Below are positions 1-52,083 of a stretch of 52,083 nucleotides of DNA, piece after piece. The stretch lies in assembly GCA_902797995.1 (NCBI GenBank), contig CADBUX010000004.1, positions 1 to 52,083 of the forward strand. Direction: 5' to 3'. The DNA comes from an uncultured Erysipelotrichaceae bacterium (GTDB lineage Bacteria > Bacillota_I > Bacilli_A > RF39 > UBA660). The notes beneath the pieces were generated by a model. That model made no database searches and had not been told where the DNA came from. It worked only from the letters and a program-made list of their open reading frames with translations. The translations under genes were made by a program, and so were the position numbers. Numbering within the stretch: the first letter of the stretch is position 1; every line of letters starts with the position of its first letter.

Positions 1-77
1 ATTTTCCACGTAATTACTATTATATCAAAAAATACTAAAAATTAAAGAAAAAATACATAAAAAAAATAGGTTTTCAC

Positions 78-572
78 CTACTTTAATCCAAAATACATAA
101 TTGCAGCAGTACTTACTAAAAATACTAAGGCTATTAAAACCGCAATAGATAATAGTATAGCTGTATCAGTAAATCCCCACATCGAATTACTAACGCTACT
201 AGATCCATTACTGCGAGAAACATTATTATCGAAATTACTATAATTAGTAAAATCATCATTACTAACAGATTGACTATGACTTGAATTCATATTTATCCCT
301 CCATGCATTTCCTTTGTTAAAACCCTTTGTTTACTTTGAGTATTACTCTGACCAGTTAAAGTATTTTCAATATCATTAGAGCCATTAATAAGGCCCAAAT
401 CGATATTTTGAGTTTCAAGCTGACGATCGGTATCCCTTATAACAGATTGCCCATCTACATATTCAGTAAGTGGTTCTTTTAAATCTTTTAAAGTCCTAGG
501 TAAAACCTTAGGTATATTATCAATCTCAATTTGTTCAAACTTATCAAAAAGATTATCATTTTTATTTTTCAT
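78..572 (-). CDS. Hypothetical tail-anchored membrane protein (low-complexity N/S-rich body, C-terminal TM helix)
   Basis: ORF track 78..584; ATG at 572 follows GGTGGTGG and overlaps the upstream gene end; C-terminus WGFTDTAILLSIAVLIALVFLVSTAAIMYFGLK. Confidence 0.7.
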   Translation of the reverse strand: MKNKNDNLFDKFEQIEIDNIPKVLPRTLKDLKEPLTEYVDGQSVIRDTDRQLETQNIDLGLINGSNDIENTLTGQSNTQSKQRVLTKEMHGGINMNSSHSQSVSNDDFTNYSNFDNNVSRSNGSSSVSNSMWGFTDTAILLSIAVLIALVFLVSTAAIMYFGLK

Positions 573-1185
573 CACTACCACCACCTAATGCCATATCCTC
601 AGCTCTTCGCATAATTAACTTAGTTATTCTTTTCATTTGTTCATCACTTAAATCGTATACATTGAAAGCATCTTTAATTTGATTCTTTATATTATCAGTA
701 AAATTAGTCTTATAATAATCAGAAAAAGATTTTTCATAATCCATTCTTCTAAATACTCCTACAAAAAAATCTTGAAGCCAACTAGGAACTTTATTCATAT
801 ATTCATCAAAATTTTCTAAAACATCTAAATCACTTATAACCGCACTACCATCTTCGTTAGCGTACCAACCAAGAATCATAAGTGCAAGTGATACTCTTTT
901 ATGTTCTTTAGAGCTTTTTCTATCAGCCATTAAACTAATACCTGTATTAAAACCTGCAATTGTTTTATCAGTATCGTTGCTAAACAAACTATCAGGAAGA
1001 ACAATATCCCCAGTATTAGTATTAATTTTAATTTCATCAAGGTTTATTCTAATAATATTCCTATTTTCTTTATCAATAGCATCAGATACTTTTTTCATAA
1101 GACGACAAAAAGTATGAATCTTAACGTTTTCGAATTCATCTCTTCTATCTATAAATTGTCTAAGCGAAATTATAGTATCATTCAT
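562..1185 (-). CDS. Hypothetical protein, possible degenerate protein-kinase-like (pseudokinase) domain
   Basis: ORF 562..1197; likely ATG at 1185 after AGGTGG; segments IIRINLDEIKINTNTGDIVLPDSLF and RVSLALMILGW resemble kinase subdomains VIb-IX without the catalytic residues. Confidence 0.6.
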   Translation of the reverse strand: MNDTIISLRQFIDRRDEFENVKIHTFCRLMKKVSDAIDKENRNIIRINLDEIKINTNTGDIVLPDSLFSNDTDKTIAGFNTGISLMADRKSSKEHKRVSLALMILGWYANEDGSAVISDLDVLENFDEYMNKVPSWLQDFFVGVFRRMDYEKSFSDYYKTNFTDNIKNQIKDAFNVYDLSDEQMKRITKLIMRRAEDMALGGGSDEK

Positions 1186-1208
1186 ATTAGAGACCACCTA
1201 TCATAGAC

Positions 1209-1219
1209 ATTATAGCACA
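1209..1219 (-). promoter_or_regulatory. Extended -10 sigma-A promoter (TGTGCTATAAT)
   Basis: TRTG-n-TATAAT about 24 nt upstream of the ATG at 1185. Confidence 0.55.
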
Positions 1220-1222
1220 GTT

Positions 1223-1792
1223 TTACGAAAATAAAAAATACTTTTCTAACTTTTTACGAATTTTTAATAATTGATTGTCAACCTTCTTTTCATCTATCTC
1301 AAGTAAACTAGCAATATTTTTATAAGAAAAACCATTGTATCTGAGTTCAAATATCTGAGCATCCAAAGAATTTAAACTATTTTTAAAGTTGATTATATCC
1401 TTTTCATATTCAGTATCAATAAAATTATCAAACATATCAAAATCAGAAATAAATCCTTCCAAATTATCATAGTTTTCTATATCCATATAATTATAACAAT
1501 CTGGTCTGTTAAGTAGTTTTCTAGCATAATTAGAAATAGACCTTTTTAAACAAGTTAAAAGATAAGAATAAAAAAGAACATCTTTCCTAGAATCGTACCT
1601 ATCAATCGCATAACACAAAGTAATGCGTTGATGCTGAATAAGATCCTCAGGATCAAGTCCTTTATATTTGTGTTTTTTAACAAAAGAATATGCAAAACTC
1701 CTAAAAAGCGGTTCATACTTTCTAACCATATAATTTAAAGCTTCTTCATCTTCTTTTATCATATAAACAAGTTCATAATCATTGTATTCCAT
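1223..1792 (-). CDS. sigH: Alternative sigma-70 factor, SigH type
   Basis: Region 2 (DPEDLIQ...AIDRYD) and region 4 HTH (GFSYKNIASLL...KKVDNQLLKIRKKL); syntenic position after rlmB. Confidence 0.75.
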   Translation of the reverse strand: MEYNDYELVYMIKEDEEALNYMVRKYEPLFRSFAYSFVKKHKYKGLDPEDLIQHQRITLCYAIDRYDSRKDVLFYSYLLTCLKRSISNYARKLLNRPDCYNYMDIENYDNLEGFISDFDMFDNFIDTEYEKDIINFKNSLNSLDAQIFELRYNGFSYKNIASLLEIDEKKVDNQLLKIRKKLEKYFLFS

Positions 1793-1800
1793 AAAACCTC

Positions 1801-2502
1801 CTACAAGTTCTTTTGCCTCCTTACTTCGTAGATTAAAATACCCGCTGCAACTGAAGCATTTAAACTTTCACATTTTTCACTCATAGGAATTGAAATAATA
1901 TAATCTGATGATTTTTTTATAAGTTCACTAACTCCTTTACCTTCGTTACCAATAACTAAAGCAACATTGCCATCATAAGAAACACTTGTATAACTAGCAC
2001 CATCCATATCACTAGCATAAATCCAGTAGTTTTTAGATTTTAAGTAATTTAGTGTTTGATTAAGATTAGTAACCATACAAATTTTCATATTAATAGCAGT
2101 CCCCACACTTGTCTTCATAACAGTAGAATTAACGCTTACACTACGATCTTTAGGAATTATAATTCCATCCACTCCTGCAGCGGCACAAGTTCTTATAATC
2201 GCACCAAAGTTATGAGTATCTTCCAAATGATCAAGTATCACTATTAAACCATTATCACAAATAATATCATCAAGATCACAATATTCATAATCCCCGACAT
2301 CAATAATTATACCTTGATGATTTTCTTTTGCAAGTTGGTCTAATTCACTTTTCCTACAGAAATGTGGTTCGATTTTTAAAGATTCTATTAGTGAAATCAA
2401 TTTTTGGTCACTAAAACTCATATCCAAATATAACGTTTTAGCATTTTTCCTTTTTTTTAAATATTCATAACAACTATTTTTACCATATATAAGCATAACC
2501 AT
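1801..2502 (-). CDS. rlmB: 23S rRNA Gm2251 methyltransferase (SpoU/TrmH family)
   Basis: ILDHLEDTHNFGAIIRT, IGNEGKGVS and ESLNASVAAG SPOUT motifs; cysS-mrnC-rlmB synteny. Confidence 0.92.
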   Translation of the reverse strand: MVMLIYGKNSCYEYLKKRKNAKTLYLDMSFSDQKLISLIESLKIEPHFCRKSELDQLAKENHQGIIIDVGDYEYCDLDDIICDNGLIVILDHLEDTHNFGAIIRTCAAAGVDGIIIPKDRSVSVNSTVMKTSVGTAINMKICMVTNLNQTLNYLKSKNYWIYASDMDGASYTSVSYDGNVALVIGNEGKGVSELIKKSSDYIISIPMSEKCESLNASVAAGILIYEVRRQKNL

Positions 2503-2509
2503 TACTTCC

Positions 2510-2866
2510 TTACAAATTAATTATAAAATTAAACACCTCATCTAAGCGTTTCTTGTCATTAATATACAAATATCCAATCAAAATTTCAAACGCTGTAGCG
2601 TATTTATATGTAACAATATCACAATTTTTTGGACTTTTATGTGTCTTAATATTACGACCTCTTCGAAGAATATCCACCTCATCAAAAGATAAAAATTCGT
2701 TTTTAACAAGCATATCAGCAAAATAAGCTTGTCTTTTAGCAGTTACAAATTTAAGTGTAAACTTCTGTAAATCGTTAAGTTTTACTACATTTTTAGAAAT
2801 AATATACTCACGAACCATAAGTTCAAAGACTGCATCTCCTAAAAAAGAAAGTTGATAAAGACTCAT
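2510..2866 (-). CDS. mrnC: Mini-ribonuclease III
   Basis: LSFLGDAVFEL, RRGRN, YKYATAFEILIGYLY; no dsRNA-binding domain. Confidence 0.9.
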   Translation of the reverse strand: MSLYQLSFLGDAVFELMVREYIISKNVVKLNDLQKFTLKFVTAKRQAYFADMLVKNEFLSFDEVDILRRGRNIKTHKSPKNCDIVTYKYATAFEILIGYLYINDKKRLDEVFNFIINL

Positions 2867-3540
2867 TAATCTCTATCCCCCATAAAAGTAAGAACAATTC
2901 TAAATATTTCTATAACCGTAGTAATAAGACCCGCAACATAAGTAAGAGCAGCAGCAAATAAAACCTTACGCGCTCCTTCTTTTTCACTATCATTTAAAAT
3001 ATGATACTCACTTAAATTTTTCATTCCTCTACTTGAAGCATCAAATTCAACAGGAAGAGTTACAAGTTGAAAAAGAAGTATTGCACAAAGCATAACAATT
3101 CCTAAATAAATAAAACTAGTAATTTGAGCAGCAGCCCCAATCACTATAGCTAAATATCCAAACTTAGACGATAAATTAACTGCAGGAATAATTGCACTTC
3201 TAACTTTCATCATAGAATATCCTTCTTTATGTTGAATAGCATGACCAACTTCATGAGCTGCAATTGATGCAGCACTTATAGTAGTACCATGAAAAACATT
3301 AGTAGAAAGTCTAACAACGTTTTGGGTAGGATCAAAATGATCAGATAAATAACCAGTAGTTTCTACAACATAAACGTTATCCATACCATGTCTTTTTAAT
3401 ATTTCCTGAGCAACTTCAACACCAGATAAACCCTTAGTATTATTAATTTTAGAATATTTATTGTACCTAGATTTAATTAATATTTGAGCGCCACCTGATA
3501 AAAGCAGTGACAAAAGTAGTAATAAATATGTATATTCCAT
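2866..3540 (-). CDS. Membrane neutral zinc metallopeptidase (YugP/Zn_peptidase_2 family)
   Basis: LSDHFDP, AAHEVGHAIQH (HEXXH), TLPVEFDASSR, AAALTYVA. Confidence 0.88.
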   Translation of the reverse strand: MEYTYLLLLLSLLLSGGAQILIKSRYNKYSKINNTKGLSGVEVAQEILKRHGMDNVYVVETTGYLSDHFDPTQNVVRLSTNVFHGTTISAASIAAHEVGHAIQHKEGYSMMKVRSAIIPAVNLSSKFGYLAIVIGAAAQITSFIYLGIVMLCAILLFQLVTLPVEFDASSRGMKNLSEYHILNDSEKEGARKVLFAAALTYVAGLITTVIEIFRIVLTFMGDRD

Positions 3541-3548
3541 AATTCCTC

Positions 3549-4934
3549 CTATAATACTTCGTATGTAGTACCTTCTTTAGTATCAATAAGTCTAATTCCT
3601 TTTTCTAATAATTCATCACGAATAGCATCAGCTAAAACAAAGTCCTTATTATCTTTAGCAACCTTTCTCTTTTCAATCAGATCAATAATATATTCTTGAG
3701 AAATAGAGCTTTCTTTTTTATCTTCTTTTAATAAATCAAGACTTAGAACTTCATCAAATTTACTTACTAAATATCTTTTTGAAGCATCGTTTAAATCAGA
3801 TTTTAAAACATCATATAAACATGTAAGCATCATTGAAGTATTTAAATCATTATTAATAGCGTTTTTAAACATATCTATGTATTTATCAACACCAGAAACA
3901 TCTCCAGACTCACTAAGACTAGTAATTTTACTTTTTAACTTCTCATAAGAACTGGCAAAACCATCTAACATACCATAACTAAATAACATTTGTTTTCTAT
4001 AATGTGATGATAAACATGCCATTCGATAAACAAGAGGATTATAACCTTTTTCTTCAAGTAAAGAAACAGTTAAAAAATCTCCTTTACTCTTACTCATCTT
4101 ACCAGTTTCATCATTAAGATGTTCAACATGAAACCAATAATTACACCATTTATGTCCCAAAAAAGCCTCACTTTGAGCAATTTCATTAGTATGATGTGGA
4201 AATATATTATCAACGCCTCCACAATGAATATCAAGCTTTTCTCCTAAATGTTTGAGCGCTATACAAGAGCATTCTATATGCCATCCAGGATAACCAACTC
4301 CCCAAGGAGAATCCCATTTAAGTTGTTGATCTTCGAATTTAGATTTAGTAAACCATAATACAAAATCAGTTTTATTTCTCTTATTAGGATCCACATCTAC
4401 ATCATCACGAACACCTTCCAAAAGCGATTCATTAGTATGATTAGTAAGAGAGTAATACTCATCAAGACGAGATGTATCGAAATAAATGTTTTCTCCTGCC
4501 TTATAGGCATACCCTTTATTAAGTAATATCTCTATCATATTGATATATTCATCTATCATGTTAGTAGCAGCCTCAACAATTTCTGGTTTTTTAATATTTA
4601 ACTTATCACAATCAGTAAAAAAAGCCTCAGTATAAAACTTAGCAATATCCATAACCGTTTTATTCTCTCTTTTTGCACCCTTTACCATCTTATCATCACC
4701 AGTATCAGCATCACTAGATAGATGCCCAACATCAGTAATATTCATTACTCTTTTTACATCATATCCTAAAAATCTAAAAGACCTTTCTAAAACATCTTCC
4801 ATTATGTAAGACCTAAGATTCCCTATATGAGCATAATGATATACTGTAGGACCACAAGTATACATCTTAACCTTACCTTCTTCATTTGGAATAAACTCTT
4901 CTATCTTCCTAGTTAATGTATTATATAAACGCAT
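3549..4934 (-). CDS. cysS: Cysteine--tRNA ligase
   Basis: CGPTVY, HIGN, GYPGWHIECS, FPHHTNE, KMSKS. Confidence 0.97.
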   Translation of the reverse strand: MRLYNTLTRKIEEFIPNEEGKVKMYTCGPTVYHYAHIGNLRSYIMEDVLERSFRFLGYDVKRVMNITDVGHLSSDADTGDDKMVKGAKRENKTVMDIAKFYTEAFFTDCDKLNIKKPEIVEAATNMIDEYINMIEILLNKGYAYKAGENIYFDTSRLDEYYSLTNHTNESLLEGVRDDVDVDPNKRNKTDFVLWFTKSKFEDQQLKWDSPWGVGYPGWHIECSCIALKHLGEKLDIHCGGVDNIFPHHTNEIAQSEAFLGHKWCNYWFHVEHLNDETGKMSKSKGDFLTVSLLEEKGYNPLVYRMACLSSHYRKQMLFSYGMLDGFASSYEKLKSKITSLSESGDVSGVDKYIDMFKNAINNDLNTSMMLTCLYDVLKSDLNDASKRYLVSKFDEVLSLDLLKEDKKESSISQEYIIDLIEKRKVAKDNKDFVLADAIRDELLEKGIRLIDTKEGTTYEVL

Positions 4935-4946
4935 TATATCACTCCC

Positions 4947-6368
4947 CTATAAACGTTTTAAAACTTTTTCCTTACCTAGCAAATAAATAGTATCAGGAAG
5001 TTCAGGCCCATGCATTACACCACTAACAGCAATACGAATAGGCATATAAAGCATTTTCCCCTTTACTCCAGCTTTTTCTTTAACATTGTTTATTGCAATA
5101 CTAATACTATCTACATTCCAATCAGAAATAGCTTCAATTTCTTCTTTAAATGCTTTTAAAGTATCATTAACACCATCTTGTTTCATAAAAGATAAGCATT
5201 CTTCATCTAAAGTTATATCATCTTCAAAGAAAATTTTTACCTCATTAACTATTTCCTTACCATAACTTATATGATTTTGATATATACTTACCAAATGATG
5301 AATCCATTCATCACTCTTTTCATCAAGATTATAAGCATCTTTTAAGAAAGGTAAAACAAAATCAAAATAATCATCCATAGATAATCTCTTAATATATTGT
5401 GCATTAAACCAGTTAAGCTTTTTAACATCATACTGACTAGAACTTTTACTAATTCTTTTCGGATCAAAAGCATTAATTAATTCATCCATACTAAATACTT
5501 CTTGATTAGTCTCAGGACTCCATCCTAAAAGCACTAAATAATTAACAATAGCATCTGGTAAATAGCCTTCATTATATAGATCCATAAATGAAGCATCACC
5601 ATTTCTTTTACTAAGTTTTGAACCATCTTCTCCTAAAACCATTGCAACATGAACGTATTCAGGTTTTTCCCATCCAAATGCATCGTATAATAAATTATAT
5701 TTAGCAGTTTGATCTAAATATTCCTTTCCACGCACAACATGAGTAATATTCATCAAATGATCATCTATAACATTAGCAAAATTATAAGTAGGATATCCAT
5801 CAGATTTAATTAGTATTTGGTCTTCCAAAACACTATTATTAATAACTATATCTCCATATACAACATCACTAACAATAGTTTCCCCAGTCTTAGGCATAGC
5901 TTGTCTAATAACATAAGGAACCCCTTTAGCAAGCATTTCATCCACTTCTTCTTTACTTAAATTACGACAATGGCCATCATACATAAACGCTTGCTTATTA
6001 AGACTAGCTACTTCACGAAGCTTATCCAGTCTTTCTTCAGTACAAAAGCAATAATAAGCAGCACCTTTTTCTACAAGTTCAAGTGCATGCTTCTTATATA
6101 TATCTATTCTTTCACTTTGAATATAAGGACCATATTCACCTTCGTTGTTAGGACCTTCATCTATTTTAAATCTGCACAAAGAAAGCGTATCATAAATAAA
6201 ATCAATTGCACCTTCTACTTTTCTAGTTTGATCAGTATCTTCAATACGAAGTATAAAATCACCATTATCTTTTTTAGCAATTAAATATTCAAAAATTGCA
6301 GTTCTTAAATTACCAATATGCATATATCCTGTAGGACTTGGAGCAAATCTAGTTCTTGTTTTTTTCAT
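4947..6368 (-). CDS. gltX: Glutamate--tRNA ligase
   Basis: RTRFAPSPTGYMHIGN, LRIEDTD, KLSKR; ATG at 6368 preferred. Confidence 0.97.
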   Translation of the reverse strand: MKKTRTRFAPSPTGYMHIGNLRTAIFEYLIAKKDNGDFILRIEDTDQTRKVEGAIDFIYDTLSLCRFKIDEGPNNEGEYGPYIQSERIDIYKKHALELVEKGAAYYCFCTEERLDKLREVASLNKQAFMYDGHCRNLSKEEVDEMLAKGVPYVIRQAMPKTGETIVSDVVYGDIVINNSVLEDQILIKSDGYPTYNFANVIDDHLMNITHVVRGKEYLDQTAKYNLLYDAFGWEKPEYVHVAMVLGEDGSKLSKRNGDASFMDLYNEGYLPDAIVNYLVLLGWSPETNQEVFSMDELINAFDPKRISKSSSQYDVKKLNWFNAQYIKRLSMDDYFDFVLPFLKDAYNLDEKSDEWIHHLVSIYQNHISYGKEIVNEVKIFFEDDITLDEECLSFMKQDGVNDTLKAFKEEIEAISDWNVDSISIAINNVKEKAGVKGKMLYMPIRIAVSGVMHGPELPDTIYLLGKEKVLKRL

Positions 6369-6406
6369 ATAAATCACCTGCCTGTATTATAACAAAAAAA
6401 CAAAGG

Positions 6407-8689
6407 TTAGACAACCTTTGCTACTTTTACTCCATCAATTTTTATCTTATTAAAACCAGACATCATTTTATTAACAATCAACTCTTCAACATCATAACTA
6501 ATTATATCATCAATCTTCCTAGCACCATATTTATCAAATTCACAAAGATTTGTAATCTCTTTAACTAAATTATTAGTAAAAGAACAGATAACCCCTTTTT
6601 TCTTATAAGCCTTTCTTAAAGCACTTAACTTACAGTGAACAAGCCTAGTACAAACATCTAAATCAATCTTATTAAATTTAATAATTTTCCCAATTCTATT
6701 AACAAATTCTACTCCGAAAAACTTATTAATATCTTCATAACTAACCTTATTATCAAAACCAATACTAGTCTTACCACATCCCAAATTCGAAGTCATTATA
6801 ATAGTAGTATTAGAAAAATTAATCTTTTCACCCTTGCTATTTGTAGCAACACCTTCATCAAGTATTTGTAAAAATAAATTAATGACTTCACGACTTGCTT
6901 TTTCAACTTCATCAAGAATAATTAAACTATATGGATTATCTCTAACCTGTTCAAAAACATTTTTATTATCGTTGTAACCAACATATCCTGGAGGAGACCC
7001 GATCATCCTACTAACAGAATGCCCTTCACGATATTCACTCATATCTACCCTGATAACATTATCTCCATAAAAATATTTGCCGTATTCTTTAGCAAGCAAT
7101 GTCTTACCAACCCCAGTAGGCCCCACAAATAAAAAAGAAATAGGTTTATTCTTTCGCACCAAATATTTATTTTTTCTAAATGTATCACAAATAGTAGAAA
7201 CAGCAGCATCTTGCCCTAAAACAATACTACAAGCACTAGTCTTAAACTTATCAAAAAACAAATTAGTATTTTCATAAAGAGGTATTCCACTCATTTCTTC
7301 CACTATTTTTAAAACATCTAAAACCTTAATTTTTTTATAATTTTTCTTTATACTATTAAGTTCCATTCTATTTTTCTTATCTTCAAGAATCATTTCGGTC
7401 TTTTTATATAAAAAAGCTTCATCAAACTTATTATTTATAATAGATTTATTTTTCAAATCTTTTATCTCAGATAGTTTAAGAGATATATCAAGAGCATTAT
7501 TTTTCTTATAACTCGAAACAGAAGTTCTAGAGCAAACCTCATCCATAACATCTATTGCTTTATCAGGTAACTTTCTATCATAAATATAATGATTAGATAG
7601 TGATACTATTTTATCTATCACTTCATCACTAATTTTAACATGATGATATTCTTCATATATAGGACGTAATTCTTTTAAAATCAAAACTGTGTCATCTAAA
7701 GAAGGTTCTTTAATAACAACAGGTTGAAATCTACGAGAAAGAGCCCTATCATTCTCAATAAACTCTTTATATTCAGAAGTTGTAGTAGCTCCGATTATTC
7801 TAACATTACCACGTGCAAGCGCAGGTTTCAATATATTACTTGCATCAATTGCGCCTTCAGCACCTCCGGCACCCACTAAAGTATGAATTTCATCAATAAA
7901 TAAAATAACATCATCATTATCTTCAAGTTCATGAATTATTTTCTCTATACGTTCTTCGAACTCTCCTCGATATTTAGTACCTGCTACCAAACTAGCCATA
8001 GACACGGACACAATTCTCTTACCTACTAATCCTAAAGGAACATTCCCACTTTCAAGAAGTCGAGCAAGTTCTTCAACAACCGCTGTTTTTCCAACTCCAG
8101 CATCCCCCAAAAGAAGAGGATTATTTTTACTACGTCTTGATAAAATTTCAAGAAGACGTGATATCTCCTTATCACGACATACAACAGGATCCATTTCTCC
8201 ATTTTTACTTTTCTTATTTAAATCTATACCAAAAGAATCCACAGTAAGTTTAACACCTTTATTTTTCTTTGAAGTATAAAAAGCATCATATAAACCATCA
8301 ACATCTATATCCATACCCATAAGAATTCTTATAGCAACACCTTCACCTTCTTCAAAAAGAGCCAAAAATAGGTCACTAGTATCAACACATTTTTTACCCT
8401 TATCACTAGAGTCCATACTTGCAGACTCTAAAATATTACGAAGAAGTGGCGTATACAAATAAAAATCATTACTGTTCTTACCAATACCGACAACTCTAAT
8501 TAATTCTTCTTTAAATACTTCATAAGTAATACCGACATTATTAAACTTTTCTACATAATCTCGATTACCATATTTTAAAAGGGACAACAATAAATGTTCA
8601 CTTCCAATATAAGGATGCTTTAAATTCATCATTTCTTTCTGCATATTAACAAGTACCTTTTTTGCTTTTTCATCAAATTTTGAAAACAT
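6407..8689 (-). CDS. clpC: ATP-dependent Clp protease ATPase subunit (ClpC type)
   Basis: Clp-N domain ([11 protein letters not shown]), two AAA modules ([16 protein letters not shown]), [20 protein letters not shown]. Confidence 0.88.
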
Positions 8690-8750
8690 AAATATCCTCC
8701 CATTATTATTTTATTCATATAATGAGAAAAAAACAGAAAAATTAAACACA

Positions 8751-8775
8751 AAAAAAGTGCAAAAATTGCACTTTT
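8751..8775 (-). terminator. Intrinsic terminator after the YfcC-like gene
   Basis: aaaagtgcaa/ttgcactttt inverted repeat followed by a T-run on the minus strand. Confidence 0.7.
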
Positions 8776-8780
8776 CATAA

Positions 8781-10292
8781 TCACACAAGTAACATTATTG
8801 TAAATACAACAAATGAAACTAGTAATAAACCTAATACAAACTTCCAAATGAATTTTAACCAATCTTTATACTTAACCTCACTAATTGATAATGAAACAAG
8901 TAAAAGTACACTTGAAGGGGCTACAAGCATCACTAAACTGTAAAGATTAGCAAACATAACACTTAGAATTGAAAGTACTGATTTATCTTCATAAACTTGA
9001 GTAATTGGATAAACAATAAATGATGCAAAATAGTAATAATCAACATAGAATAAACTATTTATAATTATATAAATACCTGAAATTGCAACATTAAACTCTT
9101 TTGTAGATTTAAGAAGAGCATTCATAACTGGTGTTAAAACATCATTAAAGTATACGAATAAATGTAAACTTAATGCAAGCACTACTAATACTGCAGGCAC
9201 TATAAATGATTTTAATCCATCTACAAATCCATCAAATGAATCTTCAAACTTAGTTCTATATAGTAATGATATAATTATCATTGCATATATAAGTAAAATT
9301 GAATAAACTTGGAATCTTATAGTTGGTTCAGCCCAAGTACCAAAAGCTCCAATATTTTCTAGTCCAAATAATTTGTTTAAAAGATCAAATTTACCAATAG
9401 TAAAACCAGTCCATGCACTATGAGCAGTAGCAAACCAGTTTTCTGAGCCAATAAGACCACTCCAGTTTGTAGTTCCAAGTAAAGCTATTAGAATCATTAT
9501 ACCAATAACTATCAATGCTGGAACTGCACTACGTTCTCCTCTTTCTTTATGAATCTTAAGAGCTTTTTTAACTCCTTTAGATTTTCTATCTTTTCCTCTT
9601 TTAACAGAACTTTTCTTTACCTTATCACTCTTTTTAGAAGAAACTTTAACTTCCTTGTTATCTCCTTTAATAGAAGCAGGCAAACCATTCTTCTTACAAT
9701 ACATAAGAACAAAAGCTATTAATCCAGCTAATCCTAATACAAAGAAAACTACTTTTGGTATTATTTGGTTAAAAGTTTTAAGATCTAATATTTGGTTATT
9801 AACACCATATAAAGATATTGAAAAAGTAGCACCATACATACCAATTATAGTAGCGCCTAGTGTTGCACTAAGAGCAACCATTTTGTCATAACCTACCTTA
9901 ACTAATAATCCAATTAAAATAGGAAATACAATAAGTAGACCTAAATCAAGCCCTACTACAGAAGATACTAAAGCCATTAAAATGATTACAAGAATTAATA
10001 ATAGTTTTTCTCTTCCAACAACTTTACTAGAGAATAAGTCAATTATCTTATCATATGCTCCAGCAGCTTTTAAAACACCATAGAATGCTCCAACCAATAG
10101 TACAAATGTAATAACCGGAATAAATGTAGGTAATGAATTTAATACATTAAACACAGTTGAAACAAATCCTAATTGATTTGAAACTTTCCATTTAAAGCCA
10201 CCAATACTATTGATTATTGGAATAATCCATGATAATAAAACATATGAAAGAATCACTATTCCCACAGCTTTAAATAAATTACTTTTTTTCAT
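8781..10292 (-). CDS. Polytopic membrane transporter, YfcC/DcuC-like (IT superfamily)
   Basis: About 12 hydrophobic segments; LSWIIP, FVLLVGAFYGVL and C-terminal YKDWLKFIWK motifs; ATG at 10292 after GGAGG. Confidence 0.65.
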   Translation of the reverse strand: MKKSNLFKAVGIVILSYVLLSWIIPIINSIGGFKWKVSNQLGFVSTVFNVLNSLPTFIPVITFVLLVGAFYGVLKAAGAYDKIIDLFSSKVVGREKLLLILVIILMALVSSVVGLDLGLLIVFPILIGLLVKVGYDKMVALSATLGATIIGMYGATFSISLYGVNNQILDLKTFNQIIPKVVFFVLGLAGLIAFVLMYCKKNGLPASIKGDNKEVKVSSKKSDKVKKSSVKRGKDRKSKGVKKALKIHKERGERSAVPALIVIGIMILIALLGTTNWSGLIGSENWFATAHSAWTGFTIGKFDLLNKLFGLENIGAFGTWAEPTIRFQVYSILLIYAMIIISLLYRTKFEDSFDGFVDGLKSFIVPAVLVVLALSLHLFVYFNDVLTPVMNALLKSTKEFNVAISGIYIIINSLFYVDYYYFASFIVYPITQVYEDKSVLSILSVMFANLYSLVMLVAPSSVLLLVSLSISEVKYKDWLKFIWKFVLGLLLVSFVVFTIMLLV

Positions 10293-10391
10293 TTTTTTAC
10301 CTCCTAATATAATTATGACACTTTTAAAACAAAAAATAAAGAAAAAACTGGAAAAAAGCCCATATTTCAAGTACTTTTTCAAAAAAAAAGA

Positions 10392-13073
10392 CTATTTAGT
10401 CTTTTTATCACTGGAATTAATGCTCAAAATTGCTTCATATACCCTCTTACAATTATCTTTATCAGTATAGCAGAAAAACTTATCAACACGTTTTTTATAT
10501 TGTTCTTCCATAACACATTTATTTTCGATATATTTAACAATACTATCTACAGAAGATTTTAAATCGTGACAAACTGGACCAAATCCACTTTTTTCATAAC
10601 TAAAATGATCAGTATTTGTATAAATATGCCCAGAAAAGAAAGAATCAGCATCAAATTGTGTATAAACAACAGGTTTCTTCAAATATGCAAAATCCATAGC
10701 TACACTAGAATAATCTGTAATAAGAACATTGCTCTTCTTAAACACAGAACTATAACTCGCAACGCCACTCTTAACTTCTATAGTATCATTTCCTTTAAAA
10801 AACACTTCACTTCCACAGAACGACGGGTGCATATAAAACTCACCCTTATATCCATACTTCTTCATTACTTTAATAAGCTTTTCATTATTAATTAAATCGT
10901 TATAAAACTTACAGTAATCACTGTTCTTTAACTTATCAGAAATAGGTCTTACGCCATTTGAATCCATTGGAGACGCTAATTCTTTACGCCAAGTAGGTAA
11001 AAAAGCTATTACTTTTTTGGGATCATCTTCAAGATAATCATATCTAGGAAATCCTAGCATTTTAACAACAGCTGTATCATAACGATAATTAAACTTCAAA
11101 AACTGATCATATTCATCTCTTCCAGCACAAACCAAAAGCTTTATGTTTTTTCTAATTTTTCCAAGCCAGCTGGATACATCTCCTTGAGTTATACCATGTT
11201 GTAAAAAAACAAAATCATAATTTGCAAAATCCCTCATGAATCTTTCTTTTTCGGAAAACAAATTAAAAACATACTCATCTATATGTGAAGAAATAATCTT
11301 ATCTGCACATAATACTTTCATTTTGTTAGAGAAAGAACCATATTTTAAAACTTTACCATATTGCCTCATTCTGTTATAATCCAAAGAATCTTTTCTAATT
11401 TGAAAATATACTCTTATATCATTATTATTTTGCTTACATAAATATTTAAACAAAGCCTCTCCATTATCTCCAGCCTCAATTGCTCTATCTGAAATAATCC
11501 AAATCTCTTTTTTCTTTAATGTGCGAGCAACCTTGGCTAACCATCTATATAGAATAATTCCTATTTGTTTTTGTTTTAATAAAGACAAATCATATCTAAA
11601 CTCAGATTTTAATCTATTTTTTAAATTATCCTTTAAAACATATATAATATTCCTTCTACATCTTAACAAATAACCATCTTTAGTATAACTGGAACTAGTA
11701 AATTTGACATTAAGTTTAGCCATTTTATCAGTAGATACTTTAACAGGAAATATTTCACCATTTTTATCTTTCATAGCAAATTGAATACTTACACCAACTT
11801 TAAGTGGTAATTCAAGTTCAAAACATTCCCCAGGTAAAATAACTTCACCCGCAAAATTGGTAACTTCAAAAGCCTTACAAGGAAACTTCTTAACTTCATG
11901 AAACTTATTGTTATATAAAACTCCAAGTTTGTAATCGTCTCCTAAAAAAATAAACTTATTGTATCCTTCGATATGAAGAATGCCACCATTAATTTCCAAT
12001 AGCTTAATAGTCACATTGTTTTTACTTTTAGCAGAAATAACAGGTTGATCTTTATAATAGAATATACTATCAACTCTTTTAAGTTTTTTAAAAACATCTT
12101 CATTATATTTTAAAGATAAAGCATACATTTTCCAAACTTGATTCATATTCTTTTGATTTACAATAATATCATCATCTATATCTTGTAATATTCTTATCAT
12201 TGCTTTACGATAATCTTCAACAACAGCATCATACATAGAAGCAGGAACTTTTTCCCTTAATCTCCATTGCATTTCATACATAGACATATATTGAAAATAT
12301 CGCAAAACTTTACCATATCTTTTTTTAGATTCATTAAAGAAATGATCGTGAAATACTTCAAAATTTTCTTTATACCAAGATATATTATCAAGTTTCATGT
12401 CCATTGCAGAATCTCCAGAATCTCTTTTCCTATATAAATAGACAGCATCCTTTAAAACACCATACTTTTTAACATCAATCATTATTTCAGATATATATTT
12501 AGCATCTTCACCAATTCTAAGCCTTGTATCAAATTCCTTGCCTTCAATTACTTCTTTTCTAAACACCACATCATGAACACTCATTTGTATATAATCATAA
12601 TCTTCTTCAATATTTACAATCTTATTTTCAGTATATTTATAATCAAGAGGATGTATAAAACCAATTCTTCTACCAAACATATAATGCCTACAAGCAATAA
12701 AAGGAACATCAGGATTTTTCTCCATAAAATCTCTTATTACTTTAAAAGCTTTTGTATCCCATTTATCATCACTATCAAAAAAGTTAATATATTTACCCGT
12801 GGCATATTTAACACCAGTATTACGAGCAGCACTAACACCAGCATTCTTTTGTTTTATATATATAATATTATCTGGGTATAAAGCACGATATTTCAAGCAT
12901 ATTTCTTCGCTATTATCAGGAGAACCATCATTAACCAAAATTATTTGTATATTGTCTTTAAAACCCACTGTCTGATTGATAACACTAGTTATACTTTCAT
13001 CCAAAAATTCTTCCACATTATAAATTGGCATAATGACAGAGAATAAAAAATCTTTTTTACCATTCTTTTCCAT
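10392..13073 (-). CDS. Bifunctional GT2 glycosyltransferase / CDP-glycerol glycerophosphotransferase (TagF family)
   Basis: N-terminal SVIMPIYNVE..VNDGSPD..FFDSDD; C-terminal GDNGE, FLQHG, GFPRYD, PTWR, ITDYSSV. Confidence 0.9.
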   Translation of the reverse strand: MEKNGKKDFLFSVIMPIYNVEEFLDESITSVINQTVGFKDNIQIILVNDGSPDNSEEICLKYRALYPDNIIYIKQKNAGVSAARNTGVKYATGKYINFFDSDDKWDTKAFKVIRDFMEKNPDVPFIACRHYMFGRRIGFIHPLDYKYTENKIVNIEEDYDYIQMSVHDVVFRKEVIEGKEFDTRLRIGEDAKYISEIMIDVKKYGVLKDAVYLYRKRDSGDSAMDMKLDNISWYKENFEVFHDHFFNESKKRYGKVLRYFQYMSMYEMQWRLREKVPASMYDAVVEDYRKAMIRILQDIDDDIIVNQKNMNQVWKMYALSLKYNEDVFKKLKRVDSIFYYKDQPVISAKSKNNVTIKLLEINGGILHIEGYNKFIFLGDDYKLGVLYNNKFHEVKKFPCKAFEVTNFAGEVILPGECFELELPLKVGVSIQFAMKDKNGEIFPVKVSTDKMAKLNVKFTSSSYTKDGYLLRCRRNIIYVLKDNLKNRLKSEFRYDLSLLKQKQIGIILYRWLAKVARTLKKKEIWIISDRAIEAGDNGEALFKYLCKQNNNDIRVYFQIRKDSLDYNRMRQYGKVLKYGSFSNKMKVLCADKIISSHIDEYVFNLFSEKERFMRDFANYDFVFLQHGITQGDVSSWLGKIRKNIKLLVCAGRDEYDQFLKFNYRYDTAVVKMLGFPRYDYLEDDPKKVIAFLPTWRKELASPMDSNGVRPISDKLKNSDYCKFYNDLINNEKLIKVMKKYGYKGEFYMHPSFCGSEVFFKGNDTIEVKSGVASYSSVFKKSNVLITDYSSVAMDFAYLKKPVVYTQFDADSFFSGHIYTNTDHFSYEKSGFGPVCHDLKSSVDSIVKYIENKCVMEEQYKKRVDKFFCYTDKDNCKRVYEAILSINSSDKKTK

Positions 13074-13089
13074 TTATAATGACCTCCTT

Positions 13090-14712
13090 CTACTTAAGTA
13101 TTTTATCATTTTTTAAATGTTCTATAATTCTTTCAGAATTCTTACCATCATGAAATTCAACAATTTCTCTATACTTTTCAATATATTCTTTCTTTTGAGA
13201 TTTCATATAATTAGCAGAAAAAGCTTTCTCTAATTCTTTTTTATTAAAACAAACATCCCCATATACATTATCAAGATTAAGCATTAGATGAGCATTGCCT
13301 CCATAATGTTTCATACATTCATCTTTTTCTTCCCAGTAAAATATTACTTTTGAACCTCTATAAAAAGCATCGTAAGCAATAGAAGAATAATCAGTAATAA
13401 GTAAATCGCAAGTTTTTAAAACATCATCATATGTTATATCATCAGAGACCATATATTTAGATAATTCATTCTTATTGTCACTTATAACCTTTTTCATAAG
13501 AGGATGAGGAAGCACAATGAGTTTATCTTTATACTTCTCTGGGACTGAATCAACCATTCGCTTAATCATTTTATAATAATTAGTTTTAGCAAAATCTATA
13601 CTAGCGAGATTAGTTTCCCATCTTCTCCAAGTTGGCATAATAACTATTTTATCAGCATTATCATATCTCATACATTTGTCAAATTTAGCAAGACCAGTAA
13701 CATAAAGTTCATCATCACTGAAACCTCCCAAATCAATAAAATGTTGCTTTTCAAGAGAAGAAGAAACAACTACCTTATACATATTATAATTATTATTTCT
13801 AAAACCACTTCTCATATCAGCATCTAAAGAAACCATATACATTACACCATGTTGTAAAAAAACATACTTAATTTTAGAACTATTAACCTTTTTAGATACA
13901 ATTCTATTTGAGGCTCTAAGCTGTATAGCATGACCAATAGTCTCAGTTCCCACAAACTTATTACACTTAAAAAAATAAATTAAATGCTTCAAACTACCCT
14001 TATCAATAATATTTTTCTTGTATTTAGCATCAATAGTTTTATATTTTGGATTTCTTTTATTCATAATATAATATACATTATTATATCCTAAATCTATTAT
14101 CTTTTCATAAAGAACACTTGCACTTTCCTCATATCTATCACATTCTTTTTCATACATAAGAACGAGGTTAGGCTTATAAACAAAATGTGATAAAAACTTA
14201 GCTTTCTTTAAAAGTCTGATTCCATCTCTAAAATCATAAATATTACTTTCCCTAACCGTTAAATACATAGTATTAAAAACAGTTTGCCTCAAATAGATAG
14301 AAGTATTATTTATTCCAATGACTTTGCTTGTTTTATGTTTTCCCTTTTTTAAGTCAAAAGCATTATAAACAATCCTACCAAAATACTTATCTTTATAATT
14401 AACAATAAGCTTATTTTGAATGTCCAATTTCAAAACTCTATCCAAATCAAGAACTATTTTATATAAATTAAATCTATATCCCTTTACAAATGGAAGACCT
14501 TTTGCATATCTAAAATTAATATCAACTTGATATGGAACATCATCTTCACCAGTAATGTCAAGTTTTACCTTGCTTAAATCAAGTATCTCTTTACTCCTAG
14601 TTAATTTAGTAAAACCACATCCCTTAATAATAATTTTATTATCTTTTTTCTTAAAACTTCTATAAAGATTTATTATTAAAGGAACAGGTTTTGATTTATA
14701 ATCATCTTTCAT
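13090..14712 (-). CDS. CDP-glycerol glycerophosphotransferase family protein (TagB/TagF-like)
   Basis: FLQHGV, TGLAKFD, MPTWRR, LITDYSSIAYD. Confidence 0.85.
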   Translation of the reverse strand: MKDDYKSKPVPLIINLYRSFKKKDNKIIIKGCGFTKLTRSKEILDLSKVKLDITGEDDVPYQVDINFRYAKGLPFVKGYRFNLYKIVLDLDRVLKLDIQNKLIVNYKDKYFGRIVYNAFDLKKGKHKTSKVIGINNTSIYLRQTVFNTMYLTVRESNIYDFRDGIRLLKKAKFLSHFVYKPNLVLMYEKECDRYEESASVLYEKIIDLGYNNVYYIMNKRNPKYKTIDAKYKKNIIDKGSLKHLIYFFKCNKFVGTETIGHAIQLRASNRIVSKKVNSSKIKYVFLQHGVMYMVSLDADMRSGFRNNNYNMYKVVVSSSLEKQHFIDLGGFSDDELYVTGLAKFDKCMRYDNADKIVIMPTWRRWETNLASIDFAKTNYYKMIKRMVDSVPEKYKDKLIVLPHPLMKKVISDNKNELSKYMVSDDITYDDVLKTCDLLITDYSSIAYDAFYRGSKVIFYWEEKDECMKHYGGNAHLMLNLDNVYGDVCFNKKELEKAFSANYMKSQKKEYIEKYREIVEFHDGKNSERIIEHLKNDKILK

Positions 14713-14738
14713 AATGCCTCCTTCAACTGTTTATCCCC

Positions 14739-15983
14739 TTATTTAAATATTTCAGAAACTACTCTTTCAGTAGCCTTACCATCTTCTAAATAAGTGAATT
14801 TATTATTAAACTTCTTATACTTATCATTATATCTAAAATTATTACTTTTTTCTATAACCTTAACTAGATCTTCCTCTTTTTGAACAATTTCTCCCGGAAG
14901 CTCATGTAAATCTATATAAAAATCCCTTAATTTGCTTTTATAATTATCAAGATCATACATATAAAAAATAATAGGTCTTTTAAGTATAGAATAATCAAAA
15001 AATACCGAAGAGTAATCAGTAATCAATAAATCACTTATAACATACAAATCATTTATATCACTATAATTGCTTACATCATAAACAAAATCTTTATACTTAT
15101 CAAAATTAAAACTATTTGCTACAAAGTAATGAGCTCTAAACAATATAATATATTCATTACTTAACTCATCCTTCAAATAATCAAAATTAACTGGAGACTC
15201 ATAAACGTAACCTACACCACTTTCATGTTGATCATCTCTCCATGTTGGAGCATATAAAATAACTTTCTTTTTTGAAGGGATTCCTAAGTTTTTCTTTATA
15301 CTTTTAACATCAGAACTATTAAAATTAGAAAGAAAATCATTTCTAGGATATCCCTTTTCTATAATTTTTACTTTCTTATTACAATTATCTAAATTAAAAG
15401 CACTCTTATACTTTTCCGTAACAAACTTCGAAGGAGATACCATGTAATCATACTTAATAGCATCGGATTGATACTTATGTCTTATATCTTTAACACTATT
15501 CATTGCGTTACCTCCGGTAACCTCAATATCAAAACCAAGTTTTTTAAGCGGAGTACCGTGCCAACATTGAATATATTTTTGTCCATTTTTCTTTTTCAAA
15601 TCATAATAAACCCTAGAATTACTAATCCAATATCCTGCCATAGCATAATATCTAAAATAATCATTACTTCTATATTTTAAAACTTTCGTATTTCTATTAT
15701 TCTCCAAAAATTTATATTCGTCTGGAGTATTAAAAAACCATATAAAACTATAAGAGCTAAAACGTTTATCATTAATCATATACTCATAAATTGCCCTTGG
15801 ACTATCTGCATATTTAGAACCTATAAAAGATTCAAAAACAATAAGTTTTTCATCAGGTTTCAAGAATCTAAATCTATAATATTTAATACGCTTATATAAA
15901 CTATCAATTTTTCTAAATAAAGACATAAAAAAGTGATGTTTCTTTGCAATATTAAGTAGCACCTTTCTAATTCTTTGATTCAC
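14739..15983 (-). CDS. CDP-glycerol:poly(glycerophosphate) glycerophosphotransferase (TagF-like)
   Basis: FESF, QCWHGTPLKK, GYPRND, YAPTWRD, FRAHY, ITDYSSVFFD. Confidence 0.9.
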   Translation of the reverse strand: MNQRIRKVLLNIAKKHHFFMSLFRKIDSLYKRIKYYRFRFLKPDEKLIVFESFIGSKYADSPRAIYEYMINDKRFSSYSFIWFFNTPDEYKFLENNRNTKVLKYRSNDYFRYYAMAGYWISNSRVYYDLKKKNGQKYIQCWHGTPLKKLGFDIEVTGGNAMNSVKDIRHKYQSDAIKYDYMVSPSKFVTEKYKSAFNLDNCNKKVKIIEKGYPRNDFLSNFNSSDVKSIKKNLGIPSKKKVILYAPTWRDDQHESGVGYVYESPVNFDYLKDELSNEYIILFRAHYFVANSFNFDKYKDFVYDVSNYSDINDLYVISDLLITDYSSVFFDYSILKRPIIFYMYDLDNYKSKLRDFYIDLHELPGEIVQKEEDLVKVIEKSNNFRYNDKYKKFNNKFTYLEDGKATERVVSEIFK

Positions 15984-17091
15984 TATTATAAACTCCTTTC
16001 TCTAATATAAAATTAGCTATATTATCAGTAATATCTCCTTTAATACTTACAACATATTTGTTTTTGAACTTTTCTAATAAAGAATAATTATATTTTTGAC
16101 TATCTAAACAATTATACAAATCACTAGCATCCTTAAAAACATAACCTTTAAATTCATTTTCCAAATTCATATTTATTCCAGGATTATTTTTATAATCATC
16201 TAAATCATATACATACAAATATATAGGCTTATCAATAGCAGCAGCTTCAATCATCATACCAGAGTAATCCGTAATAATATAATCCGCAACTGGTAAAAGA
16301 GAAAAACTATTAAATTCATTGCAAATATACAATCCATCTTGAGGATCTATTTGAACATTCATTCTAGGATGTTTTTTAATAATTAAAACATACTTTTCTA
16401 AATCTATACTACTTATAAGTTCGTTAATTTTATAATTATCATTATCCCTAAAAGTAGGAATATATAAAATAATTTTTTTATTCTTTAATTTGGGATAAAT
16501 AGAATAAACTTTATCTTTCATCGAATCATAATTACTAATTAAATAATCCACTCTAGGAAGGCCAAAAGGATACAGTTTATCTTCTTCATAGCCAAATGCT
16601 TTAGAATAATACTTAATCATTCCCTTACTACAACCATTTACATAATCATAATTTTTATGCATTTTCATTATTTCCGCAATTCTCTTATCTCTAGAAGAAT
16701 ACAAAGTTTGATATCCAAATTTCTTTATTGCGCCCAAAGAATGCCACAATTGCACAATTATTAACCTTTTCTTGTGATTTAAAACGCTAACAGCAATATT
16801 ATATCCATCAGTTATACATACTTTACTGGTAGCCATATGATACATTTGCCTAAGAAGTATAATAGAACTCTTCAAAATAGCAACTACATTTTTGGTAGCT
16901 CTCTTTGTAACAAACACTACTTTTACATCTTTATCTAATTCGTTTATTTTTTTAGCTAACATCAACAAATCAAGCGATGGTTTATCAGATTGTCTACTAA
17001 CAAATACTATTTTATTTTTAATAGGAAAAAGCTTTAGAAAAAAATATATAAACTTTAATAAAAAAACATAAAGATATAAAAACAAATACAT
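15967..17091 (-). CDS. TagB/TarB-like glycerophosphotransferase (putative primase)
   Basis: VSRQS, QLWHSLGAIKKFG, GLPRVD, PTFRD, ITDYS. Confidence 0.82.
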   Translation of the reverse strand: MYLFLYLYVFLLKFIYFFLKLFPIKNKIVFVSRQSDKPSLDLLMLAKKINELDKDVKVVFVTKRATKNVVAILKSSIILLRQMYHMATSKVCITDGYNIAVSVLNHKKRLIIVQLWHSLGAIKKFGYQTLYSSRDKRIAEIMKMHKNYDYVNGCSKGMIKYYSKAFGYEEDKLYPFGLPRVDYLISNYDSMKDKVYSIYPKLKNKKIILYIPTFRDNDNYKINELISSIDLEKYVLIIKKHPRMNVQIDPQDGLYICNEFNSFSLLPVADYIITDYSGMMIEAAAIDKPIYLYVYDLDDYKNNPGINMNLENEFKGYVFKDASDLYNCLDSQKYNYSLLEKFKNKYVVSIKGDITDNIANFILEKGVYNSESKN

Positions 17092-17137
17092 AATATCACC
17101 AAAACATATCCTTTCATTTTTATTATATCATACAAAC

Positions 17138-17168
17138 AAAAAAAACTAAACTTATTAAAAGTTTAGTT
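17138..17168 (-). terminator. Intrinsic terminator of lysS
   Basis: aactaaactt/aagtttagtt inverted repeat plus T-run. Confidence 0.7.
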
Positions 17169-17170
17169 AA

Positions 17171-18885
<1,715 letters not shown>

Positions 18886-18904
18886 CGCATTTAATTTATC
18901 ATTT

Positions 18905-19882
18905 TTATACATAATTGTCAAGCATCAAATTTAAAATATCAAAAAACTCACTTTCAGTTTTAGCAGTAGTAATCATACTTTTATATTTCTTAGCACCCTC
19001 TATTCCTCTTAAATACCAAAGAGCATTCGACCTTATTTCTAAAAGAGCACTTTTTTCGCCGTTATAGTTTTTCAATAATTCATAATGCTTTTTTATCATA
19101 TTTATTTTATCACCAGAACTAGGAGTATCTATAATATCTCCTTTTTCCAAATACTCATTACACTCTTTAATAAACCAAGGATTACCAAGTAAAGCCCTGC
19201 CTATCATAACAGCATCACAACCTGTCTCATCAAGCATTCTCTTAGCATCATAAACAGTCTTAACATCACCATTTCCGATAACAGGTATAGAAACAGCACC
19301 TTTAACAAGTTTAATTATATTCCAATCAGCACTGCCACCATAGCCTTGGCTTCTAGTTCTACCATGTACTGCTATTGCGCTTGCTCCAGCTTTTTCGCAA
19401 ACTCTAGCCACCTCAACAGCATTTATACTTTCACTGTCCCAACCACTTCTTATCTTAACAGTAACAGGAATATCAACAGAATTAACAACAGAAGATACTA
19501 TATCACAAACTTTATCTAAATCTTTTAAAAGAGCACTTCCTGCGTGACCTTTTATAGCAACTTTAGGAACGGGACATCCCATATTAATATCAATAATTGC
19601 AGGATGAAACCTATCTTCAATTATTTTAGCAGCCTTCCCCATAGTAACAGAATCACTACCAAATATCTGAATAGCAATAGGCACATTAATATCTTCTATC
19701 CCATTAAGCATATCAAAAGTCTTTTTATTATTTCTAACAATAGCCTCACTACTTATAAGTTCAGTAATAGCATATCCAAGCCCCATTTCTTCACATATCT
19801 TAAAATAAGCAGGATTAGAAACACCTGCCATCGGAGCCAAAATAACTTTATTCTGTATTTCAATATTTCCTATTTTAAACAA
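18905..19882 (-). CDS. dusB: tRNA-dihydrouridine synthase DusB
   Basis: LAPMAGVS, DINMGCPVPKV, VHGRTR, GNGDV, VMIGR; dusB-lysS synteny. Confidence 0.93.
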   Translation of the reverse strand: MFKIGNIEIQNKVILAPMAGVSNPAYFKICEEMGLGYAITELISSEAIVRNNKKTFDMLNGIEDINVPIAIQIFGSDSVTMGKAAKIIEDRFHPAIIDINMGCPVPKVAIKGHAGSALLKDLDKVCDIVSSVVNSVDIPVTVKIRSGWDSESINAVEVARVCEKAGASAIAVHGRTRSQGYGGSADWNIIKLVKGAVSIPVIGNGDVKTVYDAKRMLDETGCDAVMIGRALLGNPWFIKECNEYLEKGDIIDTPSSGDKINMIKKHYELLKNYNGEKSALLEIRSNALWYLRGIEGAKKYKSMITTAKTESEFFDILNLMLDNYV

Positions 19883-19889
19883 AATACCA

Positions 19890-20387
19890 CTACCTTTTTA
19901 AAACTTTGCCATAATTTATAAGAACATCTCTATAACCATTAGTAATAACATAATCATCGGCATATACATAATCATATCCAACGGGTGTATAATCGATATC
20001 TTCAACGATTTCAGAAACAACCTCAAATCGACCATCTATAGAATCTACTTTCAAAACCTTATAATCATAATCAAACTCTCTACCTTGACAAACGACATCA
20101 TCAATATCATCTATTTTTTCATAATGACTACCAGTTTCAATAATTCCATCAGAGGTTTCCATAAACTCACAAACTTCTGCTTCATAGTAATTACGTGTGA
20201 CATTTCTTAAGTCTTCAATAGGAACAATATTATTTTCATCCAAAAAATCATAAAAATCCTTATTACGAATTTCTTCATATTTATCAGAAATAACATCACA
20301 TGATAACATCAAACTAGAATTAGCAATTATCATAGCACTTAGTGCATAACATTTTAAATTCTTAATTTTCATAACATTCATCTCCAA
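19890..20387 (-). CDS. Hypothetical acidic protein, possible lipoprotein
   Basis: Basic N-terminus, weak hydrophobic stretch, lipobox-like LMLS-C; start may be the ATG at 20372; TTGACT..TGaTATTAT promoter-like sequence upstream. Confidence 0.55.
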   Translation of the reverse strand: MEMNVMKIKNLKCYALSAMIIANSSLMLSCDVISDKYEEIRNKDFYDFLDENNIVPIEDLRNVTRNYYEAEVCEFMETSDGIIETGSHYEKIDDIDDVVCQGREFDYDYKVLKVDSIDGRFEVVSEIVEDIDYTPVGYDYVYADDYVITNGYRDVLINYGKVLKR

Positions 20388-20442
20388 ACGTAAAATAATA
20401 ATATCATTATTTTTTCAAAAGTCAAGAAAAAAAGACCTATTA

Positions 20443-21516
20443 TTATTTAAAAGCCTTTTTATCGTCTTTTTTTTCCATAATCAATTCTGGAAAGTATAAG
20501 CTAATATATTCATGAAAGCTCGGAATGCATTCACAAAGTTTAATTACAGTACTACTCCTATCTGCTATCCTATTTAAATTACTTCTCAAAAACTCAATTA
20601 ATTTTTCATCTTTAACTACATAACGTTCATTATTATAATTCAAAACCGAAACACCAACTTGTTTACTTCCTTCGCCTCTTTTTTTTGATAGATATATTGG
20701 AAGACCTGATAAACCAAGCAAAAAATTACTATAAGTTTTAAATAAATCAATTGTTTCCATCTTAACAGGAATCGTATACTTATTTCTTAAGGCATTTCTT
20801 TCGGATTCAGTATTAGTTTTTAATAACTCATTAAGATAAAGCAATCTTAACAAATGATAACGATGCATTCCATTTTCTGAAATAAGAGCCCCGCCATTTT
20901 CAAGTTCAGTTATAACTATAGGTTCCTTATTAAAAGACGAATACAATCCAGACATTATATTGTCAGAAGAATAAGCTAACATTGTATCAGCTCTGTTATT
21001 ATAATTTATAATTTTATCAGTATTTCTAGAAAAATAAAGATTTAGATTATTAACGATATTATCGCTGTCATAATTAGCAGGCTCTGACACAATACCAACT
21101 ATATCTGATATACTTTTTTTGGTAAAAACAGGATCATTATATATAATATATCTTGAAATAATAGAATAATAATTATAAATATTATATACATGCGCCTCAG
21201 CCATTTTAGATATTTCATGTACATCTATTTTATTTTTCTTAAAAAAATCATTTATATTATCTACTACATATTCATTATAAAATTTATCAAAATCACCATT
21301 ATAATTGGTCTGACAAAATGAAAAAACATATTTATTAATAAAATGATTAACAGAAACGTTTTTTCCATTTCTTAAAAAAATAGTATCTGCATCACCAATT
21401 TTTGGTAAAACATATTTTTCTATATATTGATCTGCCGAAATAGAACTTCCGTCAGGTAATAATAAAATACGTTTTTTTACAAAAGGATTAACAAAAAATG
21501 ATTTTAATGCTTCCAT
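20443..21516 (-). CDS. Hypothetical protein with putative ParB/sulfiredoxin-like domain
   Basis: EPIVI..ALISENGMHRYHLL..IPV pattern; RBS GGTGA and TGTGATATACT extended -10 upstream. Confidence 0.6.
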   Translation of the reverse strand: MEALKSFFVNPFVKKRILLLPDGSSISADQYIEKYVLPKIGDADTIFLRNGKNVSVNHFINKYVFSFCQTNYNGDFDKFYNEYVVDNINDFFKKNKIDVHEISKMAEAHVYNIYNYYSIISRYIIYNDPVFTKKSISDIVGIVSEPANYDSDNIVNNLNLYFSRNTDKIINYNNRADTMLAYSSDNIMSGLYSSFNKEPIVITELENGGALISENGMHRYHLLRLLYLNELLKTNTESERNALRNKYTIPVKMETIDLFKTYSNFLLGLSGLPIYLSKKRGEGSKQVGVSVLNYNNERYVVKDEKLIEFLRSNLNRIADRSSTVIKLCECIPSFHEYISLYFPELIMEKKDDKKAFK

Positions 21517-21577
21517 ACTATCACCATCACTATTTTATATTAACAGTATATCACATTAAATCTAAAAAAAAAAGAGA

Positions 21578-23563
21578 CTAATTCTCTTTAGATAAAGCCT
21601 CTTTTAATTCATCTTTATTCATTTTTGAATAACCCTTTACCTCTTTTTCTTTAGCTAATTCTTTAAGTTCTGCCAAAGAAAGATCTTCTATAGGTTTTGA
21701 TTTAATAGTTTCCATATCAACATCCTCTGGCATATGTCCATGTTCTACTAAATAATCAATTTGCTCTTTTGTTATAGTTTCATATTCAAGAAGAGCGTTA
21801 GCAATTAAATCCAATAAATGACGATTATCTTTAATAATCTTAGTTGCCTTTTTATAACAATCATCCATAATCTCTCTCATTTCCTGGTCTATTTCATATG
21901 CAACTTGTCCAGAGAAATTACGACTTTTATTATAATCTCTTCCCAAGAAAACACTACCTTCTTGAGTCTCAAGTTGAAGTGGTCCAAGCTTACTCATACC
22001 ATATTCGGTAACCATAGCACGAGCAATCTTAGTAGCTTGTTGAAAATCATTGTGAGCTCCGGTTGTTATCTCATTAAATACTATTTCTTCTGCAACACGT
22101 CCACCAAGAAGACCACTTATACTTTCGAGAAGTTCTTTCTTAGTAGATAAATATGTTTCTTCACGAGGAAGCATTAAATTGTACCCACCAGCATGTCCAC
22201 GAGGAACAATAGTAATTTTTTGTACTTCATTAGCCCCTTCAAGCTTAATACCTACAACAGCATGACCAGCTTCATGGTAAGCAACTATTTTCTTTTCTTT
22301 TTCAGTATATTGATGTGATTTTTTTGCAGGTCCCATAAGAACTCTATCATGTGCTTCATCTATTTCAGCCATAGTAATTTCGTTTTTATCACGACGAACT
22401 GCAAGAAGAGCAGCTTCATTAAGTAAATTTTCAAGATCAGCACCACTAAATCCTACTGTACGTTTTGCAATATTTTTAAGTGTAATACCTTTAGCAAAAG
22501 TCTTATTTTTAGCATGCACTTCAAGAATTTCCTCGCGTCCCTTAATATCAGGAAGCGAAACAGTGACTTGTCTATCAAATCTTCCTGGACGAAGAAGTGC
22601 AGGATCAAGTACATCAGGTCTATTTGTAGCAGCAATAATTATTATTCCTTCATTTGCACCAAATCCATCCATTTCAGTAAGAAGTTGATTAAGAGTTTGT
22701 TCCCTTTCATCATGCCCTCCACCAAGACCAGTACCTCTTTGACGACCAACAGCATCTATTTCATCAATAAATATTAAACATGGCGCAGTTTGTTTAGCTT
22801 GTTTAAACATATCACGAACACGACTTGCTCCAACACCTACAAAAAGTTCAACAAAATCAGAACCACTTATATAATAAAATGGAACATTGGCTTCCCCTGC
22901 AACAGCACGAGCAAGTAAAGTTTTACCAGTTCCTGGAGGCCCTACTAAAAGAACACCTTTAGGAATTCTAGCACCAAGTTTTTGAAATTTCTTTGGACTC
23001 TTTAAGAAATCAATTAATTCCTTAACTTCATATTTTTCTTCAACAAGACCTGCTACATCATCAAATGTAACCTTGTTTTTATCAGTACTAAGTTTAGCCT
23101 TACTTTTACCAAAATCAAATGATTTATTAGCACCTCCAACTTGTCTAGTTAAGAAAAATGCTGCAAAACCAATTAAAGCTACAAATGGTAAAAAATTAAC
23201 TAAAATAGCAATAATAGAAGTACTACCTGGATCTTTTTTAACATTAACTTTAAGATTTTTTTCCTTAGCAACACTTACTACATCAGATACCAAACTATCA
23301 GAATAAGGCATACTAATAGTAAAGGTTTCTCTCTCTTCATATCCTTCAAGTTTACCAGTAATTTGATATATAGCAGAACTTTGCTTTGGAGTAATTTCAA
23401 GTTCAGTAACCTTATTACTATTTAAATCTTTTAAAAACTCATCATATGATAATTTATTAACTTTTACATTTGCGCCCTTCACAAGAAGTAAAACACCTAA
23501 AATAAATAGTATTAATAACATATATGACAAGAAAGTATTTCTGTTATTTTTCTTTATATTCAT
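21578..23563 (-). CDS. ftsH: ATP-dependent zinc metalloprotease FtsH with C-terminal Rho_N-like extension
   Basis: Two TM helices, [23 protein letters not shown]; tail [26 protein letters not shown]. Confidence 0.97.
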
Positions 23564-23577
23564 ATTTGTCCTCCTTT

Positions 23578-24900
23578 TTAATAATACTTAAGTATTATAT
23601 CACACTTTTTATTCTTTGAAACATCAAACTTAGATTTTTTAAGACCAGGTAACCAAACAATAGTATCTTCTGAATCAACAACAACAGGCCATAAATCTCT
23701 ATTTTTAACAGGTATCTTAGAATCTATAAAAATATCTTTAATTTTTTTCGTTCCATTTAATCCCTTAACCTTCATCTTATCACCAGACTTTCTAGTTCTA
23801 ACACGAAGCGGAAGCACTAAATCATTACTATTAAGCCTGCAATAATTATTATCACTTGTAGAAACATCATCAATTCTTTTTATGTTCTTTCCATTAGGTA
23901 AATTAACATAATCAAATAGTTCTATTTCATATTCATCAATTTGATCTGTTTCATTATCTAAATAAAACTTGCCATAGCTTTTTATAGCCTTAACACCATT
24001 AGGTAAATAAACACTGCTATTGGTACGTTTTGACTGCATCAAACTTTTTATTAAATCAGTATGAATATCAGCAATAAGAATTAAATCGTCTTGATAATAA
24101 TCTTCAAGCATCTTATTAATTATTTTGTTTTGTATAACTTTATCAAGTTTTTCAAACTTCTCTATATCAACATACTTTCCATCAAAACAAACCATTTTAA
24201 ATTTTTTTAAAGCCTCCTCTTCAATATAATTATCATACTCACTTAAAATAGCACTATATTTTAAAAATTTAAGGTGAACATTTTTATCTTCTTTTTTTAA
24301 AAATGGTAAAACATCTTTACGATATCTATTTCTCGTATATTTACTAGAAAAATTAGATTTATCAATTGCATAACTAATACAATTTTTCTTATCGTACTCA
24401 AGTATTTCATCCTTAGTAACAAATATTAAAGGTCTAGCAATATAATAACCATTCTTTTTAATTAACTTCTCAAATCCAGAATACCCATGTGCCGTAGAGC
24501 CCCTAACAATTCTCATTAATACAGTTTCGATTAAATCATCTCCATGATGAGCGGTCATTAAGTATTTAGCATTATATTTATTAACTAATTCCTCAAAAAA
24601 TCTATATCTAATATTTCTAGCCTCATTATGAAAATTATCATCACCATAATTTTTAATAACCATACTCTCAAATATAATATGGTGTCTTTTGCAGTATTTT
24701 TCAAGATAAACAAGTTCATCATCACTTTCTACTCTAAGTTTATGATTAACATGTGCACATACAATAGAAATATTCATTTTTTTTCTATATTTAAGTAAAA
24801 TATCCATAAGCGCCATAGAATCTGGTCCTCCAGAACATCCAAGGACAACAGTATCTCCCTCACTTAAAATTGACATTAAAAAATCATTTACCATTTTCAT
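23578..24900 (-). CDS. tilS: tRNA(Ile)-lysidine synthetase
   Basis: SGGPDSM PP-loop, TAHHGDD, RPL, RNRYR, TilS_C domain; tilS-ftsH synteny. Confidence 0.95.
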   Translation of the reverse strand: MKMVNDFLMSILSEGDTVVLGCSGGPDSMALMDILLKYRKKMNISIVCAHVNHKLRVESDDELVYLEKYCKRHHIIFESMVIKNYGDDNFHNEARNIRYRFFEELVNKYNAKYLMTAHHGDDLIETVLMRIVRGSTAHGYSGFEKLIKKNGYYIARPLIFVTKDEILEYDKKNCISYAIDKSNFSSKYTRNRYRKDVLPFLKKEDKNVHLKFLKYSAILSEYDNYIEEEALKKFKMVCFDGKYVDIEKFEKLDKVIQNKIINKMLEDYYQDDLILIADIHTDLIKSLMQSKRTNSSVYLPNGVKAIKSYGKFYLDNETDQIDEYEIELFDYVNLPNGKNIKRIDDVSTSDNNYCRLNSNDLVLPLRVRTRKSGDKMKVKGLNGTKKIKDIFIDSKIPVKNRDLWPVVVDSEDTIVWLPGLKKSKFDVSKNKKCDIILKYY

Positions 24901-24978
24901 ATAAATCACCACTCACAAAAAATTATAATAAAGCAAAATAAAAAAAGAATCAATACAAAAATAATAACAATAATGTTA

Positions 24979-25281
24979 TTATTTCATTCTAATAATATAT
25001 TCGTTTTTTCCAGAATAGAAGAATTTTTCCCTTGCATATTTTGCAACATATACAGGATCTTTTAATTTATTAACCTCTGACTTTAAAATATCTTCTTCTT
25101 CTTTCAATTCGTCTAACTTAGTATTAAGTTCTTTACTTTCCTTTTTCATATCGTATACATCGTTTAATATACTTCCAACTGAGTATATGATATAAACATT
25201 AATAGCAAGACAAATCAAAGTAACAAAAAAGATTCTCTTTGCCCTTTTTCTTTTTAACTTTTTGGAACGTCTCTTTGCCAT
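24979..25281 (-). CDS. divIC: Septum formation initiator DivIC/FtsB family
   Basis: Basic N-terminus, TM helix, coiled coil, DPVYVAKYAREK; yabP-yabQ-divIC synteny. Confidence 0.82.
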   Translation of the reverse strand: MAKRRSKKLKRKRAKRIFFVTLICLAINVYIIYSVGSILNDVYDMKKESKELNTKLDELKEEEDILKSEVNKLKDPVYVAKYAREKFFYSGKNEYIIRMK

Positions 25282-25376
25282 AATCTCACCACCATACACT
25301 ACCTCAATATAATTATAACAAAACAACTTTTTTTTTCAATACAAAGAACAAAAAAAGATTATACTTGACACACAAA

Positions 25377-25631
25377 CTATGTAAATATAATCCTCGATAA
25401 AAATAGACCTAAAACAAAAAATAAAAATAAGTAAATATGTAAAACGCCGCCATTAATATTAATTATAGAAATAAGAAATATAATTGCTAAAATAAAATTA
25501 AAAATAATATTAAAATAGATCCTATACTTTGAAAGTACTAAATAAAACCTCAATCTAACAAATAAAAAGTAGTATATAAACCCCCATATAAAACAAAAAA
25601 CAAAAGAAATAATTTGCTGACTAAGTATCAT
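25377..25631 (-). CDS. yabQ: Spore cortex protein YabQ-like (short form)
   Basis: Three hydrophobic helices with INGG.L..Y motif; start overlaps the yabP end. Confidence 0.65.
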   Translation of the reverse strand: MILSQQIISFVFCFIWGFIYYFLFVRLRFYLVLSKYRIYFNIIFNFILAIIFLISIININGGVLHIYLFLFFVLGLFLSRIIFT

Positions 25632-25915
25632 TTAAATAATTTTTCCATAAATGAAGACTTATTATTTTTTTTAATACTATCAAAATATGCAAAACTGTCT
25701 ACATTACCCTTTATAGATATAATACCATCTTTAGTATCCAATCTTACAATCTCAAGACCTGAGCCTTTAATGGCTAAAAACCCCATATTTGTATCAAGTA
25801 AAAATTCTTCCTCATCAAAACTTTCTATCTTTTCTACTCCAGTTATATAGATAAGTTTTCTTTCATTAATAGTAATACCATGATTATAGCTAATATTTTC
25901 TGCTTGCCTTTCCAT
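25628..25915 (-). CDS. yabP: Sporulation protein YabP
   Basis: ITGVEKIESFDEEEFLLDTNMGFLAIKG; ATG at 25915 after GGAGG. Confidence 0.9.
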   Translation of the reverse strand: MERQAENISYNHGITINERKLIYITGVEKIESFDEEEFLLDTNMGFLAIKGSGLEIVRLDTKDGIISIKGNVDSFAYFDSIKKNNKSSFMEKLFK

Positions 25916-25933
25916 ATTTTTTCCTCCTACATA

Positions 25934-25961
25934 AATGTATGCCAAAAAAAAGAAAGTAGAA
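25934..25961 (-). promoter_or_regulatory. Putative sigma-E promoter of yabPQ
   Basis: -10 CATACATT (25941-25934) matches the sigma-E consensus CATACAHT; TTCTACT 13 nt upstream; yabPQ is sigma-E dependent in B. subtilis. Confidence 0.55.
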
Positions 25962-25962
25962 C

Positions 25963-25985
25963 AAAAAAAACACCCTAAGGTGTTT
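25963..25985 (-). terminator. Intrinsic terminator of spoVG
   Basis: aaacacc-ctaa-ggtgttt hairpin plus T-run on the minus strand. Confidence 0.65.
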
Positions 25986-25992
25986 AATGATT

Positions 25993-26253
25993 CTATTCTT
26001 CAGCAGTATTGTATGCTTCTAAAATAGCTTCTTCAAATAATGCACGTGTTTCAGGATTGATTGGATGGGCTATATCACGATATCCACCTGTTGAAGTCTT
26101 TCTACTAGGCATAGCGATAAATAAACCATTATCTCCTTCAATAACACGAATATCATGTACTGCAAAGCAATCATCTAATAAAACAGATGCAATTCCTTTC
26201 ATACGTGAACCTTCTTTTTCAATCTTACGTACATTTACTGATGTAATTTTCAT
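25993..26253 (-). CDS. spoVG: Septation regulator SpoVG
   Basis: [30 protein letters not shown]; strong RBS AAAGGAGG. Confidence 0.96.
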
Positions 26254-26348
26254 CTACAATCCTCCTTTAAAAGCAAACTGCTTCTAATTCAATTTTATAT
26301 TAATAAAAGAAGAAAAGTCAATACATTTGCACAAAAAAATAGAGTTTG

Positions 26349-26555
26349 CTAAATATTGACGTCCAAAACGCCAATCAGAACATCAGAATATGAAAAAGAT
26401 TTTTTTATATTATCCGAATCTATAATGAAAACATAATTATAACAACTAGTAATAATTCCTTCAAATTCTTCGATTTGATTGCGACTACCATTATACCTAA
26501 ACATGATTTTTTTATCCTTTAATGCAAGCATATCATTCCTTATCTTATCAATCAT
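26349..26555 (-). CDS. veg: Veg family protein
   Basis: NGSRNQ..EGII..Y..VF..SFSYSDVL; yabG-veg synteny. Confidence 0.85.
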   Translation of the reverse strand: MIDKIRNDMLALKDKKIMFRYNGSRNQIEEFEGIITSCYNYVFIIDSDNIKKSFSYSDVLIGVLDVNI

Positions 26556-27343
26556 CTAGGATACCCCACATACATAGTACCATTAGTAATAATTCCCCCT
26601 ATTCCGTCCTTTCCATATTTAGTTCTAGAAAGTATTTTCTTTAAATCAATTGGTTCATTCTTATTAGATAAACATATTGAAGAAGCAATAATCGCTGGAT
26701 CAAGAGCATGAATATTTATTCTTCTAGGACTAGAAGCAAAATTAGAACCAGCTTTAATAAGTTCCTCATAATCAGACTGACAAGCCCCTGCAATTATAAT
26801 AAGCTTTTCATGATCTTTCTCATATTCACGAGCAGCTTGTACCGCTTTAACAAAATTTCTACTATTCTTATAATTAGAAAGTTCTTTATAATCATCATCA
26901 CGTTCATAGTAAGCATCATGACCAGTTATTACCAAAACATCAGGTTTAATTTTTTCCAAATGATCTTTTATTTTTAAATGAATCTTATCTTCAAGAATAA
27001 CAACCCCAAAACTAGCAATATTCATATCTTTATAAAACTTAATACACCTATTTAAATAATCCTTATCACTATCGATATGAAGAACCTTTCCAGGAAGATA
27101 AAAATATTGATCTCTATTAAGATCAACACTATCTTGCATCCTTTCATATAAAGTCCTATCTTCTTTAGTTATATCATCAAATTGATCATCACATTTTTTT
27201 AAATCATCCAAAGAAGCATCCGCTATAAGTCTAATATTAACCCCCTCTAAAATAGCAACGTCATTATCAATTTCTTTTATCTTAAAAACTAAATCATGAT
27301 TATGAGAAGACCTAGTTACATAATCTCCCACATTAAAAAGCAT
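26552..27343 (-). CDS. yabG: Sporulation peptidase YabG
   Basis: GDYVTR, RLIADA, PGKVLHID, VITGHDA, AGACQS, FASSP, NIHALDP. Confidence 0.93.
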   Translation of the reverse strand: MLFNVGDYVTRSSHNHDLVFKIKEIDNDVAILEGVNIRLIADASLDDLKKCDDQFDDITKEDRTLYERMQDSVDLNRDQYFYLPGKVLHIDSDKDYLNRCIKFYKDMNIASFGVVILEDKIHLKIKDHLEKIKPDVLVITGHDAYYERDDDYKELSNYKNSRNFVKAVQAAREYEKDHEKLIIIAGACQSDYEELIKAGSNFASSPRRINIHALDPAIIASSICLSNKNEPIDLKKILSRTKYGKDGIGGIITNGTMYVGYPR

Positions 27344-27361
27344 ATAATCATCTCCGCTTAA

Positions 27362-28153
27362 TTATATGCTTAACTTATTAGAAATTTCACAAAAAATATC
27401 AATAGAAAGCTGTTCTGCTCTAACAGATAAGTCATATCCATTAGAATTAAGAACTTGTTCTATCAAAGAAAGATTATATTCTTTCAAATTGTTTCTAAGA
27501 GTCTTTCTCTTAAACCTAAAACTATCTCTAACTAGTTTATAAAACAATGTTAAGTCTTTAACAAAAGTCCGATTTTTCTTGTAAAAAGATACTACAATGC
27601 TGTCAACATTAGGTCTAGGATAAAAGCTATTTCTATTAACAATAAACTCTTTTTTTACATCATAGTTATAATTCAAATAAACAGTCAAAGAACCATAGTT
27701 CTTAGTACCTACAGAAGCACAAAATCTGTCTCCAACTTCCTTTTGAACCATTACCCTTATCATTTCAATATCTAAATCTAAATCAATTATCTTCTCAAGT
27801 ATTGGAGTAGTAATATAATATGGAAGATTAGCAATTACATATAAATTATCATAATCATATTTATTTAAATCGAAAAGAACATCTCTTTTCATAAAATCAT
27901 CAAAATATATGTCATAGTTAGAATAATCACTAAGATTATACAAAAGTCTATCCTTAACTTCTAAATCTATTTCGTAACCGATAACTTTATCAAATTTAGA
28001 ACAAAGATATTTAGTAAGCCTACCATCACCACATCCAATTTCAATAACTAAAGATTTCTCTTTAACAGGAATATCTACAATCTTTCTAACTATGTTTTCA
28101 TCAACCAAAAAGTTTTGTCCATACTTTTTTTTAAAATTAAATGGTTCCATCAA
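27362..28153 (-). CDS. rsmA: 16S rRNA m6,2A dimethyltransferase KsgA
   Basis: KKKYGQNFL, EIGCGDG, ANLPYYITTP, MVQKEV. Confidence 0.95.
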   Translation of the reverse strand: MMEPFNFKKKYGQNFLVDENIVRKIVDIPVKEKSLVIEIGCGDGRLTKYLCSKFDKVIGYEIDLEVKDRLLYNLSDYSNYDIYFDDFMKRDVLFDLNKYDYDNLYVIANLPYYITTPILEKIIDLDLDIEMIRVMVQKEVGDRFCASVGTKNYGSLTVYLNYNYDVKKEFIVNRNSFYPRPNVDSIVVSFYKKNRTFVKDLTLFYKLVRDSFRFKRKTLRNNLKEYNLSLIEQVLNSNGYDLSVRAEQLSIDIFCEISNKLSI

Positions 28154-28197
28154 ATCACCAACACCATTTTAACACCATAAAAAAAATAAGGCAATCA

Positions 28198-28668
28198 TTA
28201 CACAGATTGTTCCTTATTTTCAGAAATAGTCTTAACATATTTTTTTCTAGTTAAAAGATCGCTTAAAACAAGTAATAAATTAGCAGCACCAAGCATATAC
28301 AACATAACCTCAATTGCAGATAAATTATCTGCAAAATAAGCAGGGTTAAATTTCATTTGATATCTATAATATAGAATCATACTTTTATCAAACATAGCTC
28401 TAAAACAAATAATTATTATTATTAAAAATACAAAACAACTAACAAAATTAAACATTAAACTATTTCCAACCTTTTTACTCCTAGTAATTAAAGTTAGTAA
28501 AAAAGTAATAAGTACAAAACCAAAAGGTAAAAATACGTTAATAGCTTCTCCAAGTGACTTTTCAAGTCTTGAATAAGTCATCATTATTCCATATAAAACA
28601 AGCCCAAAAGAAACAACTAAAAGTATATATTTAAAAAATCCAAAAACTTTACTCAATATATCTTTCAT
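28198..28668 (-). CDS. Hypothetical 4-TM membrane protein, last gene of the sipW operon
   Basis: Four hydrophobic segments; start overlaps the upstream stop (TAATG). Confidence 0.75.
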   Translation of the reverse strand: MKDILSKVFGFFKYILLVVSFGLVLYGIMMTYSRLEKSLGEAINVFLPFGFVLITFLLTLITRSKKVGNSLMFNFVSCFVFLIIIIICFRAMFDKSMILYYRYQMKFNPAYFADNLSAIEVMLYMLGAANLLLVLSDLLTRKKYVKTISENKEQSV

Positions 28669-29354
28669 TATCTACCTCCTCCAAACTCATTTACATACCA
28701 ATTAGCAACATCATCAAGAATTGAAGCCATCATTCTATAATTATTAACTGTTAATTTAGTTTCATTTAAAAGCTTATTATATACGCCACTTCTTGTAGTA
28801 TCTGTAGAAAAACTATAAGCGCTATTTCCAAGACCAGATTTAGCTAAATAATCAGCATTATCAATAACAATTTGTCTTTTTTGTTCAGTAATATTATACA
28901 TTTTTTGAGCTGATGTACCAAGTTTATATGATTTACTAATAACTGTTATATTATAAGGAATTCCAAAAACACATGACTTATTATATTTTTTCAAAATTTC
29001 ATCATTAGCCTTATATATATCTAAAGTATTAACTGAACTTTTACTTTCAAAAGTTGAAAAAGTTCCTTTATTTAATTGATTAATACAAGTTTGATAATAG
29101 TCATAAATAGGTTTAGCAGTAGAACCATAATTTACATTATTCACATTAACAGACTTCATCTTTTTATCTACACTTTTAAGAATATCTTTATACTCTTTAT
29201 AATCAGCACTTTCATTCATACTAATAACTTGATTATATCTAATTTCCTTATAATGATAAACATTAATAATAAACAAAAATGATGCAAATACTAAACAAAT
29301 AATCAAAACACAACTAGATAATAAATCAAAAAGTTCTCCAAAAAATTCTTTCAT
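28668..29354 (-). CDS. Hypothetical bitopic membrane protein with predicted helical exported domain
   Basis: N-terminal TM helix; GGAGG RBS; within the sipW operon. Confidence 0.75.
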   Translation of the reverse strand: MKEFFGELFDLLSSCVLIICLVFASFLFIINVYHYKEIRYNQVISMNESADYKEYKDILKSVDKKMKSVNVNNVNYGSTAKPIYDYYQTCINQLNKGTFSTFESKSSVNTLDIYKANDEILKKYNKSCVFGIPYNITVISKSYKLGTSAQKMYNITEQKRQIVIDNADYLAKSGLGNSAYSFSTDTTRSGVYNKLLNETKLTVNNYRMMASILDDVANWYVNEFGGGR

Positions 29355-29363
29355 ACAATCCTC

Positions 29364-29999
29364 CTAAACTCCTATATTAATTGCAAAACTAAAATCTAAG
29401 TCCTTATCTATATTATTACCCCAAATCTTAAGCTCATATGCATCAACAGATTTACCAGATATAGTAACATTATATAAATCATTAGTTTTAGAATTACTCA
29501 AACTACCATTTTTTACAACTTGTTGATTTTTTAATAACATATAGCCAATTTTACTTTGATCAATACTATCTAAACCATAATTAGGGTTTTCCAACTCAAC
29601 TGAATATTTAAGATCTACATCATTTTTGTTTTCAACATTAAAATGATAAGTAAAAGAATTACCAGAATTATTATAATTAGCAAAAGACTTAATAGTTCCA
29701 CCATAAGCTTTGTTTGAATGTATTACAGTTAATTTATATTCGTTATGAAATACTCCAATTGGACGACCAGTTAACTCTTTATCAAAAACAACAAGACCAA
29801 GTATAGCTGCAAGTAAAGAAGTAAGAATCAAAAATATCGCCAGTCCTATTAAAAACGGAGCCCCAAAAAACTTTCTAACATAAATATGGTCATCAACCCC
29901 AAGTTTACTATGTAATTCTTCATCAGCAACTTCTTCTTTAAAAATTAATTCTTCAGTATTAGATACATAGTCATCATTATTATTCTGATTCATCATCAA
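29364..29999 (-). CDS. Membrane-anchored TasA/camelysin-like domain protein
   Basis: Acidic N-terminus, TM helix, then YHFNVEN..YSVEL..IGYML..YELKIW..FAINI pattern shared with its neighbours. Confidence 0.6.
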   Translation of the reverse strand: MMMNQNNNDDYVSNTEELIFKEEVADEELHSKLGVDDHIYVRKFFGAPFLIGLAIFLILTSLLAAILGLVVFDKELTGRPIGVFHNEYKLTVIHSNKAYGGTIKSFANYNNSGNSFTYHFNVENKNDVDLKYSVELENPNYGLDSIDQSKIGYMLLKNQQVVKNGSLSNSKTNDLYNVTISGKSVDAYELKIWGNNIDKDLDFSFAINIGV

Positions 30000-30627
30000 C
30001 CACCTCTTTTAACTTCTTTTTAGCCTCAAGTGCTCTTTCACTTTCTAATTCTTTGTTTTTGCTTTTTTTACCAACAGCCCTAAATAGTTTCAATATATCA
30101 CTAATAATAATTCCTAAAGCAGGTATAATTATAGCAACAATCCAACCAGTTTTACTAACCAAAAATTGTTGAATATAACCAGCCTTTGGTATTTTAAAAA
30201 TAACCTTTCCTAAAACATAATCGCTTTTAATAACTTCACTATCTGCAGTATTATTGTTATCACCTTTTGTTTGATATGAATATTCACCATTAACATTGTA
30301 TACCTCTTTTACTCTATGGGTAATAGTAATACCACCGTTATTATTAGAAACAAAAGTTATAACATCACCCTTGTTATATATATTGTTATCTTCTTTATAT
30401 GTTACAACAACATCTCCAGCTTTAATCGTAGGATACATACTTTGAGTAAGTATTGTATAAAAATTTGTTCTAACTTCACCTAAACGATCATTACCTGCCA
30501 AAAACCTAACCCTAACAATATAAATGACAATTATTGCAATTAAAAGTACTAAAATAGTAAATATAGCGGACGAAATAATTTTAAAAATTCTATTAATTAC
30601 ACTTTTCACACTAACCAGCCCTTTCAA
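29980..30627 (-). CDS. sipW: Signal peptidase I, SipW (ER-type, Ser-His)
   Basis: ILTQSMYPTIKAGDVV, ITHRV, TKGDNN, GKVIFKIPKAG; N- and C-terminal TM helices. Confidence 0.88.
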   Translation of the reverse strand: MKGLVSVKSVINRIFKIISSAIFTILVLLIAIIVIYIVRVRFLAGNDRLGEVRTNFYTILTQSMYPTIKAGDVVVTYKEDNNIYNKGDVITFVSNNNGGITITHRVKEVYNVNGEYSYQTKGDNNNTADSEVIKSDYVLGKVIFKIPKAGYIQQFLVSKTGWIVAIIIPALGIIISDILKLFRAVGKKSKNKELESERALEAKKKLKEVVDDESE

Positions 30628-30629
30628 AA

Positions 30630-31415
30630 TTATTCGTAATAAGCGTCTACTGCAACTTTACATCCAAATTGTTTTGATTCCTTATAAACATTCGCATCAT
30701 AAGAATACCACATTCTAAAAACGTAATCACTAGTTGAACTACTAGTTAAAGTTTTTCTATAAATTACCTTTCCACCAGCACGATATTTACTATTAGGTAA
30801 ATCACTATAATTATTAACTATATTCTTATTTATAGAAACATCTTTACCATCTTCGGTTAAATAAACTCTAATATCTTTTTCATCAATAGTATTACCTTCT
30901 ATAGGAATAAGTGATATTTCATAGACAATTTTGCCCTTTTTAATATTTTTCATAGTAGCAGAAATATTAAAATCAAAATATTCTTTATCCCCAGTAAGTT
31001 TCATACCAACTTCATCACGAGTAGGAAGTACATTAGTCATATAAATATTATTAGATTTCTCACTAAAAGAAAAAAGTATTGTACCTGCTTCTACTTGCTT
31101 AGTAGGAGTCTTTCTTTTAGATGGAGTATAGCCATTAGAAGGAGTAGGACTATTTTCCTCCTTTTTCTTTTTAGTTTGATCAACAACAATATCAGTACCA
31201 ACATCAATAACATTAGTACTATCACCATTATAATAAGTATTAAATATAGCAAAAGATAAAGATGCAACTAAAAATATTAAACAAATAAGAAAAACTAACA
31301 TTAAAAGGAACAACCTATGATCATCCTCTTCAACAGTTAAGATCTCATCAGCAACCTGATCTGCAACATCTTGTTCATATAAATCAAATCTTTTATCATC
31401 ATTATTCATATTCAC
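30630..31415 (-). CDS. SipW-substrate TasA-like protein with acidic leader and P/T/K-rich linker
   Basis: Hydrophobic helix ending SLSFA-IF; GTILFSF..YFDFNI..YEISL..IRVYLT..YVFRMW..KVAVDA. Confidence 0.65.
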   Translation of the reverse strand: MNMNNDDKRFDLYEQDVADQVADEILTVEEDDHRLFLLMLVFLICLIFLVASLSFAIFNTYYNGDSTNVIDVGTDIVVDQTKKKKEENSPTPSNGYTPSKRKTPTKQVEAGTILFSFSEKSNNIYMTNVLPTRDEVGMKLTGDKEYFDFNISATMKNIKKGKIVYEISLIPIEGNTIDEKDIRVYLTEDGKDVSINKNIVNNYSDLPNSKYRAGGKVIYRKTLTSSSTSDYVFRMWYSYDANVYKESKQFGCKVAVDAYYE

Positions 31416-31504
31416 ACCTACTATTCTAGTATACCTATACTACTATAGTACCACAAAAAAATTAAATTTAAAAGAAAAATATTGCAATATGCAATATTAT
31501 TTTC

Positions 31505-31535
31505 AAAAAAAAGACCATTGATTAACAATAGTCTA
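31505..31535 (-). terminator. Intrinsic terminator after the two major TasA-like genes
   Basis: agaccattg/caatagtct imperfect inverted repeat plus T-run. Confidence 0.6.
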
Positions 31536-31540
31536 TTTTA

Positions 31541-32245
31541 TTAAGCTTGTGCAGCTACAACTTTAACTTTAAAGCTATATGTTTCAGAAGCTGAAGTTTT
31601 CTTATGTTGAGCACTACCATCTTGTTGTGGAATAGTTAAATTTCCACTATTTTCAGTATCTGAATTAGCAGCATCAGTAGGTAAATCATAAGTATCTGCT
31701 AAATAAGCTTTTACTTTAAATGTATCAGTTAAATGACCATTATTTAAAGTACCATTAGTTACATAGTGATCTTGAATAAGATTTAAATCACCATGATCAC
31801 TAGCAAAACTTGAAATAAGAACACCACCAGTAGCAGATCCTTTTACATAAGTGCTATTTTTTTGAATAGCTACCTTAACATAATTATCACCTATAGTTGC
31901 ACCAGTAGTAGGTGTAGTAGTTATATCACTAAGACCAACTTCATAGTTAACTGACATTGTAGTATTTGTGCCAAAATCACCTTCAACTGTAAATGTTGTT
32001 TCATTATTAGTATCAGCCATACCAGTAGCATCATCTTCAGGATATTGGTTAGTAATTTCAATATTATTATGTTCAGTATTATCATCAAAAGCAACTGAAA
32101 CCGTACCAGTTTTTAAAACATTTTCTTTAGTACCAGTACCAGTAAATGTAAACATTGCAAATGATACACCAACAACTGCAATAACTAATACAAGTATTCC
32201 AATAATTGATAGAATTAAAGTCTTCTTATTATTATTGTTTTCCAT
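31541..32245 (-). CDS. TasA/CalY-like secreted protein with SipW-type signal peptide
   Basis: KKTLILS..VVGVSFA-MFT..ENVLKTGTV; RBS AAAGGAG. Confidence 0.72.
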   Translation of the reverse strand: MENNNNKKTLILSIIGILVLVIAVVGVSFAMFTFTGTGTKENVLKTGTVSVAFDDNTEHNNIEITNQYPEDDATGMADTNNETTFTVEGDFGTNTTMSVNYEVGLSDITTTPTTGATIGDNYVKVAIQKNSTYVKGSATGGVLISSFASDHGDLNLIQDHYVTNGTLNNGHLTDTFKVKAYLADTYDLPTDAANSDTENSGNLTIPQQDGSAQHKKTSASETYSFKVKVVAAQA

Positions 32246-32294
32246 ATATATCTCCTTTCGTTATATTTAAATTAATATTATTCCAATCACAATA

Positions 32295-32948
32295 CTATGG
32301 TTGTGTAGTAATTGGATCAACATGTGAATCGACATTAACTTTTGCATGATATTCTTTGCCAGTTACATCATCATAATCAACAGCTTTATCAATCCACAAT
32401 CTTAAAGTATAATTAGTCGTTTTAGTAGCTGTATCTGAAGCGGTAAATACATCTGACTCAGCATGAAGCAGTTTAGCGCCACTATGCATAGAAGCACTTC
32501 CTAAAGCGCTAATCAAAGTACCATTTTGACCGGTTTCACTAACAAAAGTTCCTTCTTTTTCCAAATATGCCTTTACTTGATTATCGGCCATAGAAACATA
32601 GTAACCTTCTTGCCCTTCAGCAACAGTTGTTTCAACTTTAGTCAAACTAATTTGATATGGTACAGTAAGAGCATTATCAGCTTTAGTTGAAACTGTAAAA
32701 TCAAACCTACCACGATTAGTTTGAGCTTTACCATCAGTATCTGCCATTGGCATAGCATCTTCAACTAAAATAGCATTACTTGGTTCGTTATAACTTACCA
32801 TAACTGTACCAGTTGTAACAGTATTAGCTTCAGAAGTAAACACAGTTGAATATGCTGCAAATGAAATACCAATTACTGCTACTACTAAAATAGCAACACC
32901 TAAAACTGAAAGAAGCACTTTCTTTTGACTATTTTCCTTCATTTCCAT
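32295..32948 (-). CDS. TasA/CalY-like secreted protein with SipW-type signal peptide
   Basis: KKVLLS..VIGISFA-AYS..ANTVTTGTV; RBS AAAGGAGG. Confidence 0.72.
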   Translation of the reverse strand: MEMKENSQKKVLLSVLGVAILVVAVIGISFAAYSTVFTSEANTVTTGTVMVSYNEPSNAILVEDAMPMADTDGKAQTNRGRFDFTVSTKADNALTVPYQISLTKVETTVAEGQEGYYVSMADNQVKAYLEKEGTFVSETGQNGTLISALGSASMHSGAKLLHAESDVFTASDTATKTTNYTLRLWIDKAVDYDDVTGKEYHAKVNVDSHVDPITTQP

Positions 32949-33127
32949 AACTTATCCTCCTTTACTATATAAATCATATAATATAAAAAGTCAAAAATCA
33001 ATAATTTTTTCATATTTTTTTCATGAAATTTACACAATTATATAAATAAAAATAAATGCATTTTAACGCAAACCTTATAAATAAAAGAAAAATATGATTA
33101 TTTTACAAATCATATTTTAAAAACTTT

Positions 33128-33877
33128 TTATCTTATATTAAGTCTAAATAAATTTATAACATTATTACTTGTTATATTAGCAACCTCATCAAAGCTTAAA
33201 CCAAGTAAATCAGAAATAAACTCACACACAAGTTTTACATTACCAGGTTCATTTTTTTCTCCCCTTATAGGCGACAAATAAGGGGAATCTGTTTCAAAAA
33301 CAACTCTACCAAGTCCTATTTCCTTTATAACATCCTTTAACTTACTGTTTTTAAAAGTAACAACACCTCCAATACCCAAATAATATCCTAAATCAAGATA
33401 CTGTTTAGCAACCTCTAAAGATCCAGAAAAACAATGAATGACTCCAGAGAGATTATACTCTCTTAATATATTATATGTATCTAAAAAGGCATCTCTTGTA
33501 TGAATAACTACAGGTTTGTTATATTTTTTAGCAAGATCAAGTTGTCTTCTAAAAAGTTCCTTTTGCTCTTCCATATCTTCTTTTCCATAATGATAATCAA
33601 GTCCTATTTCACCTACTGCTACTACTCTATCATTCATTAAGCATTTTTCCAAAAAATTGTAATCATCTTCCGTAACACTAGAAGCCATACTAGGATGATA
33701 ACCAGCACTTAAAAAGATATTATCATATTTATCTAATAGTTTGATATTAAGTTTATTATCATCTCTTTCAGAGCCACTGACAATTAAATACTTAACGTCA
33801 TTTTCTTTTGCCTTTTCTATGATTTCATCTATATTATAATCTTCATTAACTAAATGACAATGCGAATCAATTAACAT
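33128..33877 (-). CDS. tatD: TatD family nuclease/hydrolase (YabD)
   Basis: IDSHCHL, GEIGLDY, IHTRDA, IHCFSG, ETDSPYL; metG-tatD synteny. Confidence 0.93.
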   Translation of the reverse strand: MLIDSHCHLVNEDYNIDEIIEKAKENDVKYLIVSGSERDDNKLNIKLLDKYDNIFLSAGYHPSMASSVTEDDYNFLEKCLMNDRVVAVGEIGLDYHYGKEDMEEQKELFRRQLDLAKKYNKPVVIHTRDAFLDTYNILREYNLSGVIHCFSGSLEVAKQYLDLGYYLGIGGVVTFKNSKLKDVIKEIGLGRVVFETDSPYLSPIRGEKNEPGNVKLVCEFISDLLGLSFDEVANITSNNVINLFRLNIR

Positions 33878-33903
33878 AAAATCACCCACTACAATTATAT
33901 CAT

Positions 33904-33927
33904 AAAAAAAGATACAAATAATGTATC
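33904..33927 (-). terminator. Intrinsic terminator of the 44-aa ORF
   Basis: gataca-N5-tgtatc hairpin followed by T7 on the minus strand. Confidence 0.6.
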
Positions 33928-33930
33928 AAA

Positions 33931-34065
33931 CTACCTTATTTTATATAAAAAGTAAAATAGTACCAAAAAATAAGAAAAATCTATAATGTTAGGTTCTAGT
34001 ACTATCATAGTTAAAAACAATACTACTACTAATGTATTAATTACTGTCCTAGTATCAGTAAGCAT
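33931..34065 (-). CDS. Small hydrophobic membrane peptide (44 aa), absent from the ORF track
   Basis: Manual translation MLTDTRTVINTLVVVLFLTMIVLEPNIIDFSYFLVLFYFLYKIR; RBS GGAAGGGAG; upstream TATAAT at 34110-34105; own terminator. Confidence 0.65.
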   Translation of the reverse strand: MLTDTRTVINTLVVVLFLTMIVLEPNIIDFSYFLVLFYFLYKIR

Positions 34066-34175
34066 TATTTTATCTCCCTTCCTATTATTTTTAACTGCAT
34101 TCTAATTATAAAAATAAAAAAATAGAAAAAACAATAAAAAAAGAGCATAAACCATAAAGTTTACACTCTATTTTA

Positions 34176-35690
34176 CTATTTTCTTTCAAATAATACTTCA
34201 GATTCTCCAACTGTAAATGACTCTTTAGTTTCAATATTATTAAAATCAGTAGCAACTACTCCAAGTTGAGAAAATATTCGTTCAGCGGTTTCTGGCATAA
34301 AAGCTTGAAGTAGTACAGCACCTATCCTAATAGCTTCAAGTAAATTAAATAATACCGTTTCAAGTCTTTCATTGTTATTTTCATCCTTAGCTAAAACCCA
34401 TGGTTCGTTTTCATCTATATATTTATTACTACGTCTAAATATATCAAACAAAGCATCTAAAGCATCTGCAACGCGAAGTATTTCCATCTTTTCAAAAACA
34501 GTTGTTTTACAAGTATCAATATAATCAAAAAACTCTTTGTCTTTATCTATATCAACCTTTCTATTAATTACAGTACCATTAAAATACTTATTAACCATAG
34601 TAATTGTTCTATTTACTAAATTTCCTAATGTATTAGCAAGATTAGAATTTAACGATTCAATTAAAAGATCTGTAGTAAAATTACCATCTGAAGCAAAAGG
34701 CATTTCATGTAACATATAATACCTAACTGCATCAACACCAAACTCACTAACTAAATCATCAGCATACACTATGTTTCCTTTCGACTTACTCATCTTATCA
34801 TTACCCATTAACATCCAAGGATGTCCGAATATTTTTTTAGGCATTGGTAAATCAAGAGCTTTAAGTATAATTGGCCAATAAATAGTATGAAATCTTATAA
34901 TATCTTTCCCTACTAAATGTAAATCACAAGGCCAATATTTATTAAATAATTCTGCATTTTCACCATCAGGATTATACCCTAAGAAAGTAATATAGTTAGA
35001 TAAAGCATCTATCCAGACGTATATAACATGCTTTTTATCAAAGGATACAGGAATTCCCCATTTAAAAGAACTTCTACTAACACATAAGTCTTCCAGACCA
35101 GGCTTAATAAAATTATTAATCATTTCATTTTTTCTAGATTCAGGCTCAATAAATTCTTTATGAGACTCAATATATTCTTCAAGCCATTTTGCATACTTAC
35201 TAATCTTAAAAAAATAAGCCTCTTCTTTAGCCTCTATAACATTCCTTCCACAATCAGGACATTTTCCATCCACAAGTTGTGATTCAGTCCAAAAAGATTC
35301 GCAAGGAGTACAATATAAACCACTATATTCGCCTTTATAAATATCACCCTGCTCATAAAGCTTATTAAAGATTTTAGTAACTACATCTTTATGACATTTA
35401 TCGGTAGTTCTAACAAATTTATCATAACTAGCATTCATTGTATCCCAAATACGCTTAATTTCGCCAGAAACAAAGTCAACATATTCCTTTGGTTCTTGAT
35501 TATTATCTTTTGCTTTATTCTCAATCTTTTGTCCATGTTCATCCGTTCCGGTTTGAAAGTAAACATCATATCCTTGAAGCCGTTTAAAGCGAGCAATTGC
35601 ATCTGCTAAAACAACTTCATATGTATTACCTATATGTGGTTTTGCAGAAGCATAAGCAATAGATGTTGCAATATAAAACTTTTTATCCAT
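34176..35690 (-). CDS. metG: Methionine--tRNA ligase (short form without C-terminal tRNA-binding domain)
   Basis: PHIGN, TGTDEHG, CTPC..CPDC zinc knuckle, YVWIDAL, KMSKS; ATG at 35690 after GAGGTG. Confidence 0.96.
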   Translation of the reverse strand: MDKKFYIATSIAYASAKPHIGNTYEVVLADAIARFKRLQGYDVYFQTGTDEHGQKIENKAKDNNQEPKEYVDFVSGEIKRIWDTMNASYDKFVRTTDKCHKDVVTKIFNKLYEQGDIYKGEYSGLYCTPCESFWTESQLVDGKCPDCGRNVIEAKEEAYFFKISKYAKWLEEYIESHKEFIEPESRKNEMINNFIKPGLEDLCVSRSSFKWGIPVSFDKKHVIYVWIDALSNYITFLGYNPDGENAELFNKYWPCDLHLVGKDIIRFHTIYWPIILKALDLPMPKKIFGHPWMLMGNDKMSKSKGNIVYADDLVSEFGVDAVRYYMLHEMPFASDGNFTTDLLIESLNSNLANTLGNLVNRTITMVNKYFNGTVINRKVDIDKDKEFFDYIDTCKTTVFEKMEILRVADALDALFDIFRRSNKYIDENEPWVLAKDENNNERLETVLFNLLEAIRIGAVLLQAFMPETAERIFSQLGVVATDFNNIETKESFTVGESEVLFERK

Positions 35691-35722
35691 TATTATCACC
35701 TCTCTAATATTAAAAATATGAC

Positions 35723-35918
35723 AAAAAAAAGAAACATTTCTAAGGACGAAATATTTCCGCGGTACCACCTTAATTCAAAAGCGCTCAACATAATAACGGC
35801 ATAAACCGGGGAATACTCCCTGCATCAAGAAATCATACCAATTAATACCCAGTATTTACTTTCACCAAACGTAAACTCTCTAAAACCAAAAGTATTAATT
35901 TCACTTTCTTTCATCACA
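35723..35918 (-). promoter_or_regulatory. T-box riboswitch leader of metG (AUG specifier)
   Basis: T-box AAGGTGGTACCGCG at 35771-35758, antiterminator 3' strand TTCGTCCTT, AGAGAG..GGTGAAA stem I apex, ATG specifier at 35836-35834, T8 run. Confidence 0.9.
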
Positions 35919-35951
35919 TTTAATGAACTAATATTACCACAAAATTAAAAA

Positions 35952-36479
35952 CTATTCAATATATTTTCCTAAAAATTTTGAAGCAATCATTCCAGTCTTT
36001 ATAATAAAATCATCAATTTCTTCATCTAAAGACATAATTATAACAGCACCAACAGCATCACCACCGGTGATAATCGGAGCAATAATATAGCTCGCATTTG
36101 TACTTAATCCATCAACAATAGAAATAATCTTTTTTTCTTTAGAAGAAACAACAATTCTACTTTCAATAAGCTTTTCTAGTTCAGAAGAAATACCCTTATC
36201 AAGATATTTTCTTCTTAAATCACCAGAAACTGCTACCACTTTATCTCTATCAACGATAATTACATTATTCCCAATTTCAGAATATATAGAATCAGTATAT
36301 GTCTTATAAAAGTTTTGTAGTCCTTCCAAAGGTGAGTATTTTTTAAGAACGATATTATCACTACTTAAAAATATTTCAAGCGATTCCCCATCTTTTATTC
36401 TAAGTGTTTTTCTTATCTCTTTAGGAATCACTATTCTTCCTAAATCATCTATTCTTCTAACAACCCCAGTATTTTTCAT
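35952..36479 (-). CDS. spoVT: Stage V sporulation protein T (AbrB + GAF)
   Basis: MKNTGVVRRIDDLGRIVIPKEIRKTL, LKKYSP, APII..GDAVGAV; mfd-spoVT synteny. Confidence 0.92.
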   Translation of the reverse strand: MKNTGVVRRIDDLGRIVIPKEIRKTLRIKDGESLEIFLSSDNIVLKKYSPLEGLQNFYKTYTDSIYSEIGNNVIIVDRDKVVAVSGDLRRKYLDKGISSELEKLIESRIVVSSKEKKIISIVDGLSTNASYIIAPIITGGDAVGAVIIMSLDEEIDDFIIKTGMIASKFLGKYIE

Positions 36480-36627
36480 TTCAAGCCTCACTTTCACTAT
36501 AATTATTTTTTGCAAAATAAACAAAATTATTCTCTATTTTTAACCAATAAATTATATCTCTATTATAATATCTATACTGCCTTATTTTATCTGGTAATTT
36601 TTACCAATTATTGAATAAAAAAAAGAA

Positions 36628-39600
36628 CTATAAAAGTTCCTTAAATAATTTATTAAAACATATAGGAATATTATCACAATCTTTATACATAAGTTTAATT
36701 CCGATTAAATCATTTTTATATGAAAAAATAAACTTTTTATTAATATCAAGAGCTTTTATAAATAAGTCTTCATAATCTATTCTTTCGGAAGTTGTCTTAT
36801 CCAAAAATACCTCTCTATATATATTATTATCAAAAACTCTCAAAATTCCTAGTTTTTTGCATAAATTTTCAAATAATTGTTCATTCATATATGAAACTAG
36901 TTCAAAATCCACTGGACCAAATCTATCTTCAATTGAAGCCTTAACCTCTTTTAAAGACTCAAAAGAATCAATACTATTGATCATTTTATGAATTTCTATT
37001 TTTACATCTTCATCTTTAACATAACTATCTTTGATGTGTGAAAAAACATTTATATTAATTGATTCTTCCTTTTCTTCTTCTACCTCTATACCCTTTATCC
37101 TATTAACCTCTTCATCAAGCATTTTTAAGTATAAATCAATACCTACAGAATCTATAAATCCCGCTTGATCACTTCCAAGTATATCGCCTGCCCCACGAAT
37201 TGATAAGTCACGAGCAGCAATAGCAAAACCACTTCCAAGCTCTGTAAAATCCTTAATAACTTTGAGCCTTTTAACAGCTTTTTCAGTAAGGACACGTCCC
37301 TTTTCATACATTAAATAAGCATACGCAAGAGAATCGCTTCTACCAACTCGTCCACGTATTTGATATAACTGACTAAGTCCAAATCTATCTGCATCCATAA
37401 TAATTAAACTATTTACATTTGGTATATCTACTCCCGTCTCAATAATAGTAGTACATACTAAAACATCAAATTTGTGATCCACAAATGAAGACATAACTTC
37501 CTCAAAGGAATCCTTATCCATCTTACCATGAGCAAAATTTATACTAACATCAGGTAAAAGTTCACGAAACATATGAACCTTTCTTTCAATATCTTCTACC
37601 CGATTATAAAGAATAAACACTTGTCCTCCCCGGGAAACCTCTTTATATACAATTTCACGAACTAACTTTTTATCAAAAGGAGTTACATAAGTAACAACAG
37701 CTTTTCTATTTTTCGGAGGCGTTTCAATCAAAGATAAATTCTTAATACCAAGAACAGCCATTTGAAGTGTTCTTGGTATTGGAGTAGCAGTAAGAGTAAG
37801 AACATCAATATTACTTTTCATTTCTTTGATCTTTTCTTTTTGAATTACACCAAAACGTTGTTCTTCATCAATAACCAAAAGTCCTAGATCTCGAAAAACA
37901 ACATCAGAACTAAGACCACGATGAGTAGCAAAAAGTATATCAATCTCACCATTTTTTAATTTTTCTAAAGTCTTTTTCTGTTCAGCTACAGATATAAATC
38001 TATTTAAAATACCAATATTAACAGGGTAATTTTTAAATCTATCAAGTGCAACATCAAATTGTTGCCTACACAAAAGAGTCGTAGGACACAAATAAAAAAC
38101 TTGTTTGCTATCAAAAACAGCCTTGAACATAGCACGAAAAGCAACTTCCGTTTTACCATAACCTACATCACCACATAAAATACGATCCATAGGAATAGTG
38201 CTTTCCATATCAGCTTTTATTTCCATAGTAGCCTTTTCTTGATCAGTAGTAAAATCATATTCAAATTCACTTTCAAACATCTCTTGAAGAGGAGTATCCT
38301 TACTAAAAGCAAATCCTTTTTTTATTTGACGTTCCGCTTGAATACGAATAAGTCTTTCAGCCTCCATTCTTATCTTTTCACGAATACGTTGTTTAGCTTT
38401 CACCCAAGCAGTACTACTTAAAGAATTAATATTAGGTACATAACCATCCTTACCATTATACTTACTAATTAATTCTATCTTAGAAGCAGGTATATATAAT
38501 TTATCACCTTTCGCATATAAAATTTCTAAATAATCAGATAAGACGCCACCCTTTTTAAGAGTCTTAATACCATTATAAACACCAATACCATGAAAACTAT
38601 GAACAACATAATCTCCAATTTCAATCTTAGATAAATCACGTATTCTAGAAGTGTTTTTAAAACGAGTTTTCCTATGCATAACTGTCTTACGACCAAAAAG
38701 TTCATAATCAGTTAAAAATATAAATTTATCTTTCTCAAAACCTTCAGCTAATCTTTTCTTAACAATATTAACCTTTCCCGGTAACACATCATAAAAATCA
38801 GTAAGAACATAAGAAACCTCAAGTTCATCCAAAAACTTATTAATATTTGAGGTATTAGTACATATTACAACAGTCTTACCGTCTGAAATAGATTTTTTAA
38901 TAAACTTATTAATTTCTCCAAAGTTTTCTCCAAACATCGGAACAGAACGCACATCAAAATTAATAATATTACTTAAATTAAACTCACTTACATCATTGTC
39001 AAAGTCAAAATAATAAACTTTATTCTTAACTTTTATATCAAGTAAATTAAAATAAAAATCAGAATAATCATAATCAAGTTCAAAACTATCAGAAACTAGT
39101 CTTTCATATGAAAATTTAACTTGATTATAATCCTTATAAATAACAATAGGATTATCTAAATAATCATATAAAGAAGCATTACCATTAGTAGTTTCATTAA
39201 AAGGTAAAATCAAAAATTCTTTTAATTTTTCTATAGACTTTTGACTATCTAAATCAAAATATCTAATAGACTCAATATCATCCCCAAAAAATTCTATTCT
39301 TATAGGATTATCAGCATTAATAGGAAAAATATCAAGAACAAAACCACGAATTGCAAAATCTCCCATCTTTTCAACTATAGAACACCTGTTATAACCAAAG
39401 GATGCAAGTGTTTCAAGAATATCATCTTGAGAAAAACTGTCACCTTTTTTTAAAATAATATTACGATCACTAAAAGTTTTGACATCAGAAAGCTTTCTCG
39501 TAAAACCACGAACATCAGTCAAAACAATACGTTTATTATTGCTAATTAAATCGTTTAAAACATTGATTCTATCAACTTTAAGTTCAGGACTAACCGCACT

Positions 39601-39837
39601 ACCGTCACTAAAACTAAACTCATCGTCCTCAAATAAAACAACACTATCATCAAAAAATTTATTGTATAAAGATCTAGCCTCCAACATATTTGAAGTAACA
39701 ATAAGAATAGATTTATCATAATCAATAAACATCTTCTTAATTACAAGCGCAAAAAAACCACTGGACAAATTAATTAGCCCCGTGTTATTTTTATATTCAA
39801 AATCAGTAAGTTTATCAAAAGCATTCATAAACATCAC
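36628..39837 (-). CDS. mfd: Transcription-repair coupling factor
   Basis: GDYVVH..HGIG, GDVGYGKTEVA, IDEEQRFG, TATPIPRT, QIRGRVGR; start could be the ATG at 39828. Confidence 0.96.
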   Translation of the reverse strand: MMFMNAFDKLTDFEYKNNTGLINLSSGFFALVIKKMFIDYDKSILIVTSNMLEARSLYNKFFDDSVVLFEDDEFSFSDGSAVSPELKVDRINVLNDLISNNKRIVLTDVRGFTRKLSDVKTFSDRNIILKKGDSFSQDDILETLASFGYNRCSIVEKMGDFAIRGFVLDIFPINADNPIRIEFFGDDIESIRYFDLDSQKSIEKLKEFLILPFNETTNGNASLYDYLDNPIVIYKDYNQVKFSYERLVSDSFELDYDYSDFYFNLLDIKVKNKVYYFDFDNDVSEFNLSNIINFDVRSVPMFGENFGEINKFIKKSISDGKTVVICTNTSNINKFLDELEVSYVLTDFYDVLPGKVNIVKKRLAEGFEKDKFIFLTDYELFGRKTVMHRKTRFKNTSRIRDLSKIEIGDYVVHSFHGIGVYNGIKTLKKGGVLSDYLEILYAKGDKLYIPASKIELISKYNGKDGYVPNINSLSSTAWVKAKQRIREKIRMEAERLIRIQAERQIKKGFAFSKDTPLQEMFESEFEYDFTTDQEKATMEIKADMESTIPMDRILCGDVGYGKTEVAFRAMFKAVFDSKQVFYLCPTTLLCRQQFDVALDRFKNYPVNIGILNRFISVAEQKKTLEKLKNGEIDILFATHRGLSSDVVFRDLGLLVIDEEQRFGVIQKEKIKEMKSNIDVLTLTATPIPRTLQMAVLGIKNLSLIETPPKNRKAVVTYVTPFDKKLVREIVYKEVSRGGQVFILYNRVEDIERKVHMFRELLPDVSINFAHGKMDKDSFEEVMSSFVDHKFDVLVCTTIIETGVDIPNVNSLIIMDADRFGLSQLYQIRGRVGRSDSLAYAYLMYEKGRVLTEKAVKRLKVIKDFTELGSGFAIAARDLSIRGAGDILGSDQAGFIDSVGIDLYLKMLDEEVNRIKGIEVEEEKEESININVFSHIKDSYVKDEDVKIEIHKMINSIDSFESLKEVKASIEDRFGPVDFELVSYMNEQLFENLCKKLGILRVFDNNIYREVFLDKTTSERIDYEDLFIKALDINKKFIFSYKNDLIGIKLMYKDCDNIPICFNKLFKELL

Positions 39838-39940
39838 CTAAATTCAATAATATACTTCCAAAAAAGCAAACTAATTATACTAAAAAGTAAAAAGAAAATC
39901 AAGAAATTTAATAAATAATAATTATCCTATCTAATAATTA

Positions 39941-40603
39941 TCATTTATTAATGTATTCTTGTAAAACCGATGTAACACGTAAATATCCCAAATTAGTTAA
40001 ATGAAGTCCTTCCTTAGTATATAATCTTTTAAGGTTTCCTTCCTCATCTGTAAGACTATCAAAAACATTTATATAAGTAACACCATTTTGTAAACACATT
40101 TGTTTTATTTCTTTATTAATAGATTTTATATTTTTATTATAAACTTTATGTTCCTTATTCTCGTTAATTAACTTTTCATTTATTGGGTAAATAGATTCTA
40201 CAAAAATATTAGCAGCAGGACGATTCAGCTTAATATCATTAACTATAGTTTCGATATTTAATAAAATATCATCATCATTAATATCATGCAAAATATCATT
40301 TATTCCCACTAAAATAATCACATCAGAAGGATTATATTGGTATACGTCCTTTTCTATTCTTTCAAGTAAATCTTCCGTTTTATCTCCACCAACACCTTTA
40401 TTAATAATGTATGGTTCATGAAAAAATTTATCCAATTTATATTGTTCAGTGATTGAATCTCCAAAAAATACAATATTTTTCATATTATTACTAGAGTCAT
40501 ATTTACTATACTGAATTAAGTTAAACACAATTGATATAATAAGTAACACACATAATAAAGTAATAACTATTATATATTTGCTAATAAATTTCAACCTTTT
40601 CAT
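39941..40603 (-). CDS. Membrane-anchored SGNH/GDSL hydrolase family protein
   Basis: N-terminal TM helix; FGDSIT, NKGVGG, GIND and EGLH blocks. Confidence 0.88.
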   Translation of the reverse strand: MKRLKFISKYIIVITLLCVLLIISIVFNLIQYSKYDSSNNMKNIVFFGDSITEQYKLDKFFHEPYIINKGVGGDKTEDLLERIEKDVYQYNPSDVIILVGINDILHDINDDDILLNIETIVNDIKLNRPAANIFVESIYPINEKLINENKEHKVYNKNIKSINKEIKQMCLQNGVTYINVFDSLTDEEGNLKRLYTKEGLHLTNLGYLRVTSVLQEYINK

Positions 40604-40652
40604 AATAACCCTCCAATTAACTAACTATTATAGCATAAATATTAAAAAAATA

Positions 40653-41708
40653 TTAAGAATACAAATACCTAAGCCATTTAAACTTTTCTAGTTTTGATAA
40701 TCTTTCAATGATTATAGAAACAACAATTACCAAAATAATACTTATTATAAACTCTAAAAAAGATAAATTAAACCCAATCCTATGCTTTAAAAATTTAATC
40801 CCCAAAACAACAAAAAAATTAACAAAAGGATGAAGAAAATAAATTAATACTCCAACAATACGAATTTTCTTATATACAATACTATTCGGAAGTTTTATGT
40901 GAGAAGCTATATAAAATAAAAAGAAAGTAGCAGGTAGTAAAAACAAAAACATATTATAATCCTTAGGATTAGAATAATGTTTAAGTAAATAAAACTCAGC
41001 AAATAATAAAATCATCGAAACAAAAAAGCCAATTGCAGCAACACGAAACGACATATTAATTTTTTTGTTAGCCATTATAGCACCCATTAGCACAAAAATA
41101 AGACCAAAAAATATACTGTTACGAGTAGTTTCAAAAATAGTATCATAACCACTTATAATAATTCTAAATAAAGTAATATCCTTTAAAGGACGAATAAAAC
41201 CATAATAAGAATCACCAAATAAACCTATAATGTACAAAATAAAACAACAAACAACAATATTCTTTATACTAATTTTCTTATCTAAAAGATACCCTAATAT
41301 AACAATAGAAACAACTAAAGAAATCAAATACCATAAATGATCAGTATAGCCAACAAAAAGAATCACAGTCCATACACCAATCATTCTTAGTAATTTCAAA
41401 CAATAAGGCTTTACTTTATATATACCAAAATCTTCAAATCCAGTTTTTCTAAATAATAAAAAACCAGAAGTCATAAAATAAAAAGGCACTGCGATTCTAC
41501 AAAAATAATTTTTAAGAAAAAAGTTTAAAGAGTCAGCATGTATAAAATAATCAGGAGCAAAAGGTTTAATATGAATAATACAAACCAAAAAAGCACAAAT
41601 AAATTTCATTAAATCTATACAATTAAACTTATATCCATCAGGTAAGTCAGTTAAAGAATAATTTATATCCAATTTATCATATACAAATTTTTTAATTGCC
41701 ATAATCAC
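40653..41708 (-). CDS. Acyltransferase-3 (AT3/OafA-like) membrane protein
   Basis: IDLMKFICAFLVCIIH, RIAVPFYFMTSGF, HLWYL, IYFLHP; about 10 TM segments. Confidence 0.85.
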   Translation of the reverse strand: MIMAIKKFVYDKLDINYSLTDLPDGYKFNCIDLMKFICAFLVCIIHIKPFAPDYFIHADSLNFFLKNYFCRIAVPFYFMTSGFLLFRKTGFEDFGIYKVKPYCLKLLRMIGVWTVILFVGYTDHLWYLISLVVSIVILGYLLDKKISIKNIVVCCFILYIIGLFGDSYYGFIRPLKDITLFRIIISGYDTIFETTRNSIFFGLIFVLMGAIMANKKINMSFRVAAIGFFVSMILLFAEFYLLKHYSNPKDYNMFLFLLPATFFLFYIASHIKLPNSIVYKKIRIVGVLIYFLHPFVNFFVVLGIKFLKHRIGFNLSFLEFIISIILVIVVSIIIERLSKLEKFKWLRYLYS

Positions 41709-41724
41709 ACCTCAATCAATACAC

Positions 41725-41755
41725 AAAAAAACTTATTAACAATAATTGTTAATAA
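41725..41755 (-). terminator. Intrinsic terminator of pth
   Basis: ttattaacaat-a-attgttaataa perfect inverted repeat abutting the stop codon, then T7. Confidence 0.65.
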
Positions 41756-42310
41756 CTAATTATACTTACTCATTAATTTTTCAAAATCCATTATTACAAA
41801 ATCATTTAATATATCCACAGTCTTAGGTAAAAATTTATCAATAGAATTGATATCATTCTTAGAAAATTTTCCTAATACATATTCTTTAGTATTAATATTT
41901 TTATTATTAGAAATACCAATTCTAAATCTTTTAAAATGATTAGATCCTAAACATCTCTCAATATCTTTAAGACCATTATGACCACCACTTGACCCAAATA
42001 ATCTAAGTCTATAGTCTAAAAAATCCAAGTCAAGATCATCACTAATAACAAGTATATCTGAATAATCTACATCATAATAATTAGAAAAATTTTGAACAAC
42101 TTCACCTGATAAATTCATATAAGATAAAGGTTTAACAAGCAATACCTTTTCTCCAGCAACAAATAAATCTTTATATAAAGCATTAAACTTATTCTTATCA
42201 ATAGAAATTCCTAAACTTTTAGCAAAATTATCTAGTACAATAAAACCCATATTATGTCTAGTATTTTCATATTCTTTACCAGGATTTCCCAGTCCTACAA
42301 TCATCTTCAT
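41756..42310 (-). CDS. pth: Peptidyl-tRNA hydrolase
   Basis: IVGLGNPG..TRHNMG, YMNLSG, DDLD, GGHNGL. Confidence 0.96.
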   Translation of the reverse strand: MKMIVGLGNPGKEYENTRHNMGFIVLDNFAKSLGISIDKNKFNALYKDLFVAGEKVLLVKPLSYMNLSGEVVQNFSNYYDVDYSDILVISDDLDLDFLDYRLRLFGSSGGHNGLKDIERCLGSNHFKRFRIGISNNKNINTKEYVLGKFSKNDINSIDKFLPKTVDILNDFVIMDFEKLMSKYN

Positions 42311-42318
42311 AAAATCAC

Positions 42319-43113
42319 CTAACCTTTATATTCAACAGTTATAACTTTAGAATCTTCAGTCTCCATTTTACAAGTTCTAGCAAAAATATCAACAGAAATA
42401 ACCTTCCCTGCTTCTCCATTAGAAACTATTTTATCCCCAACCTTAGGAAGACCTTTTTTATAAACACTATAATTATCATTTTCATAAGATAAACAACACA
42501 TAAGTCTACCACATACACCATTTATTTTTTGAGGATTTAGTGCTAAGTTTTGATTCTTAGCCATATTTATAGAAACACTATTTAAATCTCTTAAGAAAGT
42601 AGCACAACAAAGTTCTCTACCACATTGACCGCATCCTCCAACAATTTTAGCCTTATCTCTAACACCAATTTGTCTAAGTTCTATCCTCGTCTTATATATA
42701 GCAGCAAGTCTTTTAACTAAATCTCTAAAATCAATACGAGTATCTGCTAAAAAAGTAAATAAAAGCTGTTTTCTATCAAAAGTAAAAGAAGCATCTAAAA
42801 TTTGCATATCAAGGTCAAGATCTAAAGCAATTTTTCTTGCATCATTCAAAGCCTTCTCTGCATCTACCTTATTCTTTTCATTAACAGATATATCATTTTT
42901 AGAAGCAATTCTAACAATACTCTTAAGTTCAGAATTAAGTTTAGTTTCATCAACCTCTATAAAATCAGTAACTACAGTACCAATTTGTTCTCCTTTTTCC
43001 GTAGAAACAATAACAAAATCACCTTTATTAAGCTTAATATTGTTAGCCAAAAAATAATATATCTTTTTAGAGCCACTAAAACTAACTCCAATTACCTTTT
43101 TCATACTAAACAC
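42319..43113 (-). CDS. ricT: RicT/YaaT (PSP1 domain) protein
   Basis: RIDFRDLV, RIELRQIGVRD, CGRELCC, GVCGRLMCCL; holB-yaaT synteny; start may be the ATG at 43104. Confidence 0.92.
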   Translation of the reverse strand: MFSMKKVIGVSFSGSKKIYYFLANNIKLNKGDFVIVSTEKGEQIGTVVTDFIEVDETKLNSELKSIVRIASKNDISVNEKNKVDAEKALNDARKIALDLDLDMQILDASFTFDRKQLLFTFLADTRIDFRDLVKRLAAIYKTRIELRQIGVRDKAKIVGGCGQCGRELCCATFLRDLNSVSINMAKNQNLALNPQKINGVCGRLMCCLSYENDNYSVYKKGLPKVGDKIVSNGEAGKVISVDIFARTCKMETEDSKVITVEYKG

Positions 43114-44011
43114 TTCCCATACTAATAATAAAATTATCTAAAAATAAATTAATATTTACATTATATTTAAGATCAAAAATAAATTTATCGATAATTTCCA
43201 TTTTTTTTATTATATCATGAGTATTATTTTTTTCAGCAATTTTTTGAATATCTATATCAAAAGAACTACACTTAACTTTCCTATTAAGTAAATAATTAAG
43301 AACATCAAAATATAAGTAATAACCAAAACACAAAAACTCATAAATACAATCCTTTAAATCATAAAAGTTAGATTTTGTAAGAACTGAAGTCCCTTTTTGT
43401 TCAAACCTCAAATAAATATCAAAAAAATTACTAACATATTCCTTTACAAAGTCTTCATACCTAACATCAGAATCAGTATCATATAAAGAAACAAAAATAC
43501 CATCATAAACATTATCATCATTAATTAAACTAACTATTTGACAACGAGATACAATAGTAGGCATCACATTAATAACATTATCACATAAAAGTATAGCAAT
43601 AACATCGCCTTCAGGTTCTTCAAGAAACTTAAGTAAACTATTCGCAGCATTTTTATTTAAATCTTGCACATCACAAAGAATATAAACTTGCCTTTTATTA
43701 TCAGTAGATTTCATAGAAAAATCAGACTTTAAAGTAACAATGTCAACCTTTTTAACAGCCCCATTATTACCTATAATTTTTAAATTTGGATAATTGCCAT
43801 TATCGATTAAATTACAAATTCTTTCATCATATACTCCATCACACAATAAAAATTTAGCTAAATCAAGCGCTAAATTAAATGAATATGAAACACCACAAGT
43901 TTCAATTAAATAAGCATGAGAAACATGACCAGCATTATTACTGACATTAAAATAATCATAAAACATTTTTTGAGAATCACTATACTTATCTAACATAAAA
44001 ACTCCTATCAA
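43106..44011 (-). CDS. holB: DNA polymerase III delta-prime subunit
   Basis: SHAYLI, AANSLLKFLEEP, PTIVSRCQ; start may be the ATG at 43996. Confidence 0.88.
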   Translation of the reverse strand: MIGVFMLDKYSDSQKMFYDYFNVSNNAGHVSHAYLIETCGVSYSFNLALDLAKFLLCDGVYDERICNLIDNGNYPNLKIIGNNGAVKKVDIVTLKSDFSMKSTDNKRQVYILCDVQDLNKNAANSLLKFLEEPEGDVIAILLCDNVINVMPTIVSRCQIVSLINDDNVYDGIFVSLYDTDSDVRYEDFVKEYVSNFFDIYLRFEQKGTSVLTKSNFYDLKDCIYEFLCFGYYLYFDVLNYLLNRKVKCSSFDIDIQKIAEKNNTHDIIKKMEIIDKFIFDLKYNVNINLFLDNFIISMGSV

Positions 44012-44202
44012 AAAATCATAAAATATACAACAATCAACATAATTAGCCCAGGAATACCTAAAAATCCTACAATCAAAATAGTAAAAGTATTAATAGGAAT
44101 AAAAATATCCAAACTAACAGCCACTTTGTTAAAAATATACAAAATAAATGGTGACAAAAGAAAAGGTCTAAAATAGTTTATCACTTTTTTCAAAGTAAAC
44201 AC
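44008..44202 (-). CDS. bofA: Pro-sigmaK processing inhibitor BofA family
   Basis: IPINTFTILIVGFLGIPG motif; position after recR as in B. subtilis. Confidence 0.78.
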   Translation of the reverse strand: MFTLKKVINYFRPFLLSPFILYIFNKVAVSLDIFIPINTFTILIVGFLGIPGLIMLIVVYFMIF

Positions 44203-44210
44203 CTCAAAAA

Positions 44211-44218
44211 AATATATG
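44211..44218 (-). promoter_or_regulatory. Possible sigma-E -10 element of bofA
   Basis: CATATATT just upstream of the GAGGTG RBS/start; bofA is sigma-E dependent in B. subtilis. Confidence 0.4.
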
Positions 44219-44228
44219 ACCTATAAAA

Positions 44229-44846
44229 CTAATCTAAAACCTCTTTTCTATTCTTAAACGCTGATTCCAAAGTAAGAGAATCAATATAATCCATATCTGC
44301 ACCAATAGGTATCCCATTAGCAATCCTAGAAATAACAATATCACTATCATCTAAACTTTTTTTAATATACAAAATAGTAGTATCAGCCTCAATTCCAGAC
44401 TTAGTAACAAAAATTATTTCCTTAACATTATCCCTTTTTACCCTTTCAAAAAGACCTTTCAAATCAATATCGTTAGGACCAATATCATCAAAAGGAGAAA
44501 TAAGGCCACCTAAAACATGATAATATCCTGTAAAACTACCAATCTTTTCAAGTAAAAAAACATCCTTAGCATTCTCAACAACAATAAGTTCATCCTTATT
44601 TCGTCCCTTATCACTACAAACAAAACATAATTCTTGATCAGTAATACAATTACAAATTTTACATTCTTTTATATCATTCTTAACACTACTAATACTATTA
44701 TTAAAAGCTTCTATATCATCATCATCAAAATCATACAATAAAGAAAACGCCATTCTCTCTGCAGATTTTTGTCCAACACCTGGAAACTTTTTAAAACTAT
44801 CTATTAAATCATTAATGCATTTAGGAAACATATTACATAAGTCCAT
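44229..44846 (-). CDS. recR: Recombination mediator RecR
   Basis: PGVGQKSAERMA, C4 zinc finger, YHVLGGLISP TOPRIM; start may be the ATG at 44831. Confidence 0.95.
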   Translation of the reverse strand: MDLCNMFPKCINDLIDSFKKFPGVGQKSAERMAFSLLYDFDDDDIEAFNNSISSVKNDIKECKICNCITDQELCFVCSDKGRNKDELIVVENAKDVFLLEKIGSFTGYYHVLGGLISPFDDIGPNDIDLKGLFERVKRDNVKEIIFVTKSGIEADTTILYIKKSLDDSDIVISRIANGIPIGADMDYIDSLTLESAFKNRKEVLD

Positions 44847-45135
44847 TCATCATACTAGAATATTTACCCATCTTTTGTTCAGTAGTCTTATCAACCTTTG
44901 CAAAAGCATCATTAAGAGCTAAAACAACCATATCTTCAAGCATAGATATATCATCATTTGCTAAATCCTTAGCACCTTCTAAAAATTTAACCTCAACAAT
45001 TTCCTTAGTTCCCTTAACTTTAACAGAAACTAAAGAACTATTCCCTTCAAAAATAGAATTATCTATTTCTCCCTTAATACCAGTAATTTCTTTTTGCATT
45101 GCTTGTGCTTGTTTCATTAAAGCTTGCATATTCAT
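44833..45135 (-). CDS. ybaB: YbaB/EbfC nucleoid-associated protein
   Basis: MNMQALMKQAQAMQ, MLEDMVVLALNDA; dnaX-ybaB-recR synteny. Confidence 0.92.
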   Translation of the reverse strand: MNMQALMKQAQAMQKEITGIKGEIDNSIFEGNSSLVSVKVKGTKEIVEVKFLEGAKDLANDDISMLEDMVVLALNDAFAKVDKTTEQKMGKYSSMMNGLM

Positions 45136-45148
45136 AATAATTTCCTCC

Positions 45149-46777
45149 TTATTTTATTTCAACAATATCATTTCCAAAAACACTTTGAGCAGTTTTCAGA
45201 GCCTCTGGAATATCTCCAGTAGATTTCTCATCTATTATAACATTATTTTTAAAACTATGTTCAATATAATTATACTTTTTTCCTTCTTTAATATCAGAAA
45301 CATATTTATCTTTTAGTTTATGCCATTCATCTGTTAAAATAAAAACAATATTATAAGATCTTCCCATAACCAAATTAAATAAAAGTTCAAGTTTAGTAAT
45401 ATTTCTATTACCATTATCAACAATAGAATCATAATCTGCAGAAATTATAACATCCTTTTCACCAACAACCTCCACTGTAGAATCTAAAAAATAAGAGACA
45501 AGAGAAGAAAACTCCTTGTTATGAACATAATCATAAAACCCTTTCCACTTATTAACAATTTCACTTTTCAAATCTTTATTAGCTAATGCAAAAGCATTAT
45601 TTATAATAATATCAAAGTCTTTACGTCTGTTTTTAAACGTTTGTTCATTTTTTAAAACTTTTTCTTCAGACTTATTAACATTTCTTAATTCTTCATTATT
45701 CTCTAAAATTATTTCCCGGGAAATAATTTTAGTATCATTTTTTACTTTCGAATCATCAGATATAGATTTTATAATCTTAAACATCTCAATTTCAAAAAAC
45801 AACATCTGATTAAAAGAATTTCTAAGACCATTAAATATATTACTAACACCATTAACAATCTTTATAAAATCATCAGAAGACAAAGAAATACTATTATCCA
45901 CGCTTAAACTACGAAGATAAGTAAGCAACTGTTCAGTAATAAGTTCTATACTTTTTCCATGATTTACCAATCTTTCTACAGAATCAAAAACACTTTTAGT
46001 ATTACAATTGCAAATATCAACAAAAAGCTCAGAAATAATATTATTATCAACAAGTCCCACAACATCATAAAACAATTGCTTATTTATAACATTAGAATAA
46101 GATAACAATTTATCTAAAAGACCTATTGAATCTCTCATTCCCCCATTACAATAAGAAGCAATAAGTTTCAAAACGTCTTCATCAGCATCAATATTCTCCT
46201 TAGTACAAATATTAGATAAACAATCAACAATATCATCAACACTAATACGCTTAAAATCATAACATTGGCATCTAGAAATTATAGTTTCAGGCACCTTATT
46301 TATTTCAGTAGTAGCTAAAATAAATATTACATGCTTTGGAGGTTCCTCCAAAGTCTTAAGCAAAGCATTAAAAGCACTTGTAGATAACATATGTACTTCA
46401 TCAATAATATATACTTTATATTTAGAAACACTAGGCATCAAAACAACACTATCACGAATAGATCTAATTTCATCAACCCCATTATTTGAAGCAGCGTCTA
46501 TTTCAATAATATCAGGATTACTTCTATCATTTATAAGTTTACAACTATCACATTCATCACAAGGATCAAAACCATTCAATTGAAAACAATTAACAATCTT
46601 AGCAAGCAACTTAGCAACAGTAGTTTTTCCAGTACCTCTAGGACCAGAAAATAAATACGCATGCATAAATCTATTATTAGTAATAGAGTTTTTAACAATT
46701 TTAACAACATACTTTTGGCCATAAATTTCGTCTAGCTTTTTAGGGCGATATTTACGATATAAAGCAACATATTCCAT
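45149..46777 (-). CDS. dnaX: DNA polymerase III gamma/tau subunit
   Basis: ALYRKYRP, GPRGTGKT, EIDAASN, IDEVHML, NALLKTLEEPP, SRC. Confidence 0.97.
   Translation of the reverse strand: MEYVALYRKYRPKKLDEIYGQKYVVKIVKNSITNNRFMHAYLFSGPRGTGKTTVAKLLAKIVNCFQLNGFDPCDECDSCKLINDRSNPDIIEIDAASNNGVDEIRSIRDSVVLMPSVSKYKVYIIDEVHMLSTSAFNALLKTLEEPPKHVIFILATTEINKVPETIISRCQCYDFKRISVDDIVDCLSNICTKENIDADEDVLKLIASYCNGGMRDSIGLLDKLLSYSNVINKQLFYDVVGLVDNNIISELFVDICNCNTKSVFDSVERLVNHGKSIELITEQLLTYLRSLSVDNSISLSSDDFIKIVNGVSNIFNGLRNSFNQMLFFEIEMFKIIKSISDDSKVKNDTKIISREIILENNEELRNVNKSEEKVLKNEQTFKNRRKDFDIIINNAFALANKDLKSEIVNKWKGFYDYVHNKEFSSLVSYFLDSTVEVVGEKDVIISADYDSIVDNGNRNITKLELLFNLVMGRSYNIVFILTDEWHKLKDKYVSDIKEGKKYNYIEHSFKNNVIIDEKSTGDIPEALKTAQSVFGNDIVEIK
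45710..45725. promoter_or_regulatory. Noc-binding-site (NBS) palindrome inside dnaX
   Basis: TATTTCCCGGGAAATA within a perfect 30-bp palindrome at 45703-45732. Confidence 0.78.
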
Positions 46778-46890
46778 ACCATCACACTCCCTTACAAAAT
46801 ATATAAAATATTATAACATAACACAAAATTTAAACAAAGATTTTAACTATTTTTTATTAAAAAAAATCATAATGCTAAAACAAAAAATAA

Positions 46891-46906
46891 TGTTTCACGT
46901 GAAACA
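46891..46906. promoter_or_regulatory. parS site 1
   Basis: TGTTTCACGTGAAACA, perfect. Confidence 0.92.
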
Positions 46907-46970
46907 TCATGAGTAATGGTAAAGAACAAAAAATTTTGCGTTAAAAAACCAAAAAAGTATATTATAAAAT

Positions 46971-46986
46971 TATTTCCCGGGAAATA
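46971..46986. promoter_or_regulatory. NBS palindrome
   Basis: TATTTCCCGGGAAATA within a perfect 32-bp palindrome at 46963-46994. Confidence 0.82.
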
Positions 46987-47105
46987 ATTTTATAGCAAAA
47001 AAACATATTAACAGTTATTCTTTTATGTAAATAACAAGTAAATAAAATTATAATCAATTAACATGTAAAAAAGTAAAATTCACATGTTTTTAGGGATTAA
47101 CACTA

Positions 47106-47121
47106 TGTTTCACGTGAAACA
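47106..47121. promoter_or_regulatory. parS site 2
   Basis: TGTTTCACGTGAAACA within a 28-bp palindrome at 47100-47127. Confidence 0.92.
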
Positions 47122-47157
47122 TAGTGTAATTTTTAAATTATCATTACAAACTCAAAT

Positions 47158-47173
47158 TATTTCCCAGGAAATA
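47158..47173. promoter_or_regulatory. NBS palindrome (1 mismatch)
   Basis: TATTTCCCAGGAAATA with AAAT/ATTT flanks. Confidence 0.75.
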
Positions 47174-47235
47174 ATTTAGAAACAAATACTTATTAACAAT
47201 TAGTATAAAAAATAAATATATTATAAAAGTATATA

Positions 47236-47251
47236 TGTTTCACGTGGAACA
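47236..47251. promoter_or_regulatory. parS site 3
   Basis: TGTTCCACGTGAAACA on the minus strand, abutting the tadA stop codon. Confidence 0.9.
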
Positions 47252-47671
47252 TTAAAGATTCCTCAATTCCTTAAAAAAATCAGAAACTAATGAAAAATAT
47301 TTAGTATCACAATCAATTTTAGTGTATTTAACATTAGAAATATTTTTATCTAAGTTTTCAGAATAATTAGAATTCAACAAATAAAAAACATTTTTTATTC
47401 TTGATTCCCCAATTGCAGCATTACACATCTTGCAAGGTTTTAAAGTTACATACATAGTACAATCATCTAAATGCCATGATTTTAATGATTTACAGGCTTC
47501 AATAATACACAAAATTTCGGCATGATAAACAGAAACATTACTAGTATTTTTTTTATTATGAGAAGAAGCAATAATCTCATTATCTTTAACAATAACAGCG
47601 CCAACAGGAACATTACCTTCATTATAAGCAATTTCAGCTTCTTTAATAGCAATATTCATAAAATCATTCAT
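47252..47671 (-). CDS. tadA: tRNA adenosine(34) deaminase
   Basis: VPVGAVIV, HAE, PCKMC; ATG at 47671 after GGAGG; located upstream of dnaX as in B. subtilis. Confidence 0.85.
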   Translation of the reverse strand: MNDFMNIAIKEAEIAYNEGNVPVGAVIVKDNEIIASSHNKKNTSNVSVYHAEILCIIEACKSLKSWHLDDCTMYVTLKPCKMCNAAIGESRIKNVFYLLNSNYSENLDKNISNVKYTKIDCDTKYFSLVSDFFKELRNL

Positions 47672-47693
47672 AAAATACCTCCATAAGCAATAA

Positions 47694-47709
47694 TGTTTCA
47701 CGTGAAACA
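47694..47709. promoter_or_regulatory. parS site 4
   Basis: TGTTTCACGTGAAACA, perfect. Confidence 0.92.
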
Positions 47710-47737
47710 TATATTCAAAACTCAAAAATTCAAAAAT

Positions 47738-47753
47738 TATTTCCCGGGAAATA
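47738..47753. promoter_or_regulatory. NBS palindrome
   Basis: TATTTCCCGGGAAATA within a 24-bp palindrome at 47734-47757. Confidence 0.82.
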
Positions 47754-47779
47754 ATTTAATAAAAATAATAAATAAAAAA

Positions 47780-47850
47780 GTGCACACACATAGAGGATCT
47801 TAAGGCTGCTATTTTCCAATCCTGACCTGGTTCAACCATATGTGTTGCAC
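47780..47850 (-). ncRNA. ffs: Small bacterial SRP RNA (4.5S type, about 71 nt)
   Basis: Minus strand GTGCAACACATA..CCAGGTCAGG-ATT-GGAA-AAT-AGCAGC..TATGTGTGTGCAC: helix-8 signature, paired ends, followed by T6. Confidence 0.88.
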
Positions 47851-47856
47851 ATAAAA

Positions 47857-47885
47857 ATAATATAATAAATAGTAATCAAAGTCAA
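47857..47885 (-). promoter_or_regulatory. Sigma-A promoter of the SRP RNA
   Basis: TTGACT-17-TATTAT; the predicted +1 falls at 47850, the first base of the RNA stem. Confidence 0.7.
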
Positions 47886-47941
47886 TATATTTTATTTTTA
47901 AAAATTTTAAAAGTATAAAACAAATTAATAATAATTATATA

Positions 47942-47957
47942 TGTTTCACGTGAAACA
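47942..47957. promoter_or_regulatory. parS site 5
   Basis: TGTTTCACGTGAAACA, perfect. Confidence 0.92.
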
Positions 47958-48039
47958 TTAGAAATTGTATTTTTTTGTTTTACTTAGTTATAAAAATAAG
48001 TACTAAATGTATAAACATAACAACATAAATTCAAAAAAA

Positions 48040-48055
48040 TATTTCCCGGGAAATA
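48040..48055. promoter_or_regulatory. NBS palindrome
   Basis: TATTTCCCGGGAAATA within a 30-bp palindrome at 48033-48062. Confidence 0.82.
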
Positions 48056-48099
48056 TTTTTTTAATAAAACAAATATAATTAAAACACTAAAAACAAACA

Positions 48100-48115
48100 T
48101 GTTTCACGTGAAACA
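48100..48115. promoter_or_regulatory. parS site 6
   Basis: TGTTTCACGTGAAACA, perfect. Confidence 0.92.
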
Positions 48116-48252
48116 TAATGAAAAACCCAAATAAAATAAGGATTTGCTACATTATATTCACAATCTTAATAAAGAATTTACTTTAGTTAAAAAAGTTATT
48201 AACAATAATTAATGTTAGTAACTTTCATTATTTTTTATTATTAAAAAAGTAA

Positions 48253-48268
48253 TGTTTCACGTGAAACA
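48253..48268. promoter_or_regulatory. parS site 7, possibly also the gyrBA terminator hairpin
   Basis: TGTTTCACGTGAAACA in a 26-bp palindrome at 48248-48273 that includes the gyrA stop codon, followed by a T-run on the minus strand. Confidence 0.9.
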
Positions 48269-50755
48269 TTACTCATTTATAGATTCTTCAACTACAGTTA
48301 ATTCAGAATTATCACTAGTCTCTTGCTGATCATCTTCCGTAGATTTTTCAGCAACAGTAACCGAAGTAACAACTTGGTTTTCTCTTAAATTCATAAGTCT
48401 AACACCTTGTGTATTTCTTCGCAAAGTAGAAATTTTGCTAACATCAAGTCTAATAATAGTACCTTCGTCTGTAGTAATTATTATATCCTCATCCCCAACA
48501 ACAGATTTAAATGTAACAATTAATCCATTCTTTTCAGTAATATTAAGAGCTTTAACACCCTTACCTCCACGATGAGTCAATCTATACTCTTCTACATCAG
48601 TCTTTTTACCATAACCCTTTTCCGTTACAACAAGTATCAACTGAGACTTATTAACAACTTCAGCTCCAACTACAACTGCATCTAACATATCAATACCTTT
48701 AACACCAGAAGCCGACCTGCCCATTATTCTAACTTCGTTTTCATTAAATCTAACCATTCTACCAATATTAGATGCCATGATTACCTCATTATTACCAGTA
48801 GTCTTTTTAACACTAGTTAACATATCACCATCTTTAAGAGTTATAGCAATCTTACCATTTTTACGAATAGAATCAAATTCAGCTACATCAGTTCTCTTAA
48901 CCAAACCATTTCTAGTAAAGAACATCAAATACTTAGCATCTTCTTCATTAGATATTGGAATAATAGTATTAACAAACTCATCCTTCTCTAAAGGTAAGAT
49001 ATTAACAATTGGAACACCTTTAGATTGTCTACTAAATTCAGGTATTTCATATCCTTTAACACGATATACCTTACCAAAATTACTAAAGAATAGTAAATAA
49101 TCATGAGTATCACAAGTTATTAACATTTCAACATAATCTTCATCGTTAGTAGACATCCCCTTAATACCTACACCACCACGGTTTTGACTGCGATAAGTAT
49201 CAGCGACCAAACGTTTGATATATCCTCTTTTTGTCATTGATATTACGCTTGTTTCGTTAGGAATTAAAGACTCATCATCAATATAGTCAATAGCAGTCAT
49301 ATCAATATCAGTACGTCTTTCATCACCATATTTATTTTTAATTTCAAGAAGTTCTTCTTTAATAATACCAAGAACTCTTTCCTCAGAAGCCAAAATAGCC
49401 TTATATTCAGCAATCTTTTCAAGAAGTTCAGCAAGCTCGTTTTCAATCTTTTCTCGTTCTAAACCAGTTAGTCTTCTAAGACGCATTTCTAAAATAGCAT
49501 TTGCTTGTGCTTCAGTAAGACCAAATCTACTCATTAAACCATTACGAGCAACATCATCATCTTGAGCAGCTCTAATAAGCTTAATTACTTCATCTATATT
49601 ATCAAGAGCAATTTTTAATCCTTCCAAAATATGGACTCTCTTTTCAGCTTTATCTAAGTCAAATTTAGTTCTACGAATGATAATTTCTTTTTGAAAATCA
49701 ATATATTTAGAAATAATATCCTTAAGTCCTAGACTCTTAGGAACACCTTGATCAAGCATTAAAAAGTTTATACCATAATTAGTTTGAAATTGCGTATGTT
49801 TGTATAAATTATTTAAAACGACCTGAGGATTTGCATCCCTTTTCAAAGTAATAGTAATTTTAATACCATCTTTTAAATCTGTATGATAATCGGAAATACC
49901 ATCAATAACCTTATTATGTACAAGTTCAGCAACCTTATTCTTAAGTTCAGATGTATTAACACCATAAGGAACTTCATCAATAACAATATAATTTTTGCCA
50001 TTTTTTTCCTCAATAGTAGCCCTACTTCTTATAGTAATAGACCCCCTACCAGTCTCATAAGCCTTACGAATACCACTATTACCAAGAATAATAGCACCAG
50101 TAGGAAAATCAGGACCCTTAACATAATTCATAAGTTCATCCAAAGTAACATCAGGATTATCAATATAAGCAACGCACCCATCAATAACTTCACTCAAATT
50201 ATGTGGCGGAATATTAGTAGCCATACCAACTGCAATACCCATAGTACCATTAACTAAAATATTAGGAAATCTACTTGGTAAAATACTAGGTTCTTGTTCA
50301 GACTCATCAAAGTTTGGTTCAAAATCAACCGTATTCTTATTAATATCACGTAAAAGTTCTAGTGACATTCTAGATAATCTTGATTCAGTATAACGCATTG
50401 CAGCGGCTCCATAACCTTCAATATTACCAAAGTTACCATGTCCATCTACAAGCATATAACGATAATTAAAATCTTGAGCCATTCTAACCATCGCTTCGTA
50501 AATAGAACTATCACCATGAGGATGATATTTTCCCATAACATCCCCAACTATTCTTGCACTCTTCTTATGAGGTTTATCAGGAGTATAACCAGATTCATAC
50601 ATTGAATAAAGAATTCTACGATGAACAGGTTTAAGTCCATCTCTTAAATCAGGAAGAGCACGAGACACTATAACACTCATCGAATATTCTAGGAACGATG
50701 TTTCAATTTCATTTACTATATTGTTTTCTTCTAATCTATCTCTACTATGATCCAT
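48269..50755 (-). CDS. gyrA: DNA gyrase subunit A
   Basis: [30 protein letters not shown], GyrA-box QNRGGVG, beta-pinwheel repeats. Confidence 0.97.
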
Positions 50756-50766
50756 TTCTAACCCTC

Positions 50767-52083
<1,317 letters not shown>

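Follow-up and report, generated by a model that had tools for sequence, protein, structure and literature searches.

The 52,083-nucleotide stretch of DNA analysed here, hereafter the window, derives from an uncultured Erysipelotrichaceae bacterium and raises the question of why parS sites and Noc-binding sites (NBS) lie intermingled in one short array between dnaX and gyrA, and which proteins would read them. The window contains seven parS (TGTTTCACGTGAAACA), six of them exact and one with a single mismatch, and five NBS (TATTTCCCGGGAAATA), four exact and one with a single mismatch, compared with 0.00 chance matches to parS in 100 shuffles and 0.03 to NBS in shuffles (Table 1). These motifs are the canonical parS and NBS sequences, as the original prediction had stated, and its site coordinates and order, P-N-P-N-P-(deaminase gene)-P-N-(SRP RNA)-P-N-P-P with P for parS and N for NBS, were correct. 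Its count of ten exact sites among the eleven that it listed is reduced to nine, and its four NBS are joined by a fifth, exact copy at 45710 that had been overlooked 1.2 kb away in dnaX, giving an array size of 1.4-2.6 kb. The spacers, described as unique, have nothing in common except the sites and short site flanks. Eleven of the twelve sites are intergenic, at gene starts and ends, the exception being the NBS within dnaX. Two parS combine a hairpin with a T-run in the manner of terminators, against 0.2 expected; an explanation of the palindromes as plain terminators was rejected, the T-run being found at only two of the twelve sites.

Table 1. Genes and sites in and around the array, by position in the window.
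Feature	Positions	Strand	Remarks
dnaX (clamp-loader tau/gamma subunit), flanking	45149..46777	-	Pfam DNA_pol3_delta2, 162 bits
NBS, exact	45710..45725		within dnaX reading frame, encodes ..IISREII..
parS, exact	46891..46906		dnaX start 114 nt downstream of site
NBS, exact	46971..46986		part of 24-nt palindrome AAATTATTTCCCGGGAAATAATTT
parS, exact	47106..47121		centre of 28-nt hairpin, then T-run; terminator-like
NBS, 1 mismatch	47158..47173		core CCCAGG
parS, 1 mismatch	47236..47251		adjoins deaminase gene stop codon directly
tadA-like tRNA adenosine deaminase gene, within array	47252..47671	-	139 aa from ATG behind GGAGG; Pfam
parS, exact	47694..47709		22 nt upstream of deaminase start codon
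NBS, exact	47738..47753		
small SRP RNA gene, within array	47764..47861	-	RF00169, 61.1 bits; gathering score 40
parS, exact	47942..47957		
NBS, exact	48040..48055		variant on contig C22: IS30-like element joined 5 nt left of site
parS, exact	48100..48115		
parS, exact	48253..48268		adjoins gyrA stop codon directly; minus-strand hairpin + T-run, terminator-like
gyrA, flanking	48269..50755	-	Pfam
gyrB	50767-52083, continuing into contig C14		follows gyrA; Pfam

The array is origin-proximal and is essentially the only place in the genome where either site occurs. After gyrB, contig C14 continues with recF, dnaN and dnaA and then with mnmG, rsmG, the Noc-like gene, parA and parB, which include the genes for the proteins expected to act on the sites. 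Across these two overlapping contigs the array is placed approximately 10.8 kb from dnaA, while the Noc-like gene, parA and parB are on the far side of oriC, approximately 7 kb beyond dnaA. A scan of the 1.07 Mb genome (27.3% GC) that allowed up to two mismatches identified eight parS, namely the seven in the array and one at C22:18181, and seven NBS, namely the five in the window, one at C22:18121 and one with two mismatches at C13:31139. All NBS with at most one mismatch are located between 45710 and 48055 of the window, except for the copy on C22. This parS/NBS pair sits at a contig end, where 84 of 85 nt are identical to window positions 48036-48120 and are joined to an IS30-like transposase gene. 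The sites are confined to one origin-proximal spot, as originally predicted, and NBS do not occur at similar density genome-wide; as the assembly comprises 38 contigs and is 95.9% complete, further sites may lie in unassembled sequence.

Co-location of the two site types in one array recurs in relatives. Exact NBS were identified in 15 of 16 same-genus genomes, always as a single cluster, and 120 of the 122 exact sites found genome-wide in these 15 genomes fall in a single array no longer than 2.9 kb. The 16-mers with their GC-rich core stay exact in a genome of 27% GC and across species whose GyrA proteins are 69-91% identical, NBS flanks are conserved past the 16-mer in 144 distinct sites, and a solitary NBS located 1.1-1.3 kb past the array, as in the window, is found in nine of the 15 same-genus genomes. 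Among 48 gyrA loci of wider relatives, chosen for having at least 3 kb downstream, parS are present at all 48 and both site types lie within 3.5 kb at 35. Relatives that appeared to carry NBS only were rejected as such, a variant parS (TGTTCCACGTGGAACA) being present. The array is conserved in relatives as to co-location and not as to strict alternation, which is a trait of the genus and not of the wider clade: regular alternation as a general rule was rejected on the arrays of 25 wider-clade loci, which show 77 changes of type versus 84.5 expected, and the single neighbouring N-N pair within the genus, versus 6.9 expected (5 of 5000 shuffles), comes from kin genomes and is no independent test. 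Strictly periodic P-N repeats do occur in some relatives, with 28/48-nt spacing at locus L055 and the order PNPNPN at L051 and L060.

The proteins encoded across oriC suggest how the two site types would be told apart. The 291-aa ParB has the residues R173/M179/T184/S201 (RMTS), which are of parS type, and an N-terminal basic peptide, RALGRGLEELF; such a peptide of ParB stimulates ParA, here a protein of 262 aa. The Noc-like protein (399 aa) contains ParB_N (PF02195, 127 bits) and HTH_ParB (PF17762, 108 bits) domains with GERRFRA and ENLQR boxes, and has the residues Q173/K179/T184/R201 (QKTR), of NBS type except for T at 184. Against the NCBIfam Noc model (TIGR04285) it scores 296.5 bits versus 247 for ParB, below the cut-off of 315, with its C-terminal domain matching model positions 181-255; the best stretch in a six-frame search with this model reached 276.3 bits. 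Its closest solved relatives are Geobacillus Noc (212 bits) and then Spo0J (185 bits). A quick IQ-TREE search of 78 rows and 198 columns places the Noc-like protein in the Noc clade: all 69 Q..R proteins group together (SH-aLRT 99), apart from the eight ParB rows (95). This tree does not decide whether the missing helix and the narrowed site distribution are derived states. The QKTR residues are found in 118 of 120 close homologues, and QKKR in 112 of 119 classical Nocs.

Specificity is read here from four residues mapped in Caulobacter ParB, with T rather than K at position 184. According to the results reported by Jalal 2020 (PMC7383237), NBS specificity is set by Q173, K179, K184 and R201, where Q173 reads A1 and R201 reads C6; a single permissive lysine, at either 179 or 184, is enough, K or R being present at one of these positions in approximately 91% of NBS-specific variants, and R173 is invariant among parS-specific variants. 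The presence of a dedicated paralogue for each site type is thus supported, with the binding specificity of each predicted from these residues. Whether any ParB-family protein for the CCCGGG motif is encoded, a point on which the original prediction depended, is answered by the Q173/K179/R201 paralogue, the predicted reader of that motif, and the search for parB and noc homologues that it proposed yields a ParB predicted to be of parS type beside a Noc-like protein predicted to be of NBS type. None of the three outcomes that the original prediction had named as refuting it was observed.

In other genera of the family the long paralogue is present in eight of eight, and at least one exact NBS in seven of eight. 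Five relatives (G046-G050) have parS-only arrays, with two NBS matches of two mismatches across the five genomes and no others, and all five keep the Q/K/R Noc-like paralogue; the coupling between protein and site is therefore not strict, and the Noc-like protein may have another target. Relatives with short Nocs (G028, G032) share the rsmG-noc-parA gene order. In two class-level relatives with short Nocs, the NBS-like sites all carry one mismatch and are hundreds of kb apart in one and on four different contigs in the other.

The original prediction further proposed that Noc serves here as a membrane tether, a reading to which the known mechanism lends no support because the N-terminal amphipathic helix is missing, both in the window genome's protein and in all 120 close homologues. 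Residue 5 of the Noc-like protein aligns to residue 26 of Geobacillus Noc (7nfu), and the frame upstream of its ATG is open for only 15 codons with no ATG, GTG or TTG start. All 120 close homologues begin MNLEKE[IV]F and have box I at residue 17, compared with an offset of 27-63 in classical Nocs. The DNA-binding and dimerisation domains of the Noc-like protein are separated by an acidic, disordered linker of approximately 145 residues, for which AlphaFold2 gives a pLDDT of approximately 30 at residues 204-292 between folded ends. This linker carries a conserved hydrophobic motif, NIFDKLRV, and the linker motif is found in 119 of the 120 close homologues. The long form of Noc is widespread and accounts for all 150 of the best cluster representatives listed (50% identity clusters; 1.8 billion proteins searched). 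A membrane tether would be conceivable only by way of the conserved hydrophobic motif in the disordered linker.

Two identities for this motif were considered and rejected. As a copy of the classical N-terminal membrane helix, it gave a null result in an 8-mer BLOSUM62 test of 147 representative linkers against 73 classical N-termini and their reversed forms (67 forward versus 64 reversed, p = 0.69) and again with a PSSM built from 27 classical core 8-mers (69 versus 78, p = 0.83), on which the window genome's own linker scores -4.8; the strict classical core R[FLI]FG is present in one of the 147 linkers. As a mimic of the FtsZ C-terminal peptide (FtsZ ends EIEIPTFMHRNF), its similarity was judged too weak. 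Separately, a looser pattern, [RK]FF[GNDSM], which was widened after the linkers had been viewed, matches 59 linkers versus two for its reverse; it is treated as a real linker motif, and because of that widening its link to the membrane helix is held as a resemblance only.

It is probable that a pair of paralogous CTP clamps is loaded, one next to the other, within a single origin-proximal zone, the array approximately 10.8 kb from dnaA/oriC. The 2.6 kb between dnaX and gyrA would be the sole chromosomal loading zone for both, with ParB nucleating at the seven parS for ParA- and SMC-driven origin segregation as usual, and the Noc orthologue nucleating at the five NBS between and beside them. 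As no NBS lie elsewhere, the Noc clamps would be confined to the origin domain, and a spread of 8-10 kb, like that reported for Noc of S. aureus, would bring them to oriC. Having presumably lost its N-terminal membrane helix and gained a long acidic disordered linker with NIFDKLRV, this Noc would mark the origin or centromere rather than cover the nucleoid, and the long linker with its motif might make contact with the membrane or with a partner, thereby holding unsegregated origins in place or shielding them from the division machinery.

The genome encodes SMC, FtsZ, FtsA and DivIVA-domain proteins, while no MinD was identified above the cut-off, the best match in the genome being ParA with 87.9 bits versus 212.9. 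A more far-reaching version of the preferred reading is possible but doubtful: in this large uncultured gut lineage Noc, elsewhere a chromosome-wide division shield, may have become a factor bound at the centromere, one that loads only at NBS within the parS cluster and spreads over the origin domain including oriC, with a membrane or partner motif moved from the N-terminus to the linker that tethers or shields origins, such that an "origin occlusion" replaces dispersed Noc as well as Min, which was not identified, in cells whose genome is 1 Mb in size. On this version the locus would also be a natural instance in which two paralogous CTP clamps share a loading zone following gene duplication.

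The rival that survives best, though unlikely, is that the NBS, and perhaps the parS, are mainly operators, the Noc-like clamp being a KorB-like, CTP-dependent regulator of transcription of dnaX, the deaminase gene, the SRP RNA and gyrBA and having no part in segregation or division. The predominantly intergenic placement of the sites would fit such a role, as would the parS located just upstream of the deaminase start, those adjoining the stop codons of gyrA and the deaminase gene, and the two terminator-like parS, and KorB, itself of the ParB family, is reported to silence promoters (PMC13768133). However, one conserved NBS is found within the dnaX coding sequence, and the number, order and spacing of sites vary freely in relatives while the genes stay constant, a pattern that does not point to fixed operators. 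Promoter-like matches in the region, at 14 versus 15.9 in shuffles, also fail to favour operators.

It is highly unlikely that one dual-specificity protein of the ParB family, either ParB with its S201 or the Noc-like protein, reads both motifs, with the array acting as a larger zone for a single clamp. In the data of Jalal 2020 (PMC7383237), most dual-specificity variants carry T or S at 201 and R at 173 is permitted in NBS binders, both of which would be compatible with the R/M/T/S residues of ParB, and two genomes (G002, 94% complete; G012, 84% complete) contain NBS while the Noc-like gene was not found in them with the query used. The same source has S at 201 permitted in parS-specific variants too, however, and NBS arrays are kept in relatives whose ParB has G201 (RMNG, RLTG). 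The two 16-mers are also sharply distinct, 120 of 122 genus-wide matches to a degenerate pattern being exact parS or NBS within arrays, and both G000 and 13 of 16 same-genus genomes encode the dedicated Q173/K179/R201 paralogue. With two paralogues that differ in their specificity residues, there is no need for the single reader that the original prediction had offered as an option. Least probable of all is that the NBS are leftovers or neutral hitch-hikers, with P+N modules tandemly duplicated and the Noc-like protein independent of NBS, for although periodic P-N repeats in some relatives and the five genomes that keep the protein without NBS would be compatible with this, the unique spacers imply no recent duplication in the window genome, and the exact 16-mers, the conserved NBS flanks and the recurring solitary NBS all speak against it.

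With two paralogous clamps at one loading zone as the preferred reading, the locus can be set beside known systems. No centromere combining two interleaved site types emerged from the literature search, in agreement with the original statement that no described architecture of this kind was known. In sporulating B. subtilis, the DNA-binding protein RacA acts at ram sites concentrated near the origin and anchors that region to a landmark of the cell; RacA has DivIVA as its partner and does not belong to the ParB-family CTP clamps, and the likeness extends to the proposed role only, anchoring being a proposal here. KorB, likewise a clamp of the ParB family, is loaded at a palindrome near promoters, but it is plasmid-borne and is described as working with a clamp-locking partner (PMC13768133), whereas a regulatory role for the Noc-like protein is only putative. 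Chromosomal ParABS centromeres share with this locus the consensus parS near oriC, ParA and ParB encoded beside oriC, SMC and the basic peptide of ParB; they differ in that here the parS are all gathered in a single array, no longer than 2.9 kb, instead of being spread over the origin region, and in that the cluster also contains a second family of sites, predicted to load a second paralogous clamp.

A further comparison is with the Noc-NBS nucleoid occlusion systems of B. subtilis and S. aureus, which have the same 16-bp NBS, and with which this locus shares a paralogue of the same clade encoded in the same rsmG-noc-parA-parB order. The ParB_N and HTH_ParB domains, the GERRxR and ENLQR boxes, Q173/K179/R201 and the C-terminal domain are common to classical Noc and the Noc-like protein. 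Classical NBS are reported to occupy the origin-proximal half to two-thirds of the chromosome, with 41 loci in S. aureus (PMC5540599), and to be widely distributed except near ter (PMC7383237), and the membrane binding and nucleoid occlusion of classical Noc are reported to require a 10-residue N-terminal amphipathic helix (PMC8429893). Here, in contrast, all NBS fall within 2.6 kb and are mixed with parS rather than scattered, and the protein has no helix, T rather than K at 184 and an inserted disordered linker of approximately 145 residues with a motif of its own. The locus opens the questions of how two sliding clamps loading 30-250 bp apart share DNA, whether the division or replication roles of Noc can be exercised from the origin alone, and how the distribution of sites evolved together with membrane targeting after the duplication that gave ParB and Noc, and the array, at 1.4-2.6 kb, is short enough for cloning whole. 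Noc is the textbook ParB duplicate with a new DNA motif, a membrane helix and chromosome-wide sites; here the same motif and protein clade follow the opposite site logic, with every site at the centromere, and the build of the protein differs as well.

The cluster of ParB (parS) and Noc-binding (NBS) sites between dnaX and gyrA is best supported as a bipartite loading zone proximal to the origin. A re-scan of the window reproduced the site coordinates and order of the original prediction, with seven hits for the parS 16-mer, of which six are exact, and five for the NBS 16-mer; dinucleotide-preserving shuffles gave 0.00 and 0.03 matches, respectively. On recount, nine of the eleven sites first listed are exact rather than ten, and a fifth NBS, inside dnaX, had been overlooked; a solitary NBS at a matching 1.1-1.3 kb offset from the array is found in 9 of 15 same-genus genomes. 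A tadA-like deaminase gene and a small SRP RNA gene lie within the array, which is bordered by dnaX and gyrA. The stop codons of gyrA and of the deaminase gene are each directly abutted by one parS, and one parS precedes the deaminase start codon by 22 nt. The spacers are unique, as first described, having nothing in common except the sites and short palindromic flanks. Two parS palindromes form 12-pair hairpins followed by T-runs in a terminator-like arrangement (two seen versus 0.2 expected), and the parS at 48253, which directly follows the stop codon of gyrA, may also act as the terminator of that gene.

Coordinates of sites and associated features in the window and on contigs C14 and C22 of the same genome
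Feature	Location	Strand	Description
NBS	window 45710-45725		exact; within dnaX coding sequence; encodes IISREII
NBS	window, starts at 46971, 47738 and 48040		exact
NBS	window, start at 47158		one mismatch
parS	window, start at 47236		one mismatch
parS hairpins	window 47100-47127 and 48247-48274		terminator-like
T-box leader	window 35739-35923	minus	94.9 bits (gathering score 93)
IS30-like transposase gene and array copy	C22:17113-18199 (locus L007:3114-4200)		305 aa; HTH_38 plus rve
dnaA	C14:5699-7102	minus	

The genome assembly (1,069,625 bases in 38 contigs, 27.3% GC, 95.9% complete) contains eight parS and seven NBS matches with up to two mismatches. Outside the window, one NBS and one parS are located at the extreme end of contig C22, and the only other match is a two-mismatch NBS-like sequence on contig C13. 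The C22 end, which holds these two sites, matches window positions 48036-48120 at 84 of 85 nt, and the IS30-like transposase gene ends 5 nt from the NBS of this array copy. This stretch is a strain variant or assembly alternative and not a dispersed site, probably a strain variant with an insertion sequence inserted into the array. The whole-genome scan for both 16-mers suggested with the original prediction therefore confines both to the window locus, with no genome-wide NBS. Contig C14 begins with a 99-nt overlap with the end of the window contig and continues with the rest of gyrB followed by recF, dnaN and dnaA; this places the array approximately 10.8 kb from the dnaA start. Across the dnaA upstream region lie rnpA, yidC, jag, mnmE, mnmG, rsmG, the gene for a 399-aa ParB-family protein (the Noc-like protein), parA and parB, the three partition genes being about 7 kb beyond the dnaA start.

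Exact NBS were identified in 15 of 16 other genomes of the same genus, in a single cluster each except for one contig-start piece in G002. Counted over whole genomes in the genus, 122 sites are exact, of which 120 fall inside a single array spanning no more than 2.9 kb. Neither sites nor ParB-family matches were found in the remaining genome, G013, which is 87% complete. A wider set of 80 gyrA-based loci (GyrA 69-91% identical) derives from MAGs of uncultured gut bacteria with titles such as Bacilli, Tenericutes, 'Mycoplasma sp. CAG:877' and Candidatus Fimihabitans, a group that we take to be RF39 in GTDB; Ca. Fimihabitans is placed by NCBI in Mycoplasmatota incertae sedis. All 48 loci that extend 3 kb or more past the downstream end of gyrA carry parS there, and NBS occur within 3.5 kb in 35, at 4.7-9.1 kb in 8, and are absent from the locus in 5. 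Site order ranges from strict PNPNPN (P, parS; N, NBS) to blocks such as PPPPPNNNNN, with 77 type changes versus 84.5 expected across the 25 loci that contain two or more parS and two or more NBS; within the genus, adjacent NBS pairs are rare (1 versus 6.9 expected), these genomes being kin. Of the alternating array first proposed, it is thus the co-location of parS and NBS that is conserved in relatives, and the alternation is not. Conservation extends to the flanks: among loci L020-L099 and L126-L141, A(-1) and T(+1) border 100% and 99% of 231 distinct parS, and 144 distinct NBS are framed by AAA(T)..(A)TTT, indicating palindromes of 18 nt (parS) and about 24 nt (NBS) that exceed the 16-nt consensus. 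A distant subgroup of nine loci (L076, L077, L079, L084, L086, L087, L089, L095 and L098) has a solitary NBS at a constant position, upstream of gyrB and approximately 4.7 kb upstream of where gyrA ends; in seven of them another NBS lies 5.6-6.2 kb downstream, with NBS dotted around the parS cluster over some 11 kb. An initial impression of 'NBS-only' relatives was discarded, as the variant parS TGTTCCACGTGGAACA is present in them. A single dual-specificity protein reading both motifs fits this conservation less well than two clamps loading in one zone, as does a KorB-like operator role of the sites. The same holds for NBS as neutral amplified modules.

Both ParB and the Noc-like protein contain ParB_N and HTH_ParB domains. 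ParB (291 aa) carries an N-terminal RALGRGLEELF peptide and a ParB_C domain, with R/M/T/S at specificity positions 173, 179, 184 and 201, where the Noc-like protein has Q/K/T/R and classical Noc QKKR. According to Jalal et al. 2020 (PMC7383237), these positions determine parS versus NBS preference, Q173 reads adenine 1 and R201 cytosine 6, one lysine at 179 or 184 suffices for binding to be permitted, and K or R is found at 179 or 184 in about 91% of NBS-specific variants. The Noc-like protein scores 296.5 bits against the NCBIfam Noc model, under its cut-off of 315 (ParB, 247), and its closest solved structures are of Geobacillus Noc. A quick maximum-likelihood tree (78 rows) groups all Q..R proteins in a single clade (SH-aLRT 99) separate from ParB (95); inside the Q..R clade the long forms (82) lie next to classical Nocs (88). 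The protein is classed here as a Noc-clade orthologue lacking two defining features of classical Noc.

Residue 5 of the Noc-like protein corresponds in the alignment to residue 26 of Geobacillus Noc, and its frame is open for only 15 codons upstream of the ATG, without an alternative ATG, GTG or TTG start. All 120 closest homologues start with MNLEKE[IV]F and have box I at residue 17; among 119 classical Nocs, many bearing the NCBI name 'nucleoid occlusion protein', box I lies at offset 27-63 in the 112 where it was located, after N-termini such as ..FSRFFGLG.. or ..GLFDFLG... The 10-residue amphipathic helix, described in PMC8429893 as required for membrane binding and occlusion by B. subtilis Noc, and flagged for inspection in the original prediction, is therefore absent. 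The linker (residues 204-348) is rich in N, E, Q and S with a net charge of -14 and is predicted by AlphaFold2 to be disordered (pLDDT about 30 at residues 204-292) between folded ends. Its length and sequence are hypervariable across homologues of 350-553 aa; a NIFD[KR]LR[VI] motif is retained in 119 of 120. The long form is widespread: among the best 150 representatives from 1.84 billion clustered proteins (242-798 aa), box I was located by pattern in 148, at offset 14-21 in 143, and QKx[RK] was read by pattern in 122, the residues being missed in the other 28; QKKR occurs in 1 of 150. Testing whether the linker holds the classical helix in a new position gave null results overall; [RK]FF[GNDSM] in the linkers of other members is strongly directional (59 versus 2), the pattern being looser and partly post hoc. 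A 460-aa open frame on the minus strand of contig C24 encodes an N/Q/P-rich low-complexity protein with a C-terminal transmembrane helix, whose disordered part includes NNIFEGLRDD, resembling NIFDKLRV of the Noc-like linker, possibly by chance.

In a bipartite loading zone, ParB would load at parS for its usual work with ParA and SMC, the latter present in this genome, and the Noc orthologue would load at NBS amid the parS, so that it would act on the origin domain only; its clamps would reach oriC if they spread as does S. aureus Noc. The genome encodes FtsZ, FtsA with a C-terminal amphipathic tail and two DivIVA-domain proteins, and genome-wide no protein exceeds the NCBIfam MinD cut-off of 212.9, the top match being ParA itself at 87.9 bits. 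We infer that the origin-bound clamp uses its long acidic linker, with the motif in it, to reach the membrane or a partner, a contact that would shield or hold unsegregated origins. Five relatives (G046-G050; loci L029, L064, L070, L027 and L047) have parS-only arrays and, genome-wide at up to two mismatches, no NBS except two 2-mismatch matches; all five retain a long paralogue of 402-658 aa with Q173/K179/R201, unlinked from parAB. G002 (94% complete) and G012 (84%) have NBS, and the Noc-like gene was not found in them with the query used. These results count against a simple link of one protein to one site.

Full-text literature searches returned the B. subtilis and S. aureus studies already known, and no account of interleaved parS and NBS, origin-confined NBS or a helix-less long Noc. 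Two class-level relatives encode short Nocs whose N-termini bear hydrophobic motifs (MASLFNIL.., MGLFDFLG..) and whose genes sit in a matching rsmG-noc-parA context; the NBS-like sites of these relatives, all with one mismatch, lie hundreds of kb apart in one and on four different contigs in the other. In B. subtilis, NBS are spread over the origin-proximal two-thirds, per PMC5540599 and PMC7383237, whereas those of the present genome are confined to the window locus. The parts of this system are rated as known, and the arrangement of the sites and the build of the Noc-like protein, which are of interest to the ParB/Noc field, as new.
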